This document shows, piece by piece, positions 1-64,000 of a stretch of DNA of 64,000 bases. The first letter of the stretch is position 1. Every line of letters starts with the position of its first letter. This DNA is from Lingula anatina (lineage: Eukaryota > Animalia > Brachiopoda), in the NCBI GenBank assembly GCA_051362555.1, contig CM120642.1, positions 8,494,001 to 8,558,000 on the forward strand, written 5' to 3'. A program made the position numbers and the translations under genes. The notes below the pieces were generated by a model. That model saw nothing but the letters and a program-made list of their open reading frames with translations, was not told the DNA's origin and did not search any database.

Positions 1-210
1 TTTCTTATAATAGGTACTGCCAAGATTAAAGTTTGATCCATTTTGACATTTTGTATATTAACGATGGATTTCTGATTCAGTAAAAAACGTGACCCACGAC
101 CGACATGGTAATCACAGCTGTGAGATAAATAGCCTCATTTTCACCGCTGTAACGGTGTGTGGTTGTTTTCATGGCAAGTGTGGAAAGTAAAGTACAAAAC
201 CTAACGTTAC

Positions 211-295
211 CTCCCATCCCCGTGACGCACGTGGTCGCCAGCAGGACACCAAAAGCCGCCACTGCAGTTATGATATTGAATCTGCTCATATTCAT
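211..295 (-). CDS. First (signal-peptide) exon of a probable paralogous lectin-ZP gene continuing off the left edge
   Basis: ATG at 295 gives MNMSRFNIITAVAAFGVLLATTCVTGMG, then phase-1 donor G|GTAACG. It is an 85-nt near-identical copy of exon 1 at 20830..20914. Confidence 0.7.
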
Positions 296-1033
296 ACTCC
301 TACCGGCGGTCTCCGCAGTATTGGTCAGCACCACTGTCTTCCCCAGCGCACGGGATTCGTCTCACTGAGGGTAAAAGGCACTGAGGGTAAAAGGCACATT
401 TGACGACCACACAGTGAAGACTGGCATGTGTTGAAGTGACACCTGATCGACAATGACCATGTGACCAATGCCAGTCCAAGGAGAGATGACAAGATCTCCC
501 TGCTTGACAGCCTTCAGAAATTCTCGGAAATTGGAAGGTCAAGTCCATGTCACTGTGACCTCCAAACAAATATATGAGCATAATAAGAAGATAAAAGAGC
601 TTTCTTTTGCTTAATTTATAAATTTTAGAGAGAGAGAGAAACTGTAAAGATTTAACGAAAAAAATATATTTCTAAAAACAAAGACGAACAAATTGTTGAA
701 CTTAAATCTAATCTTTATTGTTCTTGTTTGCATTGATTTTGGCACCTTTTATGATTTATCTGCAAGCTAGTGTCAAAAATATCGTATCCCGTTTTATGGT
801 TTTCTTTTTCACCTTTTCCCCATTATATCACCTCTTGTATCCTATGATCGAATAAAGAAAGTATACAATTATAAGGATTCCAAGTTTTCCATTTATTCCA
901 CCTTATCCGAGCCTAGAACACACGAAACTTGTCCGAGCTAATAGCCTCCTCTGCTCCTTATAGGGTCATTTTTTTCAACAAAAAGACGTTTCTTTTTTCA
1001 GTTGACTGACGTAGTCTACATATTGACAGACTA

Positions 1034-1259
1034 GGGTGCTTTCCCAGAGATTTAGATCGATCTAGAGATTAAGATTTAGATCGACCTAACTCCCTGGGGG
1101 TTCACGCTAAATTGCAGTCAGCCGAGCGGGCACCATAGTTAATTACCCCCTTACAGCTTTTAGTAGGCGGGACAGACGCTTAAGCCGGCCAAGCTGACAG
1201 TAATCTAGTGAGACTCCCCACAGGGATAGATCGATCTAAAAATCTATGGAAATGGGGTG
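1034..1259. mobile_element. MITE-like insertion with imperfect inverted repeats
   Basis: Arms 'tttcccagagatttagatcgatcta' and 'tagatcgatctaaaaatctatggaaa' are inverted, and TA flanks both sides. It is absent from the paralogous site near 21654 (gacagac-aaataccc). Confidence 0.75.
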
Positions 1260-2023
1260 TAATACCCTAAGGCGATGTTTTTAGGCAAATGTTAAGATTT
1301 TCTTCCAGTGTTGAATAACGTAGTCATTATAATTCGACAAAAAGACACTTCTTTTTTTCAGTTGAGTGACGTAGTCTTAGAGTCGCCAGATAAATACCTG
1401 AAGGCGATTTTTCCTGACCAATGTTAAGATTTATCAAAACAAAAATTTGGTACAGACTTGCTAACGACCCAGACAGTTGACACTACATTGCATACACGCT
1501 AAAAGCTGTCATTACTGTCCCAAAATTATGGTCCTCAAGTTAATAACATATGCTGAGATAACTATTTTATCATTTTATCATGTGAAGATGATATAAAAAA
1601 ACGATTTTTTTTACCTGTTGCAGATACTGTAATGATCATCATATTAAATACTAAGTTAAAAAATAGTCCCTACATGTACGACCTTTTTGGTAAAGCAATA
1701 AAAGCCATGCGCAATCGTGATCCTTTTTTTTATCTTGACACAACCTTGAAGAGGAAATGGCCTTAATACTGCCCGCTATCAATCATAAACAAGCAGGTGG
1801 AAGTATCATCGCTGTGTGTGTGTGTGTGTGTGTTTTCAGTGTCAGAGAAAAGCACGCTGTATTTTTAATATTCTCGTCTTTACAAATGGAAGGAGGACCT
1901 CAATTATCTTGAAAAAAATTACCCCCCCCCCCCCCACTTCTTATGTACTACTCTGGATACACTATATGCAGTAATGGACATGCCTTAGAATAATATGTAC
2001 GAAATAAAGAACAACACTTCATT

Positions 2024-2560
2024 TTAAAGTTCGTCCTTAGCATTTTAAGAAAAAGTCAATTCATATCTGTATATTTCCTTCAGTCCCTATTAAAGCTACT
2101 AGCTTGTTATGTATTACCCGACGTTTTCAGGTCGAAAGCATTCCATTTCTTTTGTCGGGTTGTTGTGCAACTTTGGGCAGACGTCATAGACCGAGTCTGT
2201 GCTGATGTTGATGTATAATTTGACTTTATCCTGTAATATTTTCAGGGCTTGATCTGCGGCGTAAGGGACGTAAGCACTTAAGGACGTAAGTCGATCACGG
2301 CCTCGAACTGCTCTACCCCCCCCCCCCCCCCACATCCCGTGCAAAGGCCCAGGGGATCTTCTCTGTTGCACGCAAAATATCTTACGTACGGCCTATCGTT
2401 ACAGCGGAATCCCAATACCATGCCACTCTGTTTACTATTGTGATATCATAAAAATCGCCATTTCGTTGTAGCAACCTCCCAACTGTGGCTGAGCCCATGA
2501 AGCCATTTCCGCCGAACACCAAGACGTGTTTCTTTGGTCTGGAGCTGGAATCTCCCTCGA
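2024..2560 (-). pseudogene. 5'-truncated, internally deleted, frameshifted copy of the KDEL-type SDR gene
   Basis: Encodes pieces KKHVLVFGGNGFMGS..., AYVPYAADQALKILQDKVKLY... and the end AKDEL* in different frames. Relative to 22534..23660 it has deletions of about 430 and 170 bp and no signal peptide. Confidence 0.93.
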
Positions 2561-3470
2561 GATTTAAATGCATCCCATATGTGTAACATTGGATAGAATT
2601 TATGTGTTGCATCTTCCACAGTGCTTAACCCATTTGGAACAGTTTCACATCTCCTTATTGTACAACATTTTAAGGGCTTACTTTTAAATACTAAAAAACG
2701 AACAAATATAGGCAAAATAAAGATCTTATTGTTGGGAGAACCGGACAACAAAATTTGTGCAAACCAAGGCAAACTGTGATATTTCGTTCCCCTGGCTTTC
2801 ATATTATGGTAAAGAGACTTCAATTTTGATTCACAGTCGTACTGGTGAGAGAAATCAGCCGTGGCGGTAAATGTTTAAATGGACGAAACTGCTTTCAAAT
2901 CGGGTTTTTGATAGGGTATATACATTGTACTGGCACCTTAATGATGTTTGAAGGCAAATTTAAATAAAATATTACCTATGAAATGAAACAAATTGGCAAA
3001 AAAACATTTATTATTATTATTTCCTAAAGAATGAAGCAGCTAAAGATAACTCTTTGCAACCCGCTGACTTCGCTGGGGGCTGCCATTTTTGTTTGTTTCC
3101 GGCTACTGGCACATGCACATTGTTGGCATGACTTGAGCAATCGGCGCTTGCACACCGCACACGCTGAGCCATTTGCCTCAAGAGGCCAAAAATATCAAAC
3201 ACGTGAGATTTTTGCTCAGCTGCGCGAGAGGCAAAAATCTCACCAAAATACCCCCGCAAACGACGAGAAAACGGCGCAGCGCAAGTGGCGCGCACCAATT
3301 GCTCACCGTGTGCGGGGTACTGCTTCAAACAGAGGATAACGAACAAAAAAATTATATAAATATCTTTATATCACATTGTTGTATAATTTACGACTGTTGA
3401 TGGATCCAACAAACAAACATGTGATTCGTAGTATATTCGTTGCCAAACATCGGCTCATTCGAACATTTAA

Positions 3471-4134
3471 TCATTTATTTCCTGACAATACCAAATTCTT
3501 TTTAGATAAATTAACCAGCCTCGATCTAGAAGAATATGTCCTGCACAACAATATTGAAACAACCAACAAAAGAATGAAAACTAATCCAGTACAAGCCGCA
3601 AGGAACATTAAATTGAAACTGTGTTCTTTGCATTTTCCACTATCTTTGGCAGTGTCCGGTGAAAAGTGTGCCTTGTTGCCTTCATAATGGGACAGAATTT
3701 GCGACTTCCCTGCAATACAAAGAAATGAATCCAATTTGAAGAGCGAAAATGGTCAAAATTTAAAACAGGCAAAACATACAAAAATATATTATAAATCTAG
3801 ATAATCTTAACTCTGCAAGACAGGCATAATATGTCGCCCCCTCAAGTTTATTAACACCACACTTTAAACGTGCTTAAGTCATCAATTGGCACTTAAGTAT
3901 CATGAGACAAACATAGTATTTAACATTCCACATACGTTCTAAGTTTGATTCAGTATCTTCCTGTACACGCAAGACTGTGGTCACAGCCATCTCTATGAAT
4001 TTCTTCGCTGCGGGATCGTCATCCGGTGAAGCCTGTCTTTCCGGTAGGGATAAACTCAACGCGTCGTGTTCCCCATTACTGCGTCGTTTACGACTACGTG
4101 GCAGCTTGTCATGTCCCGGGCCATGGCAGTGATT
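3471..4134 (-). CDS. Last two exons of the lectin-ZP gene: furin site, external hydrophobic patch, TM helix, short basic tail
   Basis: LPRSRKRRS (RxKR/RKRR furin consensus), AVTTVLRV (EHP-like), FNLMFLAACTGLVFILLLVVSILLC (TM), then RTYSSRSRLVNLSKKNLVLSGNK*. Confidence 0.85.
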
Positions 4135-7100
4135 CTAATATTTTGAAAACCCATTATATATTGTTTAGTTGTAATGATGTAATGCGTGTAATATGATGAT
4201 ATGGGTGATTGTGACATTTACTTATTTTAACAAGATCTTTAAGTTACAGCTGTTATTCACATTGTTACAGATGGCATTCTGTATATAGATACAAAGGCCA
4301 ATAAAGAAACTGAACTGGTCTGTCTTTATTTGATTGATTTAAAGAAAAAATATATATAACCAGAAGACAATTACCGTTGTGCAATAAGTTTCCTCCGAAT
4401 CCGCACATAATGCCACCAAGCATTGGAAGTAAACATCGGAATATCCAGTGAATTTAAAGGCATAGAAGGGGGCAGACACCGCTCTCGCTGAGGAATGTTC
4501 CAGCGGGGTAAATCCTTCCGTTTCAGCCAGAACTCTCCCCGTACCACATCTGAACATGTTCAATGGAAATTGGTATTGATTGTATAAATTGTTAAAATCA
4601 TTAAAAATTGCTGTTTAGAAATCGTACTCATTTCAAACAGCATACTTCAGTACGTGTACTTAAAAGACAATTACATCCGCAGCGAGTTTTTTTCCAGATA
4701 GTTACCTTCTAAGGTATACTACTCTTCTGATATGTATAGTTTAAGTTGAAAGTGAGGTACTAATACTAGTCTGTATTAGGTCCTATTCACATATGACGAT
4801 TACTTTTCATCTAAACTATTTTGGCCTTCTTTCTTACAAAGGAGTTTTTTCTTCTGGAGATCCATTGCCAATGGTCATATGGTCTAAATACTTACCCATC
4901 CTCTTTAGTCAGTACTCGAGAGGGGCTTGGGTTTCTGAGTGAGGGATATGCTGTGCAGTTGATTACACGGATGCCCTGAAAGGCTGAAAAGGTTTCACTT
5001 TCGTTATCATGCAAATACTAAAAGATTCAAAAACCCGTTCCTTCGTCCTCATAATTTATTTTTACATTTATTTGTGATTTCTCAAAACAAAAGTTAAAGA
5101 ATTAAGATGCGTCCGTTAGAAATGAAACAAAGTACAATGTATTCATCTTTCGGTACATGTACTATACTGAACATAAAAAATCAAAACTATAGTGGGGCAC
5201 ACAAAAGTGACGACAAATAATTCATAAGGGCAGTGAATGTTTAAAACTTGCCTGCGTGTCGACGTAATGAAGCCTGGAGGTGAACCTGGTCGCCCACACG
5301 AACTGTTGGCACCAGTTCGTCCGCCATATTTTTTACGGAAAGAGTTACATGCGCACGTCCACTGTTGATTTCGCTTCCGGCTTGCCTGCTTTCTAGCGAG
5401 GGGCCACTATAAAACCGTTGATATCAACTGTTTATCTCACTTGTATTGTTTCTTTTCTTTTCATTTTTCTTTATATACACTTTTACATTTTACATTTTCA
5501 TTCATATCACACACATACATTGCACTGTGGAGAAAAAACTACAAAAAAACTTACTGCTCTACATTAACACTACTGCCGACTACCCTTGAGTGGTCTTCGG
5601 TCTGGAATACACAGCACACCCTGTAGTGGTGGTCTCCTATGCTTATAGCTCCGGCCTCCACTTGTGCTACCACATTGATACAATGCACCAGGCTGTCTTC
5701 CTCCTTGGTCTGAGCGTGGAAGTGAGAGGAAGAGTAAAAGTTAAAGAAAGTAGAAATGAATGTGCCTTAACTTCTCTCTCATTCTACCTGTAGGTGTTTT
5801 TTAAACTAAAACCAATAATAATACATGTTTTGCTTAAACGATATTGCTGCCAAGTGTATTTTAGAAAAGGTTTCATATTCAACGTTTTTCTTAGAATAAC
5901 CATTATTATTATTTCAAATGCACCAACCAACTTTTGGTTGCAAATAAATATTATAGATATTATACCACTAACGAGAAAGTAAATTCCCCCAAATTCAAGG
6001 TATTATTGACTATGGATGTAACGGCATGATAATGATGAATGAAAGGGGAGTTGGTTAAATATTCAATACCTTGTTTAAATACATAATACATAACATGCAT
6101 AACGATTTAACTTACAATTGCAATTCCACACCTATTCCTTTCAGCTGCGTCATCGAGCATGACGTCTCTCCGATACTCTGTGGCATAACTGTGGAGAAAT
6201 GCGCATGCGCCAGCATCTTCTCCCTCGTTATACACGGCCGACACATTTGCCCACAGAATTCTAGCGTCATACGTCAGACTCATTATGTTACCAAATTTGC
6301 TTTTACTGCAAACAATTTCCCCTAAAGTATCGACAAATCTTGGGTAAAATAATCAATTTAAAGTCATAGAGTTATTCAAAAATATTTTATAAAAGAAATA
6401 CACCGATATATCCAAGTGTTCGACTTAAGCCTACTACAAAATTTAGCCAATATTAAAGTGCACATTTTATGTTACACATATCACTGACAATGGTACACAA
6501 GGAACATTAACTTATTTCTAAATTTGGATTCCAAACTATGACAAGGGAATTGCAGAGTAAGTTAGGTAACTGTGCTTTACTTACATGGGTCAATGTGGTA
6601 ATGTGATACCTGTTAAATAAGGATACATAATATTTACATAAGAACATGATTTGTCAATAGTATTGACGATTTTCCTGTAGGATTGTTTTGATATAATCTT
6701 AATCTAAGACTGCAGCAAACACAAATTATCACGAAATTCACTGCCTCTAGGGGATTTCACATTTTCATAAACTGTTATATCGTAAAACTTACTAAACGGT
6801 CTTCTGTTAGATCCTCATCGATTTCCCCATCGTTATCGTCGTCTAAAAATATTCGAAAAGGATTCAGATACATGATAAAATAGCTAATCAGCAATGGTTT
6901 TATTTCCGATGGATTACTTCTATATACATGTGTATATGGCAATTTATATTTGCCCACAGTCAGTAATTCCCCAAATAATTTAAAGTATCCATCGTGACTT
7001 GGAGCTCCCTCTTAAAAATAAACACCTTTAGGATTATTATTTACAATCGTAGTCACATGGAAATTTATCCAAAGTGCCTGACTCTTATTGCCTATATGCT

Positions 7101-10100
7101 GCCATATTGTAATTTTTCTCCACTCATCTATCACAGATAGGTCAGTTCGAGTACTCTCATATATTCCATGGAACGATTGCCAAATCCAAATTCGTGTTTT
7201 AATTTTAACCATCTTATGAATCACTTACCGATATGGTTGTAGACCTCCTCGTCAACAAACCCGTCACAGTCGTTGTCAATTAAATCCCCAGCCACTGTGA
7301 TGCTTGGGTGACATGGCTGAAATAACGCGAACAAAACTGAATTTCTGTTTTACCAATCGTTGCAGTCACAGCAAAACCTTCGGTGGGGCTACCTCAAAAC
7401 AAATGAGTGCATGTTGCAGTCAAACCTAAAACTATGTTATAGATGCAACGCGATTCAGCTAAGTGTTTCCACACATACATGCATCATTCTGAGCTAGGGG
7501 TGTTATATACCTGTATGACGTTTACACAATGTCCCATTCATAAGCAGTATGAGGCATGCGTGTATGCAAGATACAAAACGTTAGGTTGCTGCATATTTTC
7601 GACATCCGCTAGTTGTAATTTATCTACAAGTGTTATAATTATAATAAGGTAACAAGGAACTTTTCTTATAACCCAAATAATGGGAACAGGTATACTTACA
7701 TGCGTTATAGTATATAACGCCCCAGCAGGGAAAGCATGCCCGACGTTATCTCCATAACCATACACAGAGACTAGAACTCCTTCCTGTGGCTGATCATTAC
7801 TTATATAATGTGTTCCTCTATCAACATTTGCGGTGGTTGCGTTCAGTTGTAGCATGGGCGTTCTAATAGACAGGTCTGAATTCCAGTGCACTTGCCCTCC
7901 ATCCAACGTTAAGGTTTTGAGGCAATAGGAAATTGATATCATGCTGACGCCGTTTAAACGCGATCCAGCCGAGACAAAGGTGACGTTTTTGGGGGTCTGT
8001 TCAAATGGGGTTGCCACTGCAGTATCTAACCCCCCTGTTGTTGTTCCATCTTGGAAGTGATGCCTGCAAGACGTATGGACACCAACCAGAATTGGGTCAT
8101 GCTCCCGTGCGGTAATGGTCAGGAGAGACTGCGCATACGTTTCGTACGTAACATGCCTCTCGAGCGTTTCTGATAAAGTTGGTTGATTATTCCCTTGTGC
8201 AACGACGTAATTCTGTTCAGAGCGACTGGACAAAATCACCAAGGTCCAATTGTTGCTGGCCTCTGAATGCCTTGGTGATATGGTGTACATTCTTCCCCAT
8301 GCTGACATCGGCGGCATCATCTCTAGGACGATATCTTTCGTGGAGCCATACTGTTCTCTGGCACCGCTTATCACGGCAATGGGCCTGTCAGAATTGATAA
8401 AAGTTTGAGTTAAAGAGAACGCCTTACTGTGGATGTGAAATGTTTCATACTTGGACAGCCTGATTTCAAGCATACGGTGCCTTGTGAACTCGCTACCATT
8501 GTATAATACAAAAACACCCTCTACCTTTGGCATGGTGATTCGAACCCTGGTGTCGTTTTCCACTGCAATGATGATGATTTCCGAATGCTGGGAATAATCA
8601 TCATTGTGCCGTGAGTCAATGGAGCACAAGGCGACGTATTCTTGGCCTAATACATCAACTGGAAGGGCAAGGTATCCGCCGGAGAAACCGGGTCCTTCTG
8701 CGAGTCCAAATACTGCAATATCACGGGAACTTTCAACTAAGATGCTGTCTGTTGCAAAACCGGTCGCGTTCGACTTGAAAAGCGCTCTTGGCATGCTCAC
8801 CGTAGTCTCTTTGCCTTTCTGGACACTGACTGATACTGGTGGATAGTCAGGGTGCAATGGGGTGGACACTCGGACATCAGCAGGGGTGTCACTATAACTT
8901 GTCATCTTTAACATCAAACGCACATCTTTTTTATCGTCCGTGCAAGTGAAAGACGACAGTAGTGCGTTTCCAAAGAATGACAGGACGAAGCTTTTACCCA
9001 TGTTGTCTCTCTTCCCTGAAAGAGTGGTTGAACGGTAACAAGAATCGTGCTTTTGCAATGATAGAGGCATAAATTGTTTACGATATCTTTTATAACTAAT
9101 AGTAACTAATATAGTAACCACTGCAACTAGTAGTATTTCACTTATGTACTTGATATAAGAAAAACAATGCACCACGCGCGATTCATGTTAGACATGTTCG
9201 CCAACACAGACTTGTGAAGGCATGCACGCACACACGTCTACGCTAGCGCATGATGCTTCCGCACCACGCGTTCACAGCCACTCACACAACTGCCTCACAC
9301 ATTATAACTGCTAGCGTGCGCGCGCGTGCGTGTGGATGTGCACTGCTGCATTATATTGTATTATATCACTGGTAATCGATCTAACCAACATCTTCACGTT
9401 AATGCACGAACCTTCACTGGCCGCTGCTGTTCGGCTTGCTGGCTCACACGTGCAGTACACATAGGCCCTGTCATCTCCACTGTTGGTGCAGTTACCGTTA
9501 CCGTCACAAAGGCAATGGCAAGGTGCTGAAATATTAAAGAAAATATACAAAAAAAAAAACATTCTAAGATATAAAAATATAAAACAACAATAAAACCATT
9601 CAAAAATAAAAGTACCCGAGAAGGCACTGAAAACTGGCAATAGAAATGATCCCAAATTTATTGTCTTTAAACCTTTGTATTGGCTAGATCTGAAAAGCAA
9701 GTACCGGTACATCTAATTTTGTTGCATCTTCTTACTCGTAATGCAGGTCAATGCTGCGTGCATTCATTATGAGAAACAAAATTGTATCATTTTTCAGATT
9801 CATAAAAAATTATGAAATATGGATCTACTTACAGCACTCGAAATTCCTCTCATACCAACCAGGTTTGCATTTGCACACTGTCCCAAAAGGTTCGTCATGG
9901 ACACAATGGCTGCCATATACGTAACTTGCGCAATCCAGGTCATGATTGCAATCCATTCCCAGCACTGGACGAGATGACAAAACAATTGAACATGAAGAAA
10001 ATCAAATTAAATGATAACCAATATAACCATTTTTAATACCGTGCTAGTAGCTGTACACAACATGGTTTATTTTAAGCAAAATGATGGCCGACCTTTAGAC

Positions 10101-11803
10101 AGTTAAACGACAAAGACTTAATACCAAATATACCATTTCCAAAGATGAATCTCAAATGTCATTTTAGTTACTGCCATAGAAAGTAGTGTATCGAAGGGAG
10201 TATCGAAGGGAGATTATATTCCCCATATAGAACAACACATCAACATACGGCAATGACACTGTAGAAGATACTATAGAGTAATATAAAACCATTGACGTTA
10301 GATTCCAAGTATTTATATTGAAATATTATATAAATATTATGATATCATATTGACATTTAATTTATTCATAAAAATTTTATATAGCAATATTTATTTTGAG
10401 AAAATATAAAAAAACAGCTACAGTTGTTCATTGTATTTCAGTCGTGTTTGTACAAGATTTGACAAGGTTGAAAACGTTAACAGATATATTGAATAATAAA
10501 GAGAGTCTACCTTTCTCACAGTTACCCATATGATCCGGTGCAAACCCAGGTCTACACTCACACCTCCCTCTCCTACACACACTGTTGATATCAGAACCCG
10601 AGCATATGCAAAATTTTGATGGATCGATTTCTTCATCAAATGCTGAAAAAAAAGAGACCATACACGCTTTCCATTTCACAACGACAGTGTTCCTTACAAT
10701 CTACAGGTAAATTGGTGACAGTTATAATAGCAATCAAATTGAATTCTTTAGCAACAATGAATTGTTTTGCTGATCAAAGTACCTTCGAGTTTCAGGCCCG
10801 TTTTTCTAAACAAACCAGAGATTGCTTTGGTAATCGCTGATAGGATACTTACTCTGATAATAACCGCCTGAACCACTGGTTTCGATAATTATTGTAATTC
10901 TATCAGGCTCCTCCGCATCGCCTTCAAAAGCACTGACCGTCAAGTAATAGGTATGCTGTCCCTGTAAGCGAGCACGAATCTTAGAATTTAATCTTACATC
11001 ACCGTCGTCGTTTCTAACAATTATGCTTGATGGCAGAGGTTGTGACGTCATAGGATCAATGGCGCCATATAATTCCATGAAGGCATCACAGCCTTCATAA
11101 CCCAACGAAATCCTAATGTCGATGGTGTCTTGTAGAGTGAAACTGTACACAGTGTCCCCTTTTGATAAGACGCTCCGTCCACCTGTGTGTATGTTTGGGG
11201 CGTACTTATTGTACTTCGTGTATACGTCATATGTATGGTTGGAAACCAGTACTCCAAGATCCATGACAAGAACTGACAAAGAAAAGAAGAACAATGGTTT
11301 TTGCTTCAACGTATTATTTACAACGGTAAAGGGGAGTGTAATGCAGCAAAGTGGGAATGATTTACATCTTCTATCATGTGTAGGCATAAGGAATATAATA
11401 AATGTGCTGAACTCTGCCAAAAATCAGGAACTGATTATTACAACGACTTAAATCAAGGTCCTCAGCCTGAGCAGAACACGTCGGCCCCTTATTACAAGGT
11501 GACATTTTACTGTAGACTAACACCACGCCGCTGCTAATTTGACACGTCACTATTTTTTTGGTCCAAACAACATCTACATGGCTGATGTGAGAACCATTCA
11601 GTCCATTTATACCCGCTATATACACTCAAGGAAAAAAAATGCAACACTCAGTTTTGGTAGTTTTTGGGGGGCAGAATAATTTTATTTTGAGATCTGCCAG
11701 GTTTATATGAACCCTACATCAATTTCTAATCCTGAGACCAACTTTTTTGGCATTTACACATTTTTGAGTCCAATAACACAACCAAACAATAGAGCACCCC
11801 CTC

Positions 11804-11834
<31 letters not shown>

Positions 11835-14800
11835 AAGCAAAAGTGGCAGAAATTGCATCATACTGTTAATAGTTCACGTGACCCCACGTTGGCATCCTGG
11901 ACATTCGTCGCCTCATGGATCGGCATAGTGTCTGAGTTGATCCTGTGGAATCGCGGCCCATTCTTCCACCAGTGCCTCCCTCAGCTGCTGCCGAGTTTCG
12001 GGAGGATGTTCACGACGGCGGACACGCAAACCGAGCAGATCCCAGACATTTTCAATGGAAGTTAAGTCCGGACTGAGGGCTGGCCAAGGCAGGATATGGA
12101 CGTCATTCTCCTCCAAGAGGTTGGTGCACACACGAGCCACATGGGGTCGCACATTGTCGTGCTGGAATAGAGTTCCCGCCCCAACTTGGTCCGGAAAAGG
12201 TAGCACCACAGGCCTCAGGATCTCATCACAATAACAGAGACCATTGAGATTTCCTTCGATGAAAACCAGGTCTGCCTGGTGCTTTGCCGATATGGCTGCC
12301 CAAACCATGACACTGGGACCGCCCCACCGGTTCACTTGGCGCACACAAGGTTCGGCATACCTCTCCTATACACCCGATCTCGGTCATCTGCTCTGAAGCA
12401 CTGGAACCTTTTCTCGTCGCTGAACACGACTTAGGACCACCTCTGCAAAGTCCAACGATGATGTGCAGTGCACCATTCGACCCGAGCTCGGCGATGTTGG
12501 TGGGTGAGTACTGATCCAACATATGGCCGATATGGTCGGATACTGTCAGCGCGGAAGCGATTACAGATGGTTCTGGCCGACACTGGCCTGTGGTGTGTCC
12601 CAATGGTAGCGGGCCGGAACCTGTCACGGAGATGTGCCAACCGGTTGGCGCGGTCTTGTGCAGCGATCGTTACACGGGGGCGACCAGTACGAGGGCAGTC
12701 GTTAGAGGAACCAGTGGCATGGTATCGCTCAGCAAGACGAGTAATGGTGACAGCAAGACAACCCTGTCCAGCTTGGAGCATGTCAATAGCTAGATCTCTC
12801 TCTGCTTGCGACAATCGTGGCATTGTGAAGAAGTGTGTTTTTGGCTTCATTCTGGTGCCCTTTTATAGAGAAGGCTTGAACACAATTAACCAGTGATAAA
12901 ACTCAACTCTGAGTTTCAAACATGAGTTTGTGTGCATAAACCATCCTGAAATGCACGGTTTATTGTCCTTACAATCAGTCAAGCGGAACCAAGAAATCAG
13001 TTAACCTGCCTTCATCCTAACTTAGAGTGAAATCATGATGCTAAGCCATTTTTCTAAATACACTCGTATTTCTTAGGAATTTTCGAAAATTAAAATGTTG
13101 CGTTTCTTTTTTCCTTGAGTGTATATATGATAACACACCCGTCGGTGCTTGTGTAGTATCATCCAACTCTTACCCGTTTCGCAGATCGTTACATGCGTCG
13201 ACACATTCACAAATGAATTAAGTGTGTTTAACCCCGTAATATGCAGATCTCTTATCGGCAAGTACCGTTTATCGTCTATCACAGCTATATCCGCCGTTGC
13301 TTGTCCAGAATGACAGTTGCAGGCAAATCTGAAACAATTTTAGGGGAATCAGATGAGCTATACACACCATCTTTATTTCATTTCTGTGGCATTTAACGTT
13401 TTTGTTATGTACCAGCACTCGTAGATATAAGATATTTCACAGTCAATGCTGCAATGCTGTGAAATATCTTATATTTCACAGTCAATGCTGCAATGCTGTG
13501 AAATATAAGATATTTCACAGCATTGCAGCATTGACTGGCTTCTACGAATTGTAACATTGGATTGACAAGAGGCATGATATATTGTAATCCACAGCGCATC
13601 GAAATTTTGAGAAACATATTGGGGATTTTCTTCGCATTTCTTGCAAAATTGTTAACTAAAATAATTTTACAACTTTAACTAAAACAACTCGTGCATAGAT
13701 GGTACGAGTTCTGACGGAAAATAGAAGAAACTAGTGTCCAGATATGTTTTATCTAAAAAAATTAACTGTTTGAATCTACAACTGGATGGATCAAAATGCA
13801 CACATTGGTTTGCTAAAATATTTTGGATCCATGCCAATTGTAAGACATCCGGGTTACCTGCTATCCACACACGTATTCTGAAAGGTTGCATTACATGCGC
13901 AGTTTGAACTATTGATTGGTGCTCCCCAGCCCGTGATTGGGTAACCCTGGCGCGAGGTCCACCACGTGCTGCCCCCAAACACGGTCGCATTGATGCAGCT
14001 GACTCCAATATGCTGAAAAGAAATAGGATTAAGCTCATAATGCATAAGACCATAGGAGAGTGAAAATATGCAAAGTCATACACTCATAGTTCTGACATTC
14101 GATAGATCAAAATATTGCCGGTGTGGCGTGACGAAAGCGTTCTACAGTATGCCATACGCGTGTTCACTGTTTGAAATTATTTAGTCAGTGCTGGCAAAGA
14201 GATACCGAATGTTTTGTGCCGGTAAGCTTACATTCCAAATGACGGACAAATTTTACGACAGCATTCAGATTCAGACATCGTATTACTGGTTACCAGGTCG
14301 GTTCAACTCTGCGGGGGATTCTCGTTGTGGTGAAATCAGTCATATCAGCTAAATTGTCTGACACGCCTCCTCGAGCAGCTAGGGGGTAATTAAATATATT
14401 TTTGCTTATTAAGCTGATTCTTCTGATTGCACTTTTAAGCGAGAATCCCCGCGGAGTGGGACCGATCCATCTAGTACGATGCGTAAATTTGAATGCGTCA
14501 AAAAAAAAAAAAAAAAAAAAAAGAAAAAAACAATTACACGGTGCATTGTGCTGACTGTCATTCTGTGCCCCAGGGTTACCTGGGCGGCGCTTCTCTTTAT
14601 AGACATAATTGTACAAAGTCTAAAAGAGTGCACCTTTGGTGGCGAATGCAACTTCATGTTGATAAAATTACCCAGAAAGTCACAAAAATATTACGACCTG
14701 CTTCATGTGTTTCATTTAAGTGATATTTACTGTACTACCGGTAACAGCTAAATTCAAGACACCTTACTGCAGTATAATGATATATACGTACACGATTATG

Positions 14801-16332
14801 TAAATAACGTACTAACCTGTTCGCAATTTAATGATGCATCCGTTATGGCGGACAGAAAGTTTAGATTCAGCCTTTTTTCCTTATACGAGTAAGCTAAAGA
14901 CACATTGCTGTTGTTTGAAAACTGATAATCTCTGTCACCGTAAATCGTGAAGTCGTTGTATTCTCCAGTTTCCGCCTTTTCACATCTGGCGTAAATGGGT
15001 GGAACGTTTGGTGATGGATATATCCAAGCTTTCATTCCAGTCGGGAATACATCGTGGCACGTTCTGTAAGCATCTTTGTCAAATACGTCATTCATATCTG
15101 AAATAAAAAAATAAATGCAGGACTGAAACGATAACCCTGCGAATGATCGAATAAACAGGGGTGATCTGAACAAAATTTCGTGATATTTGCAAAACGACAA
15201 CCACGTGCTCCCGTGCTCTGTACACAGCCCGTGGGATAAGTGACGTAAGATACTATATTTTTACGTGAACGTAAAATACGCAAACAAAAAGTGAAATTCA
15301 ATAAGTAAGTCAGCACAATTTTAAATTAAAACAATGCTCGTTTCGCTAAAATAGGCCTTTTGATCTTGTTTAACACATGCTAGACACATTCGGATTAATG
15401 TGCACTATTTCATACACGTTGGTAATTTAGCGTGCATGCAAAACTCGACTTTTAAAAAAATATCCATAAGATAATTGCCTACCAATTTCGCAAACGAATT
15501 GGAATTGCATTGTGCATTTTGTGTCAGTTAACTGCCCCAAATATAATGTCACGCAACTGGTGCTGTTCACCCATATCTTTGGAGATATACCTGAAAATAT
15601 AGTAGGTCAGATGTCAGACTTGATCTCGGTTACCAAAGTCCACTTGGACTGCAATTGCAACGAGAGAAAGAGAGAGAGAGAGAGATGGGGGGGGGGGCAT
15701 TTCTTACTGGCAATATGCGTATGACTGCCGATATATTGGTCCATGAATGAAAGCTCTGCTTGAGTTTCAAAATCTACCAGATTGCCGCCATCATTAGCAC
15801 AGATCCCTCGAGCCATATCCCAAGTAAGTTCAGTCATATATAACTTGTAACAGGAAGACCTGTGTCGAAAGTTGTAACCCACGGGACAAGGTCGATAATT
15901 GTTCACACAGACTGGAACATTGTCGTCTACTAAGTGGGAATCAGGAAAGCACAGGCGCCTGTCATTCGGTCGCTTGCACATAAACCTCCCTTCCTCGTTG
16001 CAATTTAGCGGTTTCCACACCCCGTGTGCTTCCGAATCGTAAAATAATCCGGCACAGTTGTAAGCGACTTCTTCAGAAGCCATGTTCCGATATTTAACGC
16101 TGTTGCCGTCAGTCCAGTGAGATTGTCCGTCAAGGCCGATGTGAAACCATTCATCAGTAGTTGGCGAACTAATGACATAGATAAAGATACACATTAGTGG
16201 ACATGACTTTTTAAAGGATTGGTCAGCATAAGTATTAAATACGCTACACTCTAAAAGTCAAAGTGGCACAGAACTGTTTGACTGTGTGTGTGTGTGTGTG
16301 TGTGTGTGTTTGTGTCTGTGTGTGTTTGTGTC

Positions 16333-16384
<52 letters not shown>

Positions 16385-17545
16385 GGCGGGTCCAGGGGTT
16401 ACAGAACGCCACGCCTGAGGTACCCCTGCTCCCACTTTTCCCTCTAAAAAATAACACGCAACAAAACAAAACAAAACTAAGCAAGTGTTTGCACCCTTAT
16501 TCCCACAGTCATATTGCCCTTGTTGGTATACAGTTTTACATTTGTCGACCGAAGCAAGGTAAACAAGGTAAACTAGTAATACTATATACCTAGGAAAATC
16601 TGGCTTCTGGATATCGTCTCCAGAATAGTTAGGTATCTCGAATACTGGACTGACGGGAGTGACTGGAAAGTACTGACCGACGCGTTTGATCGGATTCTCG
16701 ATGCCTACAATAGACTGGACGAAGGCCTGTTCCTCAGCGTCAAGGATGCTCACCAAATGACCTCCAGATACAACACAGAAGGCCTCAGCGACATCGTGTG
16801 CCAGTTTGGGAGTTTCAAACAACTTGTAACAGAATGGTGGTTGCGCTGGACTCCGGGTCCATCCGTCTGGACAGCCTGTATCTGTCACAGTAAATACAAT
16901 TATACGATTATCAAAAGTTAAATTCTACTTTCACCTGTTGTTATCTAATATTGGGATGGATAAAACGTTTTTGTAACATTTAATCTGTCGCAGCGTCATA
17001 CATAAAAGCACATTCAGGCGTCCTCGCCCATCACTTCTCTCTGATGATTCGTTTATATATCGGAGCTTGCAATACAGTGTACTCAACTAGCACATTCTTA
17101 GTATGCAGTTACGGTTTGCAATTTGCTTGTTATATGCCAGTTGAAGACAGCAAGAAAAGAGGTCCTACCAATAACTGGACGCTGGTACGGTGTCCCTGAG
17201 GCTGGCAAACGTGGCCTCGGTTCCACCAGTGTGGCCGCAGTGATGTGCTTCCCCTCTGACCAGTTCGGTGGCAAACTTGCCAGATACTCATCAATTACTG
17301 AAATGTGGATGTGTATTAGATATATATATCAATACAGAAAATAAAAATTATTTGAAATTGTTGGTATTTCAATGTGGACCCTTTCTGTGCAATGTGTGGG
17401 TAAAATAGTTAATCGCTGATAACTTGAAAGCGCTAAAGTTTTGAACTGGCAGAGAAATAATTTGCTTTACTCGCCGACTTAACTTGACCAAAAAAATAAA
17501 CAAATGAGTCGAAGATGCCTGTCTTAGAACAGCCACAAATCTAAA

Positions 17546-17589
<44 letters not shown>

Positions 17590-20500
17590 AGAAAAAATTT
17601 ACTCCACCTTTACGCACTGATTTTTTGTAACAAAGGTCGACTTTCTTTTCAAATATACATAAAGGTGTGTGAACAAAGTTAATAAAATCACAATTTTATG
17701 GGTAAGGTAATGTGATCAATGTGTTTTGTTTCTAAAACATCTTTAAGGAGGCCCTGCTGAGAATCCCGATACGATACGGGTACTCTTTAGGGGTTACAGG
17801 ATGGCATTTTCTCTAAGGTCCACTTGTCGTGAAAGAGTCAAAGAAAGGGAATGCTTCTCACTTACGTATGCAAGGAGGAAGTGTTTCCAAAAAGTTGCCC
17901 TTATCACAGATTAGTACTTTCTTTTTCGTTCCATCTGGAAATATGTGGCCCCTTTTGCATTCCACTGTGGCGTTGTTGGAGAACGGATCGTAGTACGCGT
18001 AGGCTTGTGTTTGAACGCCATCTATTGGGCAACTATCGACTAGGCACCCTACATGAAATATGCAAAGGAAATGCGACCTTTAATTTAATTCATTTTTACA
18101 TATCTAAAAAAATGAATTTTATAATAGAGGTACATGATAGACAAAAACTTAGAGCAATGATTGCCTTCGACTGCTCAGGTATAGTATAAATCGCTCAGTA
18201 TGTAAAGTTTTATTATCAAGATAATTTTTACTTTTCATCGTAACAGATAATGCCAATTATTTACTATATAAACTTGTTTTCATAACACAAAACATTTTAA
18301 CACCTAGCCTTATGATCAACTTTATGTCACAGGTACCAGTATATAACAATAAACCAAACACCTTGTATCCACAGCAGACTTAAAACTTACACGCCCACCC
18401 CGACACGCACGCCCACAATATTAAGGACGCACGCAGGTATGCGCACACACACCTAACACCACCAGCGCCCTATTTTCCAATCACACTTTGATGGAGCGAG
18501 ACCCAGTTTCTCCCACCTTTTGGTACAGGGTAGCTGCTACTTCTCATACACACAAAATTATGGCCCGTTACCGGCCCGATGCAAGAATAGTTGCCGGCCA
18601 CAAAGTCCTCCGTTCTTCTGTAGGGCTCTACGTATGCCGTCAATGCCGAACAGCCTAACCTGGACGACGTGAACGCGAGGGTAGGTCTCTCCATCAGGGT
18701 TGAATCCGACCAGACGGGGGCACTGCCGTTTTTACTGTAGGCGCCTAACCATACCCGCTTGTTGGATGAAAGTCCTATGGTCGAAGCTTCTCTAAAATCA
18801 ACAATTGTTATCAAATACAGGGGTAGTATATACTAAGAAAAAATACATATATAATAGTTTAACTTAGCTGTCCAAGACAAACTAATTGTCTGTGTTCTAT
18901 ACGTGAAAACGTGTGTAACTTTTTTGTTTTTCATATATGCAATAGGTTTACGAGTCAGGAAAAGCTCTTTCCCCCAAGGATCTTTATATTTTTTTTACTA
19001 AATTCTATGTCGTGGATAGATATTAGAGTACACTTAATTTGTACCAGTAGTGAAGCGTGAAGATGCCAAAAGGCCAGTAACACATACACTGACTTTTCAT
19101 TGAAACTTCACACATAGTAAGAACGACTTATAGATCTTATTGACTTTAATTGTATCCATTGTAGTCACGTTAGTAAACGCACATCAATGACCTGTCCTCT
19201 GAAAGATTGCAGTGAAAGGATGTCGACCTTATTTGAAAATAGAACACGCCACTACAACCGATACGGACAAGCTTGTTCTAAAAGTGAAAACTAATCCATA
19301 TCACCATTACCTGTTCAGTATCGTTCCCAACACGTGGTCATCCGTTGGATTTTTAGGCATGAACAGCCGTCCGCACATCTTGGCACACCGGTACACCGCC
19401 TGGTCCCAGCTTTCGGCCATAGACCGGGACACACACACCTCACCGTAACCTGGCAACACCTCAAAGTTGGGACAGATACCTGAAATATAGACACTGAGCA
19501 AAAGTATAAATGTCCCGTGTGAATTATTTATATTACATATAATGGGCTAGGGAATCTGTAATCTGTATAGCTACGGACAGTACGGACAGTAATCTGTATA
19601 GCTACGGACAGTACGGACAGTAATCTGTATTGCTACGGACAGTACGGACAGTAATTTGTATAGCTACGGACAGTACGGACAATAATCTGTAGCACATTGA
19701 ACAACAAAATTCCCTTTTTAAGATTTAATATATAAAAAAACACATAATGCTGATAATTTTTAAAAAGTATTGCGTGGGGCGTTTACATTTTTTGTTCAGT
19801 GTGTAGTACAGTGTAAACATATACGGGTACTATATAAATAATCATCGCATAATCTGCATCATCATATTTTACTCGAATTTGGAAACAATATCATAAGCTG
19901 GTTTGCAATTGAACTTTTTAAATAAATGAATTGTAAAATCTACCATTATCGTTTTATTTAATTAAGGCACCCTTTCTAAAATAATCCCTGAATTAAAAGC
20001 CATCTATTACCTAGAAGCTTGTTAGAAAATTATTACATCACTTGATGACGAAAAGGTATAATCAAAAGGACAGTGTTTGACGAATAAACTGTCCTGTCGT
20101 CCACGATACATTTGTGCACAGTTGAATAGTTCGCTATGTATTTTCAAATAAATAAATAGGTTTTTATTTGTCAACCGCGGTTAATTTTTTACGTGTCTAG
20201 AAATGAGACTTCTCGTTTAATTCCTTTTTTTTTTAAATTTCATCTACTTAATGAAAGGCAAAATATTGATTTAAATGGATGATCATGCAATTTGTGTCAA
20301 GTTAAAGACTTGTTAAAACTCCTAGAACGTTTCATCTGACCTTTTCTCTGAACATTCTCCGAATTTCCGGCTTTATCAATCACTTTAAATCAGTCCATCC
20401 AGTAAATACGTATAAATACGTATTTTTTTTTTGTATTTTATGTAGAAACATCACAACAGTATGCCATAGTCGTGTTTTTGCTAATTTATCATTCTTTATA

Positions 20501-20914
20501 CAGATGGCTGAATTTGATCAACGAAATGACGTGAGCGTTATCCCTTTCCCAACAGGACAATACAGTACGGAACATTTAATGCAGTTTGTAATGAAAATAC
20601 ACTCTTTTATTTTGCATTTTAATTATTTATTCTGTCGGCTAGCTTTCTTATAATAGATATGTGATACATCTACTGTCCAGATTAAAGTTTTATTTATTCT
20701 GCAATGGATTTCTGATTCAGTAAAAAAAAATGTGACCCACAGCCGACATGGTAATCACAGCTGTGAAATAAAAGGGCTCATGTTCACCGCATGGCAAGTA
20801 TAGAAGGAAAGTACATAACCTAACGTTACCTCCCATCCCCGTGGCGCACGTGGTCGCCAACAGGACACCAAACGCCGCCACTGCAGTTATGATATTGAAT
20901 CCCCTCATATTCAT
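3471..20914 (-). CDS. 26-exon mosaic type-I membrane protein (~1928 aa): SP-CTLD-Sushi-CTLD-CTLD-Caspr-type fibrinogen-like-PPC-like-EB/EGF x3-IgGFc-binding-DNDCDG motifs-ZP-furin-TM
   Basis: Manually spliced exons: 20830-20914, 19311-19479, 18517-18791, 17866-18048, 17169-17297, 16590-16881, 15708-16168, 15483-15590, 14817-15097, 13858-14012, 13174-13328, 10853-11272, 10511-10642, 9833-9964, 9412-9525, 7700-9015, 7229-7316, 6793-6842, 6585-6609, 6116-6321, 5555-5709, 5252-5406, 4896-4983, 4375-4549, 3936-4134, 3471-3709. Phases match at every junction and the total is 5787 nt. All introns are GT-AG except one GC-AG. Confidence 0.85.
4375..6321 (-). CDS. Zona pellucida (ZP-N + ZP-C) module exons of the lectin-ZP gene
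   Basis: EIVCSKSKFGNIMSL...RCGI, HYRVCCVF, VRVGDQVHLQASL, IRVINCTA...EDGCG, and FYAFKFTGYSDVYFQCLVALC (typical ZP-C F.AFKF...VYFQC.V..C motif). Confidence 0.88.
6793..7316 (-). CDS. Two small exons encoding acidic putative metal/Ca-binding motifs (MopE-like 'D..DNDCDG..DE')
   Basis: CHPSITVAGDLIDNDCDGFVDEEVYNHI + DDDNDGEIDEDL, from exons 7229-7316 and 6793-6842. Confidence 0.8.
7700..9015 (-). CDS. Large exon encoding an IgGFc-binding protein (FCGBP) N-terminal-type domain
   Basis: DNMGKSFVLSF, GYLALPVDVLGQEY, IIIIAVENDTRVRI, SDRPIAVISG, LEMMPPMSAWGRMY, VYGYGDNVGHAFPAG. Bounded by ttcag|GG and CAT|gtaagt. Confidence 0.9.
9412..10642 (-). CDS. Three phase 1-1 EB/EGF-like Cys-rich exons
   Basis: CICSGSDINSVCRRGRCECRPGF...C; LGMDCNHDLDCASYVYGSHC...CKCKPGWYERNFEC; CHCLCDGNGNCTNS...CTCEP. 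Confidence 0.8.
10853..11272 (-). CDS. Single exon encoding a pre-peptidase C-terminal (PPC)-like beta-sandwich domain
   Basis: DTVYSFTL...IRISL....DAFMELY...IIVRNDDG....SKIRARL....TYYLTVSAF pattern; 420 nt, phase 1-1. Confidence 0.65.
11623..13121 (-). mobile_element. Full-length Tc1/mariner (DD34E-type) DNA transposon inside an intron of the lectin-ZP gene
   Basis: TIRs CACTCAAGGAAAAAAAATGCAACA and TGTTGCGTTTCTTTTTTCCTTGAGTG, each flanked by TA; about 1.5 kb. Confidence 0.95.
11866..12823 (-). pseudogene. Frameshifted Tc1 transposase
   Basis: MPRLSQAER (HTH), RTGRPRVT, FSDEK, GGPSVMVWAAI, FQHDNVRPH and WPALSPDLTSIENVW are spread over several frames. Confidence 0.92.
13174..15097 (-). CDS. 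Three exons encoding a Caspr/neurexin-IV-type fibrinogen-like domain
   Basis: YRTCHD...YARC...SLNCEQHIGVSC...WWTSRQG...WG...CAC...C...CNC...D...KRYLPIRDL, matching the Cys/Trp pattern of the contactin-associated protein fibrinogen-like region. Confidence 0.8.
13425..13537. repeat. ~39-bp unit in two direct copies plus one inverted copy, with internal palindromic arms
   Basis: atatttcacagtcaatgctgcaatgctgtgaaatat x2, followed by atatttcacagcattgcagcattgactg. Confidence 0.85.
15483..19479 (-). CDS. Exons encoding C-type lectin domains 1-3 and one Sushi/CCP domain
   Basis: SWDQAVYRC...GRL / VWLGA...WSD...C...FVC; CPDGW....FCYKLF...AEAFC...GGHLVSI / FHIGL...WTDG...W..LNC...FMCK; CPVGY...SCYKLY...TWDMARGIC...GGNLV. 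Sushi: C...ATVECKRGHIFPDG...ICDKG...LPPC. Confidence 0.88.
16283..16379. repeat. Compound (TG)n/(GA)n microsatellite
   Basis: Directly visible dinucleotide runs in an intron. Confidence 0.95.
19560..19691. repeat. 31-bp minisatellite x4
   Basis: Unit aatctgtatagctacggacagtacggacagt repeated head-to-tail with no spacers. Confidence 0.95.
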
Positions 20915-22179
20915 ACTCCTACCGGCGGTCTCCGCAGTATTGGTCAGCACCACTGTCTTCCCCAGCGCACGGGTTTCGTCTCACTGAGGGTAAAAGGCAC
21001 GACGGTCTCATTTGACGACCACACAGTGAAGACTGGCATGTGTTGAAGTGACACCTGATCGACAATGACCATGTGACCAATACCAGTACCAAGGAGAGAT
21101 GATAAGATCTCCGTGGTTGACAGCCTTCAGAAATTCTTGGAATTTAGAAGGTCAAGTCCACGTCTTTGTGACCTCCAAAACATATATTTCATGAGCGCCA
21201 GATAAAAAGTTTTACTGTTGCTTAAATTTTCAGAGAGAGAGAGAGAGAAAGAGAGAGAGTTCATGCCGAAAAAAAAATGTTTCTAAAAACAAAGACGAAC
21301 AATCTGTTGATCTTAAATCTAATCTTTATTGTTCTTGTTTGCATTGATTTTGGCACCTTTTATGATTTATCTGCAAGCTAGTGTCAAAAATATCGTATCC
21401 CGTTTTATGGTTTTCTTTTTCAACTTTTCCCCATCATATCACCTCTTGTATCCTATGATCGAATAAAGAAAGTATACAAGTATAAGGATTCCAAGTTTTA
21501 CCATTTATTCCACCTTATCCGAGCCTAGGACACATGAAATTGCGGATCCTTTTCCGGGCTAATAGCCTCCTCTATTCATTATAGGGTTGTCATTATTTTC
21601 AACAAAAGACGTTTTTTTTTTCAGTTGAATAACGTTGTCTACATATTGACAGACAAATACCCTTAGGCAATATTTTCCAGACAAATGTTAAGATTTGCTA
21701 CCAATGATGAGTAACGTAGTCATTATAATTCAACAAAAAGAAGTTTCTTTTTTCAGTTGAGTAACGTAGTCTAAATGTTGCCAGATAAATACCCCAAGGC
21801 GATTTTTCCTGACCGATGTTAAGTTTTATCAAAACAAAAATCTGGTGCAGACATGCTAAGACCCAGACAGTTGACACTACATTGCATACATGATAAAAGC
21901 AGTCATTACTGCCCCAAAATTATGGCCCTAAAGTCGATAATATACACTGAGATAACTATTTTATCATGTGAAGATGATATAATACATTTTTTCGACCTGC
22001 TGTTGCAATACTGTAATAAACTAAAGAATAGTCCCTACATGTACAAGCTTTTTGATAAAGCAATAAGCGCCGTGCCATGCGCAAGCCTGGTCTGTTTTTT
22101 TTTTTTTTCTTGACACAACCGTGAAGAGGAAATAGCTTTAAAAGCCGCTCTACTATCAATCATCAGCAAGTGGTTGGAA

Positions 22180-22216
<37 letters not shown>

Positions 22217-22219
22217 TGC

Positions 22220-22256
<37 letters not shown>

Positions 22257-23660
22257 CAGTGTCAGAGAAAAGCACGCTTTATTTCTAATATGTTCATCTA
22301 TTTGACGATGCGAAAGTTTGTTTAAATAAATAAATACATAACTACTAAATAATAACTAAAATAAGAACCAACCACCCCTAACAGTCTTTTAAAATGGAAA
22401 GAGGGCCTCAATTATTTTGAAAAAAATCCCCCCCCCCCCTCCTCTACACTGCACTACTCTGGGTACACTATATGCGAACATATAATGGATAAGCCTTAGA
22501 AAATAAAAACGAATAAAAGAACAAAGATTCATTTCAAAGTTCGTCCTTAACATTTGAAGAAACAGTCAATTCATATCTGTAAATTTCCTTCAGTCCCTTA
22601 GCGAACCCTTCTTTTTCATCTAGGGCGATGTCCTGGAGCATGCCGTTAATCAGGTCCTCGCGGGGGGCGTACCTGGCCCACCCCATTGCTTCTTCGTAGA
22701 ATTTCACCGTCTCCGCGACGGCGCGTTTCCATGGCGTCGGTTTCCATCGCAACAAATCTAATGCTTTGGAGATATTTATAGCACCTTTTGTCACGGACGG
22801 ATATAAATATTGAGACGAGCCTGCTAGATATGTTAGATTGCCTAATCCCAATTCAATCGATATATCATTCAGTACAATTGGTAGAGTTAATTTTTCTTTA
22901 AATGCTAGATTGAAAACTTGGTCAGTCACACCGCTCTGGTCTTTCATGTTTATTATCTCGACGATGAGGCTTGCGACATCCTCGGAGTACACCATGCTTA
23001 TTGGAATAGCAAGGAGAAAATCAGGAACGGCTACTAGCTTGTTAATGTATTGTCCTGCCAGCCTTATCCACATCTGATACGTCCACCATCTGTGCGTGTT
23101 ATCCCGGGGGCCCATGACGTCAGGGAGGCGGAAAATAATAGACGGGAATCCCCCGTTCTCACGCGCGCTTATCAGCTGTTCCTCGCACTGCAGTTTTTGA
23201 TAACCGTACGAGTCCTTGTGCTCGACGTTTTCAGGTCGAAAGCATTCCATTTCTTTTGTCGGGTTGTTGTGGAACTTTGGGCAGACGTCATAGACCGAGT
23301 CTGTGCTGATGTAGATGTATAATTTGACTTTATCCTGTAATATTTTCAGGGCTTGATCTACGGCGTAAGGGACGTAAGCACTGAAGTCGATCACGGCCTC
23401 GAACTGCTCTACACTTTTCACAAACCCCCCAAATCCCGTACAAAGACCCAAGGGTTCTTCTCTGTTGCACGCAAAATGTCTTACGTACGGCCGTATCGTT
23501 ACAGCGGAATCCCAATACCATGTCCCTCTGTTTACTATTGTGATATCATAAAAATCGCCATATCGTTGTAACAACCTCCCAACTGTGGCTGAGCCCATGA
23601 AGCCATTTCCGCCGAACACCAAGACGTGTTTCTTTGGATTGGAGCTGAAATCTCCCTCGA
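20644..23660. repeat. Partner copy of the segmental duplication (paralogous to 1..2560)
   Basis: Colinear similarity with 1..2560. Also contains an internal ~130-bp tandem duplication (about 21590-21850) shared by both copies. Confidence 0.95.
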
Positions 23661-23778
23661 CGTCACCCCCAACGCTTTGTGGCGTTACGTCGCTGTCTTC
23701 CTGGCAACGGATGTCGCATACGTGCAGCACGACGAGAAATATGACAGCCACAAAGACGAGGTAACCGGCTCTCCACAT
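22534..23778 (-). CDS. Intronless atypical SDR / NAD-dependent epimerase-dehydratase family protein (CSP41-like), with signal peptide and KDEL (ER lumen)
   Basis: 414 aa. Signal peptide MWRAGYLVFVAVIFLVVLHVCDIRC; Rossmann GGNGFMG; NRG; YIYISTDSVY; catalytic-type YGYQK (YxxxK); RLPDVMGP; C-terminus VKDEL*. Confidence 0.92.
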   Translation of the reverse strand: MWRAGYLVFVAVIFLVVLHVCDIRCQEDSDVTPQSVGGDVEGDFSSNPKKHVLVFGGNGFMGSATVGRLLQRYGDFYDITIVNRGTWYWDSAVTIRPYVRHFACNREEPLGLCTGFGGFVKSVEQFEAVIDFSAYVPYAVDQALKILQDKVKLYIYISTDSVYDVCPKFHNNPTKEMECFRPENVEHKDSYGYQKLQCEEQLISARENGGFPSIIFRLPDVMGPRDNTHRWWTYQMWIRLAGQYINKLVAVPDFLLAIPISMVYSEDVASLIVEIINMKDQSGVTDQVFNLAFKEKLTLPIVLNDISIELGLGNLTYLAGSSQYLYPSVTKGAINISKALDLLRWKPTPWKRAVAETVKFYEEAMGWARYAPREDLINGMLQDIALDEKEGFAKGLKEIYRYELTVSSNVKDEL

Positions 23779-25951
23779 CGCACTACAGTTAGTTGTCTAT
23801 TTCGAGTTTGACCCAATTTTGAAAGTGCCGGAGGTATCGGATTACTGCCACGCACAATAACAAGTTTTCAAGGCTTTCCCCGTTTATACGGTTTACAAAT
23901 CCCTTTGTGTATGCTCTTCGTCCTACAGTATCCTCCAGTTAGGTTTTCCTTCATCAATCAGTATAACTGTACTGTTTATCATTGCAGTGCGTATTTTAAA
24001 TATCCAATAAAAGCCTGCAGCATACTTTTCATAAAATCAGACCAGCGTGCCTACGTGACTTTTTGGAGCAATTTTTCTGCACGTCAGCCGTGTTCCAGTG
24101 TGCCCTTCTAAATGAAGTCACAGCTGTGTAATTTCATAATCGAAGATATACGCAGCAGAAAGCTCAAACGGTTAATTATTTTCGACCTGAATTGTATATC
24201 AGATGACTTGCTTTAAACCCGGGGCGTCCCTTATAATTAACGCGCATATGCAAAACGGGATCAGTCCGACGGGACGTACACTCTCTTTATCAAATGCAAG
24301 TTGTAGTTCAGTTTGGTGATATCTGAAATGTTCGACAAAGTAGGCGTATAAAAATTTTTGGCAACTTCATTCTCAAGAAAAGGTTGTTTAATTATGATCA
24401 CCAGAAGTTGTAGAAAGAAGAGTTTCAAGGTCAAATGCGGTGAATCATGTCATTTACTGTAACAGTGTAATTTTGTTAAAATGGTTCAAAGTCAATTAAT
24501 TGGCGAGTGAAAAAAAACCTCTTGATCTCAACCTTATAATAAAATCGAGAATAATTTTGCTCGTAGTGAATATCAGATATTACAGAGAATATCGTTGTCA
24601 TAAAATTTTTATTTATTTTATTTATTTTGCGAATTGAAAAGCTATCAAAAGCGACCGCATGAAACCTTCTTTCAAATAAAAAAAGGCAAAAAATGGATGA
24701 TAATGACAGACTGAACGGGAATTCATGACGCACTCGTGACACTCATTGTCAAGTTACTCTGAAGTTAATTTTACCAAGCAGAGGACCGTAAAAACAATTA
24801 AATTAATCTTGCAGAATCTTTTACAAAATCTGACGGCCATTCAAATAAGAACTATGAAATCCAGCGCTCATTCAGTAGAGTTAATTTACATGCTAATGGG
24901 AATCCAGACTCCTGCATTGTAGCGATATCTGAGGTTTTGGAACTGAGAAAGAAAAAGTTTTCGAAATAAATATATATCGATATTCTCGTGTTTTTTATCC
25001 CCTAATAATAACACGGTGAAGAAATTGTTACTAGTCAAAGTCCAGCTGCTAGTTTATAGATTGAGTCAGTCCTCACTCACCCCAATAGTCTTTAAACCCC
25101 CCTCCAAATACTGGTGTCAAGTTAAGCTGAGAACGCGCTGAAGATCTACGCTAGCTACAACAGACCGCGTCGAAAGGTTATTTATCTACTACATGTACAT
25201 CCGAAGCCAAACCGAAAAAATTAACTGTCCAGCAAAAAATTAAGCTTCTCCTTGAAGTATCCAGTATTACAGATGTATAACCAGTCTGCGAAGCGATTCT
25301 ACCTAGTCACTGCAGTCACAGTTGAAGTGAACCTATGTGTGTAGAAACCTTTCGCTTACATAAAACCGGATACCTTCGAGCACAGTTCCCCAGTGAGTCG
25401 CATTTAAACATATACGCTCACTATTTGTTAATTATCTCTCCCTGCCCCCCCCCCCAATTTATTTACGTCAAGGACCCACGAACAAGTGCATTACGACAGA
25501 GCTCGTTAAAGGAAATACTAGTAACACATATCATGTTTTTATCTGTTCAACCAGACACGCTGGTACACGTTTACTTTTTACGATGCTATATTATTCACTT
25601 GGACGGCGTGTTGGGGCCAGAATGGGTTTGACACGCCAGTGGCTCAGTAACGCAACTAAAACAACCACATTAAGCAGCAGGATGTAAGTTTAAAGATCGT
25701 CTCAACTACCGCAACGTGTAATTCCGGGAGTATTGCAGTTCTCTAACTTGGAATTTTTTACTGGACTTTAATAATCATAACATTGTTATTAACAATAATA
25801 TTTATAAACGCGCTTCACATATTGGTTTGTGTATAATATGAAGATGAACTTTAAATTCAAAAACATTCCAATTTTAACAATTACACCTATGCCCGTTTTT
25901 AAGGAAGAAAATTCGAAGCACAAAGCAGTTTTTGAATGATAAATTCATTTA

Positions 25952-27190
25952 CTATTTGTCTTTTGGTGCTTTAAATCCATAGATTTCTGCCAATCCCCTG
26001 TAAAACGCCTCTTTGTCGTTCTTCGCTACCTCTCTTAGCATGGTCTCGATGAAGTCTTGTCGCGTCGCAAAAGAATCGTCTCGCATGGCATTTTCATAAA
26101 ATTTCACGATATCGGCGAGTGCTTCCCTCCAAGGAGTTGGACGAAAAGCAAGCAATTTCTGGGCTTTGGTTATATCCACCGGGCCCCTGTGAACAGAAGG
26201 GAATACATACGTGGAAGACGGTGTTTCGTCCAAAGTCGCAAGCCCTCCGTATCCTAGATTAGTCATGTATTTATTCAGGATACGCTCCACACCCGGTAAG
26301 GCTCCCTCATGAGATTTTTCAGCCACGATTTCATACGGCTTATCCCCCAAGCCGAGCTCAAGGGATATGTCCCGCAGTAAGGTCGGTAGTGTCAGATGAA
26401 CATCGGACGCCAGATTGAACGCTTGGTCTATAATTTGGTCGCGGGGCATTTTCATGTTGATTATATCGGCAATCACTTTCCCCACGTCTTCGGAATAGAC
26501 CAAACTGATTTGATGCGTCTGAAGAAAGTCAGGCACGGTAACGGGGCGGGAAATATACTCTCCAAGTCGAATCCAAAGCTGATACACCCACCACCGGTAG
26601 GTATTCTCACCTAAGCCTATAACATCGGGAAGCCGGAGGAAAATATACGGAATTCCCGGGCCGTCTGTCGAGGATCTCTGCTTTACTAGCTCTTCTTCGC
26701 ACTGCAATTTTCGATTGCCATAATCGTCTGCCTCGGCTAGGCGCTTGGCTTCGTCCTCAGCCTCGGGCCGGACAGCGTCTGTCTCTCTCGAGGGGCCGCC
26801 GTGCTCCTTCATGGCGGAAACCTCGTAAACAGAATCGGAGGAAATGTAGATGTATAATTTAGCCTTTCCCTTCAGCAAACTGACCGCGTTTTCAATCTGG
26901 CGGGGCTGGCAAGCGCTAAAATCGATCACGGCGTCGAGTGATTTCACTTGTGAGAGATATTCCATAAAGCGAGGGCAGTCCTCCAAAGGCCGTGTCCTAT
27001 CCCATACTATGTGTCTAACGTGCGGTTTAACAGATGTTGCCGTGTCCCAGTACCAGTTCCCCCTATTTACAATGGTGATATCAGGCAACGACCCACTATC
27101 CACAGCCTCACCCAGTAAACAACGGACAGCAGCTGCACCTAGACACCCGTTTCCACCAAATGCTAGAACAGTTCGTCTCGTTTCTTGCAT
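25952..27190 (-). CDS. Intronless atypical SDR / NAD-dependent epimerase family paralog lacking a translated signal peptide and KDEL
   Basis: 412 aa. GGNGCLG, NRGNWYWD, YIYISSDSVY, YGNRK, RLPDVIG and YRWWVYQLWIRL are colinear with the upstream paralog; ends KAPKDK*. Confidence 0.92.
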   Translation of the reverse strand: MQETRRTVLAFGGNGCLGAAAVRCLLGEAVDSGSLPDITIVNRGNWYWDTATSVKPHVRHIVWDRTRPLEDCPRFMEYLSQVKSLDAVIDFSACQPRQIENAVSLLKGKAKLYIYISSDSVYEVSAMKEHGGPSRETDAVRPEAEDEAKRLAEADDYGNRKLQCEEELVKQRSSTDGPGIPYIFLRLPDVIGLGENTYRWWVYQLWIRLGEYISRPVTVPDFLQTHQISLVYSEDVGKVIADIINMKMPRDQIIDQAFNLASDVHLTLPTLLRDISLELGLGDKPYEIVAEKSHEGALPGVERILNKYMTNLGYGGLATLDETPSSTYVFPSVHRGPVDITKAQKLLAFRPTPWREALADIVKFYENAMRDDSFATRQDFIETMLREVAKNDKEAFYRGLAEIYGFKAPKDK

Positions 27191-27771
27191 CTTTGACGTA
27201 TTATTGTCAGAAGTATTAGCACACAGTGTGATTGTCAGTACTGATAGAGTGAATAAAAACGAGGTTTTCTGCGCAGCCTTGGTCTGCGCTGCGGGTCGTT
27301 TTCTATTGGTTCAATATAAAATATGTGTGCCAAGGTGGTGTCAAGGCTGTACATTATATTTTTCTTAAACCACGGATAGCGCGTAGAACAAAAGACTCGT
27401 CGTGCTGTATTAGACATACAAACACGTCATGTACGAATGCGTTCCACGGTCTGTTGCACTCCCGTGACTTACTTGTGTATCAGAGGCCGTGGTTTAAGCC
27501 AAGTACAACACTCGTCGTGGAGCTGTACGTGAATTTACTCGTGTATTGTCTCGCCTGCTGCTCGGCAGTATACTCGTAGTATTTCACGTACAGTTCGGCG
27601 ACTCGTATTGTATCTATCGTATCGTATTGTATCTATAAATAAGCGCGGGTCAAGTTACGTTTACACGTGCAAACCAGATTCGGGTTCACCTGTGATTAGA
27701 ATCTACCGTCACGCCCCTGAAATTCATTTGTTCCCCGGTCGGACGTTAGTCTCAGCATGAAGTCATGGGAC

Positions 27772-27940
27772 TGTAACGGAACTGAGGGTCCATGTAACAG
27801 AAAGTCCGCCCTCCATACAGTTATAATGGTTAGGGTTAGTCTGACCTAAGTGGGTCAAAATCTAGGGCGAGGCTCACCTGTACAAATGAATGGGAAGCGG
27901 ACTCTCTGTTATGGGGGACTCTTGTGTCACGAACGTTACA
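27772..27940. mobile_element. Possible MITE with TGT...ACA termini
   Basis: Inverted pairs tgtaacg/cgttaca and taacagaaagtccgc/gcggactctctgtta; internal ggttagggttag. Confidence 0.45.
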
Positions 27941-28863
27941 CCGGTCCACGGTTGTGTTGGTAAGTCCAGTGTAAACCTGGCAAAACTGCCCTATGTGCAT
28001 ATTTACTGGTCATACACATTGATCACGAGTTCACAAAATTTGTTCAGAAAAAATTTTTGAACTAACATTTTAGGTCTTATCAAATTTATGCCCTTTTGAC
28101 ACAAAAGTCTGAGTAGTTATGAATAAATAAATCTTTCAATTTCTCTTAATTTGACCCAAGAGAAGTACGTCCGTTAAATGTCATGAGCATGTATCATACT
28201 TTTATCTTAAAGGGATTACAACCCTTCATTTAAGTCCTTCATAGAGGGCTACCTTCCGAAATACATGTAACCTCTCAGTTTGTAATAATCTCACAGTGCT
28301 GTTTTGTAATAATCACTGCGGTCCGTTGTAATAATTACTCAAGAGATTTTTACAAAATAAAAAACGCCCTTAAAAATTCGCTTGAATGTCGGAACAGATT
28401 CATTAACCGGCGTTAAGTATGGGTAAATCGTCATTTACCACAGGAAAAGTCGTTGTACGGCATTTTTTCCACAAAAATGTTATCGCTTTAATAGACCAGA
28501 TCTTAACATTTTCACCAAGTGGCTAACCTTTAAAATGAAACATGAACCGCCTGGAAATGAACATTACACGTACATATATGTGTTTTAAGGCGCCGCACGT
28601 TTTCAGGAAAACTTAGAGCTACATAAGCATACATTTACTGAAAGATAAATAAAAGATAATATATAAATGGCCCTCAAGAGCTCAGGAACTAGGCAACATT
28701 TTATGGGTACATTAGGGGAGAAGAGAGTCAATATATGTAGTTGTTTCTTGTCAATATTATTTTGAGTGTATTTTCGTTTCTACATACCAAAAGAGACTAA
28801 ATTTCTCACTGTACTTTCAACTTGGGAGATGATCCACCTGGATATATTGTGTGGATTTTCTTA

Positions 28864-29045
28864 GGTCGCACTCACGACCAAAGTTGATCCGCCAACTAAC
28901 AGATCGGCGGATCAAATATGGCCGACCCACTTGAAAGCTTGCCGCGTGTTCCCCGTAGGGAATCTATTCAGTTTCTATTGTGGGAATGATACGTCCAGTT
29001 TTCTACCATGTTTGATCTGCGGATCAACTTGTTCATAATGTGCAC
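28864..29045. mobile_element. MITE, possibly PIF/Harbinger-like
   Basis: Inverted arms aagttgatccgc...gatcaaatatgg and ccatgtttgatc...gcggatcaactt; TTA on both flanks. Confidence 0.55.
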
Positions 29046-30315
29046 TTATTTGGCTTTTATTTTCCCCATTGGGTTTTGAGAAATAAATTTCTTTACAGTC
29101 TAGCAGATAATACCAAAATATAAAAAAATCTGTTCCATGCTAGTATTTGAAATATTCTGTTTTAATGAAAATGATGATAAAATAAACACAGTTAACCTTC
29201 AAATTCAAAACTCGTCAGCCTGAATATAGCAGAAAGACCTGCATTTTATAACTGTAAATGCAATACCCCATTTACATTGTAATTAGAGGTAAATCATCAC
29301 ATTTCTCACAAGAACTTTAACCTTAATTAAAAGTAAATTAAGTTTTGTAAGATTTTCTTAACCTTTCACTTCACTTGCTTACAGTCCTATTTGCATCTGA
29401 TTACTGTCACAATAATGGTAAAAAGTAAATTTATAATTATTACAAATGACAAACATTATCATTATTTTACAAATGTGAAAAAACTTAAAAGAAATGACAA
29501 TGAAACATATAATTATGATATTGTTATAACAAAGTGACCTGTGCAGATCAACAACTTTTGACTGCTTGAACATTTCTCATTACATTCCAAATAACAAAAA
29601 TGCTAATATACAAAATAATCAAAAGCAACATCAAGGTGTGAAAATATGAAACAAACTAGTTTTAACATGTTTTTGAAAAATTGTAAATCCTAGGACTTTG
29701 CTGAATAAAGTAAACTGTTTTAGATTTTACATAAAAATAATAACCGCTCATCCATGTCTGATAAGAAAATGAAGGACATTCTGGAAATGATACTCCAGTT
29801 GAAATACAGCAGCTGTCACATCTTACTTCTAATTAGCCTTTAGTCAGTGGTGAACACTGAATTACCTAAACTATAACACTTTTTTGAGGGCAAATGCTCT
29901 TTCTAATATATCCACAGTCATGTATATTTTCAATCATGATACATTTATATCATAAAATGCATTCACACTCTACAAAAAGTCTCTCTAATCTTTTATAATA
30001 AATCTTACTTCTGTGATGCATTTACTGCTTCTTTTCAATGTGACTATCAACAGTTTAATCTCTTATTATGATATTTACACAGCAAAAACTACCAAGTATA
30101 CTTTGCCAAAGGTCACTATAACAATGGTATTATCAAACATTATGGTGTCCCTAATATTGTCAATGATTGCTGTGACCCTGGTATTGCCAATCAATATGGT
30201 GACTGTGACACGGGTAATCATATTTCATATTTCTTGAAGTGATACAAAATTAAGACTTGTGTGTTCCAATCCACTGTTTTCTTAGACATAGCTTGGTTCC
30301 ACTTCTTCACTGCCT

Positions 30316-33300
30316 TCATTTCTTAGACTTCTTGGATCTGCTGAAGGGTAGTCATGTGAAAATGTTTCAACAAAAATGGCCCACTTTAAGAATTTTTTTC
30401 TTATTCTTTGACTACTTTCTATTAAGACTATACGAATCACATTCCACATACTTCACATTCTGTTACAAATCACTTATTTTTAAATTTATCACTTTATGCA
30501 ATGTATCACTTGCATCAAATGATCAGTCACAAATACAAATCAAGTTTTATTAAAATCTACGTCTGAATCTTCTCTTCTATTTGAAGGTGTCAAAAGGATA
30601 CTGCTTTTCTGCCTTCTTTTCACTTTTATCCTTTGTTGTCTTTTCCTGCAAATAAATGAGGCAAATTACTAACTAACAAACAAACGTCCCTTTTCTATTA
30701 TCTACTGATAATAACTTTATATCTTCACACATTTATGCATAGGCACAAGATCCCGTAATCAATCTTCAAGTAAATGTTGAGTTTATATCCTCAATGCAAA
30801 AAACTCACAGAAGCAGTACAGGGGATAGGGCATGGAATTAGGAATAACCAAAATACCAAAATGTCACTCTGCCTGAAACTCACAGATTTCCCTCCATCTT
30901 CTCTTCCTGATCCCTTTGGAGATTTATGCCTCTCTTTTTCCCTGTGTTCTCTCTTCTCCTTAGTGACTGATACAGCATCCCCTGATCCGTTCTGTTTGGA
31001 ACCAGACTTGACTGAAAATAAATAGAATTTTTGTCCATTAAATGATTTATCAAATCAAATACATTTTATCTTTCATCTAAGGGACTGGAGTCATTTTTTT
31101 TTTATTGCTGATAACCTATCTTTCACAAAAGAGATGATATCAAATCATTGCTTTACAAAAGAAGAAAACCAAAGAAAAAATTAAAGAAATTAAATAAAAA
31201 AAGTTTAAATAAAAGAAATAAACATTACATAAAATGATCCGCAACTTTTTAAATACAATTTAAGAATTTTTTTTTTATTTTTCTGTTATTATTGTCATTA
31301 TTTCAATATGACTGAATGTGATTGGACTTGGTGAATGAATTGGTTGATGGGAGAGAGGGCGGGGTCCTGTCTGTTACCCCTTCCAACTGTTAGCTAATGC
31401 TGAAGCTCTATATAATCAGTAGTCTGAGTAATGACAACATTCTGGCCCTAAACATTTGCCTGCAAAAAGGTAGTATTACTTCTATTTTTCATCACAGTTA
31501 ACAGGGCCTATTAACCTTCACATTACTGCAGAGTTTTGCTCTTTACCTTCATAACAAAGGAAAATAATTGATTCATTCTTTTTTTATTTAGAATATATTA
31601 TTATGTAAATGAACCCTTATGACAATCCTTTTATTCTCTAACATATCTACCTTCATATTACCTTCCATTCTTTTACGCAAAAAATTATTGATTCGAAATA
31701 TACTGTTATGTAAATGAACCCTTATGACAACCCATGTATTCTTTCACAATTGTCAGGGTTTTTATTTGATTTTTGCCTGCATATCACAGGCAACTAAGCA
31801 ATTATAACATACAGACTAAGTATGTCTTTATTATTCAACACACTTATACAACCAAATCAAGCAACTTGTGGCTAAGCCACAGCACTAAAATGTGTATTAT
31901 TAAAATTCACCAGGCTGACCTCTAATTTCACACATTCACCAAAGCCAACACCAGTGGCCTGTTTACACAAAAACTTGAGACTGCAAGTTGATGTAAAGCT
32001 TTAACCCAAGATAAATCAGTAGTAGTCCAATTTAATAAAACAAGATGTATACTGCTTCAAAAAGACAAAAACTATAATATTTTAGCAGGCTAGGGCACAA
32101 ATTTCCTTTTATAACTTTAAAGGTAGAACAAAATTTTGGTCTAAAAGTCCAAACCAACTTTCGGTCTGACACCAGCTTAAAGGGGTGTGATCCAGATTTT
32201 TAACATTAGAGCCTGGGAACATACCAATCAGTGTACTATACATGGAAAAGAACTAGTTTGTTAGTTAGAAAAAATTTCGAATCAAAATATCTCACCTGTA
32301 GGAGAGTCCTGCTCACCCCTCTTCTTCTTGCTGTCCAACCTGTCTTCACTGTCATCTGGGGAGTAATCCATGGTCTGTGGACAGAAAACATGCATTTACA
32401 TCATAAATATTAAGCTTCATAAATAAATAATAAGTTATAGTTTTTATAATTTTCACTTAATAAAATATTATCTTATACTTTCTTTTGCTATACACAATCT
32501 TTCATACTGTCACAATTACTCCTAAAACTGTTACAAGAAGAAGAATGACAAAGAGTTCCATTACAATGGCAAAAATTGGAAGTCATGCTGTACACTGTGG
32601 TTTTTAAGAGACATTTATTTAATAATCTGCTTACCCTTTTCCTTTCTGACTTTTTATCAGATTTTCTTCTCTCGCTGGGTGGACTCTAAACATAATGAAA
32701 TTCAATTTTGCAATATTCTGTTGAAATGTTGTGGAAATATTATATATACCTCATGACATCTACAACAAGTGCATATACAACTCCCTCTTTTGAAAAAATC
32801 TTTCTTTCCAAATGTCAAATTGAACTGTAGTTGTTTCTTTTATAATTTACTATGATCATATTGTAATACTAGATTAGATTCATTCCAACTTTCTTACAAA
32901 TATGTCCAACTGAAATTTTACAGGTCACGCCGTCCCTGTTTAAAAATGTGAACATCTCAGGTTTCTATTTCCTTTGTTTTCAAGTCTTATTCCTTTGTCA
33001 ATAGATATAATAAACAAAATTGTCGAACAAATATCATATTTACATCAATGTGTGCACACAATGCACAAGACTCATCAAATTTTAATTATAATGCAATAAA
33101 TTAATTGGAAGTGAGAAACCATGAACCCAACATGGAGATTCAGGGTCCTAACCTTGCTTCTGGATTTGTCCTTGCTGTCCGCGTAGCCTTGGTCCTGTAG
33201 AGGAAGAGGAAGGTCAACACCACATCATGGTATGAACACAGGTCAACACCATATCGTGGTTTGCACACAGGTCAACACCACATCGTGGTTTGAACACAGG

Positions 33301-36300
33301 TCAACACCACATCATGGTTTGAACACAGGTCAACACCACATCATGGTTTGAACTAAGTAGAGATGAAATACTTGACACTGACATCATCAAAATATCCATT
33401 ATAACACACAGATGTTTAAGTTATGAATTTTGTCCAAGCCCATAAGACTCATGCACTGCCTCTATTTCATTGTAGAAGAATCAAATTGAGTCAAGGAGTC
33501 AAATTTATTTTTTCTTCTTTTGCCCAACTGCATCAAGTATTTCTCCCTTTTTCTGTTTAAGCTGAAACAAATACATCTATAACAAACAAGAGTTTTTCAT
33601 GAATTAAAACTACACAGACTCTTGCCAAATCTTACAATCTTTCTCTATGAATAATTGATTGGCTTTGTTTTTGATAATCTGCTTCATCATCACAGTAACT
33701 ATAATCAAATAATTAAAGTAAATAATTAAATAATATACTTACTGTCAAATGCAGGTTAATGCACAAAATCTTAAGCCTTTCTCATAAAATAATTTTAAAA
33801 GGCCTTAATTTTTAAACAAAATAAACACCTTATTATTTGAAGCAACAAATGAAGCTTATTACATAAATAAAGCACTACTGATACTGGACTCTTGAAGTTA
33901 CTGTATATCTTGATCTGTACAGACAAAATGCATCAAATGTTTCAGAATGAACCAAAAGTACTAGTTTATAGAAAAGAGAGAAAAACACCTCATAATGAAG
34001 ACTTAAGAATGAACTCAATATTATAAAAACATGTAAAAATCTACAATATCACTGCATTTCGACACAAAAATAACAATGGCACAGAGTTTAAAAGAATAAA
34101 AGTACTATGATGGTAGACATTTGGTAAAAACTAATCAGATCAATGAATTAAACTACTGCCAAACACAAATTACATTTGTGTGGAAACAGTATATAAATCA
34201 ATATGTCATCACACTGCTTGACACTGTTGACTTTTAAAGCAAAAAGTTCTTTGGTACAAGATTCAATCACTGCATTGTTCCCGATGCACATACGAAGCAT
34301 GATTTACACAAATATATATATATTTTTTGCAAATAAATGCAACAAACACATACGAATGGATTCTCCTCTTTTGACATGTCATTTGAAATCAGCATTGTGA
34401 TTTTTTAAACTAGGCATTGTACAGTCATAGCATGCACTTTTAGTTTTCCACTATGAATGCACATCAGAGGTTCCATGGCCTTTGTCATCATCTTTTTATT
34501 CTTTTTTTGGTCCTTGCTGCTGCTGCTGCTGTTGTTGCCATCATCCTCATCATCATAGTTGTCATCCACTGCACCCTGTATCTAGGCTAAAGCATGTCTA
34601 CAAGTTGGCTAGAGCATGGCTACGAATTGGCTAAAGCATGGCTACAGGCAATACTGTATCCCTCTATGTAGAAACTATTTTCCCCAGGATCCAAGGACAC
34701 GGCTGAACACCATATCTTTTTTTCCATACTGGATTACTGACTTTCCCAGAGCCACATGGACATATCAAACCACTTGAAGATTTGTATGGCGCATAATGCA
34801 AGCACTCATCTGGCAACTTTCTTGAGATACCAACTGCATATCCAGCAACCAGGAAGGTACATCACAGCTTCTTCACCAAGTTAAGACTTAACGTGGACTC
34901 AATGTCTTTCAAAACTTAAAAACAATTTTGCTAAAATTTAAGGAAGGATTTAATTTTCAATTAACCTCTTTGAAAATCTTCTAAATGGAAAATTCTTCCA
35001 ATGGAATTTCATGGCTTCCACCATCATATGCCGTCTTCTCTGTTTTGTGTAGCCACATATCCCCCTCTATAAAGACTTACTAAACAAATGCACCAGGGAA
35101 GTTGACCTTTCCACACGTAGCTTGCTCCCCTTTACCAATATCTCCCACCTCTTTGTAACCCTTTTAATTTCTTCCACATTACTGCATTTCCACAATGACC
35201 TTGTATCGAAGTCCCAATTCCACCTTTTAGTATACTATTTCTAGCAGGCATCCTTTATTACTAAACCCTGTGGCTTGTGCTTCCTATACCATATTTCCCT
35301 ACTTGAAGACAATCCCTGGCACCTGTTGTTGGCCACTATTTCTTCACCTTTCATTCCACTTCCATAGCAATTATACTAACCTTTGACGAACTGGATGGGG
35401 CTTCTATTTTGCGTCGCTTGGTACCTGAGAAGATAAGACAACAGTGTGTTAGATCTGATAAAACAACAACAACAGTTCGCTACATTAATCATCAGTTTAT
35501 ATATTGTTTACATAAACAGAAGTGATTCTGAATATTATATATACATTCTCTATCTATCATCATCATCATCATCTGAACCATTATCATTATAATTGTTATA
35601 ATGCAACAGTCTATAAAGGTGGACATTAAAAAGTTAGCGTTAATTTACCTTTTTCTGCTGTCTCTACACTGCGGGTATGTGAGTCATGATTGCTGACACT
35701 GGAGGCCATGCTGCTCGCCCTTTCAACTGTCCGCATTTCCTTGGCCTTTCCACCATCCTCCTGTTTCCTCTTTTCTTCCCTCTCCTTCTCCTTCTTTCCT
35801 TCTCGGCTTTTGCTGTGGTCTCTATGGCGGTCTTTCTCTTCTTTGTCAGTTTTCTGGTCCTCTTTTTCTTCCCTGCTTTTGTGTCTTTCTTCCTTGTGGC
35901 TTTTATCTTTATCTTTCTCTTTGTCGATCTTTATCACACCTTCTTTACGTTTCTCTTCCTTTTTCTCTTCTCTTTTTTCTTTCTCTTCTTTCCTCTCCTT
36001 CTTCTCCTTGTCTTTCTGAGTTCTCTCTTCACTCCTGTCCTTCTTGTCTTTAGCCTTGTCTTTCTCTTTGTCAGGTTCATTACTTAGAGATCTACGTTCC
36101 TTGTCCTTCTCCCTCTCCTTTTCTCTTTCTTTGCTAGAAACCCTGGACCTGAAATATAGTTTATATTGTTTAAATTAAGTTTCCCTTAATACAAAAAATC
36201 TAGAAACCAAATTCAACATAAAAGTGGCAGACTTCAGAAAGCTATACACAACTGAAGGGTTTTTTAGATTGCTGTCTACAAAACTGGAAATACCGAGTCA

Positions 36301-39300
36301 AGAAAATGTAAAATATTTCCTCAAGGCAAACAGTATGCCATCTCTTAAATAACTTAAGAAATTATTTCAAAATATGTTTGAGCTGCACTGGAACATGTCT
36401 GTCTGTAGTTTAATTTAGTTATGTGCCTTCAGAATCAACTAAAATATCTCATAATTATCTCACCCTTGTTCCTTTTTCTCTGAAGATTTACTGTCTGGTG
36501 TCTTCCCAGTGTCTGCTCTGGACTCAGACCTGTCAGAGCTCTGACTGTCACTTTTCTCCAGTCTTCTCTCCTCCCTGCTCCCTTCCCTCACCTCTCTCTC
36601 TCTGGACTCCTTGCTTCTCTCCTTCCCTGCATTATACAAACACTAACTATGAATACATGACAATTTTTCGTGCTTAAAAAGCACTCAGCATATACTCATG
36701 TGAGCTCATAACAGCAAAAATAAATTTTTACAATGCATAAAATAGTCTTATTTGGTTCAGGTAAATAGAAGTTAGTTCAAAATACCTTTTTTTTATTTGC
36801 TAAAAATCATTTAACTAAAAACATCATCCTAGAGTGAGTTCAGTCTGATTCCATCTCAAATTTTAAACGGAGATATTTGAGTTGTAGATGGGCAATTCAA
36901 ACATGGTCTTAGCTTACACTAAATCCTACTTATTAATCACAAACTTCAAATATCTTTAAAAAATATATTTCTAGTCTAAGAACTAACACCATCTAATTAA
37001 ACATACCTTCTTGTTTCACATCCTTCTCTTCTTTGACTCTGCCAGAACTTGCCGTCTTTCCATTCTCTGAGGCTGTGGCTGCAGTCCCTGTACCATTGGG
37101 TTCAGACTTCACTGGTGCTGACTGGCTGTTGGTCTTCACTGTGGTGCCTTGTTTGCTCTGTACACGCCGCGTCTGTAAGTATATCACAAACCATTCTAGT
37201 CTCAGAAAATATGCAATCAAATTTCCACTCAATGACTGATATTCTTCATAAACTAAATACCATATTAAGGTGATTTTTTCTAATAAACAGAGAGAACCTC
37301 TCTATTAACTTTTTCTGGTTTATTTTAAGAGCTTCAGAGCTTTTTTATCTGTACATTAAACATGATGGCACTATTAATTTGCTTTTACATTTTGCAAATA
37401 AATAAATTAGCAAATAAATAAACTGAACAAAACTCTTTTTACATTTTCTTTAATATGAAACTCTTGTTCTGGAATCCACGTGTTCTTTTTGCTCTTCAAC
37501 TGCCCGATGTAGCTGGAACAGAAAGCAAAAGGATGATTACATCTACTATTATTCACAGCACAATACCTGTGATAATATAATATTGATTCATTATATAATT
37601 TACTTTTTCCATTAATGCTGTGATCACTTCACAGAATGCATGAATAAATCATGATAAAATATTCCACTGGTGCAACAGTAAATAAATCTGGTTCAGAAAA
37701 TTCTCAGTAATTGACAATCAATCAACATAAAAGATAGCACAGTGCCAAATATATATTCAGAAAAATATCAGAGATTAACACTCAATTAACGTTAAAGAAA
37801 GCACGCAGCTCTGAAGATGACAATAAAAATAATTATCAAATGGCATAAGAGACTATATCTGGCCACTCGTTCAAATTATCCCCAAATCAGACAATTTTCT
37901 CCAATCTGGGCACTTCAATTCTTACCCCATTGCTAGAGCATAGATGTCTGGTCTCTTCTCCTTCTCCTCCTGCCGTATCCTGTCCACCCTCCTCTCCAGA
38001 GCCTGGCCGTAGTTCAGAACTTTGGGGTAGTATTGGAGTACCTAAACAAACCATGGTCAATGAAATCATAGTATTAGTGGCAGAGGAAGCTTAATCAATG
38101 ACAAATTGTGTAACAATGATGTAGTAGTAATAAAGTACATTTTTAAGATGTACAATGCATACGTGTACTTTTAAGTAAAAAAAAAACCTTTATACAGTAT
38201 ATTAAAGTTAAGGTTTCATTTTGGATTTCAAATTTATAAGTATGCAAATATTTAATAGTAAAGAAATGCAAGTTAATAATAATAATAATAATACAGAGTG
38301 ACCAAAAAATTGAGCCGATAAAATTTTTAATAAATCCTACAAGTCTATCAAATTTCAAGGAATTTGTTGTACTTAAACTTCAATATGTGTATGATCATTC
38401 CCCAAAGATCCAGTTATCCCTTATACCACTGTAGGATTTATTAACATTTTTATGGGTCTGATTCTTTTGGCATTCATCTGAATTAATTTACAAATATGTG
38501 TATGGGATTATGTCAAACTTTACCTTAGTGAGCACAATGAGAGCATTCCTGATTTGTCCGTAATCTCCTGATTCAAGGCAAGCCACCATTGCCTGAAATT
38601 AGAAAAGAAAAAAAAATATAATAAGAGACAGATCTAGTGCCTTTTGGTAAAAATCATCTCACTCTCATGTTTTCTAATGGTGCAAAATAAGATTTTATAG
38701 TCTTAAAAACAATGTACTAAAATTACATATCAGAGGGTAGTCTGTTGTGTAAGTATGCAATTAAAGGGGTATTAAATTCAGTCTTATTAATAATTTAGAT
38801 GAACATGTTACTGCATGCCTCAGTGTGTGTGCATACACATACATATGTCCATGTGTACATGCGTGCACATGCATGATCTCACCTTGGTAGTTCTAAACTG
38901 CCATTTGTGACAGATATGCCTGTAGTTCTCATAGTCCAGCTGGCCGTGCTGGTTGGTCTTGTTATTGGTGTCTGTCTTCCTGTACACTGTCACAAAACCT
39001 GGATGACTACCACACTCCTGGAAGTGACAGATAGAATAGAAGCCGAGAATCGAATGAAAATTAACAGATTGCCTTCAATTATTCAAAACTTTAAATTTGG
39101 AAAGCAATTGCGAAAACCAGATCTCTAGTGTAGGTAGTCTATTGAATCATAATAGCAATTTGGGATTTAAAAAAAAATATACGTTTTTAATCATAAACAT
39201 TTACTTACTTCTGTTGCTGAAGAATGTCAGTCTTGTTTCAGAATCTATTCAAAGAGGTAAAATTTAAGCTTAATCTTTGGGAAAATGAATTTTAAGTAAA

Positions 39301-40005
39301 TAACTATTGTTTCATCCCTGTACCTTTTCAAAGACAGCCTTGTCTGAGTGCCATCTCATGATAGTCTCAAATGCTGCACAGAGGAACCTGCCATATCTGT
39401 GGGCTTCATTCTCTGTACAGCAAGCCACGGTATAGGTAATATCACAGTATATCTGTAAAATGGAAGTACAAGTACAGAATATATCACATGTGTGAGCTAA
39501 ATTCTCATTCAGAAGTGCACAGTATAAATAAACAAATCAGCATATATAGACAAATTCATTTCCTGTCAAAGCTAAGTAGATCAGATAAAATCAAATCATA
39601 CTGTGCATAATCAAAAAGTCATAAGTAAAAAAAAAACAAATTATAGCATACTACTGACACATACCCTGTCATAGCAGATAAGAGTGGAGAAATTTGGAGT
39701 CTTCAGCTCATGTAGGACCTCTATAAACTTTGCACAGTAGACTGCGTCACTGGCAGTGAAACAGCAGCGAGGAAAAATGCAAACTTGGAGGAACTGAGTG
39801 ATTGTGTCATTTTTTGTGGAGCCTATAATATAAAGAGGATGAGCATGACCATTACTGAACTGAATCTGTATAAAAAAACAGATAATGAAGAAAAAAAACA
39901 ATTAAATTAAATCTTTTTGTTTTCAGTTAAATCTATGTGCTTTGGATATACCTGAGAAATATAATTTTAAACTGTCAGAGAGGTTATCAAGATCATAGTC
40001 AGGCA

Positions 40006-40057
<52 letters not shown>

Positions 40058-42533
40058 ACAAGGATAAATGTGTTCATCATAAGAAACATGTTCCACACAA
40101 ATTGAGGAACTCAAAGTGATACATCTGCTGTTTTCTGTTCAAACAAAACACTAACATCAGTAAACAGATCCCACCAGGCGTACTGAGCACAGCCATCTAA
40201 CGTCATGTAAAACTGGTCTAATAATTGCTTGTTTTCCATAACAAAATGATTGCCATGCTTGCTAAATGAGTCCCTGGTTAACTACATTAATTGTCAAGCA
40301 CCTGTCTTCAAATATACCTTGGCTTCACATACTATTTGAAAAATGTTTACCTACAATTTATTTAAATCACCATTTTTTTTTTTTTTTGCAAATCATACTA
40401 ATGTACTTCAAATACAATTACAGAAAATGTTGTGTTACTCCAAAAGTAATATTGAAATAAACCACAGCTTAAAATTATACTCAATAACAAATTAGACAGA
40501 CTCTGTAAGTTATCAAATTCTGTAATATCATACTCATGTGGATATCAAATTATAATATATCCAAACATCTTTAACCCTAATCAAATACTGGATATTCAAA
40601 ACAACACTTTACGAGGTATACTTTAACGCCTTTCACAGGACATTAATCCTAGATTTACCAATAATGTGTTTTTAATCAACAAATACATTTTAAATGAGTC
40701 TTTCAAATATGCCATTGAAATGTGAATCTGACAAATTGAACCCAAGTCACACCTTTGGTAAGAAGATCATAAATTCATGACTTCAAATTCACTTTGCAAA
40801 CAAATCAAACCTGATCTACTCACAATAAAGGACAAGGTTCTGTTTCACTATCAAACTGTATATATCTACAAATACAACACAGAGGGCAAGACTTGTGTCA
40901 CATACCATTGTATAAATTCCTCAAAATTCAACACCTAAGTTTCTATCTAAGTCATTGTGCCAATAAACAAAGCCCTGGATTTAGAAGAACTAAAAGCTAG
41001 CTGTATAGGCAGTGAGGGAGGGATTTGGTCTCTTATTTAGACAGTGAATTACCAATAATAGCCAGCCCTGCCCTCTTGTTTACAGACCAAACGTCTCAAG
41101 TTGAACCTCACTCAACTTTAATGGTGAAACCATAATAATGAAGGGGAAACAGAGGCTACATAATTTACTCATTCTGGGGTGCTTTACATATGTAATTTCA
41201 ATTCAGTGAAGTCAGGTTTTCAGTTCTATGACATATATTACACGTTGCCAGGCTCATTCACATTACAAAGCGTGATACAGAGCATCCGGCATGTGGCCTC
41301 TTGGCCCACCTCTTAGGATATAATTTCATTCAGACCATGTGTTTTAAATAACTTATAAAAGCTGAACCTCATCAAGTTTTTATCTGCTGTGAAGTGCCTC
41401 TTAACCATATCTCAAGATCTTAAAGCTCCACTGAGCTGTAACATGTAGCAGTGGATGAGAGGTTAAGAAGGAAAAATTAAGGTAAGAACTTAACTTTTTA
41501 CCTGACTCTTTTTATCACATATATATTTTTCACTCTGAACTATATTTGATCATTTTGCTAAGTTTAAATGCATTTAAAAAATTAGACTGATACACGGCAA
41601 ATTGCCTCAAGGACTGATGTGTGTGCAGCCCAGCTAGTTCTCTTAGCAAAATAATGTTATTTTGTTTGCTGAATTTAAATAATTACATATATCTGTTGAT
41701 TCTATCAAGTAAATTCTTATGACAGTCATATCTTTGATATAACAAAAAATAAATTTTGCAATCTCCACAATAGGTGGAGGACAATTCATTAAAATTTTTC
41801 AAAATTCTATCACAGAAAACTATCACACTTTGGACACATTACTTGCTAGCGTTAACTAATAATCAGTCTCCAGTGATATTCAGACATACGTGCAGGAATC
41901 CAGTTGTCTTTCTCTCCCTTCAGTCTGGCCACCACCCTCTGGACATGTTCCTCCTGTTTCCTCTCCTCATCCTTCAGTTTGTCTATCAGGGCAAAGCACC
42001 TCTCTCGCTCCTTCTTCTTCTTGCTTTGAGCCTAAAGAAATTATTTTTCTTTTATGAATAAAAATTTTAAAAGGTACTTTAACTCCCAATACTATTGTGG
42101 TTCTTATTTTCAAGATATGTAGTAGTAGGAGGAGGAGGAGGAGAAGTAAAAGTAGCAGTTGTAGACTTTAAGAAGAGTATAAAATAATTTTCTAACAGCT
42201 CATATTAAATTGTATATCATAAGCATAGTAATAACAAATCTCATTTATATGCAGTTTGTCAGTTAGAGTATAAATCACAAGTAGGCTTGTTAACTTTGAC
42301 AAAGCAAAGTTACTCATTTACCTGAAAATGAACTATGCAGAACACAAGACTCTTAAACAAATGTTATATGTTCAATCACTCTGATTAAAAGCCGTAACAA
42401 CAAAGCAACTAGCTCCAAATTAAGTGACTCCTCATTAAAGTGACAAGGAATACAATAAAAGTCATCCTTTCTTTACAAGTGACAAGGACAAGAGAGAGAG
42501 GGGGGAGACAGAGAGAGAGAAAAAGAACAAGAG

Positions 42534-42594
<61 letters not shown>

Positions 42595-45500
42595 CTTACC
42601 ATGTCCTTGGTCTCGTCCACTGCTTGCTGGACCTTCCTCAGCTGGTCCATTTGTTTATTATAGGCCACACTGGGGACATGGAGGTCATAGATGGACAGGG
42701 ACCAGAATGTCACATAGAACTGAGGACTGGAACAAACACCGGGCATTTGTTTGTATTAATTTATCTATTTTCATATTCATATTTACTGTAAGTTTTAGTA
42801 AGTAACCCAGTAACAGATTTTATATCAACATATTAAATCATATCTTTAATAAAAATAACAGCAACTTGACAGCATTTAAGTAGTTCTTAGAAATCATAAT
42901 GTGCCCCTGAACTTTTAAGTCAGAATCAGACTAGTAGACACCAGAAGATTACTAGGCTACTAGTAAGTATTAATCAAAATTAACAGTCTGAAGATGAATT
43001 TATAGACACCAGAAAATTAACCTAATCATAAATTTCCACTTGCCAGACTGGACTTATACCTATGAAAAAATTCTTCATTTTTAAATCAATAGTACAGAAC
43101 CAAACCTAGTGGTCAATGGCCATGGACAGATGCAAACCTTAAACCTATTTCCTACCTTATTTCCTCCCACACCTTTGGAGAGTTGACTGGTTTCACAGCC
43201 TCTATCACTGGCTCCATCACAGATGCTGCTGCCTCTATGTACCTCTGAGTCTTAAGATATATATTGATAGTATAGAGTATACAGTATTGTAACTACATGC
43301 ACTACTGACACAGCTATTATGTAAAATAGTCATAATCAGAAAAATGACACACATGAATGCATATAACAGTGAGAAAATCAAACAGCTCCCATAGCATTAT
43401 TCCTTAAAGCATGAAAATGACTGATATAAATAATTTTTGTTTTACAGTTATTTTAGTCATGGTATATACAGTAACAGATAACACTGTAGAAAAAGATAAC
43501 CTACCTTCAGTTGATTGGTACTGTTTTTATTGCTTTTATCTATTTTTCTAAGCTCATCAAATTTTGTCTGAAATAAACAGATTTGCTTAGATAATTTTCT
43601 TGCAAAGTAACAGTTGCCATCACAGGTATCCCCACCTTTATATTCATAAACTCACTTCAGTAATGGTAAAAGTAAATTCATACATAAAATAACACAAGTG
43701 ATATTATAGCATGGACAAAAGTATTTCTGTTATATCAGATTCTACAGTTTAAACCAATTCCAATTCTCTTCATTCTTCTTTCCTTAAATAAAATAAACTA
43801 TATGTATATAAATCACTATCAAATGGGACCAGCCAAATAAGACAAGAAAGAAAATAAATCTTAAAAACTACACAAAATATTAATAAATGACATAATAGAC
43901 ACTACTATAATAGTTATCCAGCATCTCTTACATTGATTGCATGAGTATACATAGGTCTTGAAAGGAAAAAAGCGGCATCAGGTGCTACATGATAATCTCC
44001 AACCAGTACTTCTATGGAGGGCAATCTCTTCACAAACTCCTCTGTACTCAGCTGGGTGGACAGGAAGCTGCCAAACTGGACCAGGGTGTCTTGGCACTGG
44101 AAGTCATATATAATTTATGAAATAATTTACCATTCTGCGTTTCAATTCAGAATCTCTTAAGAGTAAAGCTTTGACTACTGATCTGAATACACCATATTGG
44201 AAAGGAAAAAAGGCCAGTTTAACAAAAGAATTTTAGACCAAAAATTGATCTAAAAATAAGCTTCCCACCAGTTAGATGAACTCCTTTCCTTCTTTCCTAG
44301 AACACTCCACCTACCTGATCATATAATTTCCCCACCAGTTTGATAAACCTGTCCCCTCCCTCCTGGTACACTATACAATCTCTCTGCTGCACCATCAGCA
44401 GACACATAGGGATGGCCAGGTCATGTTCTAACAGGGTCTCCTTTAGACGATTTGAGGATTTCTTGATGTTCTTGACCTGAGCAAAATATCCACCCTGAAA
44501 ATGAAAATTAGAGACAGTCAGACTTTTACCTCAGTTCAAAACCATGGGCTTGCTACTTATTTTTAACTGAGGGTGTATTTGCAAAATTCTGCATATAGTC
44601 ATAGACTGCGAAACCTGTAAAGGTTGGTTTATATAGGCCTACATCTTATTAATAATAAAGTAAAATCTTTGCAAAACATGGTTTAAGCATTTTGATATCA
44701 TTAGTCAAAAAAGGCAAATGAAAAAAAAGAGCTTGCTCTATTGCAAGACACACTGTCAACATACCCTCTACCAGGGCGACAGATTGATTTTCCACAGATA
44801 GAGGGTACTGTCAACATGTCTGGTAATTATTCTTCAAATGATATAATTTGGAATATATATTCAAAATCCAACGAGACACTGTAAACACATCAATCAAACA
44901 CATCAGAGCACTGTACCTCCTGTTTTAGGAGCTCTCCTCCACCCAGAGCCTCTAACTGGTCATCTGTAATCTCCTCTGAGATCTCTATACCCGCCATCTT
45001 CTGTACGATTTCACGCAAGATCAACAGGTCAAAGCTGGAAAAGCAATAAAATGTCCTCAGGTCAATTTTTATTCAAGTAATGGCACGGATATATAAATGT
45101 ACAATAAGCAATAGACAAACCTATTTACAACATATGCCATCAGAAACTTAACTATTTGCAACTTAAATGCACTCTAAAAACAGAGAAATGAAATAGTATG
45201 TAAACAAATTAATTAAATTTTCATTTTCAAAATCATCCTTTTTCACTCTTGATGCAAATTACTTGAAATTATGCAAATTTCACCATGTTTACTCAATTAT
45301 CTTTAAAAGACAGCATAATGTCTGGTTCAATTTGTCATGGCATATCATGCACTTCTTTTAAACTACATTTATTAATTGAAGACCACAGAAAACAAAGTCC
45401 AGAGGGTACTGATTCATCAGTCATCCATGAAACTGACCACCTATAATAATAGATCAATTTAATACACATGATTAATTCATACAGCAATCAAATAAATGAT

Positions 45501-46971
45501 TGATGAATCAATCACCTAGTCAATAAATCAATTTTCCAACAAATTCATCAATCAACTTAATCAAATATTTTCTGAAGCTCACCTTTTTCCTGCCTGGAGT
45601 TGGTTGGCCACATACTGCAGTAAACCTGCCATTTCTATCTGATACTTCCTAAAGATGGCGCCACTGAAGTTGGCAAGACCTGAAAAGAGATATTCCATTT
45701 GGTAGTTTGTCAGTAAATCAATTAAAGAACGAAAAAAGGATAAAAAATCAAGACTTGTAACAAAACTCAACACAAGGGAAAGGAAAACTTAACATAATAT
45801 GCACTAATAATTTTAATATGTATAACATTAAACAGAATTTGAACCAAAAGTGCACACTAATTGGATACCACAATTCTATTTAAACTAAAATAAGTACCTT
45901 ATAAACTGCTGCTATGTTATTATACTAAATCAATAATCATTGAATAACTATTTCCAGTGCCATCAAACAGTTCTAAATAATAAAATATTAACGTCACATT
46001 TCACCATATTTTCATTTTTCAAAAAAATCTAACATTTAGTTTGTAACAATACTGAGCACTTACTCTGCAGCCACAGTGATATGTTAGTATCATCATGCTT
46101 CATTCTCTCTCTGGATGGGTTAGCAAGAGCTTCTATAATACAATCTGGGAGGCAGGTCAAGGAAAAATATAGTCATGGGTATAATTATCAGAGACAGGGT
46201 TCTTCAGATAAAATATTTAACTAAATTAAAAGAGAACAAACAGCAATGTTTATCTTAATTTGCTTCTATAATGCAATTCCATGACCATGTACAATTGGAT
46301 TATCTGATATCCCAAGAAGTTTCTTAAAATTTATACCAAATATCTAGTTTAAGATTCTTTAAGTTAAATCTTACAATGCCAATCAATTTTCAGTTAAACC
46401 TGTGATCTGTGTCAGACTTGTATTGGTCATATTGTCTGATGTATGATAGGACTTAGTATTAACACTGATAGTAATATCGCACAATAAACTGAAGAAAAGT
46501 AGATCTGGATTATTTTTTTCTCCCTCCCTCCTCTTGTTGCCCACATATATTTTCAATGTTTACTGCCATTTTGACAAGAAGACACGTATTAAAACCCTGG
46601 AGCATTTTTCACATAGTTCTAGCCAATACGGAAATGTACTTTTAAATTTCCCAAATGTAAAACCAAGTCATTATCTATGACAACCAATACAAAACACTTC
46701 CCATGTTTTCAATTCCTCGAATGATAGACACTTGTGGGCCAAAATTAATTGGTTTCCATTGACCCAGTGACCAAAATGCCAACAAAATGTAAAAAATATA
46801 CAAGAGTTCTACACATTAAAAATCAATAAAAGATTGTCAGAAGGTTTTGTAAAAGTCCTTAGCACATAGGTCATTAAGAAGTCTGGGTCAAAGTAAGATA
46901 CATGTTTTATTTCATTTTCTCTTCTCTCATGCCTTAATGCAGATAAACAACACCTGCCACACCCATGCACT

Positions 46972-47029
<58 letters not shown>

Positions 47030-50000
47030 CACACAACACAAACAAATGTACCCTCATGCACTTCCGTAAGCAGCTTCTCTCAAAACACAAATCACTCAGC
47101 AGTATACTTTATCCTTAAACCCTGTGGAGCAAATAAATGACATTTTTTATCACAAAGATCAAAAAGATTAAGACCAGATCACAGTGTTAATTTTTTTTTT
47201 TTTTTTTTTTTTTTTGTTGTTGTTGTTGTTCAGTAGAAGGATACAAGCTAATACATCATAGGAAAGGGAAGTGAGATACTTCAAGGAATCCACCACAGGT
47301 CCTATAAAGTTGTCATACTTCTGAATTTGAGACAGGATCTGGAAATAAAAAAAATATATATGTGTGTCGACAAGTTTTACTGATACATTAGTAAGAGGGA
47401 CTGGCCTTCATTTTTCCGACTGCTTGCCAACTGGGAAAACAATTTTTCATAAAAATAGCAAATGCTTTTAAATCAAATCAAATCATATAGATGTGCCTTT
47501 TGTTCACTGTATTATTCACACAACCCATGCTTTAGAAAGCAGTACATTTTCAAGGTAACAGTCACCCTCAGCATGTGTCCTATTCAACACTTACATATTC
47601 AAAAATAACCCCAGGGTTGCTGTGACTTAGTTTTCCAATCTGACGACCTGAAGGCTTTACATTTTCTTTGGACAATCTCCTGCAAAACAAAAGTAATAAA
47701 CAATTTTAGTAAGATATTTTCAGTACAATATTGTATCATTTTAATCAAAATGATTTAAAATCATATTAAAAAGTGCAAAAAAAATTTTTATGTTATAGAC
47801 TAAAATTAATGATCAATAATATTTCAGATAACAGCATATTTTAAAACTTATTATATAAAATAATACAATTTTCTAGAATAGTCGATGATAAGTTGTGAGC
47901 AATATGTCCTGGATCCACACCTAAAATACTAGGATTTTTCTCTTAAAATCTGAATGTAAAATAGTACATTTTTTTTAAAGATCAATAAAGGGAAAAACTA
48001 TAGTGTGCTTACTTCATGATATACTTAGCACGTTCTAGGCAATCTGCTCTTATTTTGATCAATCTAGGTTCAATGTTGTATGTTTCATTTTTCCAATGCC
48101 CATAAAGAAGATACCTGGAAATATAAATAAAAAAATTAAAATCACTTAGATAAAAATTACTGAAGAGTAAAATGTCTTTTGGTTGTTTACTCAAGTCACT
48201 GAAATTAACAGAAAATTAAAAAAAATTCAATTGCTCATTTTTATCACTAGCCTCAAAGTCATTTCAGTCAAACAAATTGTGTCTGAGGTTCTGGCCGAAA
48301 TCTATGTCTTTGATCCTCAGATTTAATTCCTGCTAACTAATCCCTTTAAGCTACAGGCAGTGGGGTATTTGTTTGGGTATGTTATCACATGGGGATTAAG
48401 GTAAACTCAACAAGTATGTGTGGTAAGTGAAAAAGTAACAAGCATGTCTAAATTTAAGTACATCGTCCAATTTTCTCATTATCCAGGATTTGGTTATACG
48501 TCAACCACTCAACAAAACAAACTATTTGGAAGTAAAATTCATGTAACATATAGTCAATACTTCAGGCATTGATCACTGGACCAGTTTATCTGATTATCAA
48601 ATGAAATCAAAGTGGCCAAACCTTAAGCTAATTTCATTTGACAGAACTAAGCAATAGCAGAATAGTATAATCATGTCAGTTTACCATTGAAAGATTAAAA
48701 GATTCAATATTATTTCATGTGAAAGTGAAATGGGAGACTTCTTGTAAGGCACATCCTTTGTAAATACCAACCCTGACTGGAATGAATTCAATCTGAAGAA
48801 AAACTCATCTTCTCCTAAATAGCAATCTAAGAAACCCATATTCAATGTATTCTTTTAATTCCCACTCTTGAACTTAAAACTTAAACTTTTAATGCTCATG
48901 TCTTCTACTTTACAACAATTTTACTTGATCTCATTCTTTTTAAATGCATCACACTGACATTTCTTCCAAATCAATAATAGGCATTTTTTTTTACATATCA
49001 ATGTTTTTTAAAGATACAGAAAAGAAAAAAAGACAAAATGCACATACAAAATAAGTGTTACTACATTACATGCTTTTCACAGTATGCATCAACCACTGGC
49101 ACAGTGTCATTTTTCAAGGAAACAATAAATATTAAATTCATTAAACAGACAGAAGACATTTCTGACTGTCACTAATTATGAGACAATACCTCTTTATGAA
49201 TGCTTTCATCAATAAAAACTTTGCCAAAAAGAGATGGACCAAGTCTTCATTAGAGAATGGGTGCTTTTTTCAAAAATGTTAGCATCAGTATGCATAGAAA
49301 TTAAAAATCTACAACTTTCACGTACCAAATTTGAGCACTTCATTCAGATAAATTGGCATCAGAATACTCTTTAAGGCCTCTCACCATCAAAATGTTTGGT
49401 TCCACTGAGCAAATAATAAAAAAGTTTTTTTCTAATCCTTCAGTTAGGAGCCAGGAGTAAAAGATGCCACTTTGTGATAGAGAAGGTTAAAAACATTAGC
49501 AGAAAGGATCATCTTTCTTTAACGAGAGTCGACAAAACACTAAACTATCTGGTGCTAATAACCCATGTGGCATCCTCTTCTTAGCCTTGCTGCCACAAAA
49601 ACTGAATAGTTCTACAGAATGTTTTAAAATACAGAAATTTACCTGCATACACCTTAAGGCGCCTAACATATGCCTAGTAAACTGATTAGGTAGTCAAAAC
49701 TCCACTAATGCAAACAGATGGTCTCACATGAACTACAAATGGGCCAAAACATGCATAGCTTTATTATGTGAAAAAAAATAAGTACAAATGAAAGTAGATA
49801 ACACCTGTCATGTCATAAAAACAATTAATCTATTTGACCTTATCAAAAACCCTAGATAAGAAGGTCAGCTAAACCTTTAAATATTTTCAGGAAATTGAAC
49901 ATACTAAAGGTAATCCCTCTTAATCTTAATCCTTCCCTGTCTGCAGGTGATCTATTTCTAGCTCTCTGATTGCTGAAAAGTCAACAAAACACTTATGGAT

Positions 50001-53000
50001 TTTTGTACTTAGGAGTCACTCAATCCTTCTTAATGATCTATAAAATATTCATACAAAAAATAAAAAAAAGAAATGTTAGATAATTGTTATCCTTAAAGCC
50101 ACCTGTCTAGGTTTTGAGATTTAATCAGAAAAAAACTTCCATTCACTGAGGTGAGGCAACCCTGCTGAGAGCATGTTTATAAGTCGGAACTTCCAATTTT
50201 ATATCTTAATATAAAGAGTGGAACACGCAGTTTGAGGCTAGTCCTAAAAATATGCAGGTGTCCTAACAGTTAGGCAGGTTAACACAACACCAACAGGTCT
50301 CAGCTTGGCTCGGTCCAAGAGCACAACAGTTAGGACTCAGCAAACGAGGAAATAAACTGACTGCATTATGTAAAGCATATAAAGTCTCCGTTAAAGAAAA
50401 TGAAAGCGTGACAAAGTTCAATCAGAAGCTCATTGGTTAGACATAAGTGTGCACTAGGAGTGATCCATGAGAGGTCCAGTTAGGTGTAGTGTTAACCCAA
50501 CTCTTCGACTTGGGAGTTTGTCAGAAGGTCTTACCAAGTAGGTAATCATTTGGAAATCGTGAAGAGAGGGCATTTTAAAGAGTAATGTTCGTGGTGATCT
50601 TTAAAACTTCCAAACATCAAGAAACTCATGTGAAGTCTAAAAAAAATCTTCAGGGAAATCAATCACAGGATTATTTTGCAGTTTATGTGTCTACCTGGGA
50701 AGTACATACAGCTGAAACATTAGGTTTTTGCTAATGTCTAGGAGTGCTTGGGAAATATTCCAAGGATCAAGTGATGGCTAAAAGAGGTGAGAAGTTTTTA
50801 TTTGTGATCAATTCACATTACATTTTGAATAATTTGAAGGTAAATTCTGTTTGCTGCTGACAATCTTTTTACTTTCTCTTACACAAATTTTCATTTTGAC
50901 GTTGTGCCAGAAATTAAAACCAATGACAGTGATTGCAATAAGAAAAAATCTCCTGCAGAGTTGAATTGATCCAGCTAGTACAATAGGTTTATCCGAACAC
51001 TCCCTAAAACTCACATTTTAAGTAAAAGGGTTTATCTACCATAACTGTCATATTCTTGTTTCTTCCCCCCCCCCCCCAAAAAAAAAAAAAAAATGCAGGA
51101 TTTGCTGTTTTTGTTTCAATTTGTTGGCTGTATGAATTCATGATCAAGAGCCAACTCAAGGCAAAACAATCAGATCTATGTGGCTTTATTGATCAAGCTG
51201 CAATTTTTAAAGTGGAGGACTTTTGATGACATGTTTCAAGTCCCTGGAGAGCAGAGTCAAGTGTTCTTTCCTGAGTCAGAAACTCAGTAAGTTGATAGGT
51301 TTTTTTTTCCATATGCATGGATTAGTTAAATTACCCGTAAATAATGAACTAATGAAGTCTGAGTGTTTCTGAAATATGAGAGGTAATTGCAAACATACAT
51401 CTCTCACAGGTAAAAAAAAAAGATTTGCAGCATTACTGAAGTTTTACAGTAAAAGCATATCTTTAATCATTATATATTTCATCAAATTAGTCACATCATG
51501 GGGTCAATCAAGATGCATTCTAATTGAGAAGTACTACGACTTGCATCCATTTGTTTAGGCAAGTAAACAGGTCTGGCTCTTGTATGATCAAAAGTTCCAT
51601 TGCTTTTTACCTAGAGAACAGATGAATAAGTTGCCAGCATTGTTTTGTCCTAAGACTTTGAATTTGGACATAGTACAAAAACTGGAGAAGATGAACAAGT
51701 CAACTACATCATGTTGTACAGAAGCTGAATTTTGCCACAACATAAGAACTGGAGAAGCTGAGCAAATTCACAGCACAACTTTGTAAAGCAGATGTTTCAA
51801 TGAATTTTAATTAAAATTGTTAATTATTGAGCTGCTGTGGATATTTTCAAAACTTGTATAAACATATCTTTTAATCACACATCCTCATACTTAAAGACTT
51901 AGTCTAATTTCTTTTACAAGTCTGATCTGTAATTCATTGCTCATTTTAGGGTGTGTCAGAGATGTTAATGAGACTGCACATATAATATAATTTTATATTT
52001 CATTTGCCATTCCTCTAAAAACACGTCTACCTCCAAATTCAAGTTGTCTGTAAGAGTGAACAAAGGTTCCAAGTTTCCCCCTTACTGCTGAGATAAAGTC
52101 TCATCATTTCCATTACCAGCTCGTGGTAGATATCTATTGATTTCCTTCAGACTTAATCTGACTGTAGATTTTTTTATCAGCTTTATTACCTTAATTTGTC
52201 ATTTACAAACAGGTTCATAGACCATAAGATTCATAACAGTTTTCATCTATATTTTATCTGCCTGTAAACTGCTAATTTGACAGGGGATATTGCAAGCCAG
52301 AGGGCAAAAAAGTTGCATCTTTGATGAAGCAAAAAAAAAGGGCTATCACCACGCTGAAATTAAGTTTGAAAAAGGTTGCACACACTTTTCAATTGAGTTC
52401 ATTCCATTGCAGGCACAGTCTAGCCATTCCAATAGCATAATCCCTATAAATTTTGTAATCTAATAGATCATCAAATTTCACACTTTTATTATTACTGTTA
52501 AGTCATGGAAGTACCTGAATATTAAATCTAGTACTCTAAATTGCCCTGTGACGTTTTTCACGGCAATATTGTTTAAGGGTGATGGTGTGGGAGTCCTGGA
52601 AGCTTCATATGGTTTGACTGTCATACCAAAAGATTCCATTCCACTTTTCATAAACTATAATAAATTATAAGTTGTTAAAGATATAGGTGCCAGTACCAAA
52701 AGGTAATGTGTTCCTCACCAGGGACCTTTGTCAGTTGTTAGTGTATAAATATGTTCAATTCTTCCACAGACTTCAATATTGATTGAGTGTAGTGAAAAAT
52801 GTGTTTATTCTAGAAACCTCTCTCTCTCACTTTCTCCAAAAAAAGCAAAATTGTCATTGATATCTTCCATTTAGTGACATTCAAAGCAAGGATCTTGAAA
52901 ACAATTTCTTGGTAAGAAGGAAGTAAGTCAATATTGGTCGATGCTGGTTCAATTTTCTGGGTGAATAGTTGCAAACAGATCGCTTCCAGGCAACAATGCT

Positions 53001-54483
53001 TTCCAGGTAGAGATTAAGCCAAGGTACTAAAATTTCATTTAATCATCTATGTTTGAAAAATCCTTTTAGACAGAGTAACTGGAAACCATCAAATATTATC
53101 ATATTGGACGTCATTTCTAGGAAGGAAGAATTTATCTCTTCTTTTATAACGGATACACACTGCCATTTGTTTTCAATGCAAGCAAGCTCCAAAGGAACAC
53201 TACTAGTGACTCCTTGCCTTGGGGCTTGGAGAAGAAACCCGCAGCCTAGCTGCTCTTCAGTTTTAAATCAACTGCTGTTATATTTGGCAAACTTCAGAGG
53301 CAAAAAGTTGGCATCTTTTGATAGTGCTTTACTCAGTTAAGGTGAACAAATATGAAGTATAGATTTTCACCTGCATTTGATGGGCAAGTTTGCTGAGAAA
53401 ACTCGTGGGTTCCTTTAACTCACATAAGAAGCTTGCTGATAGATCGTGGGGATCACATGCTCCTAATTTCAATAACTCAAGACTGGAGACTACAAAATTT
53501 CTTACGTAAAATCCATCCCTTAAAACAACAACAACGGTTACTAATTTTCGGGTCTACAGAACTCCTCAATGAATGTGAAACAAGTACAGAAGAACACTAG
53601 GGTCTGCTTCCTACCTGTGTTCATAGGGTAAATACTTGAGCAGGGCCCAGATTTCTTCACTCATTCCACAGTTGCAGTTCATCATACACAGACTGGGAAT
53701 CAGCACCTCATCCAACACTGTCAGCAACCCATGAAATACTGGCTCCATAGAGTCCATCAATTCTCCTGACCTTCTCTGAAATAAGACAATACAATATTGT
53801 GTGACAGTGAGTAAGTATGAGTCAATTCTTTCAACTGTTATGATTCTACAGGCAGGCATATTTTCACAAAGAACACTGAAATATTTTATCTATTATAAGC
53901 ATACTACCATTGTGTTATTCGTTACTGCAAAGTGAAGATGTGTATCCATTATGGTAACCATACAAATGAGTTGCCAGTAATTTTCTGATGGAAAGTCATC
54001 TTTGTAGTCTGCTGATAATGATCATAAGTTTAAACTTTTTGCTTTCTACACAAAATTGAAGTTATACCTCACAAAGCTTTTGGTCACTCTGAGGAAGGTC
54101 ACGGTATAATTTCATGGAGAAAGTGAAAAGTATGAATCAAATCTATTCATTCATTTCATATATCTATTTGATCTTACATTTCTCTTTTTATTTATTCTCT
54201 TATTCATCTTTTTTGTAGTTAACTAAATGTTATTTTTTTAAGTAAACTGTAACTGATGTGTCCATAAATCCTTGTCATTGTCGTTAAAAGCAAGGTTTGG
54301 ATAGTCTGGATATATAAGCTGGCACTTTTCTATGAGACATTTCCATATTCAATCACTCATTAAATGACAAAATATCACAATAATGAAATGCTTCAGACAA
54401 AATAATATGAAGACTATATATTCCTATCCTGAATTAAGTTGGATTTTAAATGGGAGCAAACTTTTATAATAAGACACACTTGT

Positions 54484-54525
<42 letters not shown>

Positions 54526-57500
54526 TCAGGTCTACCTTCTGAATTCTCTAGTGTTCTACAGCTAGTCATGAAAATAATTCCATGTACTCCCCGGTTGGAG
54601 GGGATCACTAACGCTATCAGTTTTTTCATGTCAAATTCCATTAATGGCTGGCCCTATTTTATAATTCTGTGAACACCTGTATCAATCTGAAACTCCATTA
54701 GACTCAAGGAAAAGCTATGTATCAATTACCTTAGAAATAGCTGTTGCAAGTTTTTCAACCCTTTTTCTGTCATGTTTTTAAGTGTTGTCTAATTCAGTCA
54801 CTGGGTCATCAGTTTTAAATATCACTTACAAAAAAAGGATTCCTGTCAATTTCCCTCTTTTTAAATTTCTCTTTTTATCTTTCTCATGTTTGTAGCAATC
54901 ACACCAATCTGGACATCAGTTTAAATTCTGAATTCATTCGCTACCAATCCTTGCAACATTTGTTTCAACTTGTAAAAGCTTTGAAAAAGTAACCATCCAG
55001 AGAACTCTACTTTTTATAAGTGAGAGATAAGGCTATACACTTCTGCCCAATATCCATGAACCTTACAGTATCTTCTTTTACCATCAATTCTACAGCCTTT
55101 ATCTTAGCAAGAGAACTTTTTCTCTCAAAATCTCATTTAGTCTTTAACCTGGGCTCTGTTAATTTTAAAAAAGAAATTTTTTTGCCACAAATACTGCAAT
55201 CAATCAATCCACCAACCAACCATTCAATCAATTAATCAATCAATCAAAACTCCTTGTCTTTAATTTAGCTTATTTATCAGCTCTTCAAATCACAGAAAAT
55301 TAAAAAAGAACAAAAACTTGACTGAGTCTGAATATTTATCAGTGGGTGTTTGAAGCAGAGGTATCAGTTTTCATCATCAGCAAGAGATCTAAGGTGGGCC
55401 CAGACTTTGTCACTCAACATCAAATTATTTCCAGAAGTGAAAAAAGCCTCAGAAAATCCACATCAAAAAACAAAAACTATCTAAAAATACCATCTCTAGT
55501 GTCTTCACTAGGATCACAAAAATATCTTTTCTTCTTTGGAAAAAATATTTTGGAAAATAATTTTAAACTATCATAGCACACTACCCATTTTCACATCCAT
55601 CTTCAGCACTTAAGTCATGTCTATCAAGAATCTGGTGCATTCAAGACATAAAAAATTGAATAATTTCATCCAAGACAAAAAAAATCAAATAAATGATCAT
55701 TCTTCTATATAAACCACTTCATATCCCATCAAATTATCAACCATCTCAAAATATACCTTTTCCATGAATGTTTTGAGCACCCGTATCAGTTTGACCATCA
55801 GCTTGGGGTCACAGGAGAGGCTGGGCCCCAGGTAGGCCAGCATAGGGAAGGCTACTGTGACCAGGTCCCCAAAGGTGTGACACTGGGTTACAGAGAGACC
55901 CAGTCTGGGGGTGTACTTGAACACTTTAGCAGGAAGACCACTGTACCTAGAATAAATGGAAGGGAGATGGTTAAATAATATATAAATATAAATATCATTT
56001 ACCATGAAACGCTCCATGAGCTCATAGCTTCGCTAAGGAAAAAAGAGAATAAAAATTCATTTAAAAGTATCAAGAGTCCTATATTTAGTTGTCATTGAAA
56101 ATCATTAATCTCTCTTTTAAAGAAAAGTTTATCCTGAAATTTTCATCAAAATTTGTGAAAAACGTTCTGAGATATCTTTCCAACAAACAAACAGACAAAC
56201 TGATGCAAACAAAAATGGGGCCATCTTCATCAGCAGAGGTAAATTATTAATTAATGAAGACAAGGAAATTGATATTGATATTGTTGCTGACAACTTGCTG
56301 TGAATCTCTTACACACAGAGAGAAAGAGAGAGAGAAAGAGCGAAAGAGAGAGAGAGAGAGGTGCCCTCACACGAATACAAATTACAGCAAAAAAAATGAC
56401 CATCATAGCCTTTTAACCCACAATAACAGGGCAACCTAGGCATCTCTTTAAGGTCAAATTAAGGACTGTTTTCTATCTTTTAAGTGCACCAGAGACACTG
56501 TCCAACAGGTACTAATAGCTCCTAATATCAGATAAATAAACTATCTGCCCATCCCTTACAAGTACCATATTACTCTCTGAACTGCTTAGAATTTGTCTAG
56601 GCAAGTACCCTTATTGCTCCTCTGGGCTCAGTTTGGTATAATAAAATTGTAAGTTATAGCCAAACAGCTAGTTCAAGAACTAAAACCAAATTACATTTTC
56701 AGTCAAACCCAATAAAAATTGTGCAAGTTGCATATTACAAAAAAGTTTTCATTTTCTTCAACAAGGGCAAAGAGTTAAAAGCCAGTGGAGAAAAATTCTA
56801 TACACAAGTGCTTGTTTCTAGCATTGGTGTGCGTTTGTATGCATATGCATGTGTGTATGTGTGTGTGTGTGGGTGAAGGAACAAGAGAGAAGAGGGACTT
56901 ACTGTCTATATAAAGGATCCAGAATAATGTGCAGAAGAGCACACAGGCCCTGAGCAATGGGAGGTTGAGCCGTGGCTGAATATTGAGGCAATCTCTTGAT
57001 TATCTGTTCCGCGTGGTTCCAGTCTCCAACAGCCAGCAAAGACTCACACAGACCCAGCTTCTGGTTGTTGTTCTGAAACAAGAAAATCATTAATATTTTC
57101 TTTTATAATACAATTTATCTCTTTTAAGAATCTTAGGAAATCTTTCTGGTTATTCCAGATAAAATTTAGTTACTGATGAGCAAACCAAATTAATTAAGTA
57201 TACATATGTGAAAAAATTTTACGGGGAAAATGCAAAATAAATTTCCAAGAGCTGTTTTTAATAACATTTTAATATATGAAAAAAAAATAATAATAAGACT
57301 AAGATCAGAAACAAACACCAAAACTTTCTACATGACTAAATGAATTAAATTCTATCATCAAAGGACAAATTAAAATAGTTGTAGGACAGCTTCCTGGGAA
57401 GGGTAGTATGTTAATTGTTAATAATCAGAGAGATCCCATCATACATCACTGACAATAACCTTGTTAACCCAATAATGCCTTTTTTCCTAGTTTTATCATT

Positions 57501-58269
57501 ACTGTATAATCCTGAAAACATAATTTAATATAATTTTTTTCTTTCATACATTATATAGTATTTATTTTGAGGAAAAAAGCGGGGAAAATGAATACGTCTG
57601 GTAATATTAAGAATCAATAATTCATTTTGTCACAGCTTGCTTTATTTGCCAAGATGTTAAGAAATGTCAAATGGGGAGTCCCTCATGCAAAATATATTTC
57701 TCTTGAAAGAGTCAATCAAATATCAAATATGATGACCAAAAACAATCATCACACAGCTTTTATTATGCCATAGAAGTAAACAAGGTTTGATTAAATACAC
57801 AGCTACATCAATAAAACTTTGGTCTCTAATCAAAGGTTAATGACCCTCAGCAGAATAGGAGACCTTTGAGTGACGCATTTTGCCTCACGTTAATAAAGGA
57901 CACAGATAACAGGACCCTTGCCAAGACAGTGCAAGGAAAAACGTAGATTAAATCAGTAATTCAAGGCCAAAATGTCACATTTGATAACTACTGGGTTATC
58001 TTTATGATGTAAAAAGCCATTTTAGACATGTAATATCTCATGATCCTTTGATAATATGATTGAGCTCCGGGTCAACTGGCAGCCTAAGGGAGAAGAGATG
58101 ACCACAGAGTAAAAACAAGCACTCAGTTCTATTACACTTTGAATATACAAAAGGGTTTACAAATGTTTCAATTACAAAAGAGAATCAAAATGATGAGTGT
58201 CAAAACAGACAACTTCTTATTTCAAGTGACCATTGTTATAGCATATAACAACGTTTCAAGGATAAATAA

Positions 58270-58343
<74 letters not shown>

Positions 58344-58543
58344 TCTGATAAGATCATATACAAAAAATAGATCTGTCAAAATTCCAGATTTACCTGCTTT
58401 ATTTTACCAGAATCATCTTCATTTTCCTTCTCCTCTTTTGCCTTATCTGATAGGATGACGACATTGAGTTTTCTGGCATATTCTCTGGCACTGGTTACCT
58501 CCTTCTTGAAGCTTTCATTGATGTCACTATCTGAGGGGCTCAA
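30316..58543 (-). CDS. THOC2: THO complex subunit 2, 32 exons (5' exons lie beyond the right edge)
   Basis: Exons: 58394-58543, 56903-57072, 55757-55946, 53615-53775, 48013-48114, 47595-47679, 47245-47338, 46064-46144, 45583-45679, 44917-45034, 44315-44494, 43932-44096, 43505-43567, 43156-43250, 42600-42726, 41890-42031, 39665-39822, 39324-39452, 38883-39017, 38524-38592, 37926-38041, 37443-37512, 37007-37172, 36464-36626, 35649-36148, 35381-35424, 33153-33194, 32635-32685, 32296-32374, 30884-31011, 30602-30645, 30316-30340. Diagnostic peptides: [68 protein letters not shown], and a Lys/Glu/Arg-rich tail. Confidence 0.96.
30341..30601 (-). other. U12-type (minor spliceosome) GT-AG intron, last coding intron of THOC2
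   Basis: 5' splice site GTATCCTTT; only a weak branch-like TTTTCACATGAC about 10 nt before a CAGCAG acceptor. Confidence 0.72.
33211..33353. repeat. 29-bp minisatellite x5 abutting a THOC2 3' splice site
   Basis: Unit aggtcaacaccacatcatggtttgaacac, head-to-tail. Confidence 0.95.
46145..47244 (-). other. U12-type (minor spliceosome) GT-AG intron in THOC2
   Basis: 5' splice site GTATCCTT at 47244; branch site TTTTTCCTTGAC about 10 nt before the AG at 46145. The junction restores [15 protein letters not shown]. Confidence 0.9.
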
Positions 58544-58899
58544 CTGGAACACAATAGAAAAAAAATTTTATTGACTTAACAACAACAAAAATTAACATCT
58601 TAATGCAAATGTTCATTTACTTTTAATTACGATAATTAAGTACCTTTAAATAAGTGGCTGAGCAGTTAGGATTCTCTTATTCAGTTATTACTGTAAACTG
58701 ATCGCATCCTGATGCCTTGCTATTCTTTTAAACAAGACGAATTTGCCTTTAACTTCTAGTTTTGAATGAGTACCTAAATTTACATTTTAGTATCATAATA
58801 TGACATGCTTTTCTAAGGGGGATTAGATTTATTTGGGAATAAGATGGTTTTTATCTCATCCAAACATGAAAAAAATGCCCAAACACTTCCTGAATCTTG

Positions 58900-61800
58900 T
58901 GTGAAACATCAAATTCTAGTCTGGCTATTGGATAAAACAAATCTAACTGTCTCACACCATCTTGTATTGACATGATGTACTTGTAATGACCCTATAAAGG
59001 CTGAAAAGCAAGCAAAGATGTCTAGCGGTGCAAAATAATATGAAGCGCAAAGCAGAAAATGATCTACTTAAGTTTCTGAATCAGTTTCACATCAGTTTAG
59101 GAGAAGATAAAATATAACCTTTACTCAAAGCCTCCTTGTACCCCTAGGGTGCAAAGTAATGCCTCTTCACAGTAATGTCAAGTTATTTTGAGTCATTTTT
59201 GTTTTTGATGAAAATTGCTGACATGGTTGGAAAACTCTCCAGTGGGGTCTAATGACAATATAATGCTATAGGTTGCAGTGTTAAAGAACATCCCACCAGA
59301 ATAAACCCTAACAGGGTCACAGATATACTATTAAGGCAAAAAATATTAGAGAAACAAATGTATGTTTACCAAGTTTGGTCAAGTTCAACTATCTGCCTGT
59401 AAAAAGTTAACAAGCTCAATGCCTCTTTTCCATCTTTATGTTAAAATTAGCGTAAAATCAAATTATCGTAGATTAAGTCATATGTCAAATAAGTTCTAAA
59501 AAATTTAACGTCGAGTACCAGGCATGCTGATGGAGCTGATGAAATTTTGCCATAGGGTAAATTGGCTCAAATAGACCAGTGAGTGAGCCATTGACTTGCA
59601 TAGCAACTACACCAAAACTACCTACAACTTCTTCCTCCTCATGTCAGTAAGCTGTTCACCATTTGTTATTCTTATTCAATCAGCTGACACTTTCCACAAC
59701 CAGTTCCAATACGACCCCCAATGCCATGTGCAAAACTATCAATTAGACTGTTATTATTTGCCATAGCCAGGAGAAGAAACCCCATAATTAATTCATCTCA
59801 TTGACTTTACATGTAAAGTTTTATTCATCCGTTTAGCGATGTGGACTTAGGGATGATACGCAGGGCTATAGACAATTACTGTTCCAGACTTACAAGTCAA
59901 TACCAAGTCCTCCATGGCCAAGAAAACCTTGCTTGTTTCACAGAAATGAACTTGACATCATGACGCATGCGACTTGGCCAATGCAATCAATACATTTGCC
60001 CCCATTTAATTTGAACATTTTGCCTAGAAGGGATAACTACAAGACTTCTTTGATGAAGTATCTAGGTACAGCATGCACTCAATGCAGGGCTTGATGCTGT
60101 TGCTGCGTGAAGCATTTACAGATTTTTTTATCTACCAAATCTTGCTGACATACTACTGTGACAATACTAAGGAGAGGGCATCACGGCTCTTAAACTTCAC
60201 TAAGTGCTACTGTCGAATTTGGATGTAATATTTATTCAATATTCTGCTAGGTATCATATCACTTTTGCTGAAAATCTGATCAAGGTAATGATATTTTTGT
60301 TGATGTCATTCTTGCTTTTGTTGTAGCTGTTTCGTGCAGTAGTTAGCGTCACTGACTGGACTCTTCCATAAGGAGAAAAGTTATTGTATCCAGGAAAGTG
60401 CATCCCAACACAATGGTGACAGCTTCAGTGTCAACAGACAGAGATAATGGCCATAGAAAGTCTTTATAATCATTGTGACATTTAATATATCCTCTTAGTT
60501 ATTGAAGTATGTGCTTGGCTAATGTCAATTCAAAAATAGGAAAACTAAGAATGAAATTGGTTGTATTCAAAGCTCACTCTTTTGTCTCACAAGTTGGTGA
60601 GAAGAGGTTTCTTTCTGAGGTTTGAAGAAAACATAGAAAATATCACAGCTGTCATTATTCTACCCACATAATGTAGAATGGACTTAGTTGACTTTACACT
60701 GAAGATAGACAGTCTCTTCTCAGTGCATCTTTCCTCTGCAGGCCAAACATGGTCATGGCTAAGGGCCCATTTTACACAAGTTCTTTTGCCTCAAAACTGA
60801 TGTAATTCACTAATAAGTTTTAGACCAACATTTTGATCAAATTTGATACAAAATAAATTGGTGGTAGTCCATGCAAATGGAATACCATGCCTGTTTTATA
60901 ATAGGAGGCATGGCTTTTGCTAAAGATCAATACCTATTTCATTTAAATGGACTACTGTGGATTTATCTTGAACCCACAAAAATGTTGCATCTAAAAATTT
61001 AGACCAATTTAGACTATAGCAACTTTGTGAAACAGGCCCCAGCCAATGGAATCCTTTGGTCAATGATCAACCTACCAAGATGGCTTGACCCATCTTCAAT
61101 GTTAATGTGACTTAGGGCTGTGTATTCATAAAGAGGGGATTGTCAAATGTGACAGGCAAAAGAAAGTCAAAGGATATGCTTTACTGCACATTATTCTGCA
61201 TCTATTGTAAGATGCATCTCCAGAGAACACAACCGGCCGACTGTTATGAAACACTGCACAAAAGTTTTATCATATCCCCAATGACACGAATCTGACACCA
61301 ATATTTAATCTACAGCCTCTATGCAATAAACATCAGCAGGTAAGATGTGGTTACTCACAATTATATCTGAAGTATTTAGGCAACAGCTATAGTTATTGTA
61401 CACTTAATCATAACTGTATTCAATATAATTATCACTGAATTTATCTGATCTCCATTATTGTGGTCCACAACATGTCCTAGGATCTACAACAAAAATTCCC
61501 AAGTGATTTATACAATTTGCACAAGCTATTGCAGCAAATGAAGGCTTTCATATGATTTTTCTCCTTTTTCTATGGTTGTTATTTGATTAAGAGAATTATG
61601 ATATAATAGTGACCTTAGAAATCATCAGACATTTAAGAAAATAAGATGTACCATTAACTGAATGTTTGCAATTCAAAAAGTTTCACTTTGAAGTAAAAAG
61701 CATACAAGATTTTTTTATGACCTGTAACAGAGAATAGGGTTTAACTTAATTACCACCTAAGAAGTTAACATAACTGTTAAAATTCCCAAAGACTTATTGT

Positions 61801-63900
61801 CAGGGCACTGTACAACTTTGAGTACTTTTAATGTTCTATAAAGTGTCTTTTTTTTTAGTCAGATTTAAATGTAATCCTCCAGTATTTCCTGGTTTTCTCA
61901 TCAACAAGTAATTTCCCTGGAAATCCATTTGCCAGCCCTGACAAATGGTAAAAAGTGCTTGTTCAGATAACATTTCATTTCCAATCATCATGTCAAGGTT
62001 CAGTAGCAAGACAGACAATAAACAGTCTACTTCACAGATATAAGTTCTTAGAATAAGCCGATGGTATCTAAGTTATAGTCTTCTCTTTCATCATTTTTTC
62101 CACAGAAATCCATTTCATTCTGCCTTCACCGGTTCAGAAACATTTCAATTCTCTTTCCTGTTCATTTTCAATTTTTTCTTAGGTGCAGGTGGCTAAATAA
62201 GATAGACATGCCAGTTAATTAAGAAGTTCACCTATACAGAGCCTAGTCTCCTCTGATGTACTATATCAGAAAAAAAATAGCTGTCAAAGGAGTTTTCCTT
62301 AATGCATTTCACCTCCGAGTCAGTTATGCAGTTGAGTTAAATTGTCAATGTATGACTTTGATATACCATCTTTCAGACATTAAAACCGCAATTAAAAAGA
62401 CTGCACATGGAGGCTTATCACAGCTAGAGATCAAAATAATTGTAATAAAATTCCAGAAATAATTTGAAAAGCATGTGTGGACACAGTGCTTTGCATTTGT
62501 GAATATCAAGAAACTGAAATTGCATAAACAATATGTACAGACACATCTGTGTCTGTACATAAAAAAGCATAAGGCAATTATATGGAGTATGTTGCATCAT
62601 AAATCACACCCTATGCCCTAAAAGGAACAAAGTGTCAGATATTCAACATATGTTAAGTAAATAAACCACTTCTTGTTAAACTATGGACAAAAATATTTTT
62701 CATCTTATTTTAACAGGCAATGCCATGAATTGATGTCACAAAAATAATTAAATCTGTCATCGCCGACAAACCTTGACATGTTTCAACCATCTTTGTCTAG
62801 CTTTGAATGAAGCGCAACCCATAAGTCAGTACAAGAATTTACCCAGCATGGATGATAGTACTTAAAAAACCCATGTGAAAGCATGTGATAAGGGCCTTCT
62901 ATTTTCCCCCCAAATTGTAACATAGAGAGCATTCACCACCACTTGATCTGTAGACTAACTAGTTTGCAAATCAAATATGCCACCCACTTGAAAGCAAGCT
63001 GCATAATTCCCAAACAATTATGTAATGGACTCCCTACCTCTAACTTCACTGTCCCAGCAGGAGAAGAGCAATTTAATTTCAGCATATGCTTTCAGGTGGG
63101 TCACGCCATACTTAATCCATGGACTAGTCAGTCTGCAGATCAGCTGGTTGTGAATGCTCTCAGAGTTTTTGGAGAGTGTCAGAAAAGGAGGTTGCTTTCT
63201 CAGAGAAAATATAACCTTTATTCCAGGAAAATATGCAGGAAAAATCTTACACTGTGCATCTTTAGCTTTACTAAGTGACTGATAATTCATCAAAAGTGAC
63301 TGATAATTTCTTTATCTTTTCTCCAAAAAATGGCACTCTTAAATGTTTTATTTTTACCTCCAATTTCAGGTTGGAGACAAAGATCGACTATTGCCGGATC
63401 AAGTCCCAGTTTCCAGGAACGTGTCCTGTAAAACGGACAGCAGACTCTGATCACTCGGAAGACACATGAGACAGAGAACACGTGAAACTGATATGATCAG
63501 TAGGCTGAGATACGTCTCCCCTGCATTATGCTTGGACGTCATTCCCACCTTCACATAGATTACACACCAAACTAAGTGATCTCATAACTGCTAAAGATTC
63601 AATATCAGCGGGACTTATTAACAAGCGCTGTGTTGATGTTCGCTAATATCCACACATGAAGAGATAATCAGTCTTGGGACAATGCAATAATAGTTGCTCC
63701 TCTTAAAAAGCTAAATATTACACTGGAATACCTCTTTAGCTAACTCAACAATACTCTTTTCACAACTGTTGAGACCATGTATTTTGGCAAAACTCATCAA
63801 GACTTCTAAGTGAATGTAATATCATTGGCCTCAAAACAGTACAAGAGACTGCAAGTCTTTCTTTATTGGCAAAGCACAAAAGACTGAATGGAGATTTCAC
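58900..63900. mobile_element. Highly decayed retroelement (LINE-like) remnants in a long THOC2 intron
   Basis: Only faint RT-like peptide traces on the minus strand (e.g. QVNGSL near 59590, FVGDD near 62760); no intact ORF. Confidence 0.25.
60763..61040. mobile_element. MITE with long imperfect inverted repeats
   Basis: gggcccattttacacaagtt / aactttgtgaaacaggcccc, and inner gtagtccatgcaaatggaata / tatttcatttaaatggactac. Confidence 0.6.
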
Positions 63901-64000
63901 TCCAAGAAAAGATGTTTATTTGGCAGTGCAGATGTTTCAACAATACTTCAGAGCAGGCATCTTCTGGTATTGTTCAAAGATAGGAAACCTCATTTCTTTA

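What the first reader, a model, noticed from the sequence alone, without database searches (positions are those of the whole stretch)
25949..27280. SDR paralog with remnants of a signal peptide and KDEL: apparent ER-to-cytosol relocalisation after duplication
Seen, 5' end: upstream of the annotated ATG (27190) the frame stays open. From an AAG codon at 27280, in context cagACC-AAG-G, it reads (K)AAQKTSFLFTLSVLTITLCA-NTSDNNTSK-M. One base change (AAG to ATG) gives a perfect ACCATGG Kozak start and a typical signal peptide. Seen, 3' end: AAA GAC AAA TAG TAA ATGAAT is two substitutions from AAA GAC GAA TTG TAA (K-D-E-L-stop). The neighbouring paralog ends AAG GAC GAA CTT TGA AATGAAT and has an intact signal peptide. 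The 412-aa ORF between these remnants is uninterrupted and keeps GxxGxxG and YxxxK. Inference: an ancestral ER-luminal enzyme duplicated and this copy lost both targeting signals while staying functional, giving an ER/cytosol isoenzyme pair. A CCAAT near 27305 and an Inr-like TCAGT near 27242 hint that transcription may now start downstream of the dead start codon.
Basis: partly seen in the sequence, partly recalled or inferred. Interest (0 to 1): 0.85.

Follow-up and report, generated by a model that had tools for sequence, protein, structure and literature searches.

The report
Lamp-shell enzyme copy loses ER address
In a lamp shell (Lingula), one of two old, neighbouring copies of an unstudied ER enzyme has no start codon for its export signal and no ER-retention tag, and its RNA reads begin inside the old signal sequence, so it likely makes a still-working cytosolic protein: a well-preserved case of a known process.

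Summary
Gene A (25952-27190, minus strand, 412 aa) is a Lingula extended SDR whose family is normally ER-luminal (114 of the 120 best hits end in xxEL/xxDL). AAG at 27280 is real: no ATG in three contigs from two DNA runs or in two RNA reads. The database allele ends QDE-stop, one change from QDEL. RNA reads taper off and stop at 27236-27239, with no splice joint, so the main transcript starts inside the old signal-peptide codons and lacks the AAG. The remnant is decaying (a frameshift in one lineage), while the coding region looks constrained (4 of 4 read variants silent; allele differences avoid conserved columns, p about 0.01), though less than paralog B. A has also lost one cysteine of a pair kept by 134 of 139 ER-type but 4 of 44 signal-less relatives. 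Corrections: the duplication is ancient (about 50% identity) and the loss recent; 'isoenzyme' is doubtful, as A changed a near-invariant GPRD motif to GLGE. Slow decay is not excluded. Relocalisation of duplicates is a known process; this is an unusually legible case in an uncharacterised family.

The parts
25952..27190 (-). Gene A coding region, 412 aa, intronless extended-SDR (epimerase/dehydratase fold) without signal peptide or KDEL; allele of L. anatina LOC106173431
   Evidence: 95% to P0001; pLDDT 90.6; transcribed on minus strand
27191..27280 (-). Non-coding remnant of the signal-peptide codons (AAG in place of a start, hydrophobic core, spacer); frameshifted by a 5-nt insertion after 27238 in one lineage
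27236..27244 (-). Probable main transcription start; Inr-like TCAGT; RNA reads end at 27236-27239
   Evidence: X12 depth 16 to 4 to 0; two X18 reads end at 27238
27305..27309 (-). CCAAT box about 65 bases upstream of the inferred start (function untested)
25949..25963 (-). KDEL remnant: Lys-Asp-Lys-stop-stop here, Gln-Asp-Glu-stop in the database allele
26204..26320 (-). About 35-aa in-frame insertion in A relative to B (residues ~290-328), predicted mostly disordered; no splice joint listed
27002..27004 (-). Trp63 in place of the first Cys of the C63-C72 pair typical of ER-type members
26606..26614 (-). Residues 193-195 LGE in place of the near-invariant PRD
22534..23778 (-). Gene B, tandem paralog, 414 aa, signal peptide + KDEL, C-C pair and GPRD intact; allele of LOC106173432
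   Evidence: (PF01370, E 3.9e-14)
27360..27440 (.). Start of a high-copy repeat just upstream of the promoter; probably polymorphic; not part of the transcript
   Evidence: contig depth 15,000-24,000; three contigs stop matching at 27356-27369

Best explanation
Gene A is an old tandem copy of an ER-luminal extended SDR that lacks its signal-peptide start codon and its KDEL, is transcribed from a start likely lying inside the old signal-peptide codons, and likely makes a cytosolic protein that is still under selection but probably no longer does exactly what paralog B does. Shown: AAG shared by every haplotype seen; reads ending at 27236-27239; no AUG between there and 27190; intact frame in two full alleles. 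Inferred: scanning starts at ATG 27190, six residues before the first Rossmann strand, so no targeting peptide is made and the protein stays in the cytosol. KDEL then became useless and was hit first by a TTG-to-TAG stop, later by Glu-to-Lys in this allele; the luminal C63-C72 pair (a presumed disulfide) was released. B keeps the ER role, which would have buffered the loss. The chemistry is probably NAD(P)-dependent redox on a nucleotide-sugar-like substrate, with altered specificity (GPRD to GLGE). Whether the new start site or the dead ATG came first cannot be told; I lean to the start site.
For: Ancestral state: 114 of the 120 best hits end xxEL/xxDL; of 220 rows, 139 have both signals, 46 neither, 35 one; A sits among signal-bearing sequences, not in the old signal-less clade (99/99 support). 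No variant listed at 27278-27280 in X10 contig 1, X4 contigs 10 and 11, or two X18 reads; P0001 starts at the same Met. Start site: X12 stranded depth 16 (27150-27189), 4 (27220-27229), 0 (27240-27359); read arithmetic leaves no gene read with 20 or more unmatched letters; no joint at 27241 among the 8 joints listed over 22300-31100. Remnant decays: 5 of 8 substitutions amino-acid-changing, plus a frameshift. Coding constraint: 4 of 4 listed variants silent (silent share of possible changes 0.23); 4 of 21 allele differences in columns at least 50% conserved against 9.3 expected, p=0.013; none of the 12 shown indel rows falls in A (13 more hidden). Expression in 3 of 4 RNA runs at roughly 35-60% of B's depth. 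C63-C72 pair in 134 of 139 ER-type and 4 of 44 signal-less relatives; 5 of those 44 also have Trp at 63.
Against: No protein, localisation or activity data. A has twice as many allele differences as B (21 vs 10); rough omega 0.4-0.65 using non-coding divergence of other haplotypes as a yardstick, near 1 if the two alleles are only about 2% apart (published heterozygosity 1.6%). At stricter conservation cut-offs the avoidance is not significant (p=0.08). A misses 8 of 76 highly conserved columns (2 are the KDEL end) against a median of 2, including D195, kept by 99% of ER-type and 44 of 44 signal-less relatives; Pfam and NCBIfam no longer hit A. The start site rests on 16 reads in X12 and 4 in X18, of which 2 (probably one fragment) reach 27321. 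A is nearly silent in X16. The Cys contrast is not phylogenetically independent and no disulfide was measured.
Confidence: 0.62

Rival explanations
1. A lost its targeting and is a young, still-transcribed gene in slow decay (relaxed selection on the way to a pseudogene); the cytosolic product does nothing useful.
For: Seven single-base radical changes at conserved sites (F16C, C63W, Y94C, C125S, R194G, D195E, A237G); double the allele differences of B; no Pfam hit; near-silent in one run; redundancy with B.
Against: Frame intact over 1,236 bases in two alleles while one lineage has 2 indels in the 166 bases just upstream; 4 of 4 silent variants; differences avoid conserved columns (p=0.009-0.013); catalytic Ser/Tyr/Lys positions kept; confident fold.
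Confidence: 0.25
2. In tissues or stages not sampled, an upstream exon spliced to the AG at 27242-27241 (it has a pyrimidine tract), or a non-AUG start, still supplies a signal peptide, and A, lacking KDEL, is secreted.
For: The site looks like a 3' splice site and would give a phase-1 junction inside the hydrophobic core; up to 3 X12 reads could carry loose ends under 20 letters, and 20 loose-end rows were hidden; only 4 RNA runs, sampled at 6-25%, were laid.
Against: No read of X12 includes base 27240; depth tapers as at a 5' end; no joint; the X10/X18 insertion would put such an exon or a non-AUG start out of frame though X18 expresses A; loss of C63; B has no intron.
Confidence: 0.07
3. 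The remnants are chance patterns; A belongs to an old cytosolic lineage that never had these signals recently.
For: An old signal-less clade exists in the family, including a Ridgeia protein; AT-rich DNA passes the signal rule at 2.9% of positions.
Against: A groups outside that clade and keeps ER-type residues such as W46, Y47, P188, A368, Y404; the joint 5' pattern occurs at 0.2% of null positions and the DE-stop ending is an independent sign.
Confidence: 0.04

Closest known systems
Protein subcellular relocalization (PSR) of duplicate genes (Byun and Singh 2013, PMC3879971; abstract seen)
   Same: One duplicate changes compartment through a change in its targeting sequence and is retained.
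   Different: That survey covers Ks 0-1; here the pair is about 50% identical and the loss came long after duplication, with both signals still readable as DNA remnants and start-site evidence.
Arabidopsis PRX36/PRX72 (Liu et al. 2014, PMC4202327; passages and section 13 seen)
   Same: Secretory-pathway versus cytosolic paralogs tied to loss of one start codon and use of another.
   Different: There the authors infer a gain of cell-wall targeting and show it by GFP; here a loss, with a second signal (KDEL) and a presumed disulfide also lost, and no localisation test.
Signal-peptide losses in Enterobacterales orthologues (Honigschmid et al. 2018, PMC5952966; abstract seen)
   Same: Loss of the N-terminal region as a common route to a cytoplasmic form.
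   Different: Bacterial orthologues; no ER retention signal or transcription-start shift.
Extended SDR nucleotide-sugar epimerases/dehydratases (PF01370; T. maritima UDP-glucose 4-epimerase 4zrm, dTDP-glucose 4,6-dehydratase 8du1)
   Same: Fold (Foldseek E about 1e-15 to 1e-16; profile E 3e-17), glycine motif, Ser/Thr-Tyr-Lys.
   Different: Only 12-17% identity; no equivalog cut-off reached; the animal family has a signal peptide, KDEL and an NRGnWYWD motif; substrate unknown.

Membership tests
Extended SDR (epimerase/dehydratase, PF01370) | Rossmann fold plus C-terminal substrate domain | tested here: met
   AlphaFold2 pLDDT 90.6, pTM 0.90; top Foldseek hits are extended SDRs
Extended SDR (epimerase/dehydratase, PF01370) | Glycine-rich cofactor motif and Ser/Thr + YxxxK active site | tested here: met
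   GGNGCLG, S118, Y157, K161; the role of S118 is assigned from recalled GalE numbering
Extended SDR (epimerase/dehydratase, PF01370) | Direct Pfam match above cut-off | tested here: inconclusive
   B passes (53 bits); A has no hit at E 0.01; the family profile with A as first row matches PDB epimerases
Extended SDR (epimerase/dehydratase, PF01370) | NAD(P)-dependent activity on a nucleotide sugar | not testable with these tools
   needs an assay
PSR of a duplicate gene | Two paralogs from one duplication | tested here: met
   Tandem, same strand, 49-51% identical; age unresolved: A with Lineus 94/97 in one tree, A+B with support 44 in another
PSR of a duplicate gene | Ancestral location known and targeting signals differ | tested here: met
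PSR of a duplicate gene | Protein shown in the new compartment | not testable with these tools
   no localisation or proteomic data
PSR of a duplicate gene | Relocated copy retained by selection | tested here: inconclusive
   favoured but small counts and no direct dN/dS
ER/cytosol isoenzyme pair | Same catalytic and substrate-binding residues in both copies | tested here: not met
   PRD to LGE at 193-195 and other changes at conserved columns in A only
Pseudogene | Broken frame or no transcription | tested here: not met
   intact in two alleles; transcribed in 3 of 4 runs

The most novel reading that the evidence does not exclude
Promoter-first retargeting caught in the act: an initiator born inside the signal-peptide codons moved an ancient ER-luminal SDR paralog to the cytosol in the recent ancestry of living Lingula lineages. 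The copy then shed its ATG, KDEL and luminal cysteine pair, converging on an older cytosolic branch of the same unstudied family, and took a new substrate. The order of steps can be read from living haplotypes.
Probability: 0.28. Interest if true: 0.62.

Novelty: new member of a known kind. Interest (0 to 1): 0.45.

Why it matters
Most relocalisation cases rest on targeting predictions for long-diverged N-termini. Here the dead start codon, the decaying signal-peptide codons, the two-step decay of KDEL, the new start site and the loss of a luminal cysteine are all still readable, and haplotypes that differ by 3-5% let the order of events and the selection after relocation be tested. It shows that retargeting can come long after duplication. 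It also points to an ER-luminal extended-SDR family across invertebrates for which my searches found no paper.

Tried and rejected
No whole genome is held for this window, so a third Lingula copy or a member of the old signal-less clade could not be excluded; none is among the 120 listed hits (345 found). A search for shorter fragments found no other lingulid piece of A (31 hits, best full-region identities about 50%); the HMMER library gave only P0001 and P0002 above 50% among the 150 listed. I first read reads at 27412 as a long 5' UTR; one search showed they come from a high-copy repeat, so that was dropped. The repeat as cause of the new start site: rejected, since three other contigs stop matching at its edge. 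The 35-aa insertion as an intron: no joint listed and present in P0001. Read-through from THOC2: depth 0 at 28180-28767 in 4 of 4 runs. Glycosylation sequons do not separate ER-type from signal-less members (means 1.9 and 1.5; A has 0). No RNA holder was listed by index; raw RNA runs were laid instead. No Rfam match at 27300-29100. Earlier scan findings: nothing in 3 look-ups. Paper searches found nothing on this gene or family; subscription papers are not covered and no supplements were read. SignalP is not available; a simple rule was used instead. The 3' end was not seen in reads or contigs of other lineages.

Full report
Setting. The window is from a lingulid brachiopod: gene A (25952-27190, minus strand, 412 aa) is 95% identical to L. 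anatina LOC106173431 (P0001), and gene B (22534-23778, 414 aa) differs from LOC106173432 (P0002) at 10 residues. Both are single open frames lying in tandem downstream of THOC2. A and B are 49% identical.

Observation. The frame of A is open 30 codons upstream to an AAG at 27280 in the context ACCAAGG, followed by a hydrophobic run (best 11-residue Kyte-Doolittle mean 2.16; 29% of 120 family signal peptides score no higher). A crude signal-peptide rule is met at 2.9% of 118,612 null positions in the rest of the window, and at 0.2% when a near-ATG codon in a strong context is also required (rule set by hand after seeing the remnant, and passed by only 55% of real family N-termini).

Ancestral state. 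114 of the 120 best hits end in xxEL or xxDL. Of the 281 proteins fetched by then, 218 of 330-520 aa were aligned with A and B: 139 rows have a hydrophobic leader and an xEL-type end, 46 have neither (A and P0001 included), 35 have one (some of the last are probably mis-called starts). Signal-less members form old groups of their own, one with 99/99 support that includes the cluster of a Ridgeia protein. A is outside these. Its place is otherwise unsettled: with Lineus (94/97) in a 53-row tree, with B (support 44) in a 31-row tree. The A-B path is about 1.2 substitutions per site. So the duplication is ancient while the remnants are 1-2 bases from intact: the loss came long after the duplication.

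Is AAG real? laid two RNA runs and two DNA contig sets on 27150-27440. One X10 contig, two X4 contigs and two X18 reads cover 27278-27280, and no other letter is listed there, although neighbouring variants are. These haplotypes differ from the window by about 3-5% in this stretch (12 letters in 218, 5 in 147, 7 in 134). The remnant behaves as dead sequence: 5 of 8 substitutions would change the amino acid, and the X10/X18 lineage has a 5-base insertion after 27238 that breaks its frame.

Where does the RNA start? A is transcribed on the minus strand in X12, X15 and X18 (about 60, 60 and 35% of B's depth, read from the bins) and barely in X16. In stranded X12, depth is 16 at 27150-27189, 11 at 27200-27209, 4 at 27220-27229, 3.7 at 27230-27239 and 0 from 27240 to 27359. 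Two X18 reads end at 27238; two more, offset by 8 bases and probably one fragment, reach 27321. Of 57 X12 reads laid, 16 are gene reads and 41 repeat reads; the repeat reads account for the 37 or so with 20 or more unmatched letters, so gene reads carry no long foreign leader (my arithmetic; up to 3 could have short loose ends). None of the 8 joints over 22300-31100 touches A's 5' end. No ATG lies between 27353 and 27191, so the first AUG is 27190, six residues before the first strand of the fold. That leaves no room for a targeting peptide; a cytosolic location follows by inference.

Still working? For: intact frame in the window and in P0001; 4 of 4 listed coding variants silent (three, one; silent share of possible changes 0.23); the 21 allele differences avoid conserved columns (4 against 9.3 expected at the 50% level, p=0.013; mean conservation p=0.009; p=0.08 at stricter levels); none of 12 shown indel rows lies in A (13 hidden); Ser118, Tyr157 and Lys161 kept; confident extended-SDR model. 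Against: B shows the same test more strongly (0 of 10, p=0.003) with half the differences; rough omega for A is 0.4-0.65 on a borrowed yardstick, and published heterozygosity of 1.6% (PMC4595640, passage seen) would push it higher; A misses 8 of 76 highly conserved columns against a median of 2, and Pfam and NCBIfam miss it.

An independent sign of leaving the ER. The C63-C72 pair is kept by 134 of 139 ER-type members but only 4 of 44 signal-less ones, as expected of a luminal disulfide (inferred; the rows are not independent). A has Trp at 63, one base from Cys, as do 5 of the 44. It keeps other ER-type residues (W46, Y47, P188, A368, Y404), which fits a recent departure.

Isoenzyme? Doubtful. 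A turns GPRD into GLGE; D195 is kept by 99% of ER-type and all 44 signal-less relatives. In extended SDRs this loop borders the substrate site (recalled, not tested here). With F16C, Y94C, C125S, A237G and a 35-residue, mostly disordered insertion, this points to a changed substrate or to partial decay. When these changes arose relative to the loss of the signals is unknown. The closest solved relatives are nucleotide-sugar epimerases and dehydratases at 12-17% identity; the family's substrate is unknown.

Known kinds. Relocalisation of duplicates is established (PMC3879971, abstract; PMC4202327, passages and section 13; signal-peptide loss in bacteria, PMC5952966, abstract). L. anatina is known to be diverged among localities (PMC8146825, abstract). 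Searches (listings only, apart from those papers) showed nothing on this gene or on an ER-luminal KDEL-bearing SDR family; closed-access papers and supplements were not seen.

Verdict. Real, well preserved and better supported than a first look suggests: functional recent relocalisation 0.62, slow decay 0.25, hidden signal-bearing isoform 0.07, chance 0.04. It is a new member of a known kind. Interest 0.45.

Noticed in passing
family of P0002-P0120: An ER-luminal (signal peptide + KDEL-type) extended SDR is present across molluscs, annelids, nemerteans, chelicerates, hemichordates and amphioxus, with hits in cnidarians too; automatic names only, no paper found.
   Followed up: partly
P0168/P0295, P0091, P0100, P0105 clade: An older signal-less branch of the same family exists; Ridgeia piscesae has both a KDEL-type (P0066) and a signal-less (P0295) member, so an ER/cytosol pair seems to have arisen before.
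   Followed up: partly
window 27354-27191 (-), X10 contig 1: In the X10 lineage the +5 and -1 indels would bring the upstream ATG at 27354 into frame with A (56 extra codons, not signal-like). No reads cover 27330-27359 and 3 of that contig's 12 differences are unlisted.
   Followed up: partly
window 27360-27440+, 27772-27922, 28895-28941: Short high-copy repeats upstream of A, with many partly matching RNA reads; the first seems polymorphic; no Rfam match.
   Followed up: partly
window 30337/30340-30602 (-): THOC2 last intron uses two acceptors 3 bases apart (13 and 17 reads in X12), followed by a long 3' UTR to about 28900.
   Followed up: no
window 7538-16194 (-): Pieces of a probable multi-exon extracellular gene with C-type lectin and IgGFc-binding domains downstream of B.
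   Followed up: no
window 26204-26320 (-): A's insertion loosely resembles the helix before it, perhaps an old internal duplication; a few scallop-type relatives (P0065, P0103, P0108, P0113) have inserts of similar length there.
   Followed up: no
window 23769-23778 and 25943-25951 (-): Both genes have ATGAAT right after the stop despite 49% protein identity; chance or a shared 3' motif, untested.
   Followed up: no
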